From Cystobasidiomycetes sp. EMM_F5 (taxonomy: Eukaryota), in NCBI GenBank assembly GCA_051047955.1, contig JBPGPT010000004.1, positions 186,001 to 250,000 on the forward strand: a stretch of DNA of 64,000 nt, in the 5' to 3' direction. Both the position numbers and the translations under genes were made by a program. Position 1 is the stretch's first letter; each line of letters starts with the position of its first letter. Below the pieces are notes generated by a model. It worked only from the letters and a program-made list of their open reading frames with translations, searched no databases and had not been told where the DNA came from. This document shows positions 1-64,000 of this stretch, piece after piece.

Positions 1-2007
1 TGCTTGCGACATAACGATACGGGGGCTACCAGCCTTGAAGTGAGGCACAGAGGCTTTGAGCTTTGTCAGAATGTGAGCAATATCGCCAGCTATGCTCTCG
101 GGAGATTGTGCGGGTATCGTTCTAAACTCGACAGTAACCGTGCAGATGGCAGGATACGAGGAAGTCTCGACGCCGCCTGATATTTTTCCACAATGCAACG
201 AGGCTTGTCCCAGTCGATCATCGATGGGGAGACTTTCCGAATACTGACGGAGGGCGTCCAAGAAGTACGAGGCGTTCATAATGGCATCGACACCGTCCGC
301 GGGCCGAGAGCCATGCGCAGCTACACCCAATATGTCTATCTCAATCCACACAAAGCCTTTGTGCCCTGCGCCAAGCTTTAGATCCGTGGGCTCCGTCACA
401 ACACCAGCGTCGGCTGTCCAGCCAGCAGCGAGTACATCCGCGGTGCCAATAGACGCATCTTCCTCGTCGGCAGCGGCAACCACGATGACATCCCCGCGGA
501 GGTGTGTCGAATTCGCTGCATATGCAAGGGCTGTCATAGCTGCAGCCAGCCCGGACTTCATGTCTTGCGATCCCCGGCCGACGATGACCTCCCGCTCGTT
601 ACGCTGTTGCAGCTCACCAGAAAGGGGATTGCCTTCGTACGCGTCATGACTGACTGTATCTAGATGACCATTGAGCATGATTGACTTCCCGCCTCCGCTT
701 CCTTTGACTCGACCGATAATGGAGGGTCGTCCTCTTGTACTTTCGACGCGGCTTTGCTCGATGCCGCGGTGCTCAAACCAAGCTGCGACGAAGTTGGCAA
801 TCTGGACTTCGCCTACGCCTGATGCGGACAAGGTTGGGTTGCTAGAATCGATTTGTACGAGATTTTGGGTTAAAGTGACAACGTCATCTAATGTGACATC
901 GTTAGGCGTAGTGTAAGGGCGCTGGCCCTCTGTGCAGAGGAGGACAACAACGCTGTCCTCGTTCAGCACGCCGTTGTCCGAAGACCCGGCAAGGCAACGC
1001 AGTCCTGCCAAAATGCCCGCTCCACAAGGTCCAGCCTGAATGCTGTGCTTATCTAGATCGCCTACAGCCACATGAGCTTCATAGTCCGACACAGTCAAAC
1101 TGGTATGGAGGTACTTCTTCAGTGATGGCCAGGCTGTAGTCGAAGGCGTTCCGCAATCCATGCCTGTCATGATGGTGTAAGAGGTCCGAATAGAAGTAAG
1201 CTCTCCTGCTTGAAGGCTCTTGTAGAGGCATGCCGCAGTGTCTGGCTCGACGGCAACAATCGTTCGAGCGGCATCAACGGTTTTGCCATACAATGTGACA
1301 GCGTGGGCGAGTGAGCCTACTCCCACCGGAGTAAGCATGACTGAGCACACAAGACCTTGAGTTGCCAGTTGCTCGTCGACCTCGCGCAGCATGGTCGTAT
1401 ACCCTTCCACAATGTATTTAGGAAGTTCTTCGTAGCCTTTGAATGCCGTATCTTGAATGAGCAGACCGTTTGTATTTTTCTGGCTCTCCGCATACGCTTT
1501 CGCAACGGCAGCGTCGTAATCATCGTTATCTTGGTTGACGGTAAATCCAGTAGCTTTCAGCTTGTCCTTGGTATATCCGTCGAGGGTACGGGGCACAAAG
1601 ATGTGCGCCGTTATCCCGAGACTTTGGGCCATGTATGCCACTGCACGACCATGGTTACCGTCTGTCGCAGCATACAATTCAATACGCTGGTCCTGCGACA
1701 ATCGCTTGAGGTCGTCGAGCTTCGTCGAAGTTGGGACTTGGAACCGCTGGCACAGTGCTTTGAACGTTGCCCATGATGCGCCCAGGATCTTGAACGACGG
1801 CAGTCCAGCTCGACAGCTCTCGTCTTTCACAAAGACCGCCTTGACGCCCAATCCCTCCGCGACGTCGGGCAATCCAACGAGCGGAGTCACACGATAACCA
1901 GGCAGACTGCTGTGAAAGGCCTTTAGAGCTTCAGCGTCCAGCTCAGGCCATGATGCCCTTGAATTGGTCGCCTCCAGCTGAGGGTTCTGCCATAGCGGTC
2001 GGCGCAT
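1..2007 (-). CDS. Diaminopropionate ammonia-lyase (PLP fold II) fused to a C-terminal M20/ArgE-type amidohydrolase; 3'-partial, intronless
   Basis: Hand translation: ATG at 2007 (MRRPLWQNP), 669 codons with no stop up to the window edge; absent from the ORF track. Lyase motifs KDESCRAGLPSFKILGASWA, ATDGNHGRAVA, PVGVGS, TIMTGMDCGTPS. M20 motifs from ~890: LVQIDSSNP, LNGHLDTV, GRGSQDMKSG, DEEDASIG, HKGFVWIEI. Confidence 0.92.
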   Translation of the reverse strand, partial: MRRPLWQNPQLEATNSRASWPELDAEALKAFHSSLPGYRVTPLVGLPDVAEGLGVKAVFVKDESCRAGLPSFKILGASWATFKALCQRFQVPTSTKLDDLKRLSQDQRIELYAATDGNHGRAVAYMAQSLGITAHIFVPRTLDGYTKDKLKATGFTVNQDNDDYDAAVAKAYAESQKNTNGLLIQDTAFKGYEELPKYIVEGYTTMLREVDEQLATQGLVCSVMLTPVGVGSLAHAVTLYGKTVDAARTIVAVEPDTAACLYKSLQAGELTSIRTSYTIMTGMDCGTPSTTAWPSLKKYLHTSLTVSDYEAHVAVGDLDKHSIQAGPCGAGILAGLRCLAGSSDNGVLNEDSVVVLLCTEGQRPYTTPNDVTLDDVVTLTQNLVQIDSSNPTLSASGVGEVQIANFVAAWFEHRGIEQSRVESTRGRPSIIGRVKGSGGGKSIMLNGHLDTVSHDAYEGNPLSGELQQRNEREVIVGRGSQDMKSGLAAAMTALAYAANSTHLRGDVIVVAAADEEDASIGTADVLAAGWTADAGVVTEPTDLKLGAGHKGFVWIEIDILGVAAHGSRPADGVDAIMNASYFLDALRQYSESLPIDDRLGQASLHCGKISGGVETSSYPAICTVTVEFRTIPAQSPESIAGDIAHILTKLKASVPHFKAGSPRIVMSQA

Positions 2008-2093
2008 TTGCGACCCGAATGTGGGGAAGTCAGAAACAATTGAAAACTGAATATATGAATTGCTTCAACAGAATCGGGGGTTTATGTCTTCAT

Positions 2094-4919
2094 CTACAAC
2101 GTTCTGACACGGAGGTTCTCTTCGAAACACTGTATAGTATCGCCTTCCTGGAAACCTTCGAAACCCGCCGGAGTCAGGCCACATTCCGACCCTTTGCGGA
2201 CTTCTGTCACTTCGTCCTTCAGATGTTTGAGCGTATCGATCTCGCCGGTAAAGATGATCTCTCTGTCGCGCATGATGCGAACCTTTGCTGATTTCTGTAC
2301 GATACCATTGGTGATTCTGCACCCGGCGACCTTCTTTGGCGCCGCGCCCTTGGGCCTGATTTCGAATATCTGCAAGATGGACGCTTCGCCAAGTACGCGG
2401 TAGTCGTACTGCTTCGGCAGTAGCTCTATCACCCTCTCCTTCACCTGATCGATGAGGCGGTAAATCACGTCATTGACGAGGATTGTAACGCCTGCTGCAG
2501 TCGCAGAAGCCTGCATATTGCGGGATGCTTTGAGATTGAAACCAATCATGACGCCTGAATGCGTGACGAGGCGAGGTCGCAAAGTCAGCCATTCACTCAG
2601 ACAAACAATCGAAAGCGCTTCATACCGTCAACAGCTTTGGCTAGACTAAGATCGCCGTCGGTGAACTCGCCCGCAGCAGCGTGAATAATCTTGACGCCCG
2701 CTTCATAATTGCCTATCTCGGCAAGAGCCGCCGATACGGCCTCGACAGTACCGTTGAAATCGGCCTTGACAATGAGACGCAGTTCTTTCCGTCCGCTGTC
2801 CGAAGTTTCGTACGCAGAGGCGATAGGAGCAGCTTTGTCGCTCGAATTTCCTCGCTGTGCCTCCTTCTGTTGCTTCACTGCAATTGCCGTCTCTGATTCC
2901 AATCTACGCCGCTCGTTTATGATTTCCAGATCGCCCAAGTCCTTCTGCGACTCCGCTTTACGCTTTCGGTTGTCAATAGCCTTCTTGGCATCCTCCTCGG
3001 AGGTCGCTTCAAGAACTTCTTCACCAGCCTCAGGAAGATCACGCCAGCCAGTGACCTGAACAGGCATCCCCGGTAGAGCTGTACTGGCCGTCGCACCATT
3101 TTCAACAAACAGCTGGCGAACCTTGCCGAAAGTGGTCCCAGCGATGATGCATGCGCCCACTTTCAGAGTTCCTCTCGTGACGACGACAGTCGCGACGTTG
3201 CCTCTCCCCAGCTCCTTCTGAGATTCGATGACTCTGGCCTCGCAGGCTACACCCTCTTGCTCTGCCCGTAAATCTCGGATCTCAGCCACTGTCGAAATGG
3301 TCTCTACTAGATCGTCAAGGCCGTCTTTTGTGTGTGCCGAGACTGCAACACAGGGTACATCGCCACCAAGCTGTTCCACTTCGATACCACGAGCGAATAG
3401 CTCATTGTGTACGCGAGCCTAGCAGACGAACAGTCAGGCTACAAAAGAACGCAAGTCCCAACAGCAAGGTTGCTCACAATATCCACCTGAGGCTTGTCGC
3501 ATTTTGTTATTGCCACGACAAGTCCGACGTCCTCATTCTTGATGAGCTTAATCACCTCCTCGGTCTGTGGCTTGACACCATCATCCGCAGCAACGACCAG
3601 AACTACAATGTCTGTGACTGCAGCTCCTCTCGATCGCATTGCAGTGAACGCAGCGTGTCCGGGCGTGTCCAAGAACGTCACAGTCGCCTCAGAATCACCT
3701 TGTGCAACAACCTTTTCACCCCTCAACAGAGCCAATGGTACGTTGAAAGCACCGATATGCTGCGTTATGCCACCAGCTTCCCCCGCTGCGACTTTGGTAG
3801 ACCGCAAAGCATCCAACAGCGAAGTTTTGCCATGATCAACGTGACCCATAATTGTAACGATTGGCGGTCTCAGCGGCACCTTTGAGGTGTCTTGTGCAGG
3901 AGGGCTGAGACACATACGGGTTGAGGCTCGATACACAGGTTAGGAAACAAAATATCTACTCACCTAGGATAAATGTCAAAGGCCGCCTCATCATCAACCA
4001 CGACTTCGTAGCCAAGTTCAGTCGCAACCAGACCGGCATCCTCAATGTTGAGCACTAATCACAATTGTCTCGATGAGAACAGTTCTGCAAATTTCTGACA
4101 TGGGAACCTACGTCTGTCAGGCCGTAAGTCTGTCATGCCCATACGCTCCATGAGCATTTGTAAACGAGCTGGAGAGGAAGACGGAATTAGCAAGACTCGG
4201 CATTTAGAATGTCTTTCGCTCCTACCTTGCTTCAGGCCAAGGACACGAGCAAGCGTTGCTAGCGACGTTATACTTGCGATCTCGACTTTGCGCTGCGGGC
4301 GTCTCGTTTTTCCTTGTATACGTTTATTAAGTCTTCTAGCAGGTAGCATTTGACGAGGAAGTGGCGGTCTCTGATGTGAAATCGAAGAGTTCCCTTGGGG
4401 ATAGTTACGGACTTCTGTAGCATGTCCTTTCTTTGCAGCTTCTGCCGCCGCAGCAGCTCTCCGCTGGGCAGCCAATGCAGCGATAGCACTCCCAGATCCA
4501 TAATTTACGTTTCTTCGTTTGGCGGGTTCAGCATCCGCACTACGGTCAGCAGCGACGGGAGGAGATTGACGAGGCTGCTGCATCTGTTGCGGCCTCTGTA
4601 TGACCTGCGGAGCTCTAGGCTGTCCATAATTTTGGTTTGATTTGATGCGATTAATCCAAGACGACGACCCAGCTGCTGAAGCTTGACCAGCATCTCGAGG
4701 TTGCCAGTCTGGTCGCGGAGCTTGACGGGGTACATATCGGTCATGCTGGCTGCGGAAGTTTGGAGGTGGTGGTCGCCGTAAAGAATTCAAGTCTGGCCTG
4801 CTCGTCGTGGCTGTTGAAGTGCTGGCGCTGCTGCTGCTACCAGAGTACGATGACTGGTGTCGCACAGACTGGCGCCGTGCGCTTTGACGGCATGCCTGGC
4901 AGACGATACATGAATTCAT
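2094..4919 (-). CDS. IFM1: Mitochondrial translation initiation factor IF-2 (multi-exon)
   Basis: [36 protein letters not shown] GTPase motifs; C-terminal IF2 domain IV ([10 protein letters not shown]); Arg/Ser-rich presequence-like N-terminus. Confidence 0.93.
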
Positions 4920-5264
4920 AGCGTCGTTGCAAGAAAAGAAAGAAAGAAAGCCACGAGCAAGAAGAGCCAAGGCTGACAAGAGTCGTAGTAATTTGCGATA
5001 CATTGTGATCAACAGGGTACACCAGTCTGGTACTCTTACACGCATGTGTTGTGCTTCTCTTTCACTTTCTGTCTCTGCTTGCGAGCTGAGGTATGAACGC
5101 GTGATTTGCTCAATATCGTGGATCGAATTTCGACATTGTCAGGACAGTCTCAATGCAGCTCCATGCCGTCGACCTGATCTTCGGCGGCACTCTCGTGAGC
5201 GGAGAACGACTGCGCAAGTCCAGAGGTGGGAGGCGGGGAAGCTGCAGAAGCGGAACATCAGCAT

Positions 5265-6299
5265 CTAACGAGGAGGATGAAGTATGTACCTGAGGAAGTC
5301 ACACTCACAGGTTCCACCGATGGCAGTACCCTCAGAGTCTGAGGTTCTCCGCATCTGCTGCTTGCCGACTTGATTGCCAGTCGTTGCGGAGACCATCTGA
5401 GGCTGACCAATCGAGCCCGTGCTTGTAGTGGGCGACGTTGCACTCGCCTCGCGTTCCAGGCGATTGACGAGGCCCGATTGACCTCCTGCATTGGGCGCAC
5501 TGGCACCAGCGAGTTGGGAATGGATGGGGAACGATCCGGTCGATCTGGACGGAGATGTTGCTAGGGACTGTCCGACACCAATCCGTCCTGGAGACATGGA
5601 CATGTTGATGCTGCTCTCGGGAGCAGGAAAGGTCGAGGACTGAACAGCAGATGGTGATGTCTGGCCTCCCCCGATGGGAATCGAGCCAGCTGGAGTACCG
5701 ACAGGGTTTACGGAGCTTCCGAAAGGTATACTTCCCATTGGAGTACCTAGCGGGGTACCGGTTGGTGGTGATCCGCTACCAGTTGCGCTTGTTGGGGACG
5801 TTACAGATGAAACCGGGGTCGGCGAAGCATGGGGAATAGCGTCGGGTGTAGGTCGTTCTTTACCCAGAGACGACATTGATACTTTGCCAGCCTTGGCGAG
5901 GGCATGGTCACCAGAGTCTGCGCAGGGGAGTGTGGTCAGGGATGTCCAGAAACGCGGCTGGCGTTCAACACGCACCAAAGTACTTGCGTTCCTGTAACGA
6001 AGGAAGCAAAGGACGAGCAATCACAGCCCCGCAACCAACATCAGCAATAGTTTGCACTGAATCAGGCTGGGTGGAGAGGTGCCAGGTACAGCCGGCGATA
6101 TCGACCAACGAGACCCACCTGGTTTCGTGCTACGGGCCTGGACGGCAGCTTGCCATACATGCGAAAGGCCTGCTGCTCGGCTGGGGTGAGCTTGGAGATG
6201 TCGACCTTGTTTCTGCGGACAGCCGTGATATGAGCTCGCAGTGTTCGCATGACCTCAGCTTAAACTTGACATATAGGCGCACCTCTGAGCTGGCAGCAT
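5265..6299 (-). CDS. Endosulfine/Igo1-family PP2A-B55 inhibitor with a long Ser/Thr/Pro-rich tail
   Basis: Spliced translation MLPAQR|NKVDISKLTPAEQQAFRMYGKLP...|ERKYF|DSGDHALAKAG matches the ENSA KYFDSGDY motif; 16-nt exon at 5976-5991; 3' end uncertain. Confidence 0.85.
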
Positions 6300-6885
6300 G
6301 GCGGGCAGGTCTCAGCACCCGAGTGCAGTGCAGGCTGGCTGGTCCACGATATCCAAGTCCCGGTCAGAGTATGCCCCCGTACTTTGCTGCCAGGCTGATC
6401 CCCAGCAACGTCTTTGAGCGTGGCTCTGTATACGCCCACGTTTGAGCTGACGACTGACGCGGTTGACGAGGCTGATATGTTCTGACTGAGCCTGGCTGAG
6501 ATTGCAATATTCTTTGATGGTGGCCGCTGTCGTCAAAGTACCCAGAGATAGCCTGCAGTCTGGCGCTAGTACGTAGTGGCGACCCGGTGCTGACACTGAC
6601 AATGCAAAAGGACGACAAGGTGCTGGAGATATGTGTTTACGGATCTAATGAAGACTCTGGATGACTCCTGGCGTTTGCTTAGGCAACGGTCGAATGTCAC
6701 TGTCGATAACTGAGGCGGCGAAATCACAGATATCACAGCCCACGTCCAGGCTGTACACCTCTAACCCTGCCATCCACGCTCAGATCTGTCTCTGTATCTA
6801 TCGTCTAACCCCAACTTATCTTGTCTTGACTGCAAGTCTCTGGCTCCACCGCCGAGATTACTACCGTCTCCACGATCAGACAGAG

Positions 6886-7391
6886 ATGCGCAAACCTCTC
6901 GCTGTGGTAGAGCAACTGCCTCTGCCAACCTTTCTGTCAGGCAAGGCTCAACCTAAGACTGTAAGCATCCATTTCCGTTTGGAGCCGCTCTCTCAACAGC
7001 TCAACGGCATAAACAACAGGGCACGTTCCACTGTGAATACATTCATCCCATCGTACAATCCCAACAGATGCCAGCCATACGATTTTTTCAAGTGAAGCGG
7101 AACAAGCGTGGGGCAATGTCCGCAATAACACGAGAATACATTCGACCGGACCCTGCTACAGGCCTCCCTCCAACCGTCATGCATCTTCATTCAACAGATC
7201 CAGCATACCAGGTCGTGAAACAGCGACTCGATGAACAACTGACGACATTGGCGAGATATCGTGACACTCACTTGGAACCTTGGTGTCAAGTCACATACAA
7301 CTGCAAGGCAGGTACCCTCTCTGCTCTAACAGTAGGGGAGACGACTTTTACATTGAGGCAAGCACGGCGCAACAGCTTCAAACCAGCATAG
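6886..7391 (+). CDS. Hypothetical protein (~148 aa, 2 exons)
   Basis: ATG 6886; GTAAGC...ACAG intron 6961-7019 joins in frame to ORF 7068-7391; no recognisable family. Confidence 0.5.
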
Positions 7392-7631
7392 AGTTCTCGC
7401 TACGCGACTTCGTGTTGTCCTGTTGCGAATAAGATCAACAACGTCAAGATCCCGTGCATTATAGCCAGTCTCGCCTCACACAATCTAGTGATACTGGCAA
7501 GCGTGCTGGATCGTATAGATAGAACGAACGTTTGCAGTACACCTCCGCCCAATACCTCTACTGTACATCTAGAGCACGCCAACCCTGTAGTGACCAATAG
7601 CACTCGAGAAACATGCCCCGTTTTCACAGTC

Positions 7632-10600
7632 TCATGCTCCCATGGCTGCGGGACCCACCCAGCTGAAACTTGCAAATTCTCGCTGATCTGCCGCAGACAG
7701 CTGACTGTGTACAGGCGTCAACGTCGGCTGTTCGCGCGTGAACTCCTGGTCAAAGTTGGATGTATCCAGCGGCCCTTTGATCGTAGGGAAGTAGGGGGCA
7801 GGGATGCGCTTGTGGAACACATCGTCCCAGCTGATACCCTTGAAGAATATGTGTGCCTTGATGTCATCTGCGTCGTTGGGGCCAGCACCTAAGCGTTGCT
7901 CGGGATCGCGAATCAACAGCTGCTGCAAGATGGACACGGAAGCTCGCGGCATGTGAATCGGGTAGAGAGGCTCGTCTTCCAAGATAGCATCGAATATCTC
8001 ATCTTCATCATCACCTCGGAACGGTGACTGTCCGAGTAGCATTTCGTAAATGAGCACGCCAAATGCCCACCAGTCGACGGCACGTCCGTATCGCTTCTCG
8101 AGCAGAATTTCAGGAGCCATGAATTCCGGTGTACCACAGAATGTGGAGGTGGTATTGCCATACCACATATTTTCTTTGCATAGACCATAATCGGCCAGCT
8201 TGACGTGGCCGTCTAAAGTGAGAAGAATATTGTCCAGCTTGAGATCTCGATACACTATTCCTTGCTTGTGGAAGTACTCCAAGGCCAGTAGAACTTCGCA
8301 AGCGTAGTATTGCGCTCTTCGACGTGTGAATGGCTCACGCTGAATATGCAGCATGAGATCGCCACCCGAAATGTATTCCATGCTGCGCACCAAAGTCAGC
8401 ATGCGGCGCTTTTAGCGAGACAATCTCCACCTACACAAAGTATATACGCGTCTCCGTCTGGAAGCACGAGTGGAGGTCAAGAAGGAAAGGATGACGTTCG
8501 CGAGCCGCAGCCAAAAATACGCGCTTCTCGCTTTTAGTGCTCTCGACCTCATCGTTCTCGATGATGAATTCCTTCTTTAGTACCTTGATAGCCCACAGTC
8601 TGTTTGACCGTTTCTCTTCGGCAAGCATGACCTTTCCAAAGTTACCCTTACCCAGGACAGCCAGAAAGTTGAAATCATCCAAGCCAACCTTCCTTGCGAC
8701 TTGTGACATGCGCGCCTTCACTGGTGATTGCGACGGAATTTGACGTTGCTGTGTTTGCTGCGATGCAGAAGTAGGGCCGGCCGAAGCGGGACTCTGCGCC
8801 TGCTGCTGCTGTTGCTGCTGCTGTTGGATATATGACATGCGCTGTTGCGCGGCAGGGCGATGCTCACCGTGTTGCGGCTGACGCGTGTCGACTTGCATTA
8901 TGTGAGATGGCGACGGCGGCGGTATTCTTTGCTGGATTTGCGAACTTGGATCTGGCAAACTTGCCTGGGGCATGGGCAGAGTAGGCTTTGCGGCCTGCCC
9001 TGCTCCGCTTGGCGGTAACTCATACACATTTTGTGGGGTAGGAGGCTGCATTCTAGCTTGCTGAGGTTGCTGTGGTTGCATTTGCGGCTGGATCTGCTGT
9101 TCCGGAGGTACTTGTGCAGGCCGTTGCTGCTGAGATTGACGGAGATCGTTCTGAATTTGCCCGGTATACATGGCAGATTGCGGAGAAGGCATCGCACCAG
9201 GCGGAAGGCCAGTGTATGACAAGCGATTCTGAGAAGTTGGTCGTTGCTCAGCTGATACTGGGAGTGGATATTGATTGCGTGGGTCCTGAGGAATTGGCAC
9301 GCGACCAAGGGGCATACCCAGTGGTGGCATTCCGCCAACGCCAGGCTGTCTAGGCCCCTGAGGTCGAGGGTCTCCACCAGGCTGACCACCAGCAGAGGTC
9401 GAACCTGCGAGTAAAGGCTGCTGGTGTACCTGAGGAGCAGCGGGCGCGTACCTACCAGGTGATTGCTGCATCTGCATCTGCTGCTGATACTGCTGCGGTT
9501 GAATATTCTGTTGTGAGAAATTCTGCTGCTGCTGATATGGAGGCATCTGCTGCTTGCCAGGAGGCGGAGCCTGTATCTGCGGAGGGACCCGCTTGTACGG
9601 GTCCAGCTGCATTCGGCCAGCCCCATCAGCAAGCATCGCATCAGATTGCGAGCCTGGCGGCAGTCGTGAAGTGGGAGAAGGAGGTACTTGATTGTTGTAC
9701 CGCGGGCCTGGCAAAGTGCCGGTCGTCCGGGTCTTGTTAATATTGCGGATGTCGCCGATGAGCTGGCGTGCCATTTCCATCGACATGCCGCAGAAGTCGG
9801 GAACAAGATGAGCGCAGTCAGCGTGACAACAAAGCCCACACTCTGCATATGTGGTTGCGTCAGCAAAGGCTTGTCCTTTGGGAAAGAAGCTAACAGTCTC
9901 ACCTGAACATTTGCGTGACTTTTTCCGACTGAGCGGCACAATCTGTCCGCAATGGCAACACCAACTTGGCGACAGGGTCGTCATAGGCTCGAAGCGATGT
10001 GGAATGCGATGATTGATCTTATCGCCATCCTAAGGCGAAGGCATCAGCGTAATGTCCTGATATAGCCTTGGTTCGCGACTTACGTTGTCATTGCTGCTCT
10101 TGCTGATGCACTTTGTGACTACCTTGTCGTAGCACTTCTTGTGGCAGGTGTACCGGCAGTCTTCACACTGCATACCAGCTGCTTTGAGCAGGAATTCCTG
10201 GCAGAAAGCACAAAGCACGACGCCATAAAATTGCTTTTGAACAAATTTATGTCCATTCTGCTCCATGACCTCCTCTTTACGCTTCCGCACCGCTGCTTGA
10301 CGCTGCAGACCACCGGCATCAAACGGCCGCTTACGCAAGTTGGTTTTTGCTAGAGATTGACTGACGTTCAGCCCACTTTCAAGCACTTTAGCCAACTATC
10401 CTCACCAAAGTTGAGATGAAGATCTATCTGGCCTGCTGGCTCGACGGTAAACCACGCATCGATGCCATCCACAGCAGTTCCAGGGCGGGCAGCGGCAGTT
10501 TGCAGGTTTTGCTGCATCTGACCAGCTACCGTAGTGTCTAAGCCATGTGAGCCGCCCATTGATCCCGTATGAGCGTGTCCGCCAGGGTGAGGATGCATAT

Positions 10601-12100
10601 GGGCGATGGTACCAGGAGTATCGCCTTCCATACCAGCAGCTGTCACCCACCCTGCGCCCGCCTCGGCTCCGACCTTCTTTCTTCTGAGTTCGTCGGCAAG
10701 ATCACTTAGTCGGATCCATAGCATACCTATCGGAGTTGGTGGCTCATTGCCAGGCGGCTTGTCATAAATAGTCACCTCGACCTCGTTCGCCTTGTCTACA
10801 TGTAGCTCGAACTCTTCATTCCAGCGGTCTGTGCGGGAAGGATGTGTGCGCGCCCTTGGCGTGTCTTCAACCTTGACCACTACGACCGTCTCCGTAGGCT
10901 TGCGCTTGTTTGATGGCAGGTGGTCCAAGTCGCGGCAGGATTTGATGACGATCTGTAACGTGCCTGACACTGGCTTTCTATCAAGTCCTGTCGCATCATC
11001 GCCTTGTAGGACTATCGCATGCCTGTCAGAATTGAATGAATAGCTTGGTGATACGGTCCTTACCATCTTCGTCATCGAAAACGCCGCCCATGATGTCGAG
11101 GGTCTTGTATCGCTTCAGGGCGGTCTCAAGCAGGTCTTTCTTGCCCTTGCTTTCTATACGTTTTGCTTCAGCGTCCGATCGTGCCTTTTTATCTCCCTCA
11201 AACTGAGCATAGAGTATCAGTATGCAACACAAGTCGGCGAATGTCTCGTTAGCAACACACCTGATATAGCTTGGCCATCTTTTCGATACCCTGCATGTAC
11301 TCCTTTTCAACACGAAGCTTGAATTCTAGCTGATTCAGCATCTTGCTGATTTTTGCCGAATTGAGCGGAGTATCGTATTTGATCAGGTCTGTGTATATCA
11401 TGTTACCTGCAAGGCACCCTGCATTTAGGCAGACATGACGCACCAAGATGGGTATGATTAGGTCGCCTTCTCATCGATAATGCCGGACCAGGAACGCGCG
11501 GTTGAGCTCGTGCAGGCCCTACGCCATTACTCGCATCGTTGTACGGCGTTGGCGGCAAGACGCGATTGCGCGAATTATTTGATGGAACGGATGTAGCGGT
11601 AGACAAGGCAGATGGGGCCCGGGACGATGAAGAACCTGCATAGGACGACGACCCAGAGTTGCCAGGTGCCGGTCCGTCCAGTTGTCCCACGTAGCCTTGC
11701 ATCAACGGTACCTGAGACTGTGCCGGGGCATTGTTCCCGCTCTGCTCGCCAGCAGCGGACGCATAGTCTCTCCGCTTCTGGAGTTCGTGCAGAGACTGCT
11801 CAAACCACTGTATCGACTTTTCCGAGTCGCGTATCTTTGCCTGAATCTGGGTGCGAATGTCCTGGTTTGTCGTTGCCGCAGCCATTGCCCGGAACCCGTC
11901 AATCATCTTGCGCTCATTCTGTATACGCTTGTAGACGTCGGCTACGCGTTCGTTGAGGTTGGCGTAGCTTGCTTGACCGGAATTCGACGACGCCTGCAGC
12001 GCCCAGGTGCGGCATCACATCGGAAATGGTTTCGAACGCAGAGTCGTCAATGGCTTCAGCGGGCAGCTTTGTACGCTGGATGGCACTTCGTACGCACCAT
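7632..12100 (-). CDS. PKC1: Protein kinase C (HR1-HR1-C2-C1-C1-kinase)
   Basis: HR1 repeats, C2 ([18 protein letters not shown]), pseudosubstrate [12 protein letters not shown]1 HKFVQKQF...C, kinase [38 protein letters not shown] tail NFDQEFT. The first exon appears to be the ATG alone. Confidence 0.96.
8801..8826 (-). repeat. CAG/CAA microsatellite encoding poly-Gln in the PKC1 linker
   Basis: tgctgctgctgttgctgctgctgttg on the + strand encodes the Q run in the Gln/Pro-rich hinge. Confidence 0.8.
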
Positions 12101-12437
12101 ATTGACGTGTCAAGCCCGCAACTTGCTCAATCCGAGCCAGCCGCACTTTATCGATTTCGTTGCTGCTGCCTGCGCGCTGGCTGAGCGCAACTCGAATGTC
12201 GACGTATAGTCTGAGCTTGAGCAGGCTTATACCGACTTCCAGCTGGAGTTGCTGCAAGTTCAGATCAAGACTCTTTCTCTGGCAGCCTAGGTGTTTGTCG
12301 AAGGGCAAAGAGAGTCCATAATGGCCAAACATATCGGCTTTTGAAAGGTCACAACGGATGCAACTTTGGCGGACGGCTGATTCAACTAAGCGTTTGCGAT
12401 ACTGACTTCAAATTGGCCTGGCCGCGGATCTGCTGCC

Positions 12438-13117
12438 TCAAGTCCTGATACCGCGCCCCTCGAGTTCGGCTCGTATCTCCGTGACGCGCTCTTCAATGGA
12501 ACGAACGACCTGCAGGAGAAAGGCACATTGTCGCAGTCACTACCGTTAATCAATGCCTACGCGTATCACAGTCCAGTGTGACTGACCTCGCGCTTTTCGG
12601 GATTCTTGGCTTTGGCATCCTCGAGTGCCACTACAGACTGCTCCAAGATCTTGGTGCTTATCTCGGGCAAAGGGGCAGCACGAAGAGTCAGGGTCTTGGT
12701 AGCTACTGTGTCCCTGTCACCATTGTCAGATTGAATACCAAGGGGGCTGTAAGTGAAGCTGATTGTGGCTCCTAGTGGATCGGGGAACGGGCCTGAGTAG
12801 CAATACAGGCCGTAGCAGGTCAGCGAAGAGCGCAGCGCACACTTGTCATTCACGCGCAACAACGTCTTACTAGTCCAGTAACCCTGACCGCCTAGAAATC
12901 TCTCCACGTCCGCAACAAGGTAGGGTCCTTCCGGATTTGACCCAGGCAGTATGGACGCAGAGTAGTCCGAGAGGATGACGTTTACTGGATCTGTGGTGTT
13001 ATCGTTGGGTATAGTGACGCTTGCACCGCCCATCCCCGCAAGCATTATCATGTTGATGTTGCCAGGGTCGAGGTAGTTGTTGACGTCGACATCCAAAAGA
13101 TCCCAGTAGAAAGACAT
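12438..13117 (-). CDS. Orphan protein (~200 aa): beta-rich N-terminal domain plus C-terminal helical/coiled-coil hairpin
   Basis: ATG 13117 (MSFYWDLL); GTCAGT...CTGCAG intron 12510-12586; exon 2 VVRSIEERVTEIRAELEGRGIRT*; no signal peptide. Confidence 0.6.
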
Positions 13118-13842
13118 GTCAATGGATGTAGAGTAGTATGAGGGTATTAGCAGTAAAGGATCGATAATTGTCTGCTGTAAAACGCTCCCAAGCACGATCC
13201 AGACAGAAAGAGGCCGATACCGCAGCCGTGCGAGCGTCAATACCGAACGATCAGCTCCCGCACGACTTCCCAGTCACTTCCCACGGTATAGACGCGTCTC
13301 ACACTTCGTCAACTGATACGCAATTCTCACCAGAGATCTCCGCTTCGGGTATTCTGAAATCTTGGACGGTAGCTGCAGGCACTGTGAGAAAGTTGCAAAG
13401 TGAGACCAAGTGCTGTACTTATTAGTGTGTAGGGATGCGTGAAGCCAGGAGTGGAGAATCACGTCAGTACTGTCCGTTTCGGACGGACTGGCCGAGCTTC
13501 CAAGCTGGACGCATCAACAATCCCATCAAAAATAAGCTTGTCAAAGGCTTCAAGTTGGGCAGGAGAGGTGTGGCATTCCTGTGCATGAGCTGTTCTTGCA
13601 TAACCCAGTCGTAGTCGAGGTAAGTCTGATATCCCGCAAGATACGTCATTTGGAGCTTCGTTGTTGGGGGGAGTTAAAGAGCAATACCAGTGATGGGGCA
13701 GTAGACGAGCATGTGCACAAATAAACCACTTCTTCGGACTCTATTGTCACCGCGGACACTTTAATCTGCACAACAACAGAAATACTAAATAATGCTTGTA
13801 TGCATGTATGCATGTAGATTGCGGGGGCAACCCTCGCTAATA

Positions 13843-16800
13843 TCATTGAACGATTGTGCCGCCGACGCGGATACGGTAAAGGCAGGAGAGGTGTTGATTT
13901 CCATGGTTGTCGAGGATATGAACGACGACGATATTGACGGGGATAGCCATCTCGCGCGCAGCTTGGTCGACTGGAAAAGTCTGCACGTTCGATTTGGCTT
14001 CCACATCGTACTCACCGCTGGCGAGCAGGAATCTGTTTGTTGGTTTGTTGTCCGGATGCTGTGCCCACAATTGTTCGAGTCCAGCTCGATCTTCTATGAG
14101 CGCCCATACTTCGAATCGTTTCGGTGCAGATGAAACGTCAAGCGCTACATCCTTGCTAGCGTGTTCGATGGTGATGTCGGTGGGATATATGCTACGACTG
14201 AGGAGAATACCGAGCTGTCCAGACTGTCCGGGGAATGCCCAACACCGTCCAACGGCAGTGTCGGGATGCAGTGCGGTAACGGGTGGCAGTCCGCGCATAA
14301 CGCCGCCGCCTGTGACCCTGGCTAGCAATGCAGCACTCCATGAAGCAGGTCGTACTTCATATGTCTGACTTGTCAACGACGGCACAACGCGTGCTCCAGC
14401 AGAGTATAGCGCAAAGTCGGGTCTCGCTAGCATGTCCTTGCTGTAGCGATCTAGCGCAGCATCGATCAAATCTCGGACGATATCGTTTAGCTGTTCGCCG
14501 GAACTGAGCTTGACTGTAGCAGGTTTGTTGGAAGCTACAGCAACAGCAGCAGAGACAGTAGAGATCTGGCCTTGCAAATCGCTTGACATTCTCGACAATT
14601 CTTTCAATGTCGACTGCCCAATTGACGCTTGTACGGCCTTGAGTTCTGCTTGTAAAGCCTTCGCGAATGCTGCTTTGCTGACGATGGCGCCTGTGTTTAC
14701 ACGACCTTCCACATCTTGCGAGACGAACGAACGGAGTTGATCCGAGTTAGCAGCGATAAAGTCTGCCCATGATAGATTACCTGACGCTTTCGAGCCAGAT
14801 TGAACGTCGGAATCGGCAAAGGCGGTTCTCAATTGCGCCCAGAAAGCTGGACTAATCTCGACTTTCCCAGTCTTGGGATCGACTGCTACGGCGAGTCGAC
14901 TGGGCAGAAGGTCCTCAATAGCTCTTGCAGCTAATGCGACTAGCCTATGTTCATCAGTCGCTGTATGTAGAGCATTCTCGAGGTCGGCTAGGCGAGTATT
15001 CAGATGTGCAGTTCCCTCTCTGCCCTTCTTCACCTCGTCAGCAAGTCTGGCAGAGGCGACAGTATACTGTTTATATTCGGCGGCGAGGCTCTTCAAGCGG
15101 TCATTGACATGATCCAGTTGGGATTTCACGCCCTTTAGACTATGGTCAAACTTGTCGGCATCTTGACGGGCAGTTTTGACGACTGCATCGTGTGCCCGAT
15201 TTGTTCTTCGACGTTCTCCTTCAAACTCCGCTTCCAGCACACTCAGGCGTTTAGCTGCGTCCGTCGCTATTTGCGTTTTATCGTAAACGACTGCTCGATC
15301 AGCAGCTTGAGCAGCAGATATGCTGACAAAGGAGCTTTCCAGAGCTGTGAGGCGAGCAACCAGTTCCTCTAGATTACTCGGTGTCCCAGCAGGAGGTACA
15401 AAAGCCGGAGCTTTGCGAGGAGCGAACAAGGTGCGCCAACTTGTCTTGTCTGTTCGAGAAGACGCGGCGGGACTTTCGTGTTCATACATCGACGCTATAA
15501 CGTGAGGGTGGTCAGCTTCGTTTTTGCCATGCTAGACCGTTCAACTCACCCAGAACGAGCGCCAAAAGAAGTATGGCTCCAGCCCACTTTAGCAAAGCGT
15601 TTTTGTCTGCCTTGATGAGAGCAGCTGCTGGCTTAACCGTACACAAGTACAATAAAGAGAGTATCTGTCGTAGAAGCTCGCCGAGTCGGCGACTGATGCT
15701 CTTTGTAGATATGGTAGGGTTGCTGGCGTTCGGTTGTACTTCCGCATCCGAATGATCTTCGCGTGATCTTTGTGCAGATTCAACGCTGATGACGCTTCCA
15801 GACCGGGAATCCGGTGGCGCAGGTGCACGCCGGATGACAGGAGCATTGTGCAATGTGTTGCGCTGAAATGCGCTATACTGGTGTGCTTGAAGGTGGTTCG
15901 TAGAGTCTATACTGGTCTCACTGGAGTGCGACCGCTCTCGACCTCTCTCAAACGTCCGTCTCGCACTCGCTACTGCGCCGGTGGTTGACAAGATATCTGG
16001 CATGGATCTCCCTTCCGGTATGCTCTTGAGTGGAGGAGCTAGACCTCTACGGCTACGTTCCCTGGCAGCCAGCAGAGCAGCTGCCATACGCTCTTCTTCC
16101 GCATAGTCATAGTCGGATCCACGAACGTCAAAGGACGCATTCGACGACGTCTTCGTATCATCGCCCGGCAGGAAACGACTTGCACGAATTGCTGAAGGCC
16201 CTGCAAACTCCGGCGAGTCGGCCTGAGATGCTTCTACGACTGACGAGGAAGCGACAGATGTGTCTCGTCTTGCTCGAAGCGGCTGCCGGCCGGCTGTGAG
16301 GGGGGCCATCGTTGTCGAAAATGCGAAATACGGCTGATAGGTATTAGACTTGGGTACCGTCTGTGTAAGCTTGCCTGCTCCAGGCTGAGTCAAGCCAGCT
16401 CGCACTGCTTCAATGTCCGGACTCGGCTCGTGTAGATAATAGCTAGCGACACTGCCTCCGTTTTGCTCAGGTGCTGGATTATCGTTGTCAGGCGGTACTG
16501 ATTCTTCTCTCTGAACGTTATGATCATCTGGATGTTTTGTGGATCTACCAGCCCGCCGTCTCCGCATTTTGGAATTAGGTGAAGCATTGCCTTCGGAATT
16601 ATCGTCTTCATCCCCGCTTCCTGGCTGATATGCTCCATCTTGATCTCCCGCTCTCCTTCGAGAATTTTGCTTGCCTTTCGACGGCTGACTCGCCTCGTCG
16701 CCCTGCATCTCGTGGCCAGAAGCGGCGGAGTCTTCGACCTCGTCATCGATAGCGTCGGTAACACCCTCTGCGCCATCTTGAGCGGTGGTACTATTCTCTT

Positions 16801-17875
16801 TGTTGCTTGATTCATTGCTGACCCTACTGGCCTTCTTGCCAGCCTTGCGAGGTTTCTTGACTTTACGTGTTTCAGACACCTTTGCATGTCCGATGATACC
16901 AGCTTTCCGCTGCGGCCCCCAGCCGAGATCATACTTAAGCTCATTTAGGTCAATCTCCTCGGTATCGGAAGCGAATTCATCAGACGAGTACTCTGCTAGG
17001 TCGGCTTTTGAGGGACGATATGCAGAGTTGTTTTTGCTCCGGTTGTTGGATGATGCTGCGCCATTGGACGTGTTTGGGCCTGTTGATGATGGCTTCTTTC
17101 GCTTCTTTGACGCAGATGTAGGCGGTGCAACAGCAGTGGACGACGGGACATGTTGGGACGCGGACGTACCGTCGTGTCTATCGTCGTTGGTGTCCTGTCC
17201 CAGCCCGCTGTCACGTAACGGCAGCCGACCATTCTGATCCCCTGCACGCCCCAAGAAGCCGATAGACGTGCTCGTAGATGCTACCGGAGCTTCTGCCACT
17301 ACAGCTTGTCGGAAAGCGGTGGCGATATTGACGCTTGTATCTTTGCTCGACGGCGGGCGTATGGACTGCTGTATGACCGAACTGCCTTTGCTGTTGGGTT
17401 TCCGCGCGTCTCCATGTATGCTCGTCCCTTCTTGAGCGTCCATGTCGTCGGTGTTGTTCGTGTGCTCTGGCAGCTTGAATGATCCGGTAGCCTGTTTTCT
17501 CTGGTGCAACCTTGCATATCTCACCGCCGCTGGCTCCAACGGCGCGCCGTGAAAAGTACTGGGACCAGTCGCTACTTCGTCGTTGAACCCGTCGACGCTC
17601 TCGTCGTACTCATCTTGCTGCCGCTCTCCCAGAGACGCTGAAATATTGCTGCCGTTCATGCTGCCCGTTCTGACGCGACGGCCCGGACGTGGTGGAGATG
17701 GAGGAGCACCGTAAGCATAACTCAGTGGAACAGGCTGCTGAGAGGCTCGACGTATGCCAGGAACTTGGAAACTGTCGTCGGCAGTGACTGGCGCGGCATT
17801 GTCGAGCTGCAGACCGCGTTCGCTGGGGGACTTGTTTGAGGACGGCGACCTGGTCGACTTGGATGGCGAAGGCAT
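13843..17875 (-). CDS. SUN-domain nuclear envelope protein (Sad1/UNC-84 family)
   Basis: Long disordered N-terminus, TM (WAGAILLLALV), coiled coil, SUN domain PDFALYSAGARV...GRCWAFPG...ITIEH...SSAPKRFEVW...NHGNQHLSCLYRIRVGG; 55-nt intron 15495-15549. Confidence 0.93.
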
Positions 17876-18360
17876 GGCTGAGATGACTGGGAAGACTCTA
17901 GAGCAATATCACATTATATTCAAACACAGTCAGCTCCATCTTGCTGCCCAGCTCGCTGTGCTGTCTTTGCAGGACTCACTCTTGACGACACCGATCAGGC
18001 TGAGACTTTGCGCGTAAAGTAGTCGCAGATGTCGTGCAGAGTACAGCTAATCGGCAATGATTGCAGCAGTACTGATAGTACTGATATTGCTGACGTTGTT
18101 TGAGCAGTTCAAGCCTCGCAACCAACAATCGCAATCACGTACAACATCACAACAACGCTTTGGTGCTCACGGCAAAAACGGAGGGTCTGTGCGCGTATGT
18201 AGAGCGCCTACAATGTCGACCAGGTCTGATTACTGGAGCGGCACAATCCTACTAGTAGTATCTGACCATCTGGCCGTGGGAACGGTTTGCATCCTTCTTG
18301 AATTCTATCAGGTCGTGGCAGCTGTACAGGGCTATGGATCCGAAACATCAGAAGTGGTCA

Positions 18361-18797
18361 CTACACGCAATACGAGAACGACTGACGCTGCCCGGAAGAA
18401 GTCGGAGCCTTGTACACTCCGGTCCAATCGTAAACGACTTTTTCGCCTGGTTTGTTCTGTGTTTGACGCTCAGTTCGGCCCCCTAGAGCGGCCAGAGGTA
18501 GACTTACAGCAAAGACATACAGCGATTGCCAGTCCTGAAGGTCATGGTACACCGACTGATACGCGACTTCTACGAGAATATGGTGGTGGTTTTTGTCGTT
18601 TCCATTAAGCGCGGCTTTCTCTACGACACAGAGGACTACTTTCTCTCTGCCTTTCCAGGCATCACCAGCGTAGTGAGCTCGGATCTCGGCTTCGAAAGCG
18701 GAAAGAGTCGCCGTTGCTGGCATAAGAGTCCAACGACTTGAAAATGCACGAAGAAGTGTTTGTCCGGAGAGCCATTTGAATTTGATCTTGGTGCCAT
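18361..18797 (-). pseudogene. Small beta-grasp (ubiquitin/PB1-like) orphan, paralog A, with an apparent 1-nt frameshift near 18736-18746
   Basis: One frame gives MAPRSNSNGSPDKHFFVHF; the -1 frame gives SRWTLMPATATLSAFEAEIRAHYAG...VEVAYQSVYHDLQD. Joined, they align to paralog B with no gap at the junction. Confidence 0.55.
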
Positions 18798-19541
18798 TCT
18801 GCAATGGGTGTACATGGTTGGTGGGTCGGAGAACTGGAAGAGACGGTAAAGGGAACGATACTCAGACTCGGTTCCGAGCAATGCTGTCCAACTTGAAAAC
18901 AGAGACAACCTGCAACTTCTCTGACCTTCCACCACGACCCGCGGCCGACGAGCAAGAAAATCTGATGTCTCGGAACGGAACTTTGCTGACCCTCCGTCTC
19001 CGTCAGACTTCCGCATCGTGACCAAGCTACACTCCGCATCGTGCAGACGAACGGAGTAGTGTACCGTTTACATATCAGCGCGCAGAACTACCTTCGTAAC
19101 GTCATGAACAAAGCCATAGGATGCTGCCGCACTGACGGGCTCTAAACGTCGTAGAGCCTGAAAAGCCTACCGGGCCGCAGTCGAATTGCGGATGAATATC
19201 ATTTGCGGCCCTGTACCAATCAAGCTAGGGAGATGGGGGTATCTGTAAGAGACAACGAAGAATTGATCTAGAATTGTGCAGCTTGCATCTTTTCCCGGTC
19301 CTATCTGTCTGCCTAATCATCCACCCCCTTAGTAATCAGACGCTGCGTGGACTAATCTGCTGTATGGCTGATATCAGTATTCCTTCTCTCGTCCACATTG
19401 TCTCCAGCCTACGATAGTTTAGAAAAGTGGCTCAGTCGTCAAGCTGGTCGCGTAAGATGAACCATTGTCGCTCTCTGCACTCCAAGTGTCGGAATCTGAA
19501 GTTGCGCCACAAACGTCGGTCTTTGAACAGCAATTTAGCAC

Positions 19542-19886
19542 CTAAGCGTGATGGCCGTGCACGCTGCGATTCACCTTCTGGGCGAAGATAGTCTCGCCAT
19601 CGGGCAGCTGTTCGTATACCGTCTGATACGCTATTTCCACCTTTATAGGGCGAAGTTCTTGTCCTCCATTGACTTTCGCGCATCGCAAAACAGACAGACG
19701 CAGTGATGCTGCCGCGAGGCCGTGACCCGCGTAGTAATCTTGAATGCTGTCTTTGAAAAGTAGTAGTGTTGTCGCCGCCGGGAGTTTTACATGTCTTTCT
19801 TCGAAGGAAACGTAAAAGGTTTTGGGTGGCAAGTTGCTGTCTCCCTCGTCGTCGGAGTCTGAGCAGTATAGAGAGCCGACAGGCAT
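19542..19886 (-). CDS. Small beta-grasp (ubiquitin/PB1-like) orphan, paralog B (114 aa, intronless)
   Basis: PPKTFYVSFEERHVKLPAATTLLLFKDSIQDYYAG...VEIAYQTVYEQLPDGETIF; clear similarity to 18361-18797. Confidence 0.65.
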   Translation of the reverse strand: MPVGSLYCSDSDDEGDSNLPPKTFYVSFEERHVKLPAATTLLLFKDSIQDYYAGHGLAAASLRLSVLRCAKVNGGQELRPIKVEIAYQTVYEQLPDGETIFAQKVNRSVHGHHA

Positions 19887-20040
19887 TGTAAGTACTGCGA
19901 AATTTCAGCTTGCGGTTTGCGTTAATCAGCATACCCATCCCATCGCGCGTATCTCAATCTGGCTCATGATCAGCCATCTGGGACGGCACCGTTTTACAGG
20001 CGCAAGAGCCTCTAGTACTCTAGTCTCGCAGAATTACCGG

Positions 20041-20476
20041 CTACCGCTGGCTCTGCGTACCTTCTGCATTCTGCAAAAGCCGGACGGGACTATGGGTTGC
20101 TATCCGTTGCAGTACAGTCGTGTCGTCAAACCGCAGCGGAGGCGGAACGTACGTTGGCCTTTCAAACATTAAGGCGGAGACGGAGCGAGGTTGACGTAGC
20201 TTGAAGCATGTCGACATCGGTCTCTTGCTGACGGTCTTGCACACCACGTCATCTGGTGGATGACACTCGAAGTCAGCCGAATCAATGCTTAAATCCAGCA
20301 TTAGCAAAGTGCCAGCAGATCAGTTCCAGCAAGCGGACGTTCAGAATCAGTGCTCTTTGTATGGGAAGGACATTAGTACACGCGCATTTAGAAGGTCCAA
20401 TGTCAGTCAATCCTGCCGGTTCAGTCTTCCGCTTCCGCTCGACGTGCACGCTCTCTGTTGTAGATTCGCACAACAT
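20041..20476 (-). CDS. Possible small 2-exon hypothetical protein
   Basis: ORFs 20282-20476 and 20041-20307 can be joined in frame through a weak GTGTAC...AAG intron; no family recognised. Confidence 0.2.
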
Positions 20477-20548
20477 GCGCAGCCCGGAATTATGCTAGCC
20501 GGATCACCTTGACACTGCCTAGTGCACCTCGCCGACGCTATACCCATC

Positions 20549-22767
20549 ATGAGCGCTTCGAACCCATCATTGCGAAATGACGTCCTGCTATCAAGGATTG
20601 GGGTGGATTCGCAGTATACCAGACTGAATGCAGCCGGCTTCCTATCGACGAGCGCCATTGGGATCAGTCTGGTAGTCTTCCTGAACGCCGCGCAGCCATT
20701 TGTGTTGACCGAGCTGTTGGATGTGTCGAAGAGCCAAATTGGCAAGGTAGCAGGGTGAGCGAGTAATGCTAGCTATGCCTTGGCGTCGACTGATTGCTTC
20801 TGATTATACGTACTGATTAACTCTGACACTGCTTTCGTCCTCTTGCGCCGTCCTACGAATCCATCTATATCATTACTTAATCCATTTACATCACGTCCAG
20901 AACGCTTATATTCGCAGACGAGCTGCTATCTTTGATCCTGGTTCTAATATGGGGAAGGATTGCAGATGTAACATCGCCGCGCCTAGTTGTCGTTGTCTCA
21001 AACTGTTTTGCTGCCCTTGCACTATGCTTGACCGTACAAGCTTCGAAGCCGTTCCCTCAATTGCTTTTGGTATGGTGCAGATTGAACATACAGAGTGCCC
21101 GGACTGAAGCTGCACTACAAACAGACCCGTCTACTATTTGGAGTCGGAGCAAGCGGTATTACGTCGATGCTCTCTGCCCTACTTACCAGCATGGCAGCAA
21201 GAAATGATGCCTCTCACGACATCGTCCAGCCCCTTACTCCTGCCTCAGAAGAACAGCCGCTTCTTGGCTGGCGACGGCCTGCTCCGGACACGGTTACAGG
21301 CAAACGACCGAAATCCCCGCACGCACGGCTTGCTGCACTACTCGGTATCTCCACAGGTCTCGGAGCCCTTCTTGCTGTCTTTTTCTTCCTCCGGTTGCCC
21401 ACAATTCTCCACTCACACAACGACACTGCGGGTGGTCTCCGTAGAGCTTTCCGACTGGTCGCAGCGGTAGCGCTCATGAACGCATGCTGGGCTGCGTTTA
21501 CTCTGCCTCAGTCACAAGCGACTATTACTTCAGCTCCGTCATTCAGTCACTCAGAACCTCAAAAGAATAAAGTGAGGCGTATATGCAGTGGCATAACAGC
21601 AGAGCTTCTGCAGCTCTGCCAAGGTTTTGTCCTAGGATCGCGGAATGCGACCATTGCTTTGGGATTTGCAAGCGGGTTTATTGCGCGAGCGCAGGTCATC
21701 ACCGTCAGGTGTGTGCGCCTGGAGAGTCAGACCCGTTATCAGTATGCTGATATGCCATTCTTGCAGCGCGTTTATCCCACTTTACGTAGTTGTCTACTAC
21801 CAAGAACAGGGACTCTGTACTATCAGACCTGGAGACGATGTGAAAACGGCAGGTCCACTCCTTCCTTTACACAGTATGACCCTAACACACTTGCAACGTA
21901 CAGGACTGTCACGCAGCCTATGCCTTCGCGTCCGCGTTAACAGGCGTTATCCAACTCGTGACACTGCTGGCGGCCCCAATCTTTGCTTTTACACGTTCTC
22001 CTTCAAGAGCGCTCGCCTGGTCTCTGTTGACAGGTACATTCGCATTCGCAATTCTGGGCCGTTCAGCCATTGTCGCAATTGTCAAAGCGCACACGACAGC
22101 CGTGCCGAATCCGAAGAATCCGTGGACGTGGGTTGCTGCAGTGGCAGCTGGTGTCTCGCAGACTGGAGCCATCACGCTCAGTTTAGCACTCGTTGCGCAA
22201 GGCAAAGCTGCTGTCGACAAGCAGGACGAAGAGACTCGCAAGCATGTTGCACATGATCCAATCTTGGCAGCGGCGACTGCTTCTCCTACCGCAGATGCTT
22301 CCCACATCGCGACATCGACGCGGGCAGCGAGTACCACTGATCTGCACGCGTCACAACAGCTGGCTTCTGGCGCGAGGATATATCAGGTAACGAGCGATAC
22401 TGCGTCCGATCAAGCTATTTTCCACGGCATTACAAATCAGATCGGTCAAGCCAAAGGTGATACACTCGCGCAGCCCCTGTCCGACACTCCGACATGGTCG
22501 CCCGTTTCTGCTCAGACGGAACCGGATTGGCAAAGGAATGCCAAATACAGCCTCACATCACCTAAGAGATCCGTTGCAGGAGCTTTGGCCGGCGCGTACA
22601 GCTTTTGCGGAGGTTGCGGCATTCTCTTCGTCTCTGGGCTCGGAGGCTACTTGTCCGATAAACAGGCATCAGCACCGTTCTTACTCATAGCTATTCTCAA
22701 TCTTGGTCTTGCGACCGTAGCTGCTGTGACGTCGCGCCGAGAAACGAGGCGCACAATAAATTCTTAA
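20549..22767 (+). CDS. MFS transporter (multi-exon)
   Basis: Multiple TM segments; MFS motif A WGRIADVTSPR; RLLFGVGASG; C-terminal GGYLSDK; GALAGAYSFCGGCGIL. Confidence 0.88.
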
Positions 22768-22929
22768 GATGCGTCTTAGTAAGATGCACCTTCGTGACAT
22801 CGAAGACGCAAGATGTGATCAGGACAAGCCAGGGAACAACGCCACGGTGTGCATTTGCACTCGCATCCGCAAATATTGACAACAACAAGCCAAATGCAAA
22901 GCAAGCTGCTGCAAATGTAGAGGGGGACC

Positions 22930-25704
22930 TCAGCGCAGTCCTGCGAATGTATCGCTCAGGAATGCGTCAAAGTCGAGGACATCGCCAGCCTCTGCCGAAG
23001 TGGTCGCATCATGCGTTCCATTCCCGATAGCGGACTTCGGCATGGCATTTTTCAAAAAAGTCACGGTGGACTGCGGCACAAAGGCAAGCTTGAGATCCAG
23101 CTCAGTGATGTACGGCTAGCGTGCTAGTCAGTATGGTAGACATTTGCACACAGATGCACCGGACTCACCTTTCCTTGAGCAATGCCGGCGAATGATTCGC
23201 GAACTTGGTCAGGCGACGTTTGATCCTCCGTAATATCGGTCTGTGTATTCGATATCATGAACATCAGCAGAATTTCTGCCACTTCAAGTTTAGCTCACCA
23301 AGAAATCGATCCACGCCTGGAATGTCACCCGTCCATCAGCTTCTGCAGACAGCTGGTCGTGTATGGCTACAGTGTCTGCATCAGAATAAATAATGCCCAA
23401 GGCAGCCAGTGCCGCCGAAAATTCATTGATTCCCAGCGTGTTTGTCTGGTCTCGGTCGAAGTGCCGGAAGGTGGACTCGAATTCTTCCAACTGAGCTGGT
23501 GTGAGTGCTGTTGTCGTTCGAGCAACGATCTATGCGTAATGGCCTCATCAGACAATGCCACTTGAGGGTACTGAGAAACGCTTACCTGATTCTCGATGAA
23601 CGCCTTCTTCTTCGCTACTGCATCTTTCGCTAACCTCGCTTCAAACTCGAGATCTTCGTAGGTATAGATCGTGTAGTCACTTTCCTCAATGTTAGCAGCT
23701 TGACACTCTTGCTCTGCACGAAGAATATTGGGCAGGGATGTGGTGATGATCGAACCAACTCGCGATGAAAGCTCAGAGATTGTGGCCAATTGCGTTTCCA
23801 GAGGACCATCAACTCGAGCAAGATCAATTGAGACGGTCTGTAAAGCAAGCTGACAGTCATTCGCGAGAGCGGCGAATCTCTGCCGTAATCCTTCCTTGAT
23901 GCTGTAGGCGGACTTTAGACCGCACGAAATTTAATTCAAAGGACATATCGGTTACGTTACACACCTGCGTATGTTTGCGTTGATCAGTCGAGACCTCCTC
24001 GTCTCCCCGTCCAGCAGGCTTTCCCAGCACGCATCTACATCGGCTTGGCTGACACCTGCCGGCGGCTGATACGGTCTCATGTCATACGTTCGCAGTTTGG
24101 TTGCGATGTTGCCCAGCAAGCCTGCCAGATCAGCCTTCTGCCCGACCCATGTCCGCTTGACAGACTTTTTGTAGTCGGAAAACTCGGCAGACTCCATTCT
24201 AGCTGCGGAATAGATTGTGGACAACTGGCTGGTTGACCAAAGTTGCAACATGTCGTTGATTGACGTGATGAGCTAGAGAGAGGCATCAGTCTGCGCGGGG
24301 AGTGCATAACTCTTGTAAACACACTGCATTGGCTCGCCGCTCATACTCGTTGCGACTCGTCCAGATCGTCTCCAGGGTGTCTGCAAACATCGTCACTCGC
24401 CGCGCAAGGACATCGGCGCGGTCTGAATTGTGCTCAGCGACAAATACAAGCGAAACAATAGCATTGAACATACCCATGACCGAGAAAGCGTGGAAATACT
24501 GGGCGACATAGGTCATCACAGACCTTTCATCTGGCTTTTGCACATCGCAGACATCAGATACCTCGAGCAACTGGGGGATATTGAGGTGCTGCTGTGCAAT
24601 AGTGAATGCAAGCCGTGTGCAGTCGTGTGGGTCGCTCTTGTCAAGTTTGTCCCAGTCTAATAGATCTGGTCGATGTCGATGAATGAGGGCGCAACTGTAA
24701 AGGCGAATGTCAGGAGGGTATGACATCGTGAAATAGACTCTGCTGACAATGCCAGCCCGTTGTTCCAGGACCGACTGAAATCTTGCACATCAACTTCGGT
24801 ATAGGGCTGTGTTTTTCGCTGACACCACAGCAGTAAGCCTTGATAGCTGATGTCAGCTTGTTGTGCGGATTGCTCTGGGACACATATGATCTACCTTCTT
24901 TAGCCGATAATCCTTCCTCGCTGTTCGATCAGGATTGTTCAGTTATCCTCCACTTCTGTCCTGCAGCCAAAGACTCACTTGATGTCGGCAATTGTGAATC
25001 GCAAGATTAGGGTCCAGATCATGCCCAATATCAATTTTAAATTCCCATCGATGATATCTGTACGACGACAGCAGTCACTTTAGCTTCAGCGGCCTGCTAC
25101 GCACACGCGAGATCCTGACCTTCAGGTCCGATATTAGTCAAAACGACCCCACTCCCCTTGATGAATTGAAGTGCGCGATTGACGTTTTCTGCCTTTTGCA
25201 CTCGCATTCGAGGATTCGTGTTGTATCTACCCAGCGATGTTTGCGACATAATCTCCTGAGAGCACGGCAAGCGCGTCAACAACACGTAAAGTAGGGTCCA
25301 CCTTGTAAACCCATACCATTAATTGGCACAGCCGGACGCCATCAGAGAGATCAGTAGCTAGATTGGTCATTGTAGGCAGGTTTGCCGAGTCCAAGCGGGC
25401 ATTGAGCCTTTGATTGTCACGGCCGCCCGATATATTGACACAGGTTGGAGACCGTCCAATTTTCGAGCACACAGCGAGGGAAACATGACGATGTTAGTAG
25501 CGCATATGGGATTACACAAGGCCAGCATCAGTGCCTGCACAACTCGAAACGCAGTATCAGCCCGGACGCTGTCGCAACAGCTCACCATTTGAGAAAGGTC
25601 CTGCTCTGGGTATTCTCAAAGACATCGACATATCCGCCATAACTTCGTGAGCTGCGCTTGTCCATAGCAGCAGAGGTCGGACCATAGCTCCCTTGGCCGT
25701 CCAT
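22930..25704 (-). CDS. Alpha-actinin-like actin cross-linker (2 CH domains, spectrin repeat region, EF-hands)
   Basis: [86 protein letters not shown]-hand [12 protein letters not shown]. Confidence 0.92.
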
Positions 25705-25795
25705 CGCAGGCGTTTGGCTGGAACAGATTCAAACCGTGTCGCTGCGACTTGCGATGTCAGAACTGAACAGCTCCTTCTTTTGCGTCTCACCTAGC

Positions 25796-26552
25796 ATGTC
25801 TCAAACCAACAAAGTCAAGACGAAGCTGTCCGTCCTTTCCTTGGAAGGGCCTCACGGACTCCAACTGCGCATCAAGTCGCGACATCGATTGCTCGAAGCG
25901 ATATCTGGAAAGACGAATTCGCCCGTTCTGGTTGCGGACGGTCACATTGAATTGCACCTCGAAGTATCTGTTGACCGCGAGAAATGCTCCGCAAAAGCTA
26001 TGCGAAAGTCTGGCTTGTTGCGCTCTCTGCTGGCTTTCTTTAGGGATGTACGCCAGGACTGCTCGCACTGTCCATGAACAGCACTTGACAACTCTTTGCG
26101 TCTTTCAGAATGGGTCTAAACTACGGATAGAATCCGTCGGCGATGTCCTCGTGGAGAGCGAACACCGCATTCTAAGTAGCTATGCATGCCTACATTTTCT
26201 GACATCCCGCTCACGGTGTAACGTTCCACCCCCAGTCCCGCTGATACTCGAGACGTTCCCGAGTCCACTTAAACGATATTTGCGCTATCCTACGCGGCTA
26301 CAGAGCATTTGCTTACGGCTAAATTTCGACTCGGGCGCTGACGCTAGCCAGACGAGCGATCAAGTGCCTGAAAAGTCACTGCCAGCACTGTTGATGCTCA
26401 AGAAGTTATCACCGACCCTCAGCAGTTTCGTCTTTCGTGGACTACAGAAGTTTGCCGCTGCGCTGGCGCAAAAATATCCGCTCATTTTTCACGCCGCTTT
26501 TCTGGAGGTAAGCTTTCAGATGGACCGGTCAACGGAGCCGTCTGCCAGCTGA
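25796..26552 (+). CDS. Hypothetical protein (~230 aa, 2 exons)
   Basis: ATG 25796; GTACGC...TTTCAG intron 26048-26108 joins ORFs 25736-26077 and 25932-26552 in frame. Confidence 0.55.
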
Positions 26553-26592
26553 TCTGAATAATTCTTAGCAATTACGTGATGAATCGGTCTGG

Positions 26593-27608
26593 ATGCCACG
26601 AATGGCTAAATCGCTTTCTAATGTCGTGCGCAATGTCGCGTCCGACAAGCTCAAAACGTACAGTCGACACGCCACGAACGTAAGGCGTCGCCGTAAAGCG
26701 TCGCCAAAGCAAGGTTGGACTGGAAGCTGACACCATGTTACTAGGCACTGCGCTCGAAATATGAGTTTGATTCAGATGAGCTTGCTTCGCACAACTCCGC
26801 CGAGGCAGACAACGATGACATTGAAGACGCTCACGACTACCGCCGACTGCGCAACGACACAAAAACCAACCCAACTACCACAGCTTTCGAATCTGCGTTT
26901 TTCGACCTACTGCTCAATGCCTCTAAACGCCGCGGACTGTTTGCAGACGAAGAGCCCATCATATCCGCGCCAGCTGACACGAGTACTACTCCCAACTTGC
27001 ACGGCACGCCTGTCAACGAACAAGCCTCGTTCAATCGACATCGTGCTAGATCTCGCACCTCATCGATAGCATCAGTTTCTCCTCGCTATACCGAGTCCAA
27101 AGACGTGTCAACTATAGAGTCATCGATTACGCCTCGCATACCTCTCAATGACGTGATAGTCGAGGAGAATACATATACCAAGCTAGACGATTGGATTTGG
27201 AGCGGATCAGCCTCCAATTCGGACGGTGACAATGACGCTCATCTGAACTTCATGCTTCTATCAGATGCTTCTCGAGAGGAGGAGGAGGCGGACGAGTCAA
27301 GAAAGTGCGAGACATACGCATTGAACGAAAGCGCTTTGGATGATGATCTATTTGATTACGACATTGACGAGGTTTATTGTTTGGACGGCGACGGTCCAAC
27401 GCCTGTGCTCGGGGAGACGTATCGAGCCACCCATTCCGAAACCATCCATCAAGATGTCGAGGAGCGAATGCGACATTTGAACGCGGCGTATACGCTTGCT
27501 TCCGAACCTTCCCGGGGGACGTATGACTTTGACGAGGTCGAGCGGGTGGAAGCACGAATGCAGCGGATGCTAGAAGGCGACACGGGCAGCGACAGTGACG
27601 CGGGGTGA
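26593..27608 (+). CDS. Hypothetical acidic, largely disordered protein (2 exons)
   Basis: ATG 26593/26602; GTAAGG...CTAG intron 26680-26744; exon 2 stays open through ORF 26997-27608; AATAAA overlaps the stop. Confidence 0.6.
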
Positions 27609-27690
27609 ATAAAAAGTCAACGTTATCAAGAATCATTGCAGTTGTATTGTGATTATTATCAGGCTTCTCTCCAGAACAAACTGCGCGTGC

Positions 27691-30557
27691 ATGGTGAAGT
27701 CTGCAGCCAAAGCGGCGAGCATACTGCCAGCCGTCCGGAGTGCCGCGAGCAGCACCGTACCCTCAGCATCCTCCGCGACGCTGACGCCCGCCCGGCCAGC
27801 GTGTGCCGTCCGTCTGGCCAGGCAGCTCCACGCAGCCCGCCAGGCAGACATGGCCAGGGATACGCCAGTCAATGCGTGGAAGCCTGGCGACCCCATCGTC
27901 TTTGGCGCCAGCAGCCAGCAGCGAGCTCAGAACCAGCGACGGGCCTCTCCGAGCTCGGGTCAACAATCCGGAATCCTGCAAGTCGCTGGCACTTCGAATA
28001 ACCCCGGCGCAGCTATGAAGCAGCAGCCTATACCCGCAGAGTGGAGCGCCAGCTCGTGGAAGCCCGGAATGGCTATTGATTTCGAAAAACAGCTGGCTCA
28101 AAACAAAGCGATTCCCGCCAAACGAGCAGTGATGCAGCCGATAAAGCCAGCGCAGCCCGTCTCACAGTACGTGGTATCGCAATCCTACCAAGGGAAAGAC
28201 ACGCTCACACATCGTACAGACCGAATCTCCGACAATATCTCGCTCCAGTCAATGCCGTCCAGCGGGGAAACAACGCAAGCAAGGAAGCGTAAGTCTCATC
28301 ATCCTGTAAAGTTTGGCATCTTGCTTATAGTCCTTCAACAAAATCGCCAGCTCCGTTGTCACCAAGAACGACGTTATTTACATTGAAGATAGCTTCGAGA
28401 TTTCTGCAGCAAACGCTACACAAGGTGAATCGTCGGCTGCAGCAAACTCGTCTATCGAGTTCTTGAGCCATCATGACCATACCGCTGCCGCGTTGAAGCA
28501 TTCCGCTTTACTCCATGCCAACCTGTTGGAATCAAAACGCAAGCAACTCGAGGCCGAACAATTATACAAATCCCTTCAACGCTCCGCGCGGTTTGATGCA
28601 GCAAACGACACTAACCAGCAGACGGAACCAGTATGGATACCCCGACGCTGTCACTTTGGTGCAACGGGTACGACAACGAGCCGTGCTTACATGTCAACTA
28701 GCACACGGTCGCAACAAGCCGAGTCTGCTATACTCGCCGAATTTGACTGGAATGACCCCCTTGTTGCCGTTGCTTCTCGGCCTGTAAATGTACAAATTGA
28801 GCCAACGCAGGAGGAGTTCGACGATGACGATTTACCCGAGCTCCCGCCAGTCCAGACGATTGAACAAGCTATCACAGGTCTACCCCTAAAGTCGAGTCGT
28901 TCAGTAAAGAGTAGATCAACAAGCGCCGCAGCCAAGCAGGCTACCTTGCTTGAAAAGCAAGCTGCTCGCGAAGCCAAGGCCGCAAAGAAAGCGGAGAGTG
29001 AAGCCAAAAAAGCCGAAAAACAGTCAGAGATGGAGTATATGCAAAGTAAATATCCGGAATTCTCTTACGATCAGGGTAACTGGGTCACTCCGAAGGTATG
29101 GTACTATCGGGGAGAACAGGCGACTTTCATACTCTGCGATAGTAAGCCTGGCGTGGCGGAAACGGAGCAAAAATCATTGGAAGAAGTCGTCGCGGGTCTG
29201 CAAGGGTGAGTGCACATGCCGTTATGTGTAGAAATCGTGCTGACTTCGTTCACAACCTAGCCCTCTCGGCTTTGACTTGGAGTGGAATATGTGGACTGCG
29301 CGATCGCCGTTTGGGCGACAATGGAAGGGTGCACAAGGCCAGACGGGCTTGATTCAGGTCGGGGACATGAACAATATTGTGCTATATCAGCTCGGAAGCA
29401 GCAGAGGTGAGATCCAGCAATTAGCGACGTGCGTTTCTCATCTCACACTTCGTCGGCCGACAGTAATACCGAAATGCCTTCTGGACATAATTGAGAACCC
29501 AGACGTTCTGAAGATGGGGGTGCAGATAACAGGTAGACTTTTCTGTTTGCTGACAAGCTCGCGGCTGGGCTGATTTGCGTTGCGCGTTGCATCAAGGCGA
29601 TGGTCGGAAACTCACCCGCGATTTTGGGGCGACACCGGCCGGCTTTCTGGAGCTATCGGACATCGCCAAAGCGATAGAACCTGTCAAGATGGGCAATATC
29701 TCGCACAACATCGCTCTTCAGAAGCTGGTCGCGCACTTTTTGGAGCGCTATCTTGTATGTGTACTGTACTGGTCCGAGGACAAAGACTGACAGTCAGCAC
29801 CAGGACAAAGGAGATGCTCGTACATCAAATTGGAATCTCCCGGTCCTGAGCACATCTCAACGGAAATGTAGCTTTCATCAGATCCTACTTGCAAAGGCGT
29901 CGTGAGCTGATGTGAACTGCGCAGACGCTGCCAACGATGTCTTCAGCGCCGTCATGCTGTACAGGCGGATGATAGGCCATGCCGAGATTGACGGCATCGA
30001 GCTCGACATTTCTCGGGCGGTGTCTGATGCGCACAAGGTGGTGCAATCGACTGGAGCGATGGAGTGGAAATGGCGCAAGCGGTCGAATGCAGCCGTCAGA
30101 CGCATGTCTAACGCAAGCCTGCCGGTTGCTGCTGAGAGTACGGAAGCGCCACAGAAGAAGGCAACACGACCTCGAGCCGTTCTGAAGCCTCGAGTCAGCG
30201 CCGCCGTCACTCCGCGACAAAGCGAAGCCTGGTTAGTCAAGCCTACATACCGATGTATCTGATCTTCGCTGACTGTTGCGATGCAGGACCCTATGGCATG
30301 AAGAGCAGAAGGATAGGGCTGAGATTGCACAAATCATGGGCATCAAGGAGACAAGCGTGTGCTCTTACATCTTTGCTGCCTTTACGGCCGATGACTCGCT
30401 CGGATATGATGCAGATCGATTGCGAGCATTGATGGCCAATATGTATATTCGCAGAGATGCAACCGCAACGCTGAGCAAGCTTTTAGGCGAGGAGGTGCTT
30501 CCCGGAATCGACGGTGTCATACCCGAGAAAACTGGAGATTCAAGCGCTTCCGAGTAA
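27691..30557 (+). CDS. WRN/EXD2-type DnaQ 3'-5' exonuclease with C-terminal helix-turn-helix and presequence-like N-terminus
   Basis: ExoI GFDLEW, LIQV, LKMGVQITGDGRKL, LQKLVAHFL, ExoIII SNW...YAANDV; C-terminal AEIAQIMGIKETSVCSYI. Confidence 0.85.
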
Positions 30558-30757
30558 CCCTGGGTCCCTCCGACCGGGTAAACGACACTCAATCAGTCAC
30601 GTTGCGCGTTTCGTCACATCTTCTCACACTTGCGCTCGCACCGCTAGTCTTAGATTTCGTTTAGAAAGTCGTTGTATTACATCTGCCATTTTGTTGACAA
30701 ATATCACTGGGCTTTCCGCCTAATCCCATTTCGTCTTACGAGTCTACTTTCTGTGCA

Positions 30758-32661
30758 CTATCCGTCATAGATCTCCTTCATCATTCCCAACACCACTGCG
30801 GCTTGTCCAGCGAAGTACAGATCGTCAACCATGCTCAACTTGATTAAGCCGTTACTCTGGATCTGACGGGACAATCGTACTGTGGCCTTTTCAGTGGCTA
30901 GCTTGTTGAGAGTCGGCCTGAAATTATTTGCAATGGTTGACAAGATCCAATCATCTACGCGATCAAGGGGAGGAGGAGGGTTGAGACTTCCATCAAACGT
31001 GATTGTAATCTCACCAACTCTCGCATCAGCTTTTGCGAGTACGACCAGTGCATGCGGTTCGGTCGCTTCCTCGAAGATGTTCATGGCCCACTTGATGCTC
31101 GTATCATCGACTTTGACGCGTAGACGTGCACTCCCGCTAACGACATCATGGCCGCATTTATCACGAATAGCGGCTTTTGCACTCGCTTGTGCGACGACAT
31201 CCGCAACTGCCCGGATGCCATCTACCACAATTTCAGCAGTCTCCAACTTTACTTGGTACCAAAGTCTAGCAGAGACGTAGATTGTTCCGCCTGTGGAGAA
31301 GGTCTCATCATGACCCATCTGTACGTACGGCCGGGAGACCTCGCGGAAAGCGTTCTGACTGAGCCCAAATGCAAAGAGTTGGGCAGACGCTTTGATGGGA
31401 GCAAAGTCAGCTGATGGAGTTGGATCGCTAGCTGCTCTGGTTGAGGTGCCAGCCAGGGTTTGAATTGCGAGACGAAGGTCTTGTTTTCCATTCCAGCGAT
31501 GAGACCGGGATCCACGACAGGCTGAGTAGCATTACGAAGCGAGCTGGAACTCTGCTCCTCTTCTGCGTCACTCGAGGCACCTTGTATTTTCCTAACGGTC
31601 AACGGTAGAAGGGTTGGAGCGGGCCATTCGCCTTCGCAGTAGCATGGCAGAGGGAGATCAAGGCTGCGCACCGAAAATACAATGAAGAGGTACGATACTG
31701 TTATTTCGTGCGTTGTGACTTTACGATAGTCGAATCGCTTAAAATCCAGTTCCATATTCTGGACATGGCTCCAATTGTCTGGCATGCTTCGTGACGCAAG
31801 GTAGGCTGGAAGCGCAAATCCGAGGGGCCCTGTCGCAAGTGAAATCTGGGAGAGTTGATACTTGACTTCTGCTTGGAAGTCCGCCATACTGTCGAACGCC
31901 TGCAGAATGCCAGATTCTTCGTAAATCTCAAACGAAATGGATGGCTCGAGGATTTCTGCTCGAGTGAATTGGAGCTGTAGAGTGTCATTTGTAGTTGTGA
32001 CCATGGCTGGGTGGCAGTAGACTCTGATGACTGCTCTGACAACAGCAGATGTGTCAAAATTGCCTGGATTTTTTGGACGGAAGTATAAACGCAGAGCGCC
32101 AGTGACAATAAATGCATTACTGTCCACATCGATGCGCAGAAACGGCCAGGTAGAAGATTCGCTATTTTCGAGACCTAGTTCCATCGTCAGAGTTGCATCC
32201 TTGCCAATCTGGATTGTAGGAGCAGTAAACTTGGAAGACAGAAGCGTAGTGATGGTCGCCTCTGAAATGCCGAAAGCGATTGCGTTGACGGAGAGATCTG
32301 ATTCTGCTGCGGCGATGACATCTCTGGCCGTAGCTGCAACATTTGTGTCCAGCTCGAGCAGGTCTACAGATACCGCAATCGGCACAGCAGGCTGGTCGCC
32401 GCCTATTGAGACAGAGACTTCGCAGGTGTAGTTGATGCCGGGCAGTAGTCTCGGCAAAGAATCCATGCTTGCGATGCTCGGAGTACCAATTGGAGCATCT
32501 CCACCGCTCTGCGAGACCCAAGTCCCGTCTTGCAGCATAACGCGTACTGTAGCGTAAACGTAGACATTTGGTCCAGTAACTGCAGTCGTAACGCGGGAGA
32601 GTGACAAATTCAATTGCCGCGAGACCTGGACGGGACTGGTAAGAAAGTCTTGCTTTTCCAT
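30758..32661 (-). CDS. Orphan ~614-aa protein: N-terminal beta-sandwich plus two predicted BPI/TULIP-like domains
   Basis: ORFs 31249-32661 and 30758-31318 join in frame through a putative 59-nt intron 31522-31580 (GTGCCT...CTCAG) or a -1 frameshift; internal repeat AIAFGISE / LFAFGLSQ. The fold call is inference. Confidence 0.6.
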
Positions 32662-33107
32662 TCTGTGACTCCCTCGACGCGGAAGGTGGTAATGAAGCGT
32701 GCGGGCATGTCAGCCGATGCGAGGGCGAGGGCGAAGGAGTTATGAGAGCAAATCAAGGAACGGGAAAGGTGCAAAGGTCAGTCATTGTCAGCGCTGCAGG
32801 GAGTTTGGTCAGTTGCGGGTCCTGTCTTGGCTCGGGTGTGTGCAGCCCCGAAGCCGCTTGAACGACACGGTGGGTCTGGGATCCTTAAGTTCGAAAGCTT
32901 TCGCAGAGCAATGCGCGCAACATGCTGCAAAGGGCGCAGGCTGTGGGCATGATTGTCGCAAAAAGAAGCTGTCGAAATGGCATATTTTACGGGGAATTTG
33001 CACAAGCAGGAACCCCAGAGTCTTTCATTTTATGATGAGCATCAGCAACCTCGCTACAGAGTACTGACTAGAAGCACAGTCACAGATACTGCCAGTCCAC
33101 AATGCGG

Positions 33108-34444
33108 CTACATAAACATATTGCCAAACCCTCCGGATCCACCCATACCTCCGCCCGGTCCGAAACCACCCTACAATTGTGCATCAGCCTGAATCTGCGA
33201 TGCATGCGATACTTCACATACTCCAAATCCACCTCCTCTTGGATTGAGTGGGTGTGGATTAAATGCGCCCGTCCTCCCAGCACCGCCCTCGTTGTCGAAC
33301 CCCTACAGTGCAGAGTCAGCAAGTCTGGTTGCACCGATTGGCAATTCGCCCGTAAGAGACGTACAGGCGGGGGCATCTCGTCTCCCCAATTCCTTCTCGG
33401 CTGTCCACCTGCATTACCTGGAGCGAATGGACCAACCGGATCAAACCTAGCACCAGGTGGGGCTCCAAGCGGGGGCAAGAAGCCGTCACCTCCCCATGGG
33501 CCCCTGTTGCCCTGACCGCCTGTTCCAGGGATCCGTAGCGGATCGTACTGCTCTCTTTCTCGCTGGAAGAGCGGATGATTTGGTCCGACCAGCATCCCGT
33601 CCCCACCTGCACCTGGCAGACGACCCATTGCCCCGCCTAGAGGATCGAGATCCGATCTCCCAATCTCCAGCGGATTAGATGGTCCTCCTATACCAGGGAG
33701 AGTCGGACGACTGCCAATACCGCGGTCGGGTTCGCCCTCCGGATGATCTGGTCGAGGTCTGGGTGCTGATGGTCCCGCATTGGGAGGTGGAGCAGTCCCA
33801 CCTCCTTGCCTACTATCCCTCTCCTCCTCATATCCTGGCTTGTGTAGACCTATGATAAGTTTTTGAATGATTTGGATCTTGTAGGATGTTATGAGATCGT
33901 GCAGTCGAGACGGACTGTTGAAGAGAGCACCGAAGGAGAAGGAGGATGTGTTGACCTGGTGAGGAAAGGCGGAACGACTGACGTAGTCGGAAGTGAGGAC
34001 ATCCAAAGTAGCAGTCTTGTCGTCCTGAAAGATTTCGAATCATCGTGGATTGCGTCAGCGTGTATATCAGGGAAATGAGATCACAACGCCCACCTCTACG
34101 CCGAGAGCATTGAAGACGACTCTATTTCCGAGTCTGTTGATGCGCACTTCAAAGACCATACTGCTCTGGGTGTGCGTATAGGTAAACGAGAAGCTCTCGT
34201 CGTGCGACTTTGACGCTATCCATTCGTGAGCGAGCCTGTTGCGCTGCTGGGGGTCATCGGACGCGGGCTCAGTCACCGACGCAGGCTTGGTCAAGCGAAA
34301 CCCGAGTGCCGTATGGATCGTATGAGCCAGCAGCGCCAGAGCCGTCACTGGACTGTCAATCTGGACGGCGTGTCCGTCATGCGATGTTAGGTCGACGAGC
34401 AGCTGCGACAGCGCGTCCGGCGCCAATGGATTAGAATCAGACAT
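33108..34444 (-). CDS. PI31 proteasome regulator (PSMF1/Fub1 family)
   Basis: N-terminal FP domain (LLAHTIHTALGFRL, SFTYTHTQSS), IGRSDLDPLG, GMLVGPNHPLF, PPGARFDPVGP, C-terminus GNMFM*. Confidence 0.9.
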
Positions 34445-34581
34445 GGTCCAGTGCAGTAATTGACGGCCAGCTTGGATTGCTGGGTTGTTGGGAAGAAGTC
34501 TGCCAATCTGGCCATTATCCAAGACTGGGTCGCAATCAATCGACGACATTTCCGCACTCACCGTCAAATTGGACAAAAGTT

Positions 34582-35548
34582 ATGCTCAGCTTGGCCAGAC
34601 ATGTAGCGCCGACATCGTCAAGGTCGCATTTGATATCCACATCCAGCGCAGTGCCGCTGCTCGAGCGATTGGCGTGCCGGCATCACCGCTGGCTTCGGAC
34701 TTCCTCTAGAATACGAGCAAATCACTACGAGACGCTCAACTTGCCGCGAACAGCTACGCGACAGCAGATAAAAGCGCAGTTCTATAGAGTAGGCCAGAAT
34801 GCGCTTTGGAAGTGTCAAAATCCAAGGCTGATCTTCCGTTTCAACAGCTTTCTAAAGAGGTTTGTGTGATTGCCTTGCTCCAAACTCCACACGCCATCCC
34901 GTCATGCTATAGACACTCATCTGATGTGCGGCATACCCTCAGTACCACCCCGATGCGAAATCCGGGCAAGAAGCCAAGTTTCAGGCGATAAGTGAAGCCT
35001 ATGCGACGCTGGGACATCCAAATGAGAGACGGGCATACGATGCTGCAATAAGTGCGGCAGGCTCTGGATGGTCTGGACATCATCGGTCAGGCAGCACGAC
35101 CTACGGAACACCGCGGAGCCACACGCAAGGGCAGTATGAAGCGGAAGCCGCGGAACGGCGGGCTCGTGCCAATCAAGCCTGGGAGTATGCTCGACGTACC
35201 AATCCACGGGCCAACAGAAGTAATCCGTTCGCATCGGCCTTCTCAGGCAACGCTTCGGAATCCGCATCAAGTAATCCTTTTCACCATCACGAACATTTCG
35301 ATAGAATGCAAGCTAGAGAAGCATGGAGAGCAGCAAACATGTCGTCAGAGGGAGTGAGGAGGCGTATGGCAGAGCAGGCGTACAAAGTGGCGCAGGAGGA
35401 GAGCCTGAGAAATACCAGCAGTACGATAAGGGCAATACAGGTCATTGCCATGTTTGTCTTCTTCATATGGATCGCCGGAGGGTCGCGGGCAACAGCTCAG
35501 GAGAAGGATGTGGATGATGCGGAGACTGAACGAGAGCAAAGTCTGTGA
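34582..35548 (+). CDS. Mitochondrial J-domain (DnaJ) protein with C-terminal TM
   Basis: Presequence; NHYETLNL...IKAQFYR|LSKE|YHPDAK...FQAISEAYATLG...RRAYD; 12-nt microexon ~34848-34859; TM AIQVIAMFVFFIWIAGG. Confidence 0.88.
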
Positions 35549-35775
35549 GACGGATCAGATTCAAATTTGGGCCAGCATCATCATCTCGGCGTTTCAACTC
35601 TTTTCGCGGCATCGCAATTCGCTGTAGCATCCAAGTTGAGCAGTAAAGTCTGCACGCAATAGTAACGTAGACCAATGCATTCGAAATCACGCAAAAGATT
35701 CTCAAGCTTTTGATTCGGATCTTTCGAATTTTAGCCGAGCTTATCAGGCTGATAGTGAACCAACCCAGTACAAAC

Positions 35776-37433
35776 ATGGCTGAATCCAATTTATCTGCTG
35801 CTGTTGGAGCACCTTCAGACCGCGTAGCCTACCTGCAGTCGCTACGAAGCGTCCGGGAACGGTGCAGCCAGGTCTACGCGCTGGCCGAGCAAAACAAGCT
35901 CGACTATTGGGACGTCGACCTGTCAAAGCAGGCCGAGATTGTGGACTTCTGCTGCCAACTTATAGCTGTGCGTGCGGAACAATTGCTGAGCTTGAATGCC
36001 AGACTGATGCTCTGGGTCTCCGTTTCGCAGCGAGATTACGGTGACAACTATGCCTCGATACCGCCGCATGGACGCCTGCGTCATATCGGAGGAATGGACA
36101 GACTACAGCCTTACTTGGACGCCTGGAGAGACAACGTATCGCCCATAGAGATTACAAGAAGGCTTATCGACTTTTGTGTCGTATCGGTCTTGCTGGATGC
36201 TGGCGCTGGACCTAAATGGACATACAAGGTCAAAGGCAGCGATTTCGCAGTGAGAACACCACTCTACTCATATCTGTCTGCCATGCTGACGTCTCACCTC
36301 ACAGATTGGCCGCTCAGAAGGTCTAGCACTCGCATCACTAGACATGGTCTCGTCCGGGATGTTTAGCGGAGTAGCTGATCAGCCTTTCCGTGTAGACGGT
36401 CTGTCAGAATATCATTTCCGTACGCTCTGACGCTGACTAGTTCACTATGCACTGCAGCCGATGGTCTGACCCGCGTGAAGCCCGAAGATATCGCAGAAGC
36501 CATGCAGGTATCTTCGTCCAACCCAATGGTTGGTATCGAAGGACGCTCATCTCTATTAGTCCAACTTGGCAAAGTTCTGTCGGACCCTAAGAATAAGCAA
36601 TTCTTTGGAAACGCTTCCGACGACACATCTTGTTCCCCGCGACCGGGCAACATGGTAGACTACCTTCGATCGCATCCGACCGCTCAAAGTGTGCCAAGTC
36701 CAACAGGCGTACCTATTGCGGTACCCATAGATGCGCTGTGGAAAGTCATCATTGATGGGCTTGGCGGTGTATGGCCGCCTACGCGCACAAAGCTAGACGG
36801 AGTAGCGCTGGGAGATGTCTGGCAATGCGATTCGCTCAGGAAGACTGTGAATGAGGAGACAGATGCACTCGTGCCCTTTCACAAGCTGTCACAATGGCTC
36901 AAGTGTGTACTAGTCGCCTGGCATACGCGCACAGCTGACTTTCGCTCCTGCGATCAGCTATTCTCTTATTGAAATCATTGAACAAACACTTGGCTGGCGT
37001 TTCACCGGCAAGGAAGTAACGACTGGTCTACCAGAATACCGAAATGGAGGACTTCTCATCGATTTTGGGCTACTCAATTGTCGCCCTCAAATCATCTTGA
37101 AGTCGCTTAACAGCGACAAGACAGCTTCTGCCGACCCTCTGGATCTCCCGCCTCTTCCGGCAAGCCATTCTGCAATCGTCGAGTTCCGTGCCGTTACCGT
37201 TATTTCGCTAGATAGAATAGCAAAAGCCATTTGCGCAAAGCTTGGTGCCGATATGTCGTTGGCACAAGTGCTTGAAGCTGCTACCTGGAAAGGAGTACGT
37301 TGCAAAGCATATCCAATCGCAGTATGCAAGCTGACATTGTTGCCTTTGCACAAAGGGTCGAGAAATAGCAAAGAAGAAGCGAGCAGATGGCGGACCGCCT
37401 ATCAACGTCTTGCTTGACGGAACCGTCTTTTAG
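35776..37433 (+). CDS. URC4: URC4/Urg3-family (DUF1688) uracil catabolism protein
   Basis: YLQSLRSVRERC, IPPHGRLRH, VSVLLDAGAG, GRSEGLA, PFHKLSQWL, TGLPEYRNGGLLID, DGTVF* C-terminus. Confidence 0.88.
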
Positions 37434-37656
37434 CCTATACGATGGTCTTGAAGAAGTTGCATGCTGCCAGCAGTATCCGAAAGAGTGGGCATCTCACTGT
37501 TTCGTAAACCGCTTGATACCCCTACACAACGTAATGCTCGTCGAGAAAGGGTAGTTTGCCGCGCAAAATGATAGACAAAGTACAAATGCGACCACTTTTG
37601 ACTGCATTGTACAGATGTATCCTTTGACTGATTTCTGCGATAATGACTGACGCAAA

Positions 37657-40600
37657 TCAGAATCCAGCAGCGCGTTGTTTTCTTTTGCGCATCTGCCAGC
37701 ACAACCACGCCGCTACCAACGCGGACGCACCGCCTATCCGGAAGACGAAGCCGATAGAATCATTCGCGGAAGGCTCTGACATATCTTGCCGTAGCAGTAA
37801 CCGCAATCTGCTTGCGTCCGATGATGCCGCTGCTTCAGCAGCGGCTGGTTCACCGAAGAACGAAAACTAATGCAGAACGTAGGACAATCAGCAACGCCTG
37901 TGAAGTGTGCAAAATCCTTCGACCTTACCACTAATGACGATACAAAGGAAGTCACGACTAATCGAGCAAAGACATCATCAACACAGGGCGGAGTCGCAAA
38001 GACGCTAGCTCACATTGTGGTAGAACAACAAATCTGCGGAACGATGGCCGCGTTGGGTCAGCAAATGGCATATATCAATTCTAAAAGGACATAACACACA
38101 TGTTTGCGATGCCCATGATGGCTCCAGCTGCGTCGGCAGTCCTCGTCGAGTCAGTACCACCGTTCAGGTAACCATTCTCAACTCCCATGCCCGCTTCCTC
38201 ATCATCCAAATTCAAGTCTTGCATGGCCGGGGAAGGTCGAGCAGTTTCTAGTGAGGACCGTTGTAATTGCAGAGTGGACTGCCGCGACATTGTAGGAGGC
38301 ATGGGTGAAGCTCGACGCCGCGGCGTATTGTCGCCTCCCTCGGAGTACGTGTTGCTGGTGGTCCGGCGCATAAAGTCGAACGGATTATCGGATGTCTCCA
38401 GCGGTGTCGTTAGTGAATTCTGTACACTCTCAAACTCGTCCTCGCTACTGTCCAAACTGCTTGTGCTCGGTGAATCGTGGTGCCGAATCTGTAGTGTCCG
38501 ACTTCTTTCGCTTGATTGCGGTTTAGGACTTTGAAGCAATGACGGGGAGGGTCCTTCGCCATTTCCGATAGGGGCAGACCGACCCAATGAAGCCTGAAGC
38601 TTGCTTTGAACATTTAGAGGGGGAGGGTGAGCTGCATTACCCTGCTCGTCGACAGTAGGGGTGTACAATCGGCGGGGCGAGGCGGGTTCAGCGGATGATA
38701 GGTCTGCATAGGCTATGCCTAACCCGCCATTGGGCCTGTCTGCTCCAAGAGGCGACTGACGGTCTGTACGCTTCGTTTCCATGAGCGCAATCGATTCCGC
38801 CTCGGCATCGGCATCATGCAGTTGAATGGCTACGATAGGCGTCGATCGCGATGCCTTGCTGTTTCCACCATGGTTCTGAAGGATCTCTGTGGCTAACAGC
38901 GAGCCCGGTGCCCACATAGTAACCGTCCCTGTCGATACCGACATACTCAGCATATCACTGCTGCATGAGAAGCGGTAGGAGAAACACACAGCATAAACCG
39001 AGCACGGTGAGCATCAGCGTTGCACTCCATACTGCATGGATGAACCAGGTTGAAAACATGAGAATTGCAAAAAAGACGTGTGCGGCAAACCAAAGTAGGG
39101 GCAGATCAAGCCAATCAAACGGCAGAGTCGGCAACTGCCGCAAGATTCTTTCCAAGCTTGGGTAGGTTGATCCAGACCAGCTAAGTGCGTAAGTCATGCC
39201 TTGCTCATCGGCCATGCGCTGCCGTTGCCCGGTACGGCCCGTGCTGACGCTAGACGATACGCAGAATGGCATGACTACGCTTGCAGCGAATGCTACGACA
39301 CTCTGCAAGAATAGAGCGCGACTTCCAGCACGGGTGCCTTGATCTCCAGAATGGCTTGCAGCAGTGCCTGCTGCTGCTGAATTAGGGTTGACGACATTAT
39401 ATTTCTCGGCTACGTAGACCGACGAGAAGAAGCTGCAAGAGCTGTGTCAGGTCTAATGACGTCTTCATGCAATCAAGCGAACTTACAGTATTGGGAACCA
39501 GCCTCCCCACGCGAAGCCTTGTACCTTGCAGATATCCCATATAGGTTCTGGCAAAGTTCTAAAAGTCGACCACAGCTGTGTAACGCCATCGAGGATTGGG
39601 TTTGTCTTCCAAGACCTCCAGAACCTCAGTCTTGTAAGAATAGCATTGCTGGAAAAATCGTCGAGCGCTGTCAGGTTTTCGCTTGCCATTTCTTCTGCAC
39701 TCGGGAGCAGTACCCGCTCTTCAACGGCAAAAATGGTCACGCAATGCGATAGAGCAAGCGAAAGGGCTGCAAAGACTGATAGAATCTTGATTTGCTCGCT
39801 GCCAAGGAAGCCGAAAATTGGGACGAGATCTAGATTGCCGACCCAGAAACCGATAATCGATCCCATAGCGACCCTGATGCAGGTGAGGTTGAGTCAGCCT
39901 CCGATGCGTAACTATGCGCGGAAGAGAGTGCCCCACATCCGAGTGCCCCAGGAATAGGCTTCCTCCTGCTGAGAGATTGGCAGGACATCCACTATCAGTG
40001 CCCTGTTGACAGCCATGATGGCGTTGATGGCAAAATCGAGCACATAAACGGCAAAAACGGCCAGAAAGATGGTGAGATTGGAATGCTGTAGATGTATATC
40101 AGAAAGCGTAGCTTTGATACCTGCAGATATCCAGGCACGTACGGCTGAAGATCCCCGCGTTGTGACGACACTTGCGACTTCTCGTGTGTATCCAAAGATG
40201 AGCAGACTAAAGATGGTGACAATACACCCTATAGCCATGACTGGCCGTCTCCTGCCGAACCTGCTCGTCGACCGGTCTGCCAACGCGCCTGCCATGTAGC
40301 ACTAAAGTCAGCATCAAGATTCCGCTCTGTGCTATCTAGCAACCAACCAATTATCGGCTGTACTATAAGACCTGTTGACAGACACGCGCGTGGTCAGGCG
40401 GATGCCGTCTACTTGAGTCTGTTCGCTTACCAGACAATGGTCCAGCCAGGAAGACTGCGCTCATTCCCGCTTTCGATAGACCTAGGCAGATGGGGGGAAC
40501 TGCATTATGAGGTGTTCTTGTACAACACGCTGTAACTTGCGTACCCAACGACAAGAGGTACGGGGAAGCGTATGCCATTTCCGTGCTCCAGACGATTTGC

Positions 40601-40982
40601 AATCCGAGAAAGTCAACCTGCACAACGGCAGCGCGTCGAGTAAGTATTCAGTCTGCTCAGCGTATAGAATTCCATTCAGCTTGCCGTTAGTAACATGTGC
40701 TTTACGACATTGCTACCGCCCCGGACGTGAGCTCGTCTGCCGTCAGCCAATGCAGCCAAATCACGAGAACCAAGTCAGCCAACGCGTTCACTGTCGCACT
40801 TTGATACTTTTACATCATCTGCGACCAGCTGCACTGCGACACTCGCTCTCGAGACCCTTTGAACCGCTGCCCGCTGCTGCTTCGATCGCGTTTATTGCTT
40901 TATTTGAGCCTTTGACGCACCCGACAAACTGCAGGTCTGCATGGCCCGCACTGGATGGGAAGCCTGCGCTGCCTCCGACCAT
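37657..40982 (-). CDS. SLC45/Sut1-type sucrose/alpha-glucoside:H+ symporter (many exons)
   Basis: GLQIVWSTEMAYASPYLLSLG, FLAGPLSG, GALADRSTSRFGRRRP, LDFAINA...RALIVD, WGGWFPIL, AGAIMGIAN; 5' end approximate. Confidence 0.9.
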
Positions 40983-41237
40983 GGATCCAGAGAGCGCGGA
41001 GTAGAGCACAAACGGGGTGCATGGGTTAGTTGGCAGCGTCGAGAGAAATGGCAGGCTTGTATCAAGTTGATTGAGGTTCATCAAACGGGACTCTGCAGAA
41101 ATATACGAGCTGTTGTCGCTGTTTATGTCGCGTAATACTGATAATGAGACTACTCAAGTCGTTTGCGGATCTCATAATGTCGCTATCTGTGCCTTCATTA
41201 TTTCAATCATTAATGCCGACTAATCAAACCTGAAACC

Positions 41238-42652
41238 ATGAACTTTGTGCCAAACGACAGCTACGGCAGCGGACAGCATCAGCGTACTGGCCAAGCTGAG
41301 CATCAGACCCGGCCATTGCAGCGGCTCCGACGGGGAGATGCAGCAAAGCCAGTCAGCGGCCACCATCAACTATCATCGAGCTCAGCCAATGCAAACCCAG
41401 ACGACTTTGTCAATGTCTCGAGTGTAGCAGACCAGAGTTGGGTTGAGCGCCGTACGTGCGGTCTAGGAGGGTCAGTCCGGTTCAGAAGGGCTGATAGTGA
41501 TGCATCAGCCCGGAGATATACGAAACCTCAAACGAGATCCGTTAGACGCTCCGATACTCCCAAAGCAAATCCATCCTCATCCCATGATGCTTCCGAGTCT
41601 GCCGACGACGAGCAGACTGATGAGACCGACCACGAGTGGCGGATAGTAGGCAGTCGTGGTCAGACGACGTCTGCACCGTTGGAGCCATGCACCGGCTCAT
41701 CGTTCTTGAGACGACGGCCTCTGCACTCTTCTTTCGTATCCGCGCAGTCCGGCCAGAGAGTGGGAGAGCTGCATCATCCATCGAGAGGATACCGCACAGC
41801 AAACGCAACAATACCAATGGCCAGAATGTCCCGATCTCTCGCATCGATAGACGTCGTTCCACACAACTCTGCGAGGACGCCCATGTCAATGGCCACAATC
41901 AACGGTGGGTGATGGCTGGTAGAAAATCCTCACACAATGCTGAGTGACTCATACATATTCCAGACCGTGCTATACAAAGCGAGCCGGAATCCAACACTTC
42001 GCACCGCTCTTCAAGTCATTTGAATCTGGACGACAGCTTTCTGGAACTTATTGATGCAGCGCGTACGTTTAGCATAATGCAGTCTATCAGGGTATCTCAG
42101 GGCTCGTTGTCTTCCACACGCTAAGGCCTTGCCGAAGATAGCATTGGCATGTCAGCTACCGTCCGTCCAGTTGCGACTGCGAGGGATACAGACATGCGGA
42201 ATGACAGATCGATAGCACCGTTCATTGAAGCTCCCCCTTCTCCGCAAGCACCGGCGTCCATGTCTGCCAGTACAGCCTTTGCACTATCATCAAACGATAG
42301 TCCACCTTCGCAAGGTTTCATGTCTTCTGCAAACAGCGACAGCTCAGACGAAGGAGAATCAGATACGCAAGCTGCGCGCCCAAGACAAAGTCCGCCGCTC
42401 TCGTCAGCAGCAGAAGCAGACTCGCAGCCAACAGAGGGCAGCGTCGATACATCGGGTACTTCAGAGAGCTCAACCAACGGTCACGATGCGTCTACCTCAC
42501 CATCAATAATGAGCTCCTGGTGGCATTGGCTAATGCGACATGTGCTCAAGTTGACCGTCGGAGCGGGCCTCATTGGGATTGGCTATCTTTTCGCAAGCAA
42601 CGCATCCTTCACGCAGAGAAAGCTTGCATGCGTTGACGGCACGTACGTTTGA
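41238..42652 (+). CDS. Disordered Ser-rich tail-anchored protein with several AIM/LIR-like motifs (3 exons)
   Basis: ORF 41238-41912, a middle exon ~41963-42062 and ORF 42149-42652 splice in frame; C-terminal TM HVLKLTVGAGLIGIGYLFA. Confidence 0.65.
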
Positions 42653-42872
42653 CATCTACACAAGTCTGGGTCTCTACTGTTGGCTGATGTATGATGTGCC
42701 GATAGTGAAAGCCTCTTCCCACCATCGTCACGGATCGAGCGTTCAGTCCTGTCGCGTTTCAGAACTCAGCTGACTCCGTTTGAGTAGTATCGCTTTCTCG
42801 AGCCATGTGTGCAGTCATTGTCGTTGTATAACACGTGTCATGATAAAAGGAAAATACACCGAAACGAGATCG

Positions 42873-45800
42873 CTACAGGTTGATGGCATACATCTTCGTC
42901 ACTATCTTGAGCACTGCGAGGTTGCCTGAAGATACAGTCCCGCAATAAAGTGTTGCTAGGTGACTGCATACTTGATATCTGTATCCATCTACTGCTGTGA
43001 GTTACTGACTGGCACGGATCATCGCCGTCACTTGCTGCAGCAGCCGGACTTGCTCCAGACTGTCTCGCGCCTGCCTGGCTTGGTCGATCAGCTGATAAAT
43101 GGGGGGCGATTGCAGCAGTGCCGCTCTCGCAAGTAGGTTTTGTCTGCGCGTAAGGAACCGTTTAGCGCCGAGCATGGTATGCCATCCAGGCCTCGACTTA
43201 CATGATGATAGCACGCTTGGTACGCATCTCCTCGGGCGTTGGACTGCGCACAATCTCCAGGCGGGTAAGACCATTCGACAGCTGGGCTGCGGGACCCGGC
43301 GGTGGGACTTGTGGCGGCTGGTACACGACTTGAGCCGCGTGCACTTGTTGTTGTCGTCTCCGTTCGATGGCGGCAACTTCAGCAGCTGTAAGCTTCGACC
43401 GCCGAATCTCCGCATCGCTGTCATCAATGTCATCGTTGTACTGAAAGTCCGAGTCGCCATCGTCCGGCACAAACTCGTCGCTTTGGTTTTGTCTCTTTTG
43501 AGGAGAGCTTCCCTCTGCAAAGTTGGGCTTCGAAAAGTAATTCTGTACATTCCCGCTCAGCTAAAGTAGTTGTACGGTGGTGTATACGCATGCACTCACA
43601 GTCTTCTTCTTTTCGCGAAAGCCACGTCCAGTCTGTAGAGCTCTAGCAGCCTCTTCGTCTTGCTGTATCTGACTTTGTTTGGCTAACATTTGACTCCTGC
43701 CTCGATGCTCAGCGTCGGTGACAGAGCGCCGAAAGATCGACGTGACCCACCAGAAGTCCCTCTGAGCTTCGACTTCGGCCGTCTCGTTTGCATTCTCAGC
43801 CTTATGGTCCCACACCCGAGCATACGAAAATGCCTTGCTGGCCTCCGCGCGCAGTTTTGCCTTCTTCTCGACTTCCTCCGCATCATCCGGCTTTTGTAAA
43901 GCGTCAATCATCTCCTCGATTGCCTCGCGACTGTATTTGATATCGCTCTTCTGGGCATCTTCCGGCTTCTCTTCAAAGAGCGCTTTCGCACCGAATAGCA
44001 GTAAAGACTCGACGTGATCTGGGGCTTCCTCCTCTTCATTCCGCTTGTCTTCAAGACTGTCCACAATGAGCTGTTCCAGCACCATCTTCTTTTTGCCCTG
44101 TTCGACTATCTTCTCCTCGCAGGATCCCTTGGTCATCAGCTTGAAGCACATCACCTTACGCTTTTGCCCAATGCGATGCGCCCGTGCGATAGCCTGCAGA
44201 TCCTGGAAGGGGTTGAAATCGGCATCGTATATAATAACCGTGTCTGCACTTGTGAGATTGATGCCCACTCCGCCAGCACGGGTTGACAGTATAAAGACTG
44301 ATATGTCGGACCCGGGCGCATTGAAGGCATCAATAGCTACCTGTCGATCCGATTGGGAGGTGGAGCCATCGAGGCGCACGTACTTGATCTTCTCGCCTTC
44401 AAGGAATCTTTCGACAATATTTAGATTAATGACAAACTGCGAGAAGAGCAAAACGCGATGGCCGCGCTCGCGCAAGCAGGGCAACATTTCCTTAAGAAAG
44501 ACGAGCTTGGAGCAGGCATCTACCAGATTGCGATGGAGCTGCTCTTCCGTAACCGCAACTTCTTGTTCGAGTTCCTCCCGAACGAGGTAAGGGTGACAGA
44601 GCGTCTTGCGTAACTCCAAAAGAACGTTGGTGATCTTTGCCCGTTTCATTCTTTGCTTGCCCTTCCCTTTGCTGTGGTCATAGATTGCCTGTAGCGCCTC
44701 GTAGTTCTGCTCGAGCACTGACTTGTAGACGATTTTCTGCAGCGGAGACATGGAAAGCGGTACAATGTGTTCTGACAGCGGAGGCAGATCGAGGACGGCC
44801 TCCTTCGTTCTTCGCAGGAAGTAAGGCTTGGCGAGTTCCTGCACCTCTTCCACCAGCGCACTGTCAAGCACCTCATAGCGTGTATGTAAGTCATCCAAAT
44901 CGTGAAACGTGTCCGGATCGATGAAGTGAAGGAGGTTGAACAGCTCGTCCAGATTGTTATTAACAGGAGTACCGGTGAGGAGTACTGTGTTGGCGATACG
45001 AAGCTGCCGCAGAGCTTTCCAGAGCAGGCCCTTGCTGCCAGCTTTGAGGCGCTGAGCTTCATCAACAACTAATGCTTCCCATCGCTGTACTCGTTTGAAT
45101 ACGTTTTGATTCTTTTCCAATGTTTCGTATGTTGTCAACACAACGTGGCATCGGAGCTTCTGCTCGCTGACCGGACCACCGGTGAAAAGTTCGTATTCTT
45201 CGATGATGTTTCGCGATTTCTTAGAGCCATAGAAGCTGAACCAGGCGTGGTCAGTTATTGTCGACAATGGATATACCCAAGTATACGCCTACGGAACTAC
45301 CCGCAGATTATCAGGACCCCATTTATCGAGTTCGCGGAGCCAATTTTGCAATGTCGAATTCGGCACTACAATCAAGAACGGCTGACATTGTTCTCGCTTG
45401 AAGAGAAGCGAGATGAACGAAATGATCTGTACCATGGTATGTCAATTGAATGGTAAGAGTCGCTCGTGACATGTCTCTAACTCGCCTGAACAGTTTTGCC
45501 CAATCCCATCTCGTCTGCTAGAATGCAGTTTCGCCTGGTCCACCAATTATAGTATAGCCACGCTACACCATCCAATTGGAAGTCCATTAAAGTCCCGTTT
45601 GTAATGAAGTCAGGCTGTTCGGTTAGCGCTTTGAATGACCCCTTTGGCCTCGGAGCGTCGGCTTTGACCATCTGAGCATTGCTGAGGCGTGGGACCATGA
45701 CATGTCTGCCTACCAGGAAGCGTTTATAGCTAGCGAGGAAAGTCTGGTAGGCAGGATCGTCGGCGTCCCACAAAGTATCTTCCCATGTCGCTGTATAAAT

Positions 45801-48535
45801 GACAGTAAGTGAATGTGTAGGAAGCGGATCCAGCTGTCCTACCTGACTCATACGGTAGAGACTGCCATTTCACATATATCCGACATATCCTATCGATGCT
45901 CTCCTCGGGATCGTCACTCAGCTTCTTCATATCTGCCGCGGAGATGACGGTACGAGATCCGCTCTTTGAACGATACTCTACATCCAGTATCCGGTCGGGC
46001 GTTGTCCATTCTTTCGGGATTCGTTGAATAGCATCCGGGTTTGGCAACAAGCCAAACTGCTCAAGATGGCCATCTTGTAGATCTTCTGTATCTGGTGCTA
46101 TATCGATAGACGGTCCCTTCACCAGAAAGCTCCGCAGACGTTGCGGATAAGCTGCTTTCAGCCAGGCATGTGACACCCATTTGACAGATCTGAATGATTG
46201 CTCTTGAAACTTGACCAGGTATTCGGCGTTATACAGGGCGTCAGTGTGATCCGGTAATTGCGCTGGCGTTGGTGCAAGTCGCTTCGAAGGCGATGTTGGC
46301 GGAGGAAGTTCAGCGGCCGTACGAACTATCTCCCCTTCGTCAGACACGGGTCGCCAAGCTAACACCGCGTCTGGAGCAGGAAGAGCAACGCATTCTTCGC
46401 ATCGCCAATCTTGTCGATCCTGCCATTGCTTGATATCTTTATTGGGAATGCACTTGTAGTGCGCAGCACGTTTACAGCTTTGGCAGCGGAACAGCAAGTC
46501 CTTCATCGCAGGAATCTTGCTGGTACCGCTGGATGTGCCTTCTTCGCGATCAGCACCGTCATCCATCTCCGCATCCACATCAACAGGCGCTCGCAGGTCT
46601 TCGTCGGACGGCTTTTCCTGTGATTCTGCCTTGGAAGCAGAAGTTCTGCTCGACGCCTCCGCTCCCTTGCGTGCTACTTTTATGTTCTTATTGAGCGTCT
46701 CAAGGTGTTTGCAGAACATGCAGCGAAGGCCGTTAACCTTGATACAATCGGAACAACCAGCCATCATGAATGTGGAGTTGATGTTTGAATGTAATTTGGC
46801 GGCCGTCAGAGTTCCGTGTCTTAATGCTATATCGTCTGCAACTGCCTTTCTGAGGCGGTTTGCTGCGGGCGCGTCGGGTATCTAGAAGGATATGCCATAT
46901 CAGTGCAGGTCAATCAATGTACGCAGAGACTGACGTGTCGGTAATGCCACGCCTGACAGCATGTATTGCATAGGATCCAGCTAGTGATATCAAAGAAAGG
47001 ACTGAGACGTTGATCAGACGGCACATTGAGTTTGGTCAGACTCACGCGCCCAAATCTCGGACCGTTCCCTCATCCCATTCACCAATGTCCGTCTTTCGCT
47101 TGCGGCCTTTCTTGGTCGTGTACAAGGGCAGAAGCTCTTTTGCTGAAGCTGCATTGCAATTTGCACATGCATCACGGTGGTGCCGCTCGGGTCGATCTCC
47201 GCCGTCACCGTTTGTATCATCGTCAATTCCGCCATCGTCCGACAATTGGTCTGCAGAATCGACCACTGACATAGAACGTTGACGACGCGCTCCGTTCTGT
47301 TTGGCACGATGCATTTTTGCACTATCCTGACTTGCAGTGGATTCGGAAGATGAGCCCGAATTGTCTCCGCCCGTGTCGTTGGAGTTGGAATCCGACTCTT
47401 CGACCTCTTGAATAGTAGTGTAGTTGACGGGCCTTCTAGCACCTTCGCGCGAAGAGCGCCGTGTCGGCTCGACCGACATTGGTCTTTTCCCTTTCCCCTT
47501 CCTCTTCTGCTTTCCGGAGATTGCAAAATCATCAGAGTCCATCGATTGCGAGTCTTCATCGTCTTCAGACTGCGATATTTGAGCTGAAGCAGACTTGCTG
47601 CGCGTCACTCGGCGGTTTGTACTCGCCCGTGCGTCTTCGTAATCCATTTCGTCATCATCTGCAGACATGACCCGTTTTCGACGTGCGCCCAATGCTCTCT
47701 TCGGGATAACGGGCTGCAATTGTTCGTCTGAGCTGGAGTCGTCGTACACGATATTATCTTGCTTGTCGCCATTCTCGACCTGTTCCTCAAACGCGTCAAT
47801 GATGTCTTGGTAAGTATGCATGGCCGCGTCGTCAAGCTGGACCTCTCTCTCAGCGCTTTATTCACACACAGGGCATGGATGAGAGATGAGCGTCACCTGT
47901 ACGTGCCGTCCATCGTCCAGCTTGACCGTGTACCGGTATAAATTTGACCCAGCAATGACATGGCGGCCTAGAATCTTTACGACTTCGTCATCCGGATTAA
48001 GAGAGACGGTATGCACTGGAGAGTTGCGCGGCGGATGGAGAACTGGCTTAGATTGGCGGGCTCTACTGGACACCCTGGACGTTGTCGAAGCGGCGCTGCG
48101 TGAACTCGACTGCCGGGCCATCGCTGCTGATGTATGTACCCCGTAGAAGCTGTTCTGGTCGATGGCAGGATGGAGCAACTCCCTTGTTCCAGCAGAGTCC
48201 CGGACTCCTCGCTGTTCCGCGTCGCTCGTTGACGACTCCAGCTCGTCAATCTCGTCGTCGATATCCCCTTGCGAGACTGTAATGACCTGCCCGCTCGTCG
48301 GAAACAGGCTACGCTCAAGTTGGCGCTGCTGCTCGTCGCCGTTGACCGAGGCTGTATCGCTGCTGCTGCTGCTGTTGCTGTTACTATCGCGGCTTAACGC
48401 GCATGGCAGGTGTCGCGCTGCCAGGTAGGCTGGCCGGGCAGCAATGGCGTCCTTGCTGGGCAGCGGGACATCAATGTAGAAGGCTCCATGGCTCCTGCGA
48501 CTCGCATCGTCGGCGCCGCGTCCAAGCATGTACAT
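42873..48535 (-). CDS. Mit1/CHD(Mi-2)-type SNF2 chromatin remodeler with PHD fingers and chromo-like domains
   Basis: [15 protein letters not shown]...[77 protein letters not shown]; termini approximate. Confidence 0.9.
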
Positions 48536-48661
48536 GTGTTTGTGCGAACGTAAACAAACAACAGGTCGCGACTGAAAGTGGCAGACACTTTCGACTTGAT
48601 GGCGCGGACGTGACTTTGCGCGCAGTAACAGTATATACGCGGTAGATACTTGAAAGCCTCC

Positions 48662-50102
48662 TCAGCCCGCCGGCTCTATCTCAAACAGCCTGACCCGGGA
48701 AGTCGGCTCGTCTCCGCCAACCAGGCCGGTGCCGGCGGGTGCTTCAGCAAACGACAGTTCACTGACGGACAATCTCGCGCTCTCTGAGGAAGAGTCGCTT
48801 ACGTTAGCTATACTCGGTCTGCGTGTGCGATTCCGCTTACCGCTTTCTGTCAAGAAGAGCTCGAATGTAGACTCTGTACGCATCGTTGTCGAGATATACG
48901 CTACCACCCCGTCTCTGCTAGCTTGATGCAGTATACCTGACAGGCAACGTACAAAGTCTGGTACGATTGACGGGTCATATACCTAGAAATTGAACTCAGC
49001 CCAGACTGTCGCGCACGATTCTTGCACATTGCACTCACCACGTCTGTGGCAACGACTACATCGATGTCCACGAAGCGGGAGTCTGTAACAGGCTTTGTCC
49101 AGTCTAGCGGTATTACAATCACCTCGTCACAAGAATCTATTGTTGTATTTAGTGTATGGATGCAGTTCTCTCTTTTAGATAAACACATACTGAGAGCTAG
49201 ATTGTCTCGCAATGCTTGAAGAACACCATTATTGCCGTCCGTATCAGTGGCGATGAGGCCACCTCGGCGGGTCTTGTCAGTGCGGGAGACCTGAATCTTG
49301 TCGATGAGACAGGCCAGCACCCCAGTTCCGCTACCCATTTCCAAGACCTTCTTTGAAGCCACGATGTCCGGATGGGCCAGTAGATGGTTAGCCATACGGA
49401 TGCCCGCCTGCCAGGTTCTGAGACCAGTCGTCCCTGTAAGATTAAGCAGCCCATCAGACTTGCCTGTGTCTAACAATTCAGGTTGCATACCACCAGAGAC
49501 AGGTGCATCCGCTTCTCTTGTTACGATGTATTGTTCTTCAGATTGCAAAGTATAGTAGAATCGACGAAGACATGTCGTGTTATTCTGTCTATGGCGTCTC
49601 GAGTCAGAATGTCGCGTGCAAGTATGATGCACATCCTACTCTGTATCCGAGATAGACATCAACTCGACGACATTCTCCAGCAATCGTTCGTGCACTTCGC
49701 CATCCTGCCATTGGATATTCCACGACTCTTCAGTATCTGTAAATTAGCTGAAGAGAATGGTAACCTCACGGTGTCAGCAGTGATGGACAGGCCATGTTCG
49801 ATATGCTGTACCAGACGTTTATGGAAAGCCCGACGCCATCGGACAGCGCCCAGCATATGCTGCGTCGAGGACGAGGATTTCTCATTGCCGGCAACGGACA
49901 GACTTCTTTTGTATCTAGCTAGATGAACCGATTCTTCTTCCAGCAGGTGGTGAACAAGCCACGTCTGAACATCCCAATTCGACATTAGATCCGGCGACGG
50001 AAGAGTCAGAGCAGTCAGGTTTGTTGGGTATCTTGCGTGATAGCATTTCCGGATGTACAGCAGTTGACGGAGCAGCTCCTCTGGAATGTATGCAATCTGC
50101 AT
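48662..50102 (-). CDS. EFM3/EEF2KMT(FAM86)-like protein-lysine methyltransferase (Methyltransf_16)
   Basis: TGTTGLRTWQAG, VLEMGSGTG, IATDTD, LDW, VVATDV...YDP. Confidence 0.82.
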
Positions 50103-50236
50103 GTATAGGTCCAGAGACACGCAAGATTTGTCGTGAAAGAGATGTGGAGACCCTGGTCCAATGTTTCCAGACTAAATTTGCGACAATGCGGTCATGTGTT
50201 CGTATACAACAACATTATGGCACTTGCAGCTCAGCT

Positions 50237-52007
50237 TCACATGCAGCCAGGGCAAGCCCCGAGCTGATGCACGAAAATGTCACAATCGATGCAGAAATGG
50301 TTTTTGCAGCGTGGACACTGGTACCTTCCCGTAGGACTGATACCTCCAGTGACGTTACTCGACACACTTACTTCTCCATTTATGGTTTGGGTCACGCTGC
50401 TCTCGGTCGCTCGCTCGGCGGTCGCTGCTGTAGGCGGAGCGCCGGAGGGGTCTCCGATCGGAGGGAAACCCAGGGAGCACCCGAAGCATGCTTCAGGTAG
50501 AAAGTCCGTGCTGACATCGGAGGGGATCACTTGTCAGCCTAACATATGCGACGTCATGGTAACGACATACCGGCCATTCACAGCAAGCCAATTACCAACC
50601 GGAAACAAGTGTCTGTAACTTCGAGCGAGATGCGGACTTGACACAATGGTCAGTCGACACACACCGCATTCCGTCGGAACTTCGCATAATTTGCTATAAC
50701 ATCTTGGACACGTGTAGCCTTTGCTCTTGTACAACTTGGAATGGCAAGAGCAAAGCGTCGGTTGTTGTGAATTTGCCAGTAGCGTAGGAAAGCCCATGAT
50801 CATGAGGTCTGTGCTGTTTGCCGATGATGCTCCGGTACCTCCAGCACCTGGAACACCTGCAGCAGCGAGAGCTGGATTTTTGGGCTTGAGTGATGCTGGG
50901 GGCAATACGCATTCGAAGAGTAGCTCCTTGAAGTGATCCTCGTTCAGACAAACATTGAAGGTACCCCTCGTCCTCTTGCAAATATCGCGACAGACGCTTA
51001 TCTCAGCAGATAGGCCGATAATATTGACACGGACTCTGCAGCAACGTGAGCAATTAGCTAGCTATCGACAGTGAACGCTCTAACTCACTTGTCTTTGACC
51101 AATTGGTCTAGTGTATCGTGGATGTTGCCCGGGTCACATGTCGTCAAGCTGCCGAAGATGACTACCACTTCGCGCGATCCGTGAATTGGTAGATGTCTAT
51201 TGTTGCGAAGGAACAGAGGCGTCAGGGGACCGTGTCATCGATATAGAGACATTCTCTAGCCTACGCTAAGCCAGACCGACATAGATTCAGCGCATTCTGC
51301 AGACTTGGTTCGCCGCTGGCAGCCAACTTCCGCTTATTCTGCAATGCCTTGACGTGTTCGACCGGGTTCCCACCGAGCTGGGAGATTCGCTCGGCCATAC
51401 CGTCTCGTGTGCCGACAATAGCCAGCTGAGATATCGGATTCTGGTCAAAGAATTCCGCTACGAATTCCTGCGCATACTTGAGGCTGAGCTCGAGACGTGA
51501 TGGGCGCATGTCCTTGTCCGTCATGCTTTCGCTTAGATCAATGACGAGAAATAAATGTCGGATGATTCCTCGTTGAATTGCTGTAGTGTCACGGAGGATC
51601 CGGCGACGTTTTGTGGACGTCAGGAAAGCGGCCACGGCGCCTTCCAAGCTCCCATGGACATCTTCAGTAACGAGATCCCAGGATCTGCTGTATTCTTCCT
51701 CCCAGCTGAGCTTCATACGGGGCTGTCCGCCTTTTCGAGTTGCATCATCGTCGTCGTCGTTTGGCGCATCCGCTTCCTCCATGACGACGTCTGCGCCGTT
51801 CGAAAGCCCTGCTGTGCCATTTACACGACCAATAGTCCCGCCAGCGGCTTTCCCTTTGCCCTTTTCTACTGCCGTGAAGCGAGCTCGCTTTCGAGGACCA
51901 TCGTCTGCCTCGGACCCATCGTTGCCTTCAGCTTCTGCGGCTGCAATGTTGCGAGCATTCGAGTCGTCCTCGTCGTCCTCGCTGTCGACTATACGGGTTA
52001 TTGGCAT
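50237..52007 (-). CDS. SSL1: TFIIH subunit Ssl1/p44 (vWA domain plus zinc fingers)
   Basis: [62 protein letters not shown]...[24 protein letters not shown]...CPGC. Confidence 0.96.
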
Positions 52008-52177
52008 GTCATTTGGCAAAAGGCAGCGAGCGAATGTCCGATGATACGGCCTGGAGACTAGAAGGTCATTCGAATGGGCACAGGTCCCGGGGCATTGCAT
52101 ACAGGTTTCAGTTACAACAGGACTGCTATGTGCGATGAAAGAGTGGTAGCTACAGCATGCTTGGGGGACAGACGGCC

Positions 52178-52619
52178 TCAGAATGTTTCGTGAGATCCAG
52201 CAAAGAACCGGCCATAGACGATGATTGTTCCGTAGACGAGGACTCCCCCGCCAATGCTCATGTACGCGGCCATCGGATGCAGTATCGCAGCATGCGCCAG
52301 TACGAGCGGCAGCGCGACGCCAGTGACGAGGAATATCGAAGTCACAAAATGGCCAAAGTCGACAGCTCCAGACGAGTAGTCGGCAGAGAAGTCGTCGACG
52401 CCCGCACATCTGGCGCAGACAGAGTTGGGCAGTGGTGCGAAAACGAATATTGCAGCTGGTATTCTTATATGTCAGTGACTGGGCTAGCACATTTTGACCG
52501 CCAGACTGACCGACGAGCAGCGGCATCCAGTTGCCGTACAGAGCGCACGACAGGATTATGAGGAGGAAACCCAACGCCAGAACGAACGATAGGCTTTGTA
52601 TGGAGGATACGGTGTGCAT
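52178..52619 (-). CDS. VPS55: Vacuolar protein sorting 55 (OB-RGRP family)
   Basis: LSFVLALGFLLIILSCALYGNWMPLLV|..FVFAPLPN...DFGHFVTS...ALPLVLAH...MSIGGGVLVYGTI; 5' end approximate. Confidence 0.9.
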
Positions 52620-53241
52620 GGCCGGCAGCTCTTACAGTCAGCTCGAGAGATCTGAATCAACGCCGTCCTACAGCGGCAGCGTACAATATGATGCCCTGCT
52701 GCGGGCTAAGCCGCAATATCGACGCCATCTGATTCAGTATTTACGACAGTATTCCCGTTGTTTTCAGTTAGCGTCCTTTGTGCAGCTTTGCCCGTGAAAT
52801 GGGTTGGTGGGCGTCAGTCCCGGAGCCCATCCCCTCAGAGTCAACAAACCCCGTCATGATTATATTTTTTCGACTCGGACGACTAGCGACAACGTATGGC
52901 AGCTACAGCGTCAGCAGCTCGACCTACTCAGTCTGCTTGCGGGCGTAGTCTTATGCGGTTTGCATGCATAACGCAGGGGAGCGAGAGGCTGGTCGTCTGG
53001 GGAGAGGGGTAGTTTTTTCCCAGAAAATTGGGCGGCTAGGCCGTGTAGAGTGGCCGTCCTGCAGCGGCAATGAGCGCGTATTTATCGCGCATAGTGCGGG
53101 AGGCTGGCTACCCACATGGCGCCCACTTTCTGGCCGCTGGCCTTCGCCTCTTGCCTCTCAATTGCCCAGACAGTCCTCTCAGACCACTCTACGCGTCCCA
53201 ACTTGCACTTTACGCGCATCAGCAACCAACACTCACTCAAC

Positions 53242-53929
53242 ATGCATACCACACTCACCTCTACACACACCAGCACCAGCGGCATCGAGGTGGCTCCCTT
53301 CCCATCGTTTTCCATCAACCAAGACAAGCTCTTCCAAAGCCTCGGAGAGGCACTAGCCAAGGAAGGCAGACAGTTTGTCCGCATCCACTCGCAGGAAGTC
53401 GGGTTGGACATCACTTTCATTCGGGAAGTCCCGAAAATCTCAGCCCCTGTGCCGTTTACCCCTGAGAAAGTGAGTCGGACTTTGACTGAAAAGAAAACCA
53501 AAGTCAACTTTGGCTGACAGCCACTATCAGCGTACCAAGACCCAGATCCCTACCTCTTACGAGAGAACCTCGTCTCGCGAGGTTTCTTCGCCCGAGGAAG
53601 AGCTTCCGGAATCTCCGGTCACACCAGATGGCCGCTTCGTCTTTCCACAGCGGGCTGTGGGCCACATCACACCTTCGTCCAGTCGCCTCTCGAGCCCATT
53701 CCAGCTGGCTTACTACCAGCAGCCGGCTCCTGTTGCGTCCACTTCGGCTGCGGTCTACTTGCCACCCATCGTTCGGGCCCCGGTCAACAATGGAGTCCGC
53801 CAGAAGCTGATCTTGGCCAAAAGGGCTGCCGAGGCAAGGGCAGCTTGTGCAAGGGTAACTCCCAAGCAGAACACTCCTCCCAAGACCCGCACCGTCAAGC
53901 CTCGCACCACAAAGAACTCTAACAAGTGA
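53242..53929 (+). CDS. Hypothetical Ser/Thr/Pro-rich protein with basic C-terminus (2 exons)
   Basis: ATG 53242; GTGAGT...CTGAC...ATCAG intron ~53470-53530 joins ORFs 53116-53517 and 53510-53929; many C-ending codons. Confidence 0.65.
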
Positions 53930-55282
53930 GGATCAGCGTGGATCATTCAGCGTATGTCATTAAAGATCAGATATCGTCGAGATTGTTTTCTGATTATCTT
54001 TCTCATCTCATCAGTGCCCACAGTCATTTCTATCTAGTGGTCTTCGTGCTCTGGCCAGCTCGTTGCACATTGTGCTCCGTCTCCGCATTTGCTCAAGATT
54101 ATACCTTCATCAGCATATGTCAGCATCTGCATCGTATCAGCACCCGCAAGATATTGTGTACAGCCTCGCCATTTGTTTATACGCAACGGCATGTCATCGT
54201 CACTGTTCTCTCCTGCAACCTGCTCATCGATATCTCACGCATTCCGCATTCTCATCTCGTTAGCCTTTCCAATATCAGCATTCTCTTTCGCTCTTCTTTT
54301 TATTGTCAGCTCTTTCTTGACTACTTTTCATCTTCTTGTTCAATCTACCATGTCGTTGTCATCGTTAGCTTTCTTGACTGCAATATCGATCTCGTCTCTG
54401 TATTCTCTCGATTTGAGTTTACTGACATGTCGCGCCGGCTTCAAGCATGTTGACGTATCTGAGATCGTGATGGGTATCCTGAATTTGTCGTGGGCAATCG
54501 TAGTCGAACTGTGCGCAGAACATAGCAGTTCTAAATCTTCGCGACGCAAGAAGGGGAAGAAAGCGCGCTGGGGGAGCCGGTTCGGCAAGCAACTAGACCC
54601 TCTGATACCTCTGGTACGACAGCCTTTGCTTCTTTGTCGATACGCATAGATGCATCGGATTGGCCGCGTCGAGTCCAGCCCGTGATGGCTGGTCGTTTTC
54701 ACGTGCAGTCTTCGGGCCCCTGTCATGCATTGTAAGAGGTGTGCCGTACCCGAAATTGTGAATGCGGTATCGTATCGACGTATCGGCTGTCGGTATGGTT
54801 GCAAGTGCAAGGCGAGTCGTCCATTTTGTGAGCAGCTATGACCAAAGGAAAGCCGCATGAAAAGCCGCTCTTTTCATTGGAGCGTTAACGATGCCGGGCA
54901 GGGACTGAGCAGAGGGGTAGCCTATGCCGAGCAAAACAAGCTTCAGCTTGAATCTTCTTGCTTTGAGCTTCAAAAGTCAGAAAGCTTTAGCGAAACCAAG
55001 CCTGAAAGCGGTCGTTCGAAAGCCCTGGAGTCCGAGAGCGAGGCGGGGCTACCCAGCCATCCTGCATTAGTCGTCATCAGCACTGAATTAGCAACATCTT
55101 TCATCCCGCCATTTTGCATGAAAAGAAGATGTTCCACCCTGAGGACCCTGGCCATCCTGGCAATGATCGATAGCCATGACTGAGCTTGATTTCCTACCAA
55201 GAGCCAGTCCTGGCGAGCTGATAATTCTGCCAATTGCACACCTGCACACGCTGCACACGCTGAATGAGACTGGCGAGTAACT

Positions 55283-58200
55283 ATGCCAGCCCAGCGCCGC
55301 TCATCGGCCAGGTCAGCAGCCAGAGGTGCGCAGCCAGGGCGCGTAAATAAGGCCGAGTCACCGCAGACAAGGACAGCTACGAGCAAGCTAGACGACGACG
55401 AAGATAGCAAAGACGACGTGGTCAAGTCTGAGAGCGAGCTGGACGTCAAGGAGCCCAATCTTACCCGTGGGTGTTTGGTGCTGCGCGGCCGCTAGTTTCT
55501 AGGACAATACTGACAAGATTCATTTCATAACGTTGCGTACATTACCACATCACCACAGTCCAAGCATCAGGGAGTACCACCACCGCTACGACCGCCTCAC
55601 CTCGTAAACGCGTTCGAAGTTCAACAAACGATACATCAGCCACACAAGTCAAGGCGGAAGAAGACGAAGCCAGACATGACAATGGACGTGTCTCTGTCAA
55701 AGTGGAGTCAAACGTAGAAGGCGGGCAACGGAACAAGCGTCGCAAAGTGGAGACTCCCTCATCGCCGCCCTCAACGACTAGGTCATCAAAAAGATCAGCA
55801 CATCCGTCTGTGGAGTCACGCTCGCCGCATATCAAACAGGAGCAGACTGATGAAGCGACGAACGATACCCGTCCGCGCAGAGTGGACCGGCGGAGCGTCG
55901 CTGCACGTAATGCTGCACAAGCTGCAATGGAGCGGCAGAATAACAGGAGCACACGAGTAAAGAAGGAAGAGGAGGACGTAGAGAATGTCAGTACAGCGTC
56001 CGAGACGACGCGTCCATCTACGTCACGGGATGTATCGGCAGGAGCGAAGAAGGAGGAGGAAGATGACAGCATGGAGTCTTCCCAAGTTCAGGCTAAACAA
56101 GCAGTGGTCGTGGTCAGAGAAGCGCCATCAGTCTCAGTTAATCTGTCGCGTTCGCCAGACAAGAGCAGGAAGGGCAAAACTGCTCGAGGTTCTCCGCTTC
56201 GCACGGTAGCTGCTCACCCTACCGAGACTGAGGGAGTAGTCAAGCCGAAGCAAGAGAGCCACGAGGGACACACCACCGACGAAGAAGATGAGCCGGTACA
56301 GCCATCGGTCTATAGTAGAGCTGAAAAGGGCAAAGGGCGGGCAACCACGCCACAAGCTGGCGCACACCAGCATGCAGATCCTGCTCATTTGGTGGACGAA
56401 TTGGCAAAGCTACGCAGGGAGCTACAAGATGCGCAAGCGGTAAGTACACTCATTCCCTGGGATCTGAGCTGAGGCTAAAGCGAGTATCTGCCGATAGACT
56501 CTGGAAAGCCAGAAAGCGGCGTTCGACCGAGTCAACGAGCTGTACAGGTGTACTATATGTTTGGAGACACTAAGAAATCCTTTGGCGTGCGTTGTGATTC
56601 CTTTACCTTCAGATCGCAAGCTGACGACTAGGGACAGTCTCGCATGCGGGCATGTCTTTTGCCAGAATGACCTGTGGAATTGGTTCCATCGAATGGATGG
56701 GGATGACGACGACGACGACGACGACGATAGTAGTAGTGATTATTATTCGGAAGACTGGACCCCTCCACCGGACGGCACCGTTCCTCGTGGTCGTCCTGCG
56801 GTGCGGACCACTGCAACAGTGCCTGCCCAGGCAGCAGGCAATGCCCTCACTGCAACACGCGGCTCCACGGTAGGCATTTCTGCCCAGCATCTGGCGCCTC
56901 GCAACCGTCTCGAGGAGGATTTGTTTCCCGTTTCCGATGATCTGCAGACGGACGATGAAGATGATGATGCTCGACCTGGCCTCAGTAGCCTGACCCGAAC
57001 AGCTCGTACAGACGCTGGAACATTCCGCCAGACTGTCACCTTTCCCACCTCTTTTATGGCCGATCGAAGACCTGCTAATTCTGCCAGGCGGGCTATCGCA
57101 GGCCCACCTGCGGGAGCGGTAGCGCCCAGTAATAACACAGCTAACGTGTATGCATCAGCATCGCAGGTCGTGAACACACGAACACTCAACAGAGCGACTC
57201 AACCCGGCAATGCCGCTACCAGCAACAGCGAGGCGACGAGACAAGCTGAAGAGGTTCGCCCTGCGATTCCAGCTGCACCGCGAACGGAGACACCAGGTGT
57301 CCCAACGGTCCGCATACCTGCGAGAAGGCGCCCCACCAAGCGCAATTTAGTTTGTCCACACTGTCGTGAGCCCGTTGCGACCGCTCCTATCCCCATCTTT
57401 GTGGTCAGGGAGGTGGCAGATCTGATAAGATCACGGTCAAGCGGAAGGAGACAGCCAAGTCTTGATCTTGAGCGATCTAACGATACCATCGATGACACGA
57501 CCTGGGGAGGCCTCTTCAAGCGCACTGATCGAGAAGGGGAGAGGAATGTGGACCGACATGGTATTGTGGATGTCGAGGATGGAGTGCGTCGCTGTATCTA
57601 TTGTCACTGGGAGATAACAGGTGCCCGGTGCTCGAATGTAGGATGGTGAGTTTGTTGCGAAGTCGAGCGATCAAAATCGCAACTACTGACGATATGCTCC
57701 TGTACAGCAACACAAGATACGAAGTACCAGATGGTGCCGTACCATCAGATGACCAATTGTACGACAGCGATATTGAGTCTGATATATATGAAGTACCACG
57801 AAGACGCGATCAGTCTCTGGACGAGGAAGACGAAGAGGGGGACCTGTCGGACCTTGTGGTCAAAACCGAGGAGGAAGAGGAGAGCGATATAAGCACCCAG
57901 TCTGAGGCTAGCACAGACTTGCATGGAAGGCGTCTCGTTGGGAGCAGGAATGCTCCACCGGCTCGCGCAAACGACCAGTACATACGCGACCGACTTGCTG
58001 CACATCATGCCATATTCGAAGCTACCGACGACAGCGATCAACAAACCGGTTACGAGTCAGATGAGCACAACGAAGAGCAAGGGACAGATGAAGAAGGCGA
58101 AGATCTCATGGAGGATCACGGTTCCGATATGGATGACAACGCAGTTTCTGGCGACAACAGCGATAGTGAAGTCGGCAGTTCACTTGCTCGAACGTACTTG

Positions 58201-58932
58201 GCATCACGCGCTGGCCGGAATGCGGATGCTCGAGACCACCGCAGAAAACGCAACAGATATGCTTATTCGTCCGAAGAAGAGGATGACATCGACGACGAGG
58301 ACGCGGAAGATGCCGATGATTTCATTGACGACGGACCTGTCATCCACAGACCTCGCGACGACTCCCTGCTCGACGACGAGGAGGATGAAGCAGAAGAGAC
58401 AGATGCCGAAACTCGTCGAGCTAGACGAGAGGAGCGGAGACAAGCTAGGGCAGCGCGATCTCTCTCCAATGGACACAGCGGGTCACCGATGTACTCCAAT
58501 AGCTCGAGTCAGGACAGCGATGAAGAGAGCGAAGATTCTGATCAGCTTGAAGAAGGAGCTCAGCATGAGACATCGGCCACTTCAAACAACCAAGACGAGG
58601 AAGCGGAGGAGTCGGTAGACGAAGAATTGGAATCTCAGGGTGTTTCAAATGCCCGCAAGAAACGTCAGCAGGCCTACGACAGCGCCAAAGAATTTCGTAC
58701 AGCCTCTCGCGGCAATCCAGGTGCTGTATCGCGCCTCGTTCAGAATGACATTCGACGTAAACACAGCACTGAAGCAACGGACAATCGCTCTCGCGCCAAC
58801 AATGCCTTCGTCGACAATTTCGCATCTATTGTTGGACGAATCACAAGGGATGTGACCCAAACAGCAAGTCAACGCGCCGGTCCGAGTCAAGCAATACGCA
58901 AAAGACGGATCGTGGAATCCGATGACGAATAG
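55283..58932 (+). CDS. Psh1-like RING E3 ubiquitin ligase (split RING, C4 zinc finger, acidic tail)
   Basis: CTIC-x11-CGHVFCQNDLWNWF ... CPHCREPV, WGGLF, DVEDGVRRCIYCHWEI...C..., long Asp/Glu-rich C-terminus. Confidence 0.75.
56700..56728 (+). repeat. GAC trinucleotide repeat encoding poly-Asp inside the RING insertion
   Basis: gat(gac)7gat followed by agtagtagt. Confidence 0.8.
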
Positions 58933-59277
58933 AGAGAAGACCAGGTTGGCGCTCCTGCTAATTCTTTCAATAAAGACGTGTGTTGTTGCTGCCCCTGAGC
59001 TATTATTGCTTACCTCGGTTCTTCGTGCTGCCCTGTATGAGAGCCTTTGTCGAAATGAAAATTTCTCCATGCTAGTCGAAGCGGCTTTTATCTCAGTGAG
59101 GCATGTGCTTAAGACTAGCTCTTCCTTGAGTGTTCAATCTCTGCCTGTTACTTCGCTACCCGAATTTGCGGCTCAGTTTCTCCGCAATGCATCGTCCATC
59201 AGTCAGCCCATGCCATCCTTCCTGCGGTGCTACACCACGCCGTCTCGCACATGATATCCTGACAGCTCCGTGATGCG

Positions 59278-60716
59278 ATGATGGGTCCCAACGAGATCCG
59301 AGTATTGTCAGAAAGTCAAGTGGATGACATTTTGAATCGCCTCTCCGCAGATGAAATCGTAAGCCTGGACAATTACCGCTGATGTTTTGCCTCTGATTCT
59401 CGAGTTCCTACCATCCGACTCAATGTAGCTACGATGCGTTGGTCGCGCCCTCCATGCCTTCTCTGAAGCCAATACTAGCCCGACGCGCACCACCGAAACC
59501 GAACGTTCGCAATACACGGCTGACGTACAGAATCCACGTCGCTTGAATGTGACGACGCCGCACCATAATGTCCTTTTCATGCCCTCCCGAGCGTAAGTCG
59601 GCGGTCTTCCAATCAGTTCCGTGCTCGAGAATAGCTGACGCCCCCGTCCACAGCGTTTCCAATACAAGCATCAAGGTTGTGAGCGTGCCTCGCTCGTCCC
59701 AAGATACGTCTGGACTACCGGCAGCGACAATGGTCATTAACGAACATACCGGACGAACGAAAGCTCTCATCAATGCACGCAGTCTGACTGCTGTCCGAAC
59801 AGCGTAGGTTCCGCTTGAACATGATATATACACACCACAAACTCACTTCTCCCCTGTGGTAGTGCGGCCTCAGTCTTGGCCTTGCGACTCTCACCGGACG
59901 TCCGCAATGCAAAGAAGATGCTGATCTTTGGCACTGGTCTACAAGCTCTATGGCATGCTCGACTGATCTGCACACTGTTGTCAAGTCTGGAAGAAATCGT
60001 CATTGCATACCGTTCGCACAATTTGCGAGCACAAGCTACCGTTCGAGCAGTCTCTGAATTGCCGACATTCTCGAGCGCTACTGTCAGGGGCTGCCTTATC
60101 GAGGAGGCGGTCAGTAAACATGGCGCGGTGGAAGATGCCGACGTTATATGCTGGTAAGTCGCCTTTCCTTGTGTCGAACTATACACTTGCTGATCTTCCC
60201 ACACAAGTTGTACCCCGAGTACAGAATATCTCTTTTCTGCTACACGCGTCAAGCAGGGATGCTGTATCACAATGATTGGCTCGTACAAGCCACACATGCG
60301 CGAAGTCGACTTGGCTGCATTATTCGCAGGCAATGATGGGACGGATCGAAAAACGGATGGTCCTCAGGCTCAACGTGTCATAGTAGACTCAAGGGACGCT
60401 TGCATAAGTGAGGCTGGAGAGATTTACGATCTTCGGGCGAGTCATCCACAACTTTTCGCTCCGGACAAGCTCGGCACGACTCTAGTCGAATTAGGGGAAT
60501 TACTGGACGAGAATGGATGTGGACGCGAGTCGTGTGGATCAAAGCAGGACTACGTGACTGTGTTGTGAGTCAGAATGAGATCTTCGAATGGAGCATGCCA
60601 CACTCATTGCTTCGCACAGCAAAAGCGTTGGCGTGGGAGTGATGGATTCCGCAATTTCTGCTCTGATCCTCGCAAAGGCCGAGCAACTGAATTTAGGTAG
60701 TCTTGTTGACTTCTGA
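59278..60716 (+). CDS. Ornithine cyclodeaminase/mu-crystallin family NAD(P)-binding protein
   Basis: MMGPNEIRVLSESQV, VLFMPSR, IKVVSVP, LTAVRTA, IFGTGLQALWH, IGSYKPHMREVD, VIVDSRDACISEAGE, KSVGVGVMD. Confidence 0.9.
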
Positions 60717-60808
60717 TGTGCTGCAGCGTATCGAGAAATTGTATTGTAACTGCTTTAGCATGATGTGCAGTGTCACCTTGCTGGCCAAGCAGAATTACGT
60801 ATACGAGC

Positions 60809-61603
60809 CTAATTCTTGCCTTCACAATGTGCCTGGTATGCTTCAGCGTCCATCAAATCTTTCATTTCGTCCGCATCCTTCAGCTCAATTTTGCACAACC
60901 AGCCTGCGTCCGGAGTGTACAGGGAAAGACTGGTCAGATGTGCCCGGCCGGTCATGGTTTTCACGTCCCCGCACCTGCACCCTCTGGATCTCTGTTCAAA
61001 AGACTAGGTTGGTCGCCGAGTGCATCATTAATTTCTGTAATCTTGCCAGACACTGGCGCAAAGATGTCTGAGGCGGCTTTGACAGATTCAACTGCGCCAA
61101 TCTGGTCTGAGGTACACAATAATGACAATGGAATTAGGTCAGGACGAGGGCTTGGAGTTTTGTATTGCGAGGCTCGTACCTTGCTTCGTTACGTCGCTCC
61201 CCTTTGCCGGTAACTCGACAAAGACGACGTCGCCCAATGCTTTCTGAGCGTAGTCTGTAATCCCGACCGTTCCACTTTTCTGAAGAGAGCCATAGGATAT
61301 GGCCGCGAGAATGTGGGGAGCAGTACAAATTCAATGTGATTTCAGTACATGCACATCTTCTGCGACCTCGGCTAGGAGACTGACCGTCGCGGTGTCATAC
61401 TCGACCCATTCGTGATCTTCAGTGTACACCTTGGCTACGACGTTACAAGTCAGACATCTTCATCCACATCTTCAATAGTGCGAAATGTCTTATTTACTGC
61501 TGGCCCATCGCTGTTGTCGGAGCGCAGCACCACGGGCTATCGGACGAAATGTCTGTTGCGGAAGGACGCGAGCGATGGGACGGACAGCAGCCACACGAAG
61601 CAT
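60809..61603 (-). CDS. GCV3: Glycine cleavage system H protein, mitochondrial
   Basis: Hand-spliced: presequence [37 protein letters not shown], lipoyl motif [23 protein letters not shown]; most exons are too short for the ORF track. Confidence 0.94.
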
Positions 61604-61902
61604 GGTCTCAGCGAGCAGCAGTGGGGACAGTCTTGAATGGTCGAATACGGGAAATGATAAAAGGTCTGACAGCGACCTCAAAGACTGATCGATGTTGGGT
61701 TTGGCAACATCAGCAATTCAGCGAAACGCAGACTACTTGAACAATCTGATACAGCACGCTATACACTCTCACGAATTGCAGAGAAGTCCGTCAATTGAAA
61801 CGCCGAACTTGAATATCCGCCAATCGTGAGAAAATACCTTCTTCATTCACCTACTCTCCACATGGCCTACTCTACACTAATTCAGTCGAGTTGCGTGTTC
61901 GT

Positions 61903-62813
61903 TCACAGCATAACAAGGCCAAGGGTGCCAACGGCAGACAGAGCAATGACGGCGTATCCAGCAGTCCATGCGCTCTTGAGTTCGAGGACTGATGTAGAAG
62001 CCGGACAGAATTAGCACGAGACACTTGCGAGTGCATGACGTTATAGAGCCTTACAGTAACCCATATCCCACAGTAAGTGTCGGCAGCCGTTCAATGTATG
62101 ATAGACGGCAGCTGTGGCGGCAGACGACATCAGACGGGTGATGCTCCCACGGCAGAAAACTACTCACGAGCGCCGAGGATGACCTTGCCGGCAACTTTGG
62201 CCCAAAGAGGTGCGCTCGCGACTAGTGAAATAAGGCTGGCTGATGTGAATCCGGAACCGATGAGGGGAAGACCAGCGTATGCAATGGCAAAAGCGTAGAT
62301 GCCGGCGGAAAGGCCAGTTCCAGTGACACGATTAGCGATAGAAGAGATCCATCCGAGTTGAGGCTCGTAGATTGTGCTGTTATGATATTGTACCATTAGC
62401 CTGGCCGGAACAAGATGGACAAGACTACTGAAAGCCCACAAATGAGGAGAGCTCGGTCGAAGTGCGCGCTGCTTGTTCAGCAACTGGAGGGCTTCCTCTG
62501 ATGTCGTGGCCTGTGTCGAAACCGACCTGCGTATCCAATTTCCGACATTAGCTATCTTGACCCAATTGCCCGGATTGCATTCCATTCTCACCTGGGCTTC
62601 GGGACTGTGGCTTTCGCAGAAGCAGACGCCGCTGCTCTGAACAGGACACCGTTATGCGACGCCTGCGCAGTCTCTGCAGCGGACAATGCGATCCAGCAGA
62701 GAAAATGAAGTCCCATCAGCCGCTGTCCATCGATCCGTCCAACGCTGCCCGGTTCACATACTCTGCGCGAGCTTGGTCAGCGCTCGCTGCTGGAGGATAC
62801 GTGTTGCCTGCAT
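61903..62813 (-). CDS. SDH3: Succinate dehydrogenase cytochrome b560 subunit
   Basis: QRALRPSSPHL|TIYEPQLGWISSIANRVTG, YHTLNGCRHLLWDMG, C-terminal TM; presequence MQATRILQQRAL. Confidence 0.93.
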
Positions 62814-63153
62814 TGCTGGAGTTGGGGGATATGGAAGTAATGTACGAACGAGGCTTATGGCTGGCGGCTGATTTGCTAGGCGAACTAAGATCGGAGACGA
62901 CCGGGCAAGCACAATCAAGCCCGGGTTGGAAAGTAAAGACACTATACCCAGCATTAGCGGGTCAGACACAAAAAGCACATCTATATACAGACTGGCTACA
63001 TCCGTATCCCCCTCCTGAAATCAGATACTTCCAGCTCCGCTTTACATACCGTCTGTACTGAATCCGAAGCTCGAATGAATGTTGATAGTGAAACAGGACA
63101 CGATCTCGCGTGTATGGAGATTAAACAGACGATAGTGTGTTTGTTTGGCAAGT

Positions 63154-64000
63154 TCAGGCAATCTTGCGAGCCGGAGTTACGACTGCCGTTCTCCTTCTCC
63201 GCTCTGAGCGAGTCGCAGAACCAGGCGTACCATGACTGCTTGCTCGTCGCTTCTGACGCCTATGCGCCGCAGCATGACTGGCTGTACTGCTTGTTGGTGG
63301 CGCATTACCAAGTCCCGGCGACCCCGCAGCAGACGGCGCAGGTGAGACGAGTCTACTGAGAGTTTCTGCAATAGGAGTAGATGGCACAGAGGCTGGAGGT
63401 GTAGTGTAGTGCTTGCGAGAGGCAGTCGTGTTCGGAAAGACGGTGCTGTCCGCACTGAAGACTCCGAGAGGTGGATCAACAGAAGGTGGCCTACTTACGA
63501 ATCCCGAAGCAGCCCCGCTCTGCCCTAACAAAGGTCGCATCGATCCTCTCCTGGTCTGGGAGGCGACGAGAGACGTGCCACGCTCCAGACCTGCATGAGG
63601 CGGAGTTGCGACAGGCATAGTCGAAAAAACAGAAGCAGCATCTTGGCTATTGATGACTTCTGCAGTCGATAGAGCCGGAGGATTCGAAGTTGTGATGGAA
63701 GCGCTCCAGAAGAGGTCTGTGCGCGCAGGTAGAGATTGCGGCAGAGTGGGTACTCTGTCTTTTCTCGCAAAAGGCGAACCTTTCTGTACCTGGAGGAATG
63801 GATTGATCTTGTGTGACTGCTGCAGTAGCGCAAGTGGAGCGTTTCCAACTTTACGGCCCCAACACGAGACGAATACGATCCTTCTCATCTTGCGATTGTA
63901 GAAAAAGTGGTTCGAACTCCACAACAGTCCACCCGTCTCGTCAATGTCGTCTTCGTCATCCTGGGCATGACGGCGCATTCGATCGTCTTCTTCAGACATG
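63154..64000 (-). CDS. MAF1: Maf1 RNA polymerase III repressor, 3' part (5'-partial)
   Basis: Box C motif GGLLWSSNHFFYNRKMRRIVFVSCW followed by a long disordered S/T/P tail. Confidence 0.8.
   Translation of the reverse strand, partial: MSEEDDRMRRHAQDDEDDIDETGGLLWSSNHFFYNRKMRRIVFVSCWGRKVGNAPLALLQQSHKINPFLQVQKGSPFARKDRVPTLPQSLPARTDLFWSASITTSNPPALSTAEVINSQDAASVFSTMPVATPPHAGLERGTSLVASQTRRGSMRPLLGQSGAASGFVSRPPSVDPPLGVFSADSTVFPNTTASRKHYTTPPASVPSTPIAETLSRLVSPAPSAAGSPGLGNAPPTSSTASHAAAHRRQKRRASSHGTPGSATRSERRRRTAVVTPARKIA

What the first reader, a model, noticed from the sequence alone, without database searches (positions are those of the whole stretch)
30758..32661. Orphan leaderless protein with two predicted BPI/TULIP-like lipid-binding barrels
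Seen: after a ~105-aa beta-rich domain come two ~200-aa halves that open with the same motif (AIAFGISEATITTLL / LFAFGLSQNAFREV). Each continues through long alternating beta-strands and ends in a long amphipathic helix (FQAEVKYQLSQI / DWILSTIANNFRPTLNKLATEK) followed by strands. There is no signal peptide and at most one intron. Knowledge: this strand-helix, long hairpins, long-helix layout in tandem is typical of BPI/LBP/CETP (TULIP) proteins, which include bacterial toxin-cluster OrfX2/P47. Inference: an uncharacterised cytosolic lipid-binding, defence or toxin-like protein, possibly horizontally acquired.
Basis: partly seen in the sequence, partly recalled or inferred. Interest (0 to 1): 0.72.

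Follow-up and report, generated by a model that had tools for sequence, protein, structure and literature searches.

The report
Broken copy of unnamed lipid-barrel gene
This yeast carries a twice-frameshifted, probably dead copy of a rare unnamed gene whose intact relatives in scattered fungi and spore-forming bacteria are predicted to fold like the human lipid-binding protein BPI, with a swappable extra domain in front.

Summary
The fold guess is right; the gene model and the 'orphan' label are wrong. An intact relative (P0015) models at pLDDT 88 as a jelly-roll domain plus two head-to-head TULIP barrels, closest to BPI (Foldseek E 1e-12; Z 12.4, 357 residues, 4.4 Å) and less close to P47/OrfX. 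Relatives of 620-650 aa occur in nine named fungal genera, and remoter ones in Bacillota, some on plasmids, with a jelly roll, a WD40 propeller or nothing in front. No Pfam, NCBIfam, PADLOC or PHROG family covers the barrels.

In the window the gene lies in three frames. The ancestral start is 32708, not 32661. Two -1 frame breaks fall near 32670-32625 and 31515-31420, and no GT donor with +5 G bridges either. So the 614-aa spliced product is unsupported and this is most likely a recent pseudogene. One other fungal locus is also frameshifted.

Unexplained: both break intervals hold a near-identical 21-nt stretch found nowhere else in the genome. No toxin genes were annotated beside the three bacterial loci inspected. 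Lipid binding is inferred from fold only.

The parts
32610..32708 (-). N-terminal piece: ancestral ATG (32708) and first strand of the jelly-roll domain; this frame stops at 32610-32612
   Evidence: translation; rank 1 of 1505; N-terminal profile positions 1-14 (weak alone, iE 2.4)
32624..32669 (-). Interval holding frame break 1 (-1 shift); exact place not resolved
   Evidence: score plateau; the 113 nt from ATG to the conserved Arg match relatives' 37-42 residues, leaving no room for an intron
32643..32663 (-).
32347..32661 (-). Rest of the jelly-roll beta-sandwich (residues 1-105 of P0001), lacking the first strand
   Evidence: model; PHR-domain and capsid jelly-roll matches Z 8-9
31660..32346 (-). 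First TULIP barrel with interface strands (P0001 residues 106-334)
   Evidence: YceB Z 10.6 (161 aa, 3.8 A), CETP Z 9.1 (194 aa, 4.6 A), BPI Z 8.6 (183 aa, 3.1 A)
31633..31644 (-). Conserved CxC motif after barrel 1
   Evidence: Cys in 48 of 49 and 47 of 49 non-gap rows (52 rows in all)
31419..31515 (-). Interval in the variable linker holding frame break 2 (-1 shift); exact place not resolved
   Evidence: plateau; anchor spacing 86.67 codons against 52-86 in 13 of 14 relatives measured
31474..31493 (-). Copy 2 of the near-repeat
30758..31417 (-). C-terminal piece: second TULIP barrel and closing strands, stop at 30758-30760
   Evidence: profile 404-617, iE 4e-92; 44-55% identity to four relatives; fold from the relative's model
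31522..31580 (-).
   Evidence: no +5 G, no branch-point match

Best explanation
The locus is a recently disabled (twice-frameshifted) copy of an unnamed accessory gene family. Intact members are soluble, leaderless, acidic proteins of about 480-850 aa: two TULIP barrels joined head to head like BPI/CETP, a conserved CxC motif between them, and an exchangeable N-terminal module (jelly roll in fungi and some Bacillota, WD40 propeller in others, or none). SHOWN: homology, three-frame layout, lack of a good splice solution, predicted fold, module swapping, stand-alone gene context. INFERRED: the barrels bind lipids or other hydrophobic molecules and the front module aims the protein at a membrane, glycan or partner; the likeliest use is an optional role in biotic conflict or in sequestering hydrophobic compounds, which would explain patchy presence, plasmid carriage and repeated decay (about 0.5 for this functional reading on its own). 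In this yeast no full-length protein is expected.
For: Three frames, with the ancestral ATG ranked 1 of 1505. No GT donor with +5 G among the candidates bridging either break, and 0 canonical intron-like elements on the coding strand of the gene against 46 in the window. Anchor spacings fit an intron-free gene. A separate assembly (Logan contig of 245,844 bases, shorter than the window's contig) gives the same 470-aa ORF. A named record identical in both frames (P0056) comes from an Illumina assembly at 142x (PMC12697161, passages). L004 is 95-98% identical to an intact relative yet frameshifted in its linker. Fold. Module swapping. Conserved columns kept: 52 of 60 and 35 of 39, within the range of 15 intact relatives, which fits recent loss.
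Against: No in-frame stop within either large piece, and conservation is high. The shared 21-nt stretch in both break intervals is not explained by random decay (0 of 19,881 random window pairs score as high). The NCBI model P0056 does splice the locus into a 582-aa protein, although it drops about 95 conserved profile positions (366-461). No reads or transcripts were seen. Lipid binding rests on fold alone (7-14% identity to the structural matches), and the cavity could not be inspected.
Confidence: 0.78

Rival explanations
1. Functional spliced gene, as the first reader (614 aa) or the NCBI model (582 aa) proposed.
For: GT-AG pairs that give an open frame from 32661 exist; linker lengths vary from 52 to 86 residues in relatives, so a short intron in the linker is length-compatible; an annotation pipeline called a spliced gene.
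Against: None of the GT donors bridging either break has +5 G; GC donors with +5 G have no branch match. Break 1 leaves no length for an intron. The NCBI model removes the conserved opening of barrel 2. Relatives called as single ORFs cover the whole length.
Confidence: 0.05
2. Truncated but useful product: translation from ATG 32661 gives a 470-aa protein with a jelly roll lacking its first strand, one complete TULIP barrel and an out-of-frame tail.
For: That ATG has A at -3 and G at +4 (context rule recalled). The piece models at pLDDT 91. Single-barrel TULIPs exist (YceB, SPLUNC1 matches).
Against: An upstream ATG at 32708 opens a 32-codon frame overlapping it. About 120 residues after the CxC motif match nothing in the family. 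The C-terminal piece is still conserved, as expected if both were under selection together until recently.
Confidence: 0.07
3. Programmed recoding: the 21-nt near-repeat marks two sites of ribosomal frameshifting or transcriptional slippage that let a little full-length protein be made.
For: Both breaks are -1 shifts and both intervals hold the repeat (0 of 19,881 random pairs); the pattern occurs only at these two places in 18.3 Mb; pieces carry no stops and keep conserved residues.
Against: No canonical slippery heptamer in the zero frame at either break, one relaxed match at break 2 only. No stable downstream structure (z -0.44 to +0.80 in 4 of 4 folds). Relatives are single ORFs. The relative L004 breaks elsewhere with no comparable repeat (best score 23). 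The intervals were drawn after the repeat was noticed, and 2 of 32 other 2-kb stretches hold some repeat of equal score.
Confidence: 0.04
4. Assembly or sequencing error; the gene is intact in the cell.
For: Both intervals contain short A-runs. Raw reads were not examined.
Against: A second assembly gives the same 470-aa ORF; the identical named record is from 142x Illumina data, where indel errors are rare (recalled). The assemblies may share reads, so they are not fully independent.
Confidence: 0.04
5. On function: intact members are P47/OrfX-like toxin accessories or membrane-active toxins against invertebrates or microbes.
For: P47/OrfX are the next fold matches (E 1e-8 to 1e-4). Hosts include Bacillus cereus group, B. 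wiedmannii bv. thuringiensis and Lysinibacillus sphaericus. P47 is found fused to lectin-like domains (PMC7020563, passages), like the module swapping here.
Against: No PF06597 match in 52 members. No toxin, orfX or p47 gene annotated near 3 of 3 plasmid loci, nor in the listed annotation of the B. wiedmannii plasmid (many neighbours are 'hypothetical', 14 scanned by Pfam). Two-barrel fit is worse (rmsd 9-12 A) than to BPI (4.4 A). No catalytic toxin domain seen.
Confidence: 0.2

Closest known systems
BPI/LBP/CETP family (1ewf, 1bp1, 4m4d, 2obd; PF01273, PF02886)
   Same: Two TULIP barrels in the same relative arrangement: 357 residues aligned at 4.4 A, Z 12.4 to BPI; 358 at 5.0 A, Z 10.4 to CETP; top five Foldseek hits.
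   Different: 7-11% identity, no Pfam match, no signal-peptide-like N-terminus, net acidic (-12 to -26 in 9 of 9), extra N-terminal jelly-roll or WD40 module, CxC linker; found in fungi and bacteria.
P47/OrfX2/OrfX3 (5wix, 6ekt, 8fbd; PF06597)
   Same: Bacterial two-TULIP proteins (Z 7.5-8.8); P47 can carry fused binding domains (PMC7020563, passages); Pfam lists some fungal P47 homologues (PMC6791001, passage).
   Different: Poorer global fit (rmsd 9.0-12.3 A); P47/OrfX barrels are side by side (PMC6791001); no PF06597 match; no orfX-p47 cluster or toxin gene beside the loci inspected.
DUF4403 (PF14356), bacterial BPI-like pseudodimer
   Same: Bacterial, two barrels head to head (PMC6791001, passages); Atlas model match TM 0.40/0.50.
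   Different: DUF4403 is exported and mostly lipid-anchored in diderms; this family is leaderless and has no PF14356 match.
YceB/DUF1439 (3l6i)
   Same: Best single-barrel match to the window's own first barrel, Z 10.6, 161 residues, 3.8 A.
   Different: Single-barrel lipoprotein; 14% identity.

Membership tests
TULIP superfamily | Long helix wrapped by a twisted antiparallel beta-sheet | tested here: met
   Predicted models of P0015 (pLDDT 88) and P0001 (pLDDT 91); Foldseek E 1e-12; Z 12.4 and 10.6
TULIP superfamily | Hydrophobic cavity that binds lipid | not testable with these tools
BPI/LBP/CETP family | Two barrels head to head around a central sheet | tested here: met
   357 residues spanning BPI 1-456 at 4.4 A; predicted model of a relative, not of the window's broken copy
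BPI/LBP/CETP family | Match to PF01273/PF02886 | tested here: not met
   0 of 52 members among the 25 families listed at E<=0.1; window pieces none
BPI/LBP/CETP family | Secretion signal (recalled feature) | tested here: not met
   Hydropathy proxy only, 23 of 23 without a hydrophobic N-terminus
P47/OrfX (PF06597) | Profile match | tested here: not met
   Atlas feature score to a P47-like cluster 0.76, below lead level
P47/OrfX (PF06597) | Side-by-side barrel arrangement | tested here: inconclusive
   Global rmsd 9.0-12.3 A against 4.4 A for BPI favours head to head, but rests on a predicted inter-domain angle
P47/OrfX (PF06597) | Gene in an orfX-p47 cluster beside toxin genes | tested here: not met
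   3 of 3 plasmid loci, the window and L004 show none by annotation or Pfam; many bacterial neighbours are unannotated
DUF4403 (PF14356) | Profile match and export/lipoprotein signal | tested here: not met
SMP-domain TULIPs of fungi | Membrane anchor and SMP profile match (recalled features) | tested here: not met
   No SMP family listed; no hydrophobic N-terminus (whole-protein 19-residue maxima 1.2-2.0, so two borderline internal stretches)
Intact protein-coding gene | One open frame from ancestral start to stop, directly or after canonical splicing | tested here: not met

The most novel reading that the evidence does not exclude
An undescribed branch of soluble, leaderless BPI-like TULIP proteins with exchangeable targeting modules moves among Bacillota plasmids and fungi as a lipid-directed conflict or detoxification factor, and in this yeast the duplicated 21-nt element is a recoding signal that throttles expression by two -1 shifts instead of marking decay. 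The family half alone (undescribed modular TULIP branch shared by fungi and bacteria) has probability about 0.75 and would deserve about 0.55; the figure given is for both halves together.
Probability: 0.04. Interest if true: 0.85.

Novelty: new variant of a known kind. Interest (0 to 1): 0.5.

Why it matters
The TULIP fold is well known, but this family is covered by no profile library searched and was not found in five literature searches aimed at it. It would add a soluble, unsecreted BPI-shaped protein in fungi and monoderm bacteria with a modular front end, a testable case for what non-exported two-barrel TULIPs do and for how the BPI arrangement is shared between bacteria and eukaryotes. 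The copy in this window is probably dead, so its value is as a pointer to the family, as a correction of a public gene model (P0056), and for the unexplained repeat at both frame breaks.

Tried and rejected
Profile libraries: Pfam on window pieces and on 11 and 52 members gave no hit to the barrels (only WD40 families in 3 of 52); NCBIfam best E 0.004, 7 single-member weak hits; PADLOC 0 and PHROGs 0. PDB by sequence: 0, 0 and 3 weak unrelated hits. Atlas by features: best 0.89 and 0.81, unnamed clusters, leads only.

An 80-nt intron-like stretch from 31671 was considered by eye and dropped: it would remove the conserved segment ending in CxC. Paralogues in the own genome: none for either piece. 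The repeat as a genome-wide element: only the two defining sites. Slippery sites and downstream RNA structure: not found.

Bacterial genome scans found no confirmed locus (26 and 29 pattern matches, 0 confirmed); phages none; the metagenome scan confirmed 1 of 80 stretches. The bacterial-type profile search returned only 4 proteins.

Trees: monophyly of Sordariales (p 0.14), Sordariomycetes (p 0.08) and the basidiomycete-type rows (p 0.25) was not rejected. 'Intronless, hence foreign' was dropped: the window holds other stop-free frames of 575-798 aa. Earlier scan findings: three look-ups, nothing shown. No complex prediction was run.

Full report
OBSERVATION. The region is a minus-strand coding stretch in a fungal genome, between a convergent gene ending near 30557 and a PI31 proteasome-regulator gene (33080-34579; Pfam hits), followed by DnaJ and DUF1688 genes. 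Two long frames cover it (31249-32709 and 30758-31531). Its 614-aa product corresponds to an intron at 31580-31522. BLASTP between the halves is not significant (E 11), but profile comparison of the family's two barrels picks out exactly the quoted opening motif (19 columns, score 30.0 against 9.7-15.6 for 20 shuffles; probability 25%).

NOT AN ORPHAN. The middle piece finds 10 clusters at 90% identity and 47 representatives at 50% (27 at E<=1e-10), each count including the window's own ORF. Named fungal relatives are Naganishia, Aspergillus lentulus, A. fijiensis, Penicillium expansum, Exophiala, Zopfia, Podospora, Cercophora, Bionectria and Paraphoma, at 36-48% identity to the window pieces for the nine compared. 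Named bacterial relatives are Bacillus cereus group, Wukongibacter and a Pseudobdellovibrionaceae bacterium (5 of those 10 clusters carried an organism name), and plasmid genes of Paenibacillus polymyxa, Bacillus wiedmannii and Lysinibacillus sphaericus. Many rows have no taxon. The word-limited searches give lower bounds, but so few fungal hits imply a patchy family (inference). A record identical in both frames, P0056 (NCBI KAL7009057.1), is from a Cystobasidiomycetes yeast. The genome holds no second copy.

THE GENE IS BROKEN TWICE. Relatives are continuous proteins of 620-650 aa covering both frames. Their N-termini match a third frame: ATG 32708 ranks 1 of 1505 ATG-started stop-free 13-mers in the window (score 16.5, next 9.6), while ATG 32661 ranks 660. 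That frame stops after 32 codons. From this ATG to the first conserved Arg there are 113 nt, against 37-42 residues in 12 relatives, so there is no room for an intron. Between the CxC motif and the opening of barrel 2 there are 86.67 codons, against 52-86 in 13 of 14 relatives (one not measurable), so length alone does not exclude an intron there. Splice signals argue against one: none of the GT donors able to bridge either break has +5 G, the GC donors with +5 G have no branch match, and a strict scan finds 0 intron-like elements on the gene's coding strand against 46 in the window (the scan presupposes the consensus, which is recalled). Both breaks are -1 shifts; scoring with X at the break places them only broadly, at about 32669-32624 and 31515-31419. 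The NCBI model avoids the breaks by splicing out profile positions 366-461, including the conserved start of barrel 2, and is probably wrong.

ERROR OR REAL. A Logan contig of 245,844 bases, shorter than the window's contig and so a different assembly, yields the same 470-aa ORF. The named record P0056 comes from Illumina data at 142x (PMC12697161; six passages seen). These may share reads. No reads were examined. The pieces contain no in-frame stops and keep 52 of 60 and 35 of 39 conserved columns, within the range of 15 intact relatives, so the loss is recent. Decay is not unique: the one relative whose DNA I obtained, L004, is 95-98% identical to intact P0061 yet changes frame in its linker. 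Paraphoma (P0024, P0073), B. cereus (P0075, P0074) and P0050 look split or truncated from their proteins; their DNA was not checked.

AN UNEXPLAINED REPEAT. Both break intervals hold a near-identical stretch (32663-32643 and 31493-31474; 19 matches in 21 columns). Of 19,881 random window pairs of the same sizes, 0 score as high; but 2 of 32 other 2-kb stretches hold some repeat of that score, and I drew the intervals after noticing it. The pattern occurs only at these two sites in the genome, so it is not a dispersed element. There is no canonical slippery heptamer at either break (one relaxed match at break 2) and no stable downstream structure. L004 has no such repeat. Chance, or repeat-templated mutation, is more likely than recoding (inference).

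FOLD. Intact P0015, with 52 aligned sequences, models at pLDDT 88.2, pTM 0.87, with only the linker disordered. Foldseek ranks BPI, LBP and CETP first (E 1e-12 to 7e-10, TM by target 0.33-0.49), then P47 and OrfX proteins. The second aligner gives BPI Z 12.4 (357 residues, 4.4 A), CETP 10.4 (358, 5.0 A), P47 8.8 (333, 9.0 A), OrfX3 7.6 (320, 12.3 A); residues 1-121 match PHR, capsid, CBM and other jelly rolls at Z 7-9, a common fold that names no function. The window's own middle piece models at pLDDT 91 as jelly roll plus one barrel (YceB Z 10.6, CETP 9.1, BPI 8.6). The Atlas model of P0007 also matches CETP-like clusters (TM 0.47/0.57). The window's C-terminal piece was not folded by itself.

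ANATOMY AND CONTEXT OF THE FAMILY. Members lack hydrophobic N-termini (23 of 23, proxy only), are acidic (9 of 9) and keep a CxC motif and a PD.W motif. The front module varies: jelly-roll-sized in fungi and some Bacillota (by length and alignment; only the fungal type was folded), WD40 in 3 of 52 members and in the L. sphaericus protein, or absent in the 480-500-aa forms. The three plasmid loci show stand-alone genes among hypothetical, integrase and plasmid genes, with no toxin, orfX or p47 annotation; 14 neighbours scanned by Pfam gave no such family. L004 sits between housekeeping genes (GH125, COG4).

HISTORY. In the barrel-1 tree (40 rows: 39 of 43 relatives long enough plus the window; LG+G4, midpoint root) all named fungal rows form one branch (99/96) with the window copy at its base, and the named bacteria lie outside it. 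The barrel-2 quick tree agrees on a fungal group but places the window copy differently. Within fungi the tree departs from taxonomy: Zopfia and Exophiala share 87% identity, two Aspergillus species 43%, and Eurotiales monophyly is rejected (p-AU 8e-5; group named after seeing the tree; three other groupings not rejected). This fits transfer between fungi or old paralogy with loss. A bacterial origin is plausible but the tree is unrooted and the basal rows are unnamed. Nothing marks this copy as recently acquired (GC3 0.51-0.52).

MECHANISM. Best reading (0.78): a recent pseudogene of a family of soluble two-barrel TULIP proteins. TULIP barrels form a hydrophobic cavity for lipids, and P47 aggregates liposomes (PMC13030710, passages); monoderm TULIPs have been proposed to capture or remove hydrophobic molecules (PMC6791001, passages). 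I infer that intact members bind lipid-like ligands and use the front module for targeting, as optional conflict or detoxification factors. The acidic charge argues against BPI-style cationic killing (BPI's charge is recalled). A toxin-accessory role is a minority reading (0.2).

NOVELTY. It works like a BPI-type TULIP by fold but fails the membership tests for BPI/LBP/CETP, P47/OrfX, DUF4403 and SMP profiles. Five literature searches combining TULIP/BPI with fungi, P47, horizontal transfer, Foldseek or jelly roll listed 1, 2, 6, 0 and 1 papers; none describes this family by title or abstract start, and only PMC6791001 among them was read further (12 of 24 passages). PMC7020563 was read in passages. 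The library omits most subscription papers and no supplements were read; the family could be listed in a supplement or in Pfam releases newer than the copy searched. Verdict: new variant of a known kind, interest 0.5: an apparently undescribed modular TULIP family, seen here as a dead copy with one odd feature.

Noticed in passing
window 32663-32643 and 31493-31474 (-): Near-identical 21-nt stretch in both frame-break intervals, unique to these two sites in the genome; cause unknown.
   Followed up: partly
P0056 (NCBI KAL7009057.1) against window 31330-31252: The public gene model splices out the conserved opening of barrel 2 and uses a different start; probably an annotation artefact that hides a pseudogene.
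   Followed up: yes
L004 8001-9864: Ascomycete-type relative, 95-98% identical to intact P0061, frameshifted by a short deletion in the linker; flanked by GH125 and COG4 genes.
   Followed up: yes
L007 19158-21704: Lysinibacillus sphaericus plasmid pSSII-1 gene encoding an 848-aa WD40 propeller fused to the two-barrel core; similar fusions in P0045, P0049, P0053.
   Followed up: partly
P0065 (Zopfia) and P0067 (Exophiala): 87% identity across two fungal classes, while two Aspergillus copies share 43%; suggests transfer between fungi or hidden paralogy.
   Followed up: partly
window 28331-30557 (+): Convergent multi-exon neighbour with a weak C-terminal HTH_40 hit (E 0.009); looks like a WRN-type 3'-5' exonuclease gene by recall, not confirmed by Pfam on the exon pieces.
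   Followed up: partly
window 33080-36366: Ordinary neighbours: PI31 proteasome regulator (-), DnaJ-domain gene (+), DUF1688 gene (+).
   Followed up: yes
structure row 1: An unnamed 524-aa Atlas cluster, mostly archaeal, was the nearest predicted structure to P0007 (TM 0.50/0.59); possibly another undescribed two-barrel TULIP family.
   Followed up: no
L003 5873-9571: The B. wiedmannii plasmid copy lies next to an AimR-like regulator and a peptide-binding protein gene, divergently transcribed.
   Followed up: no
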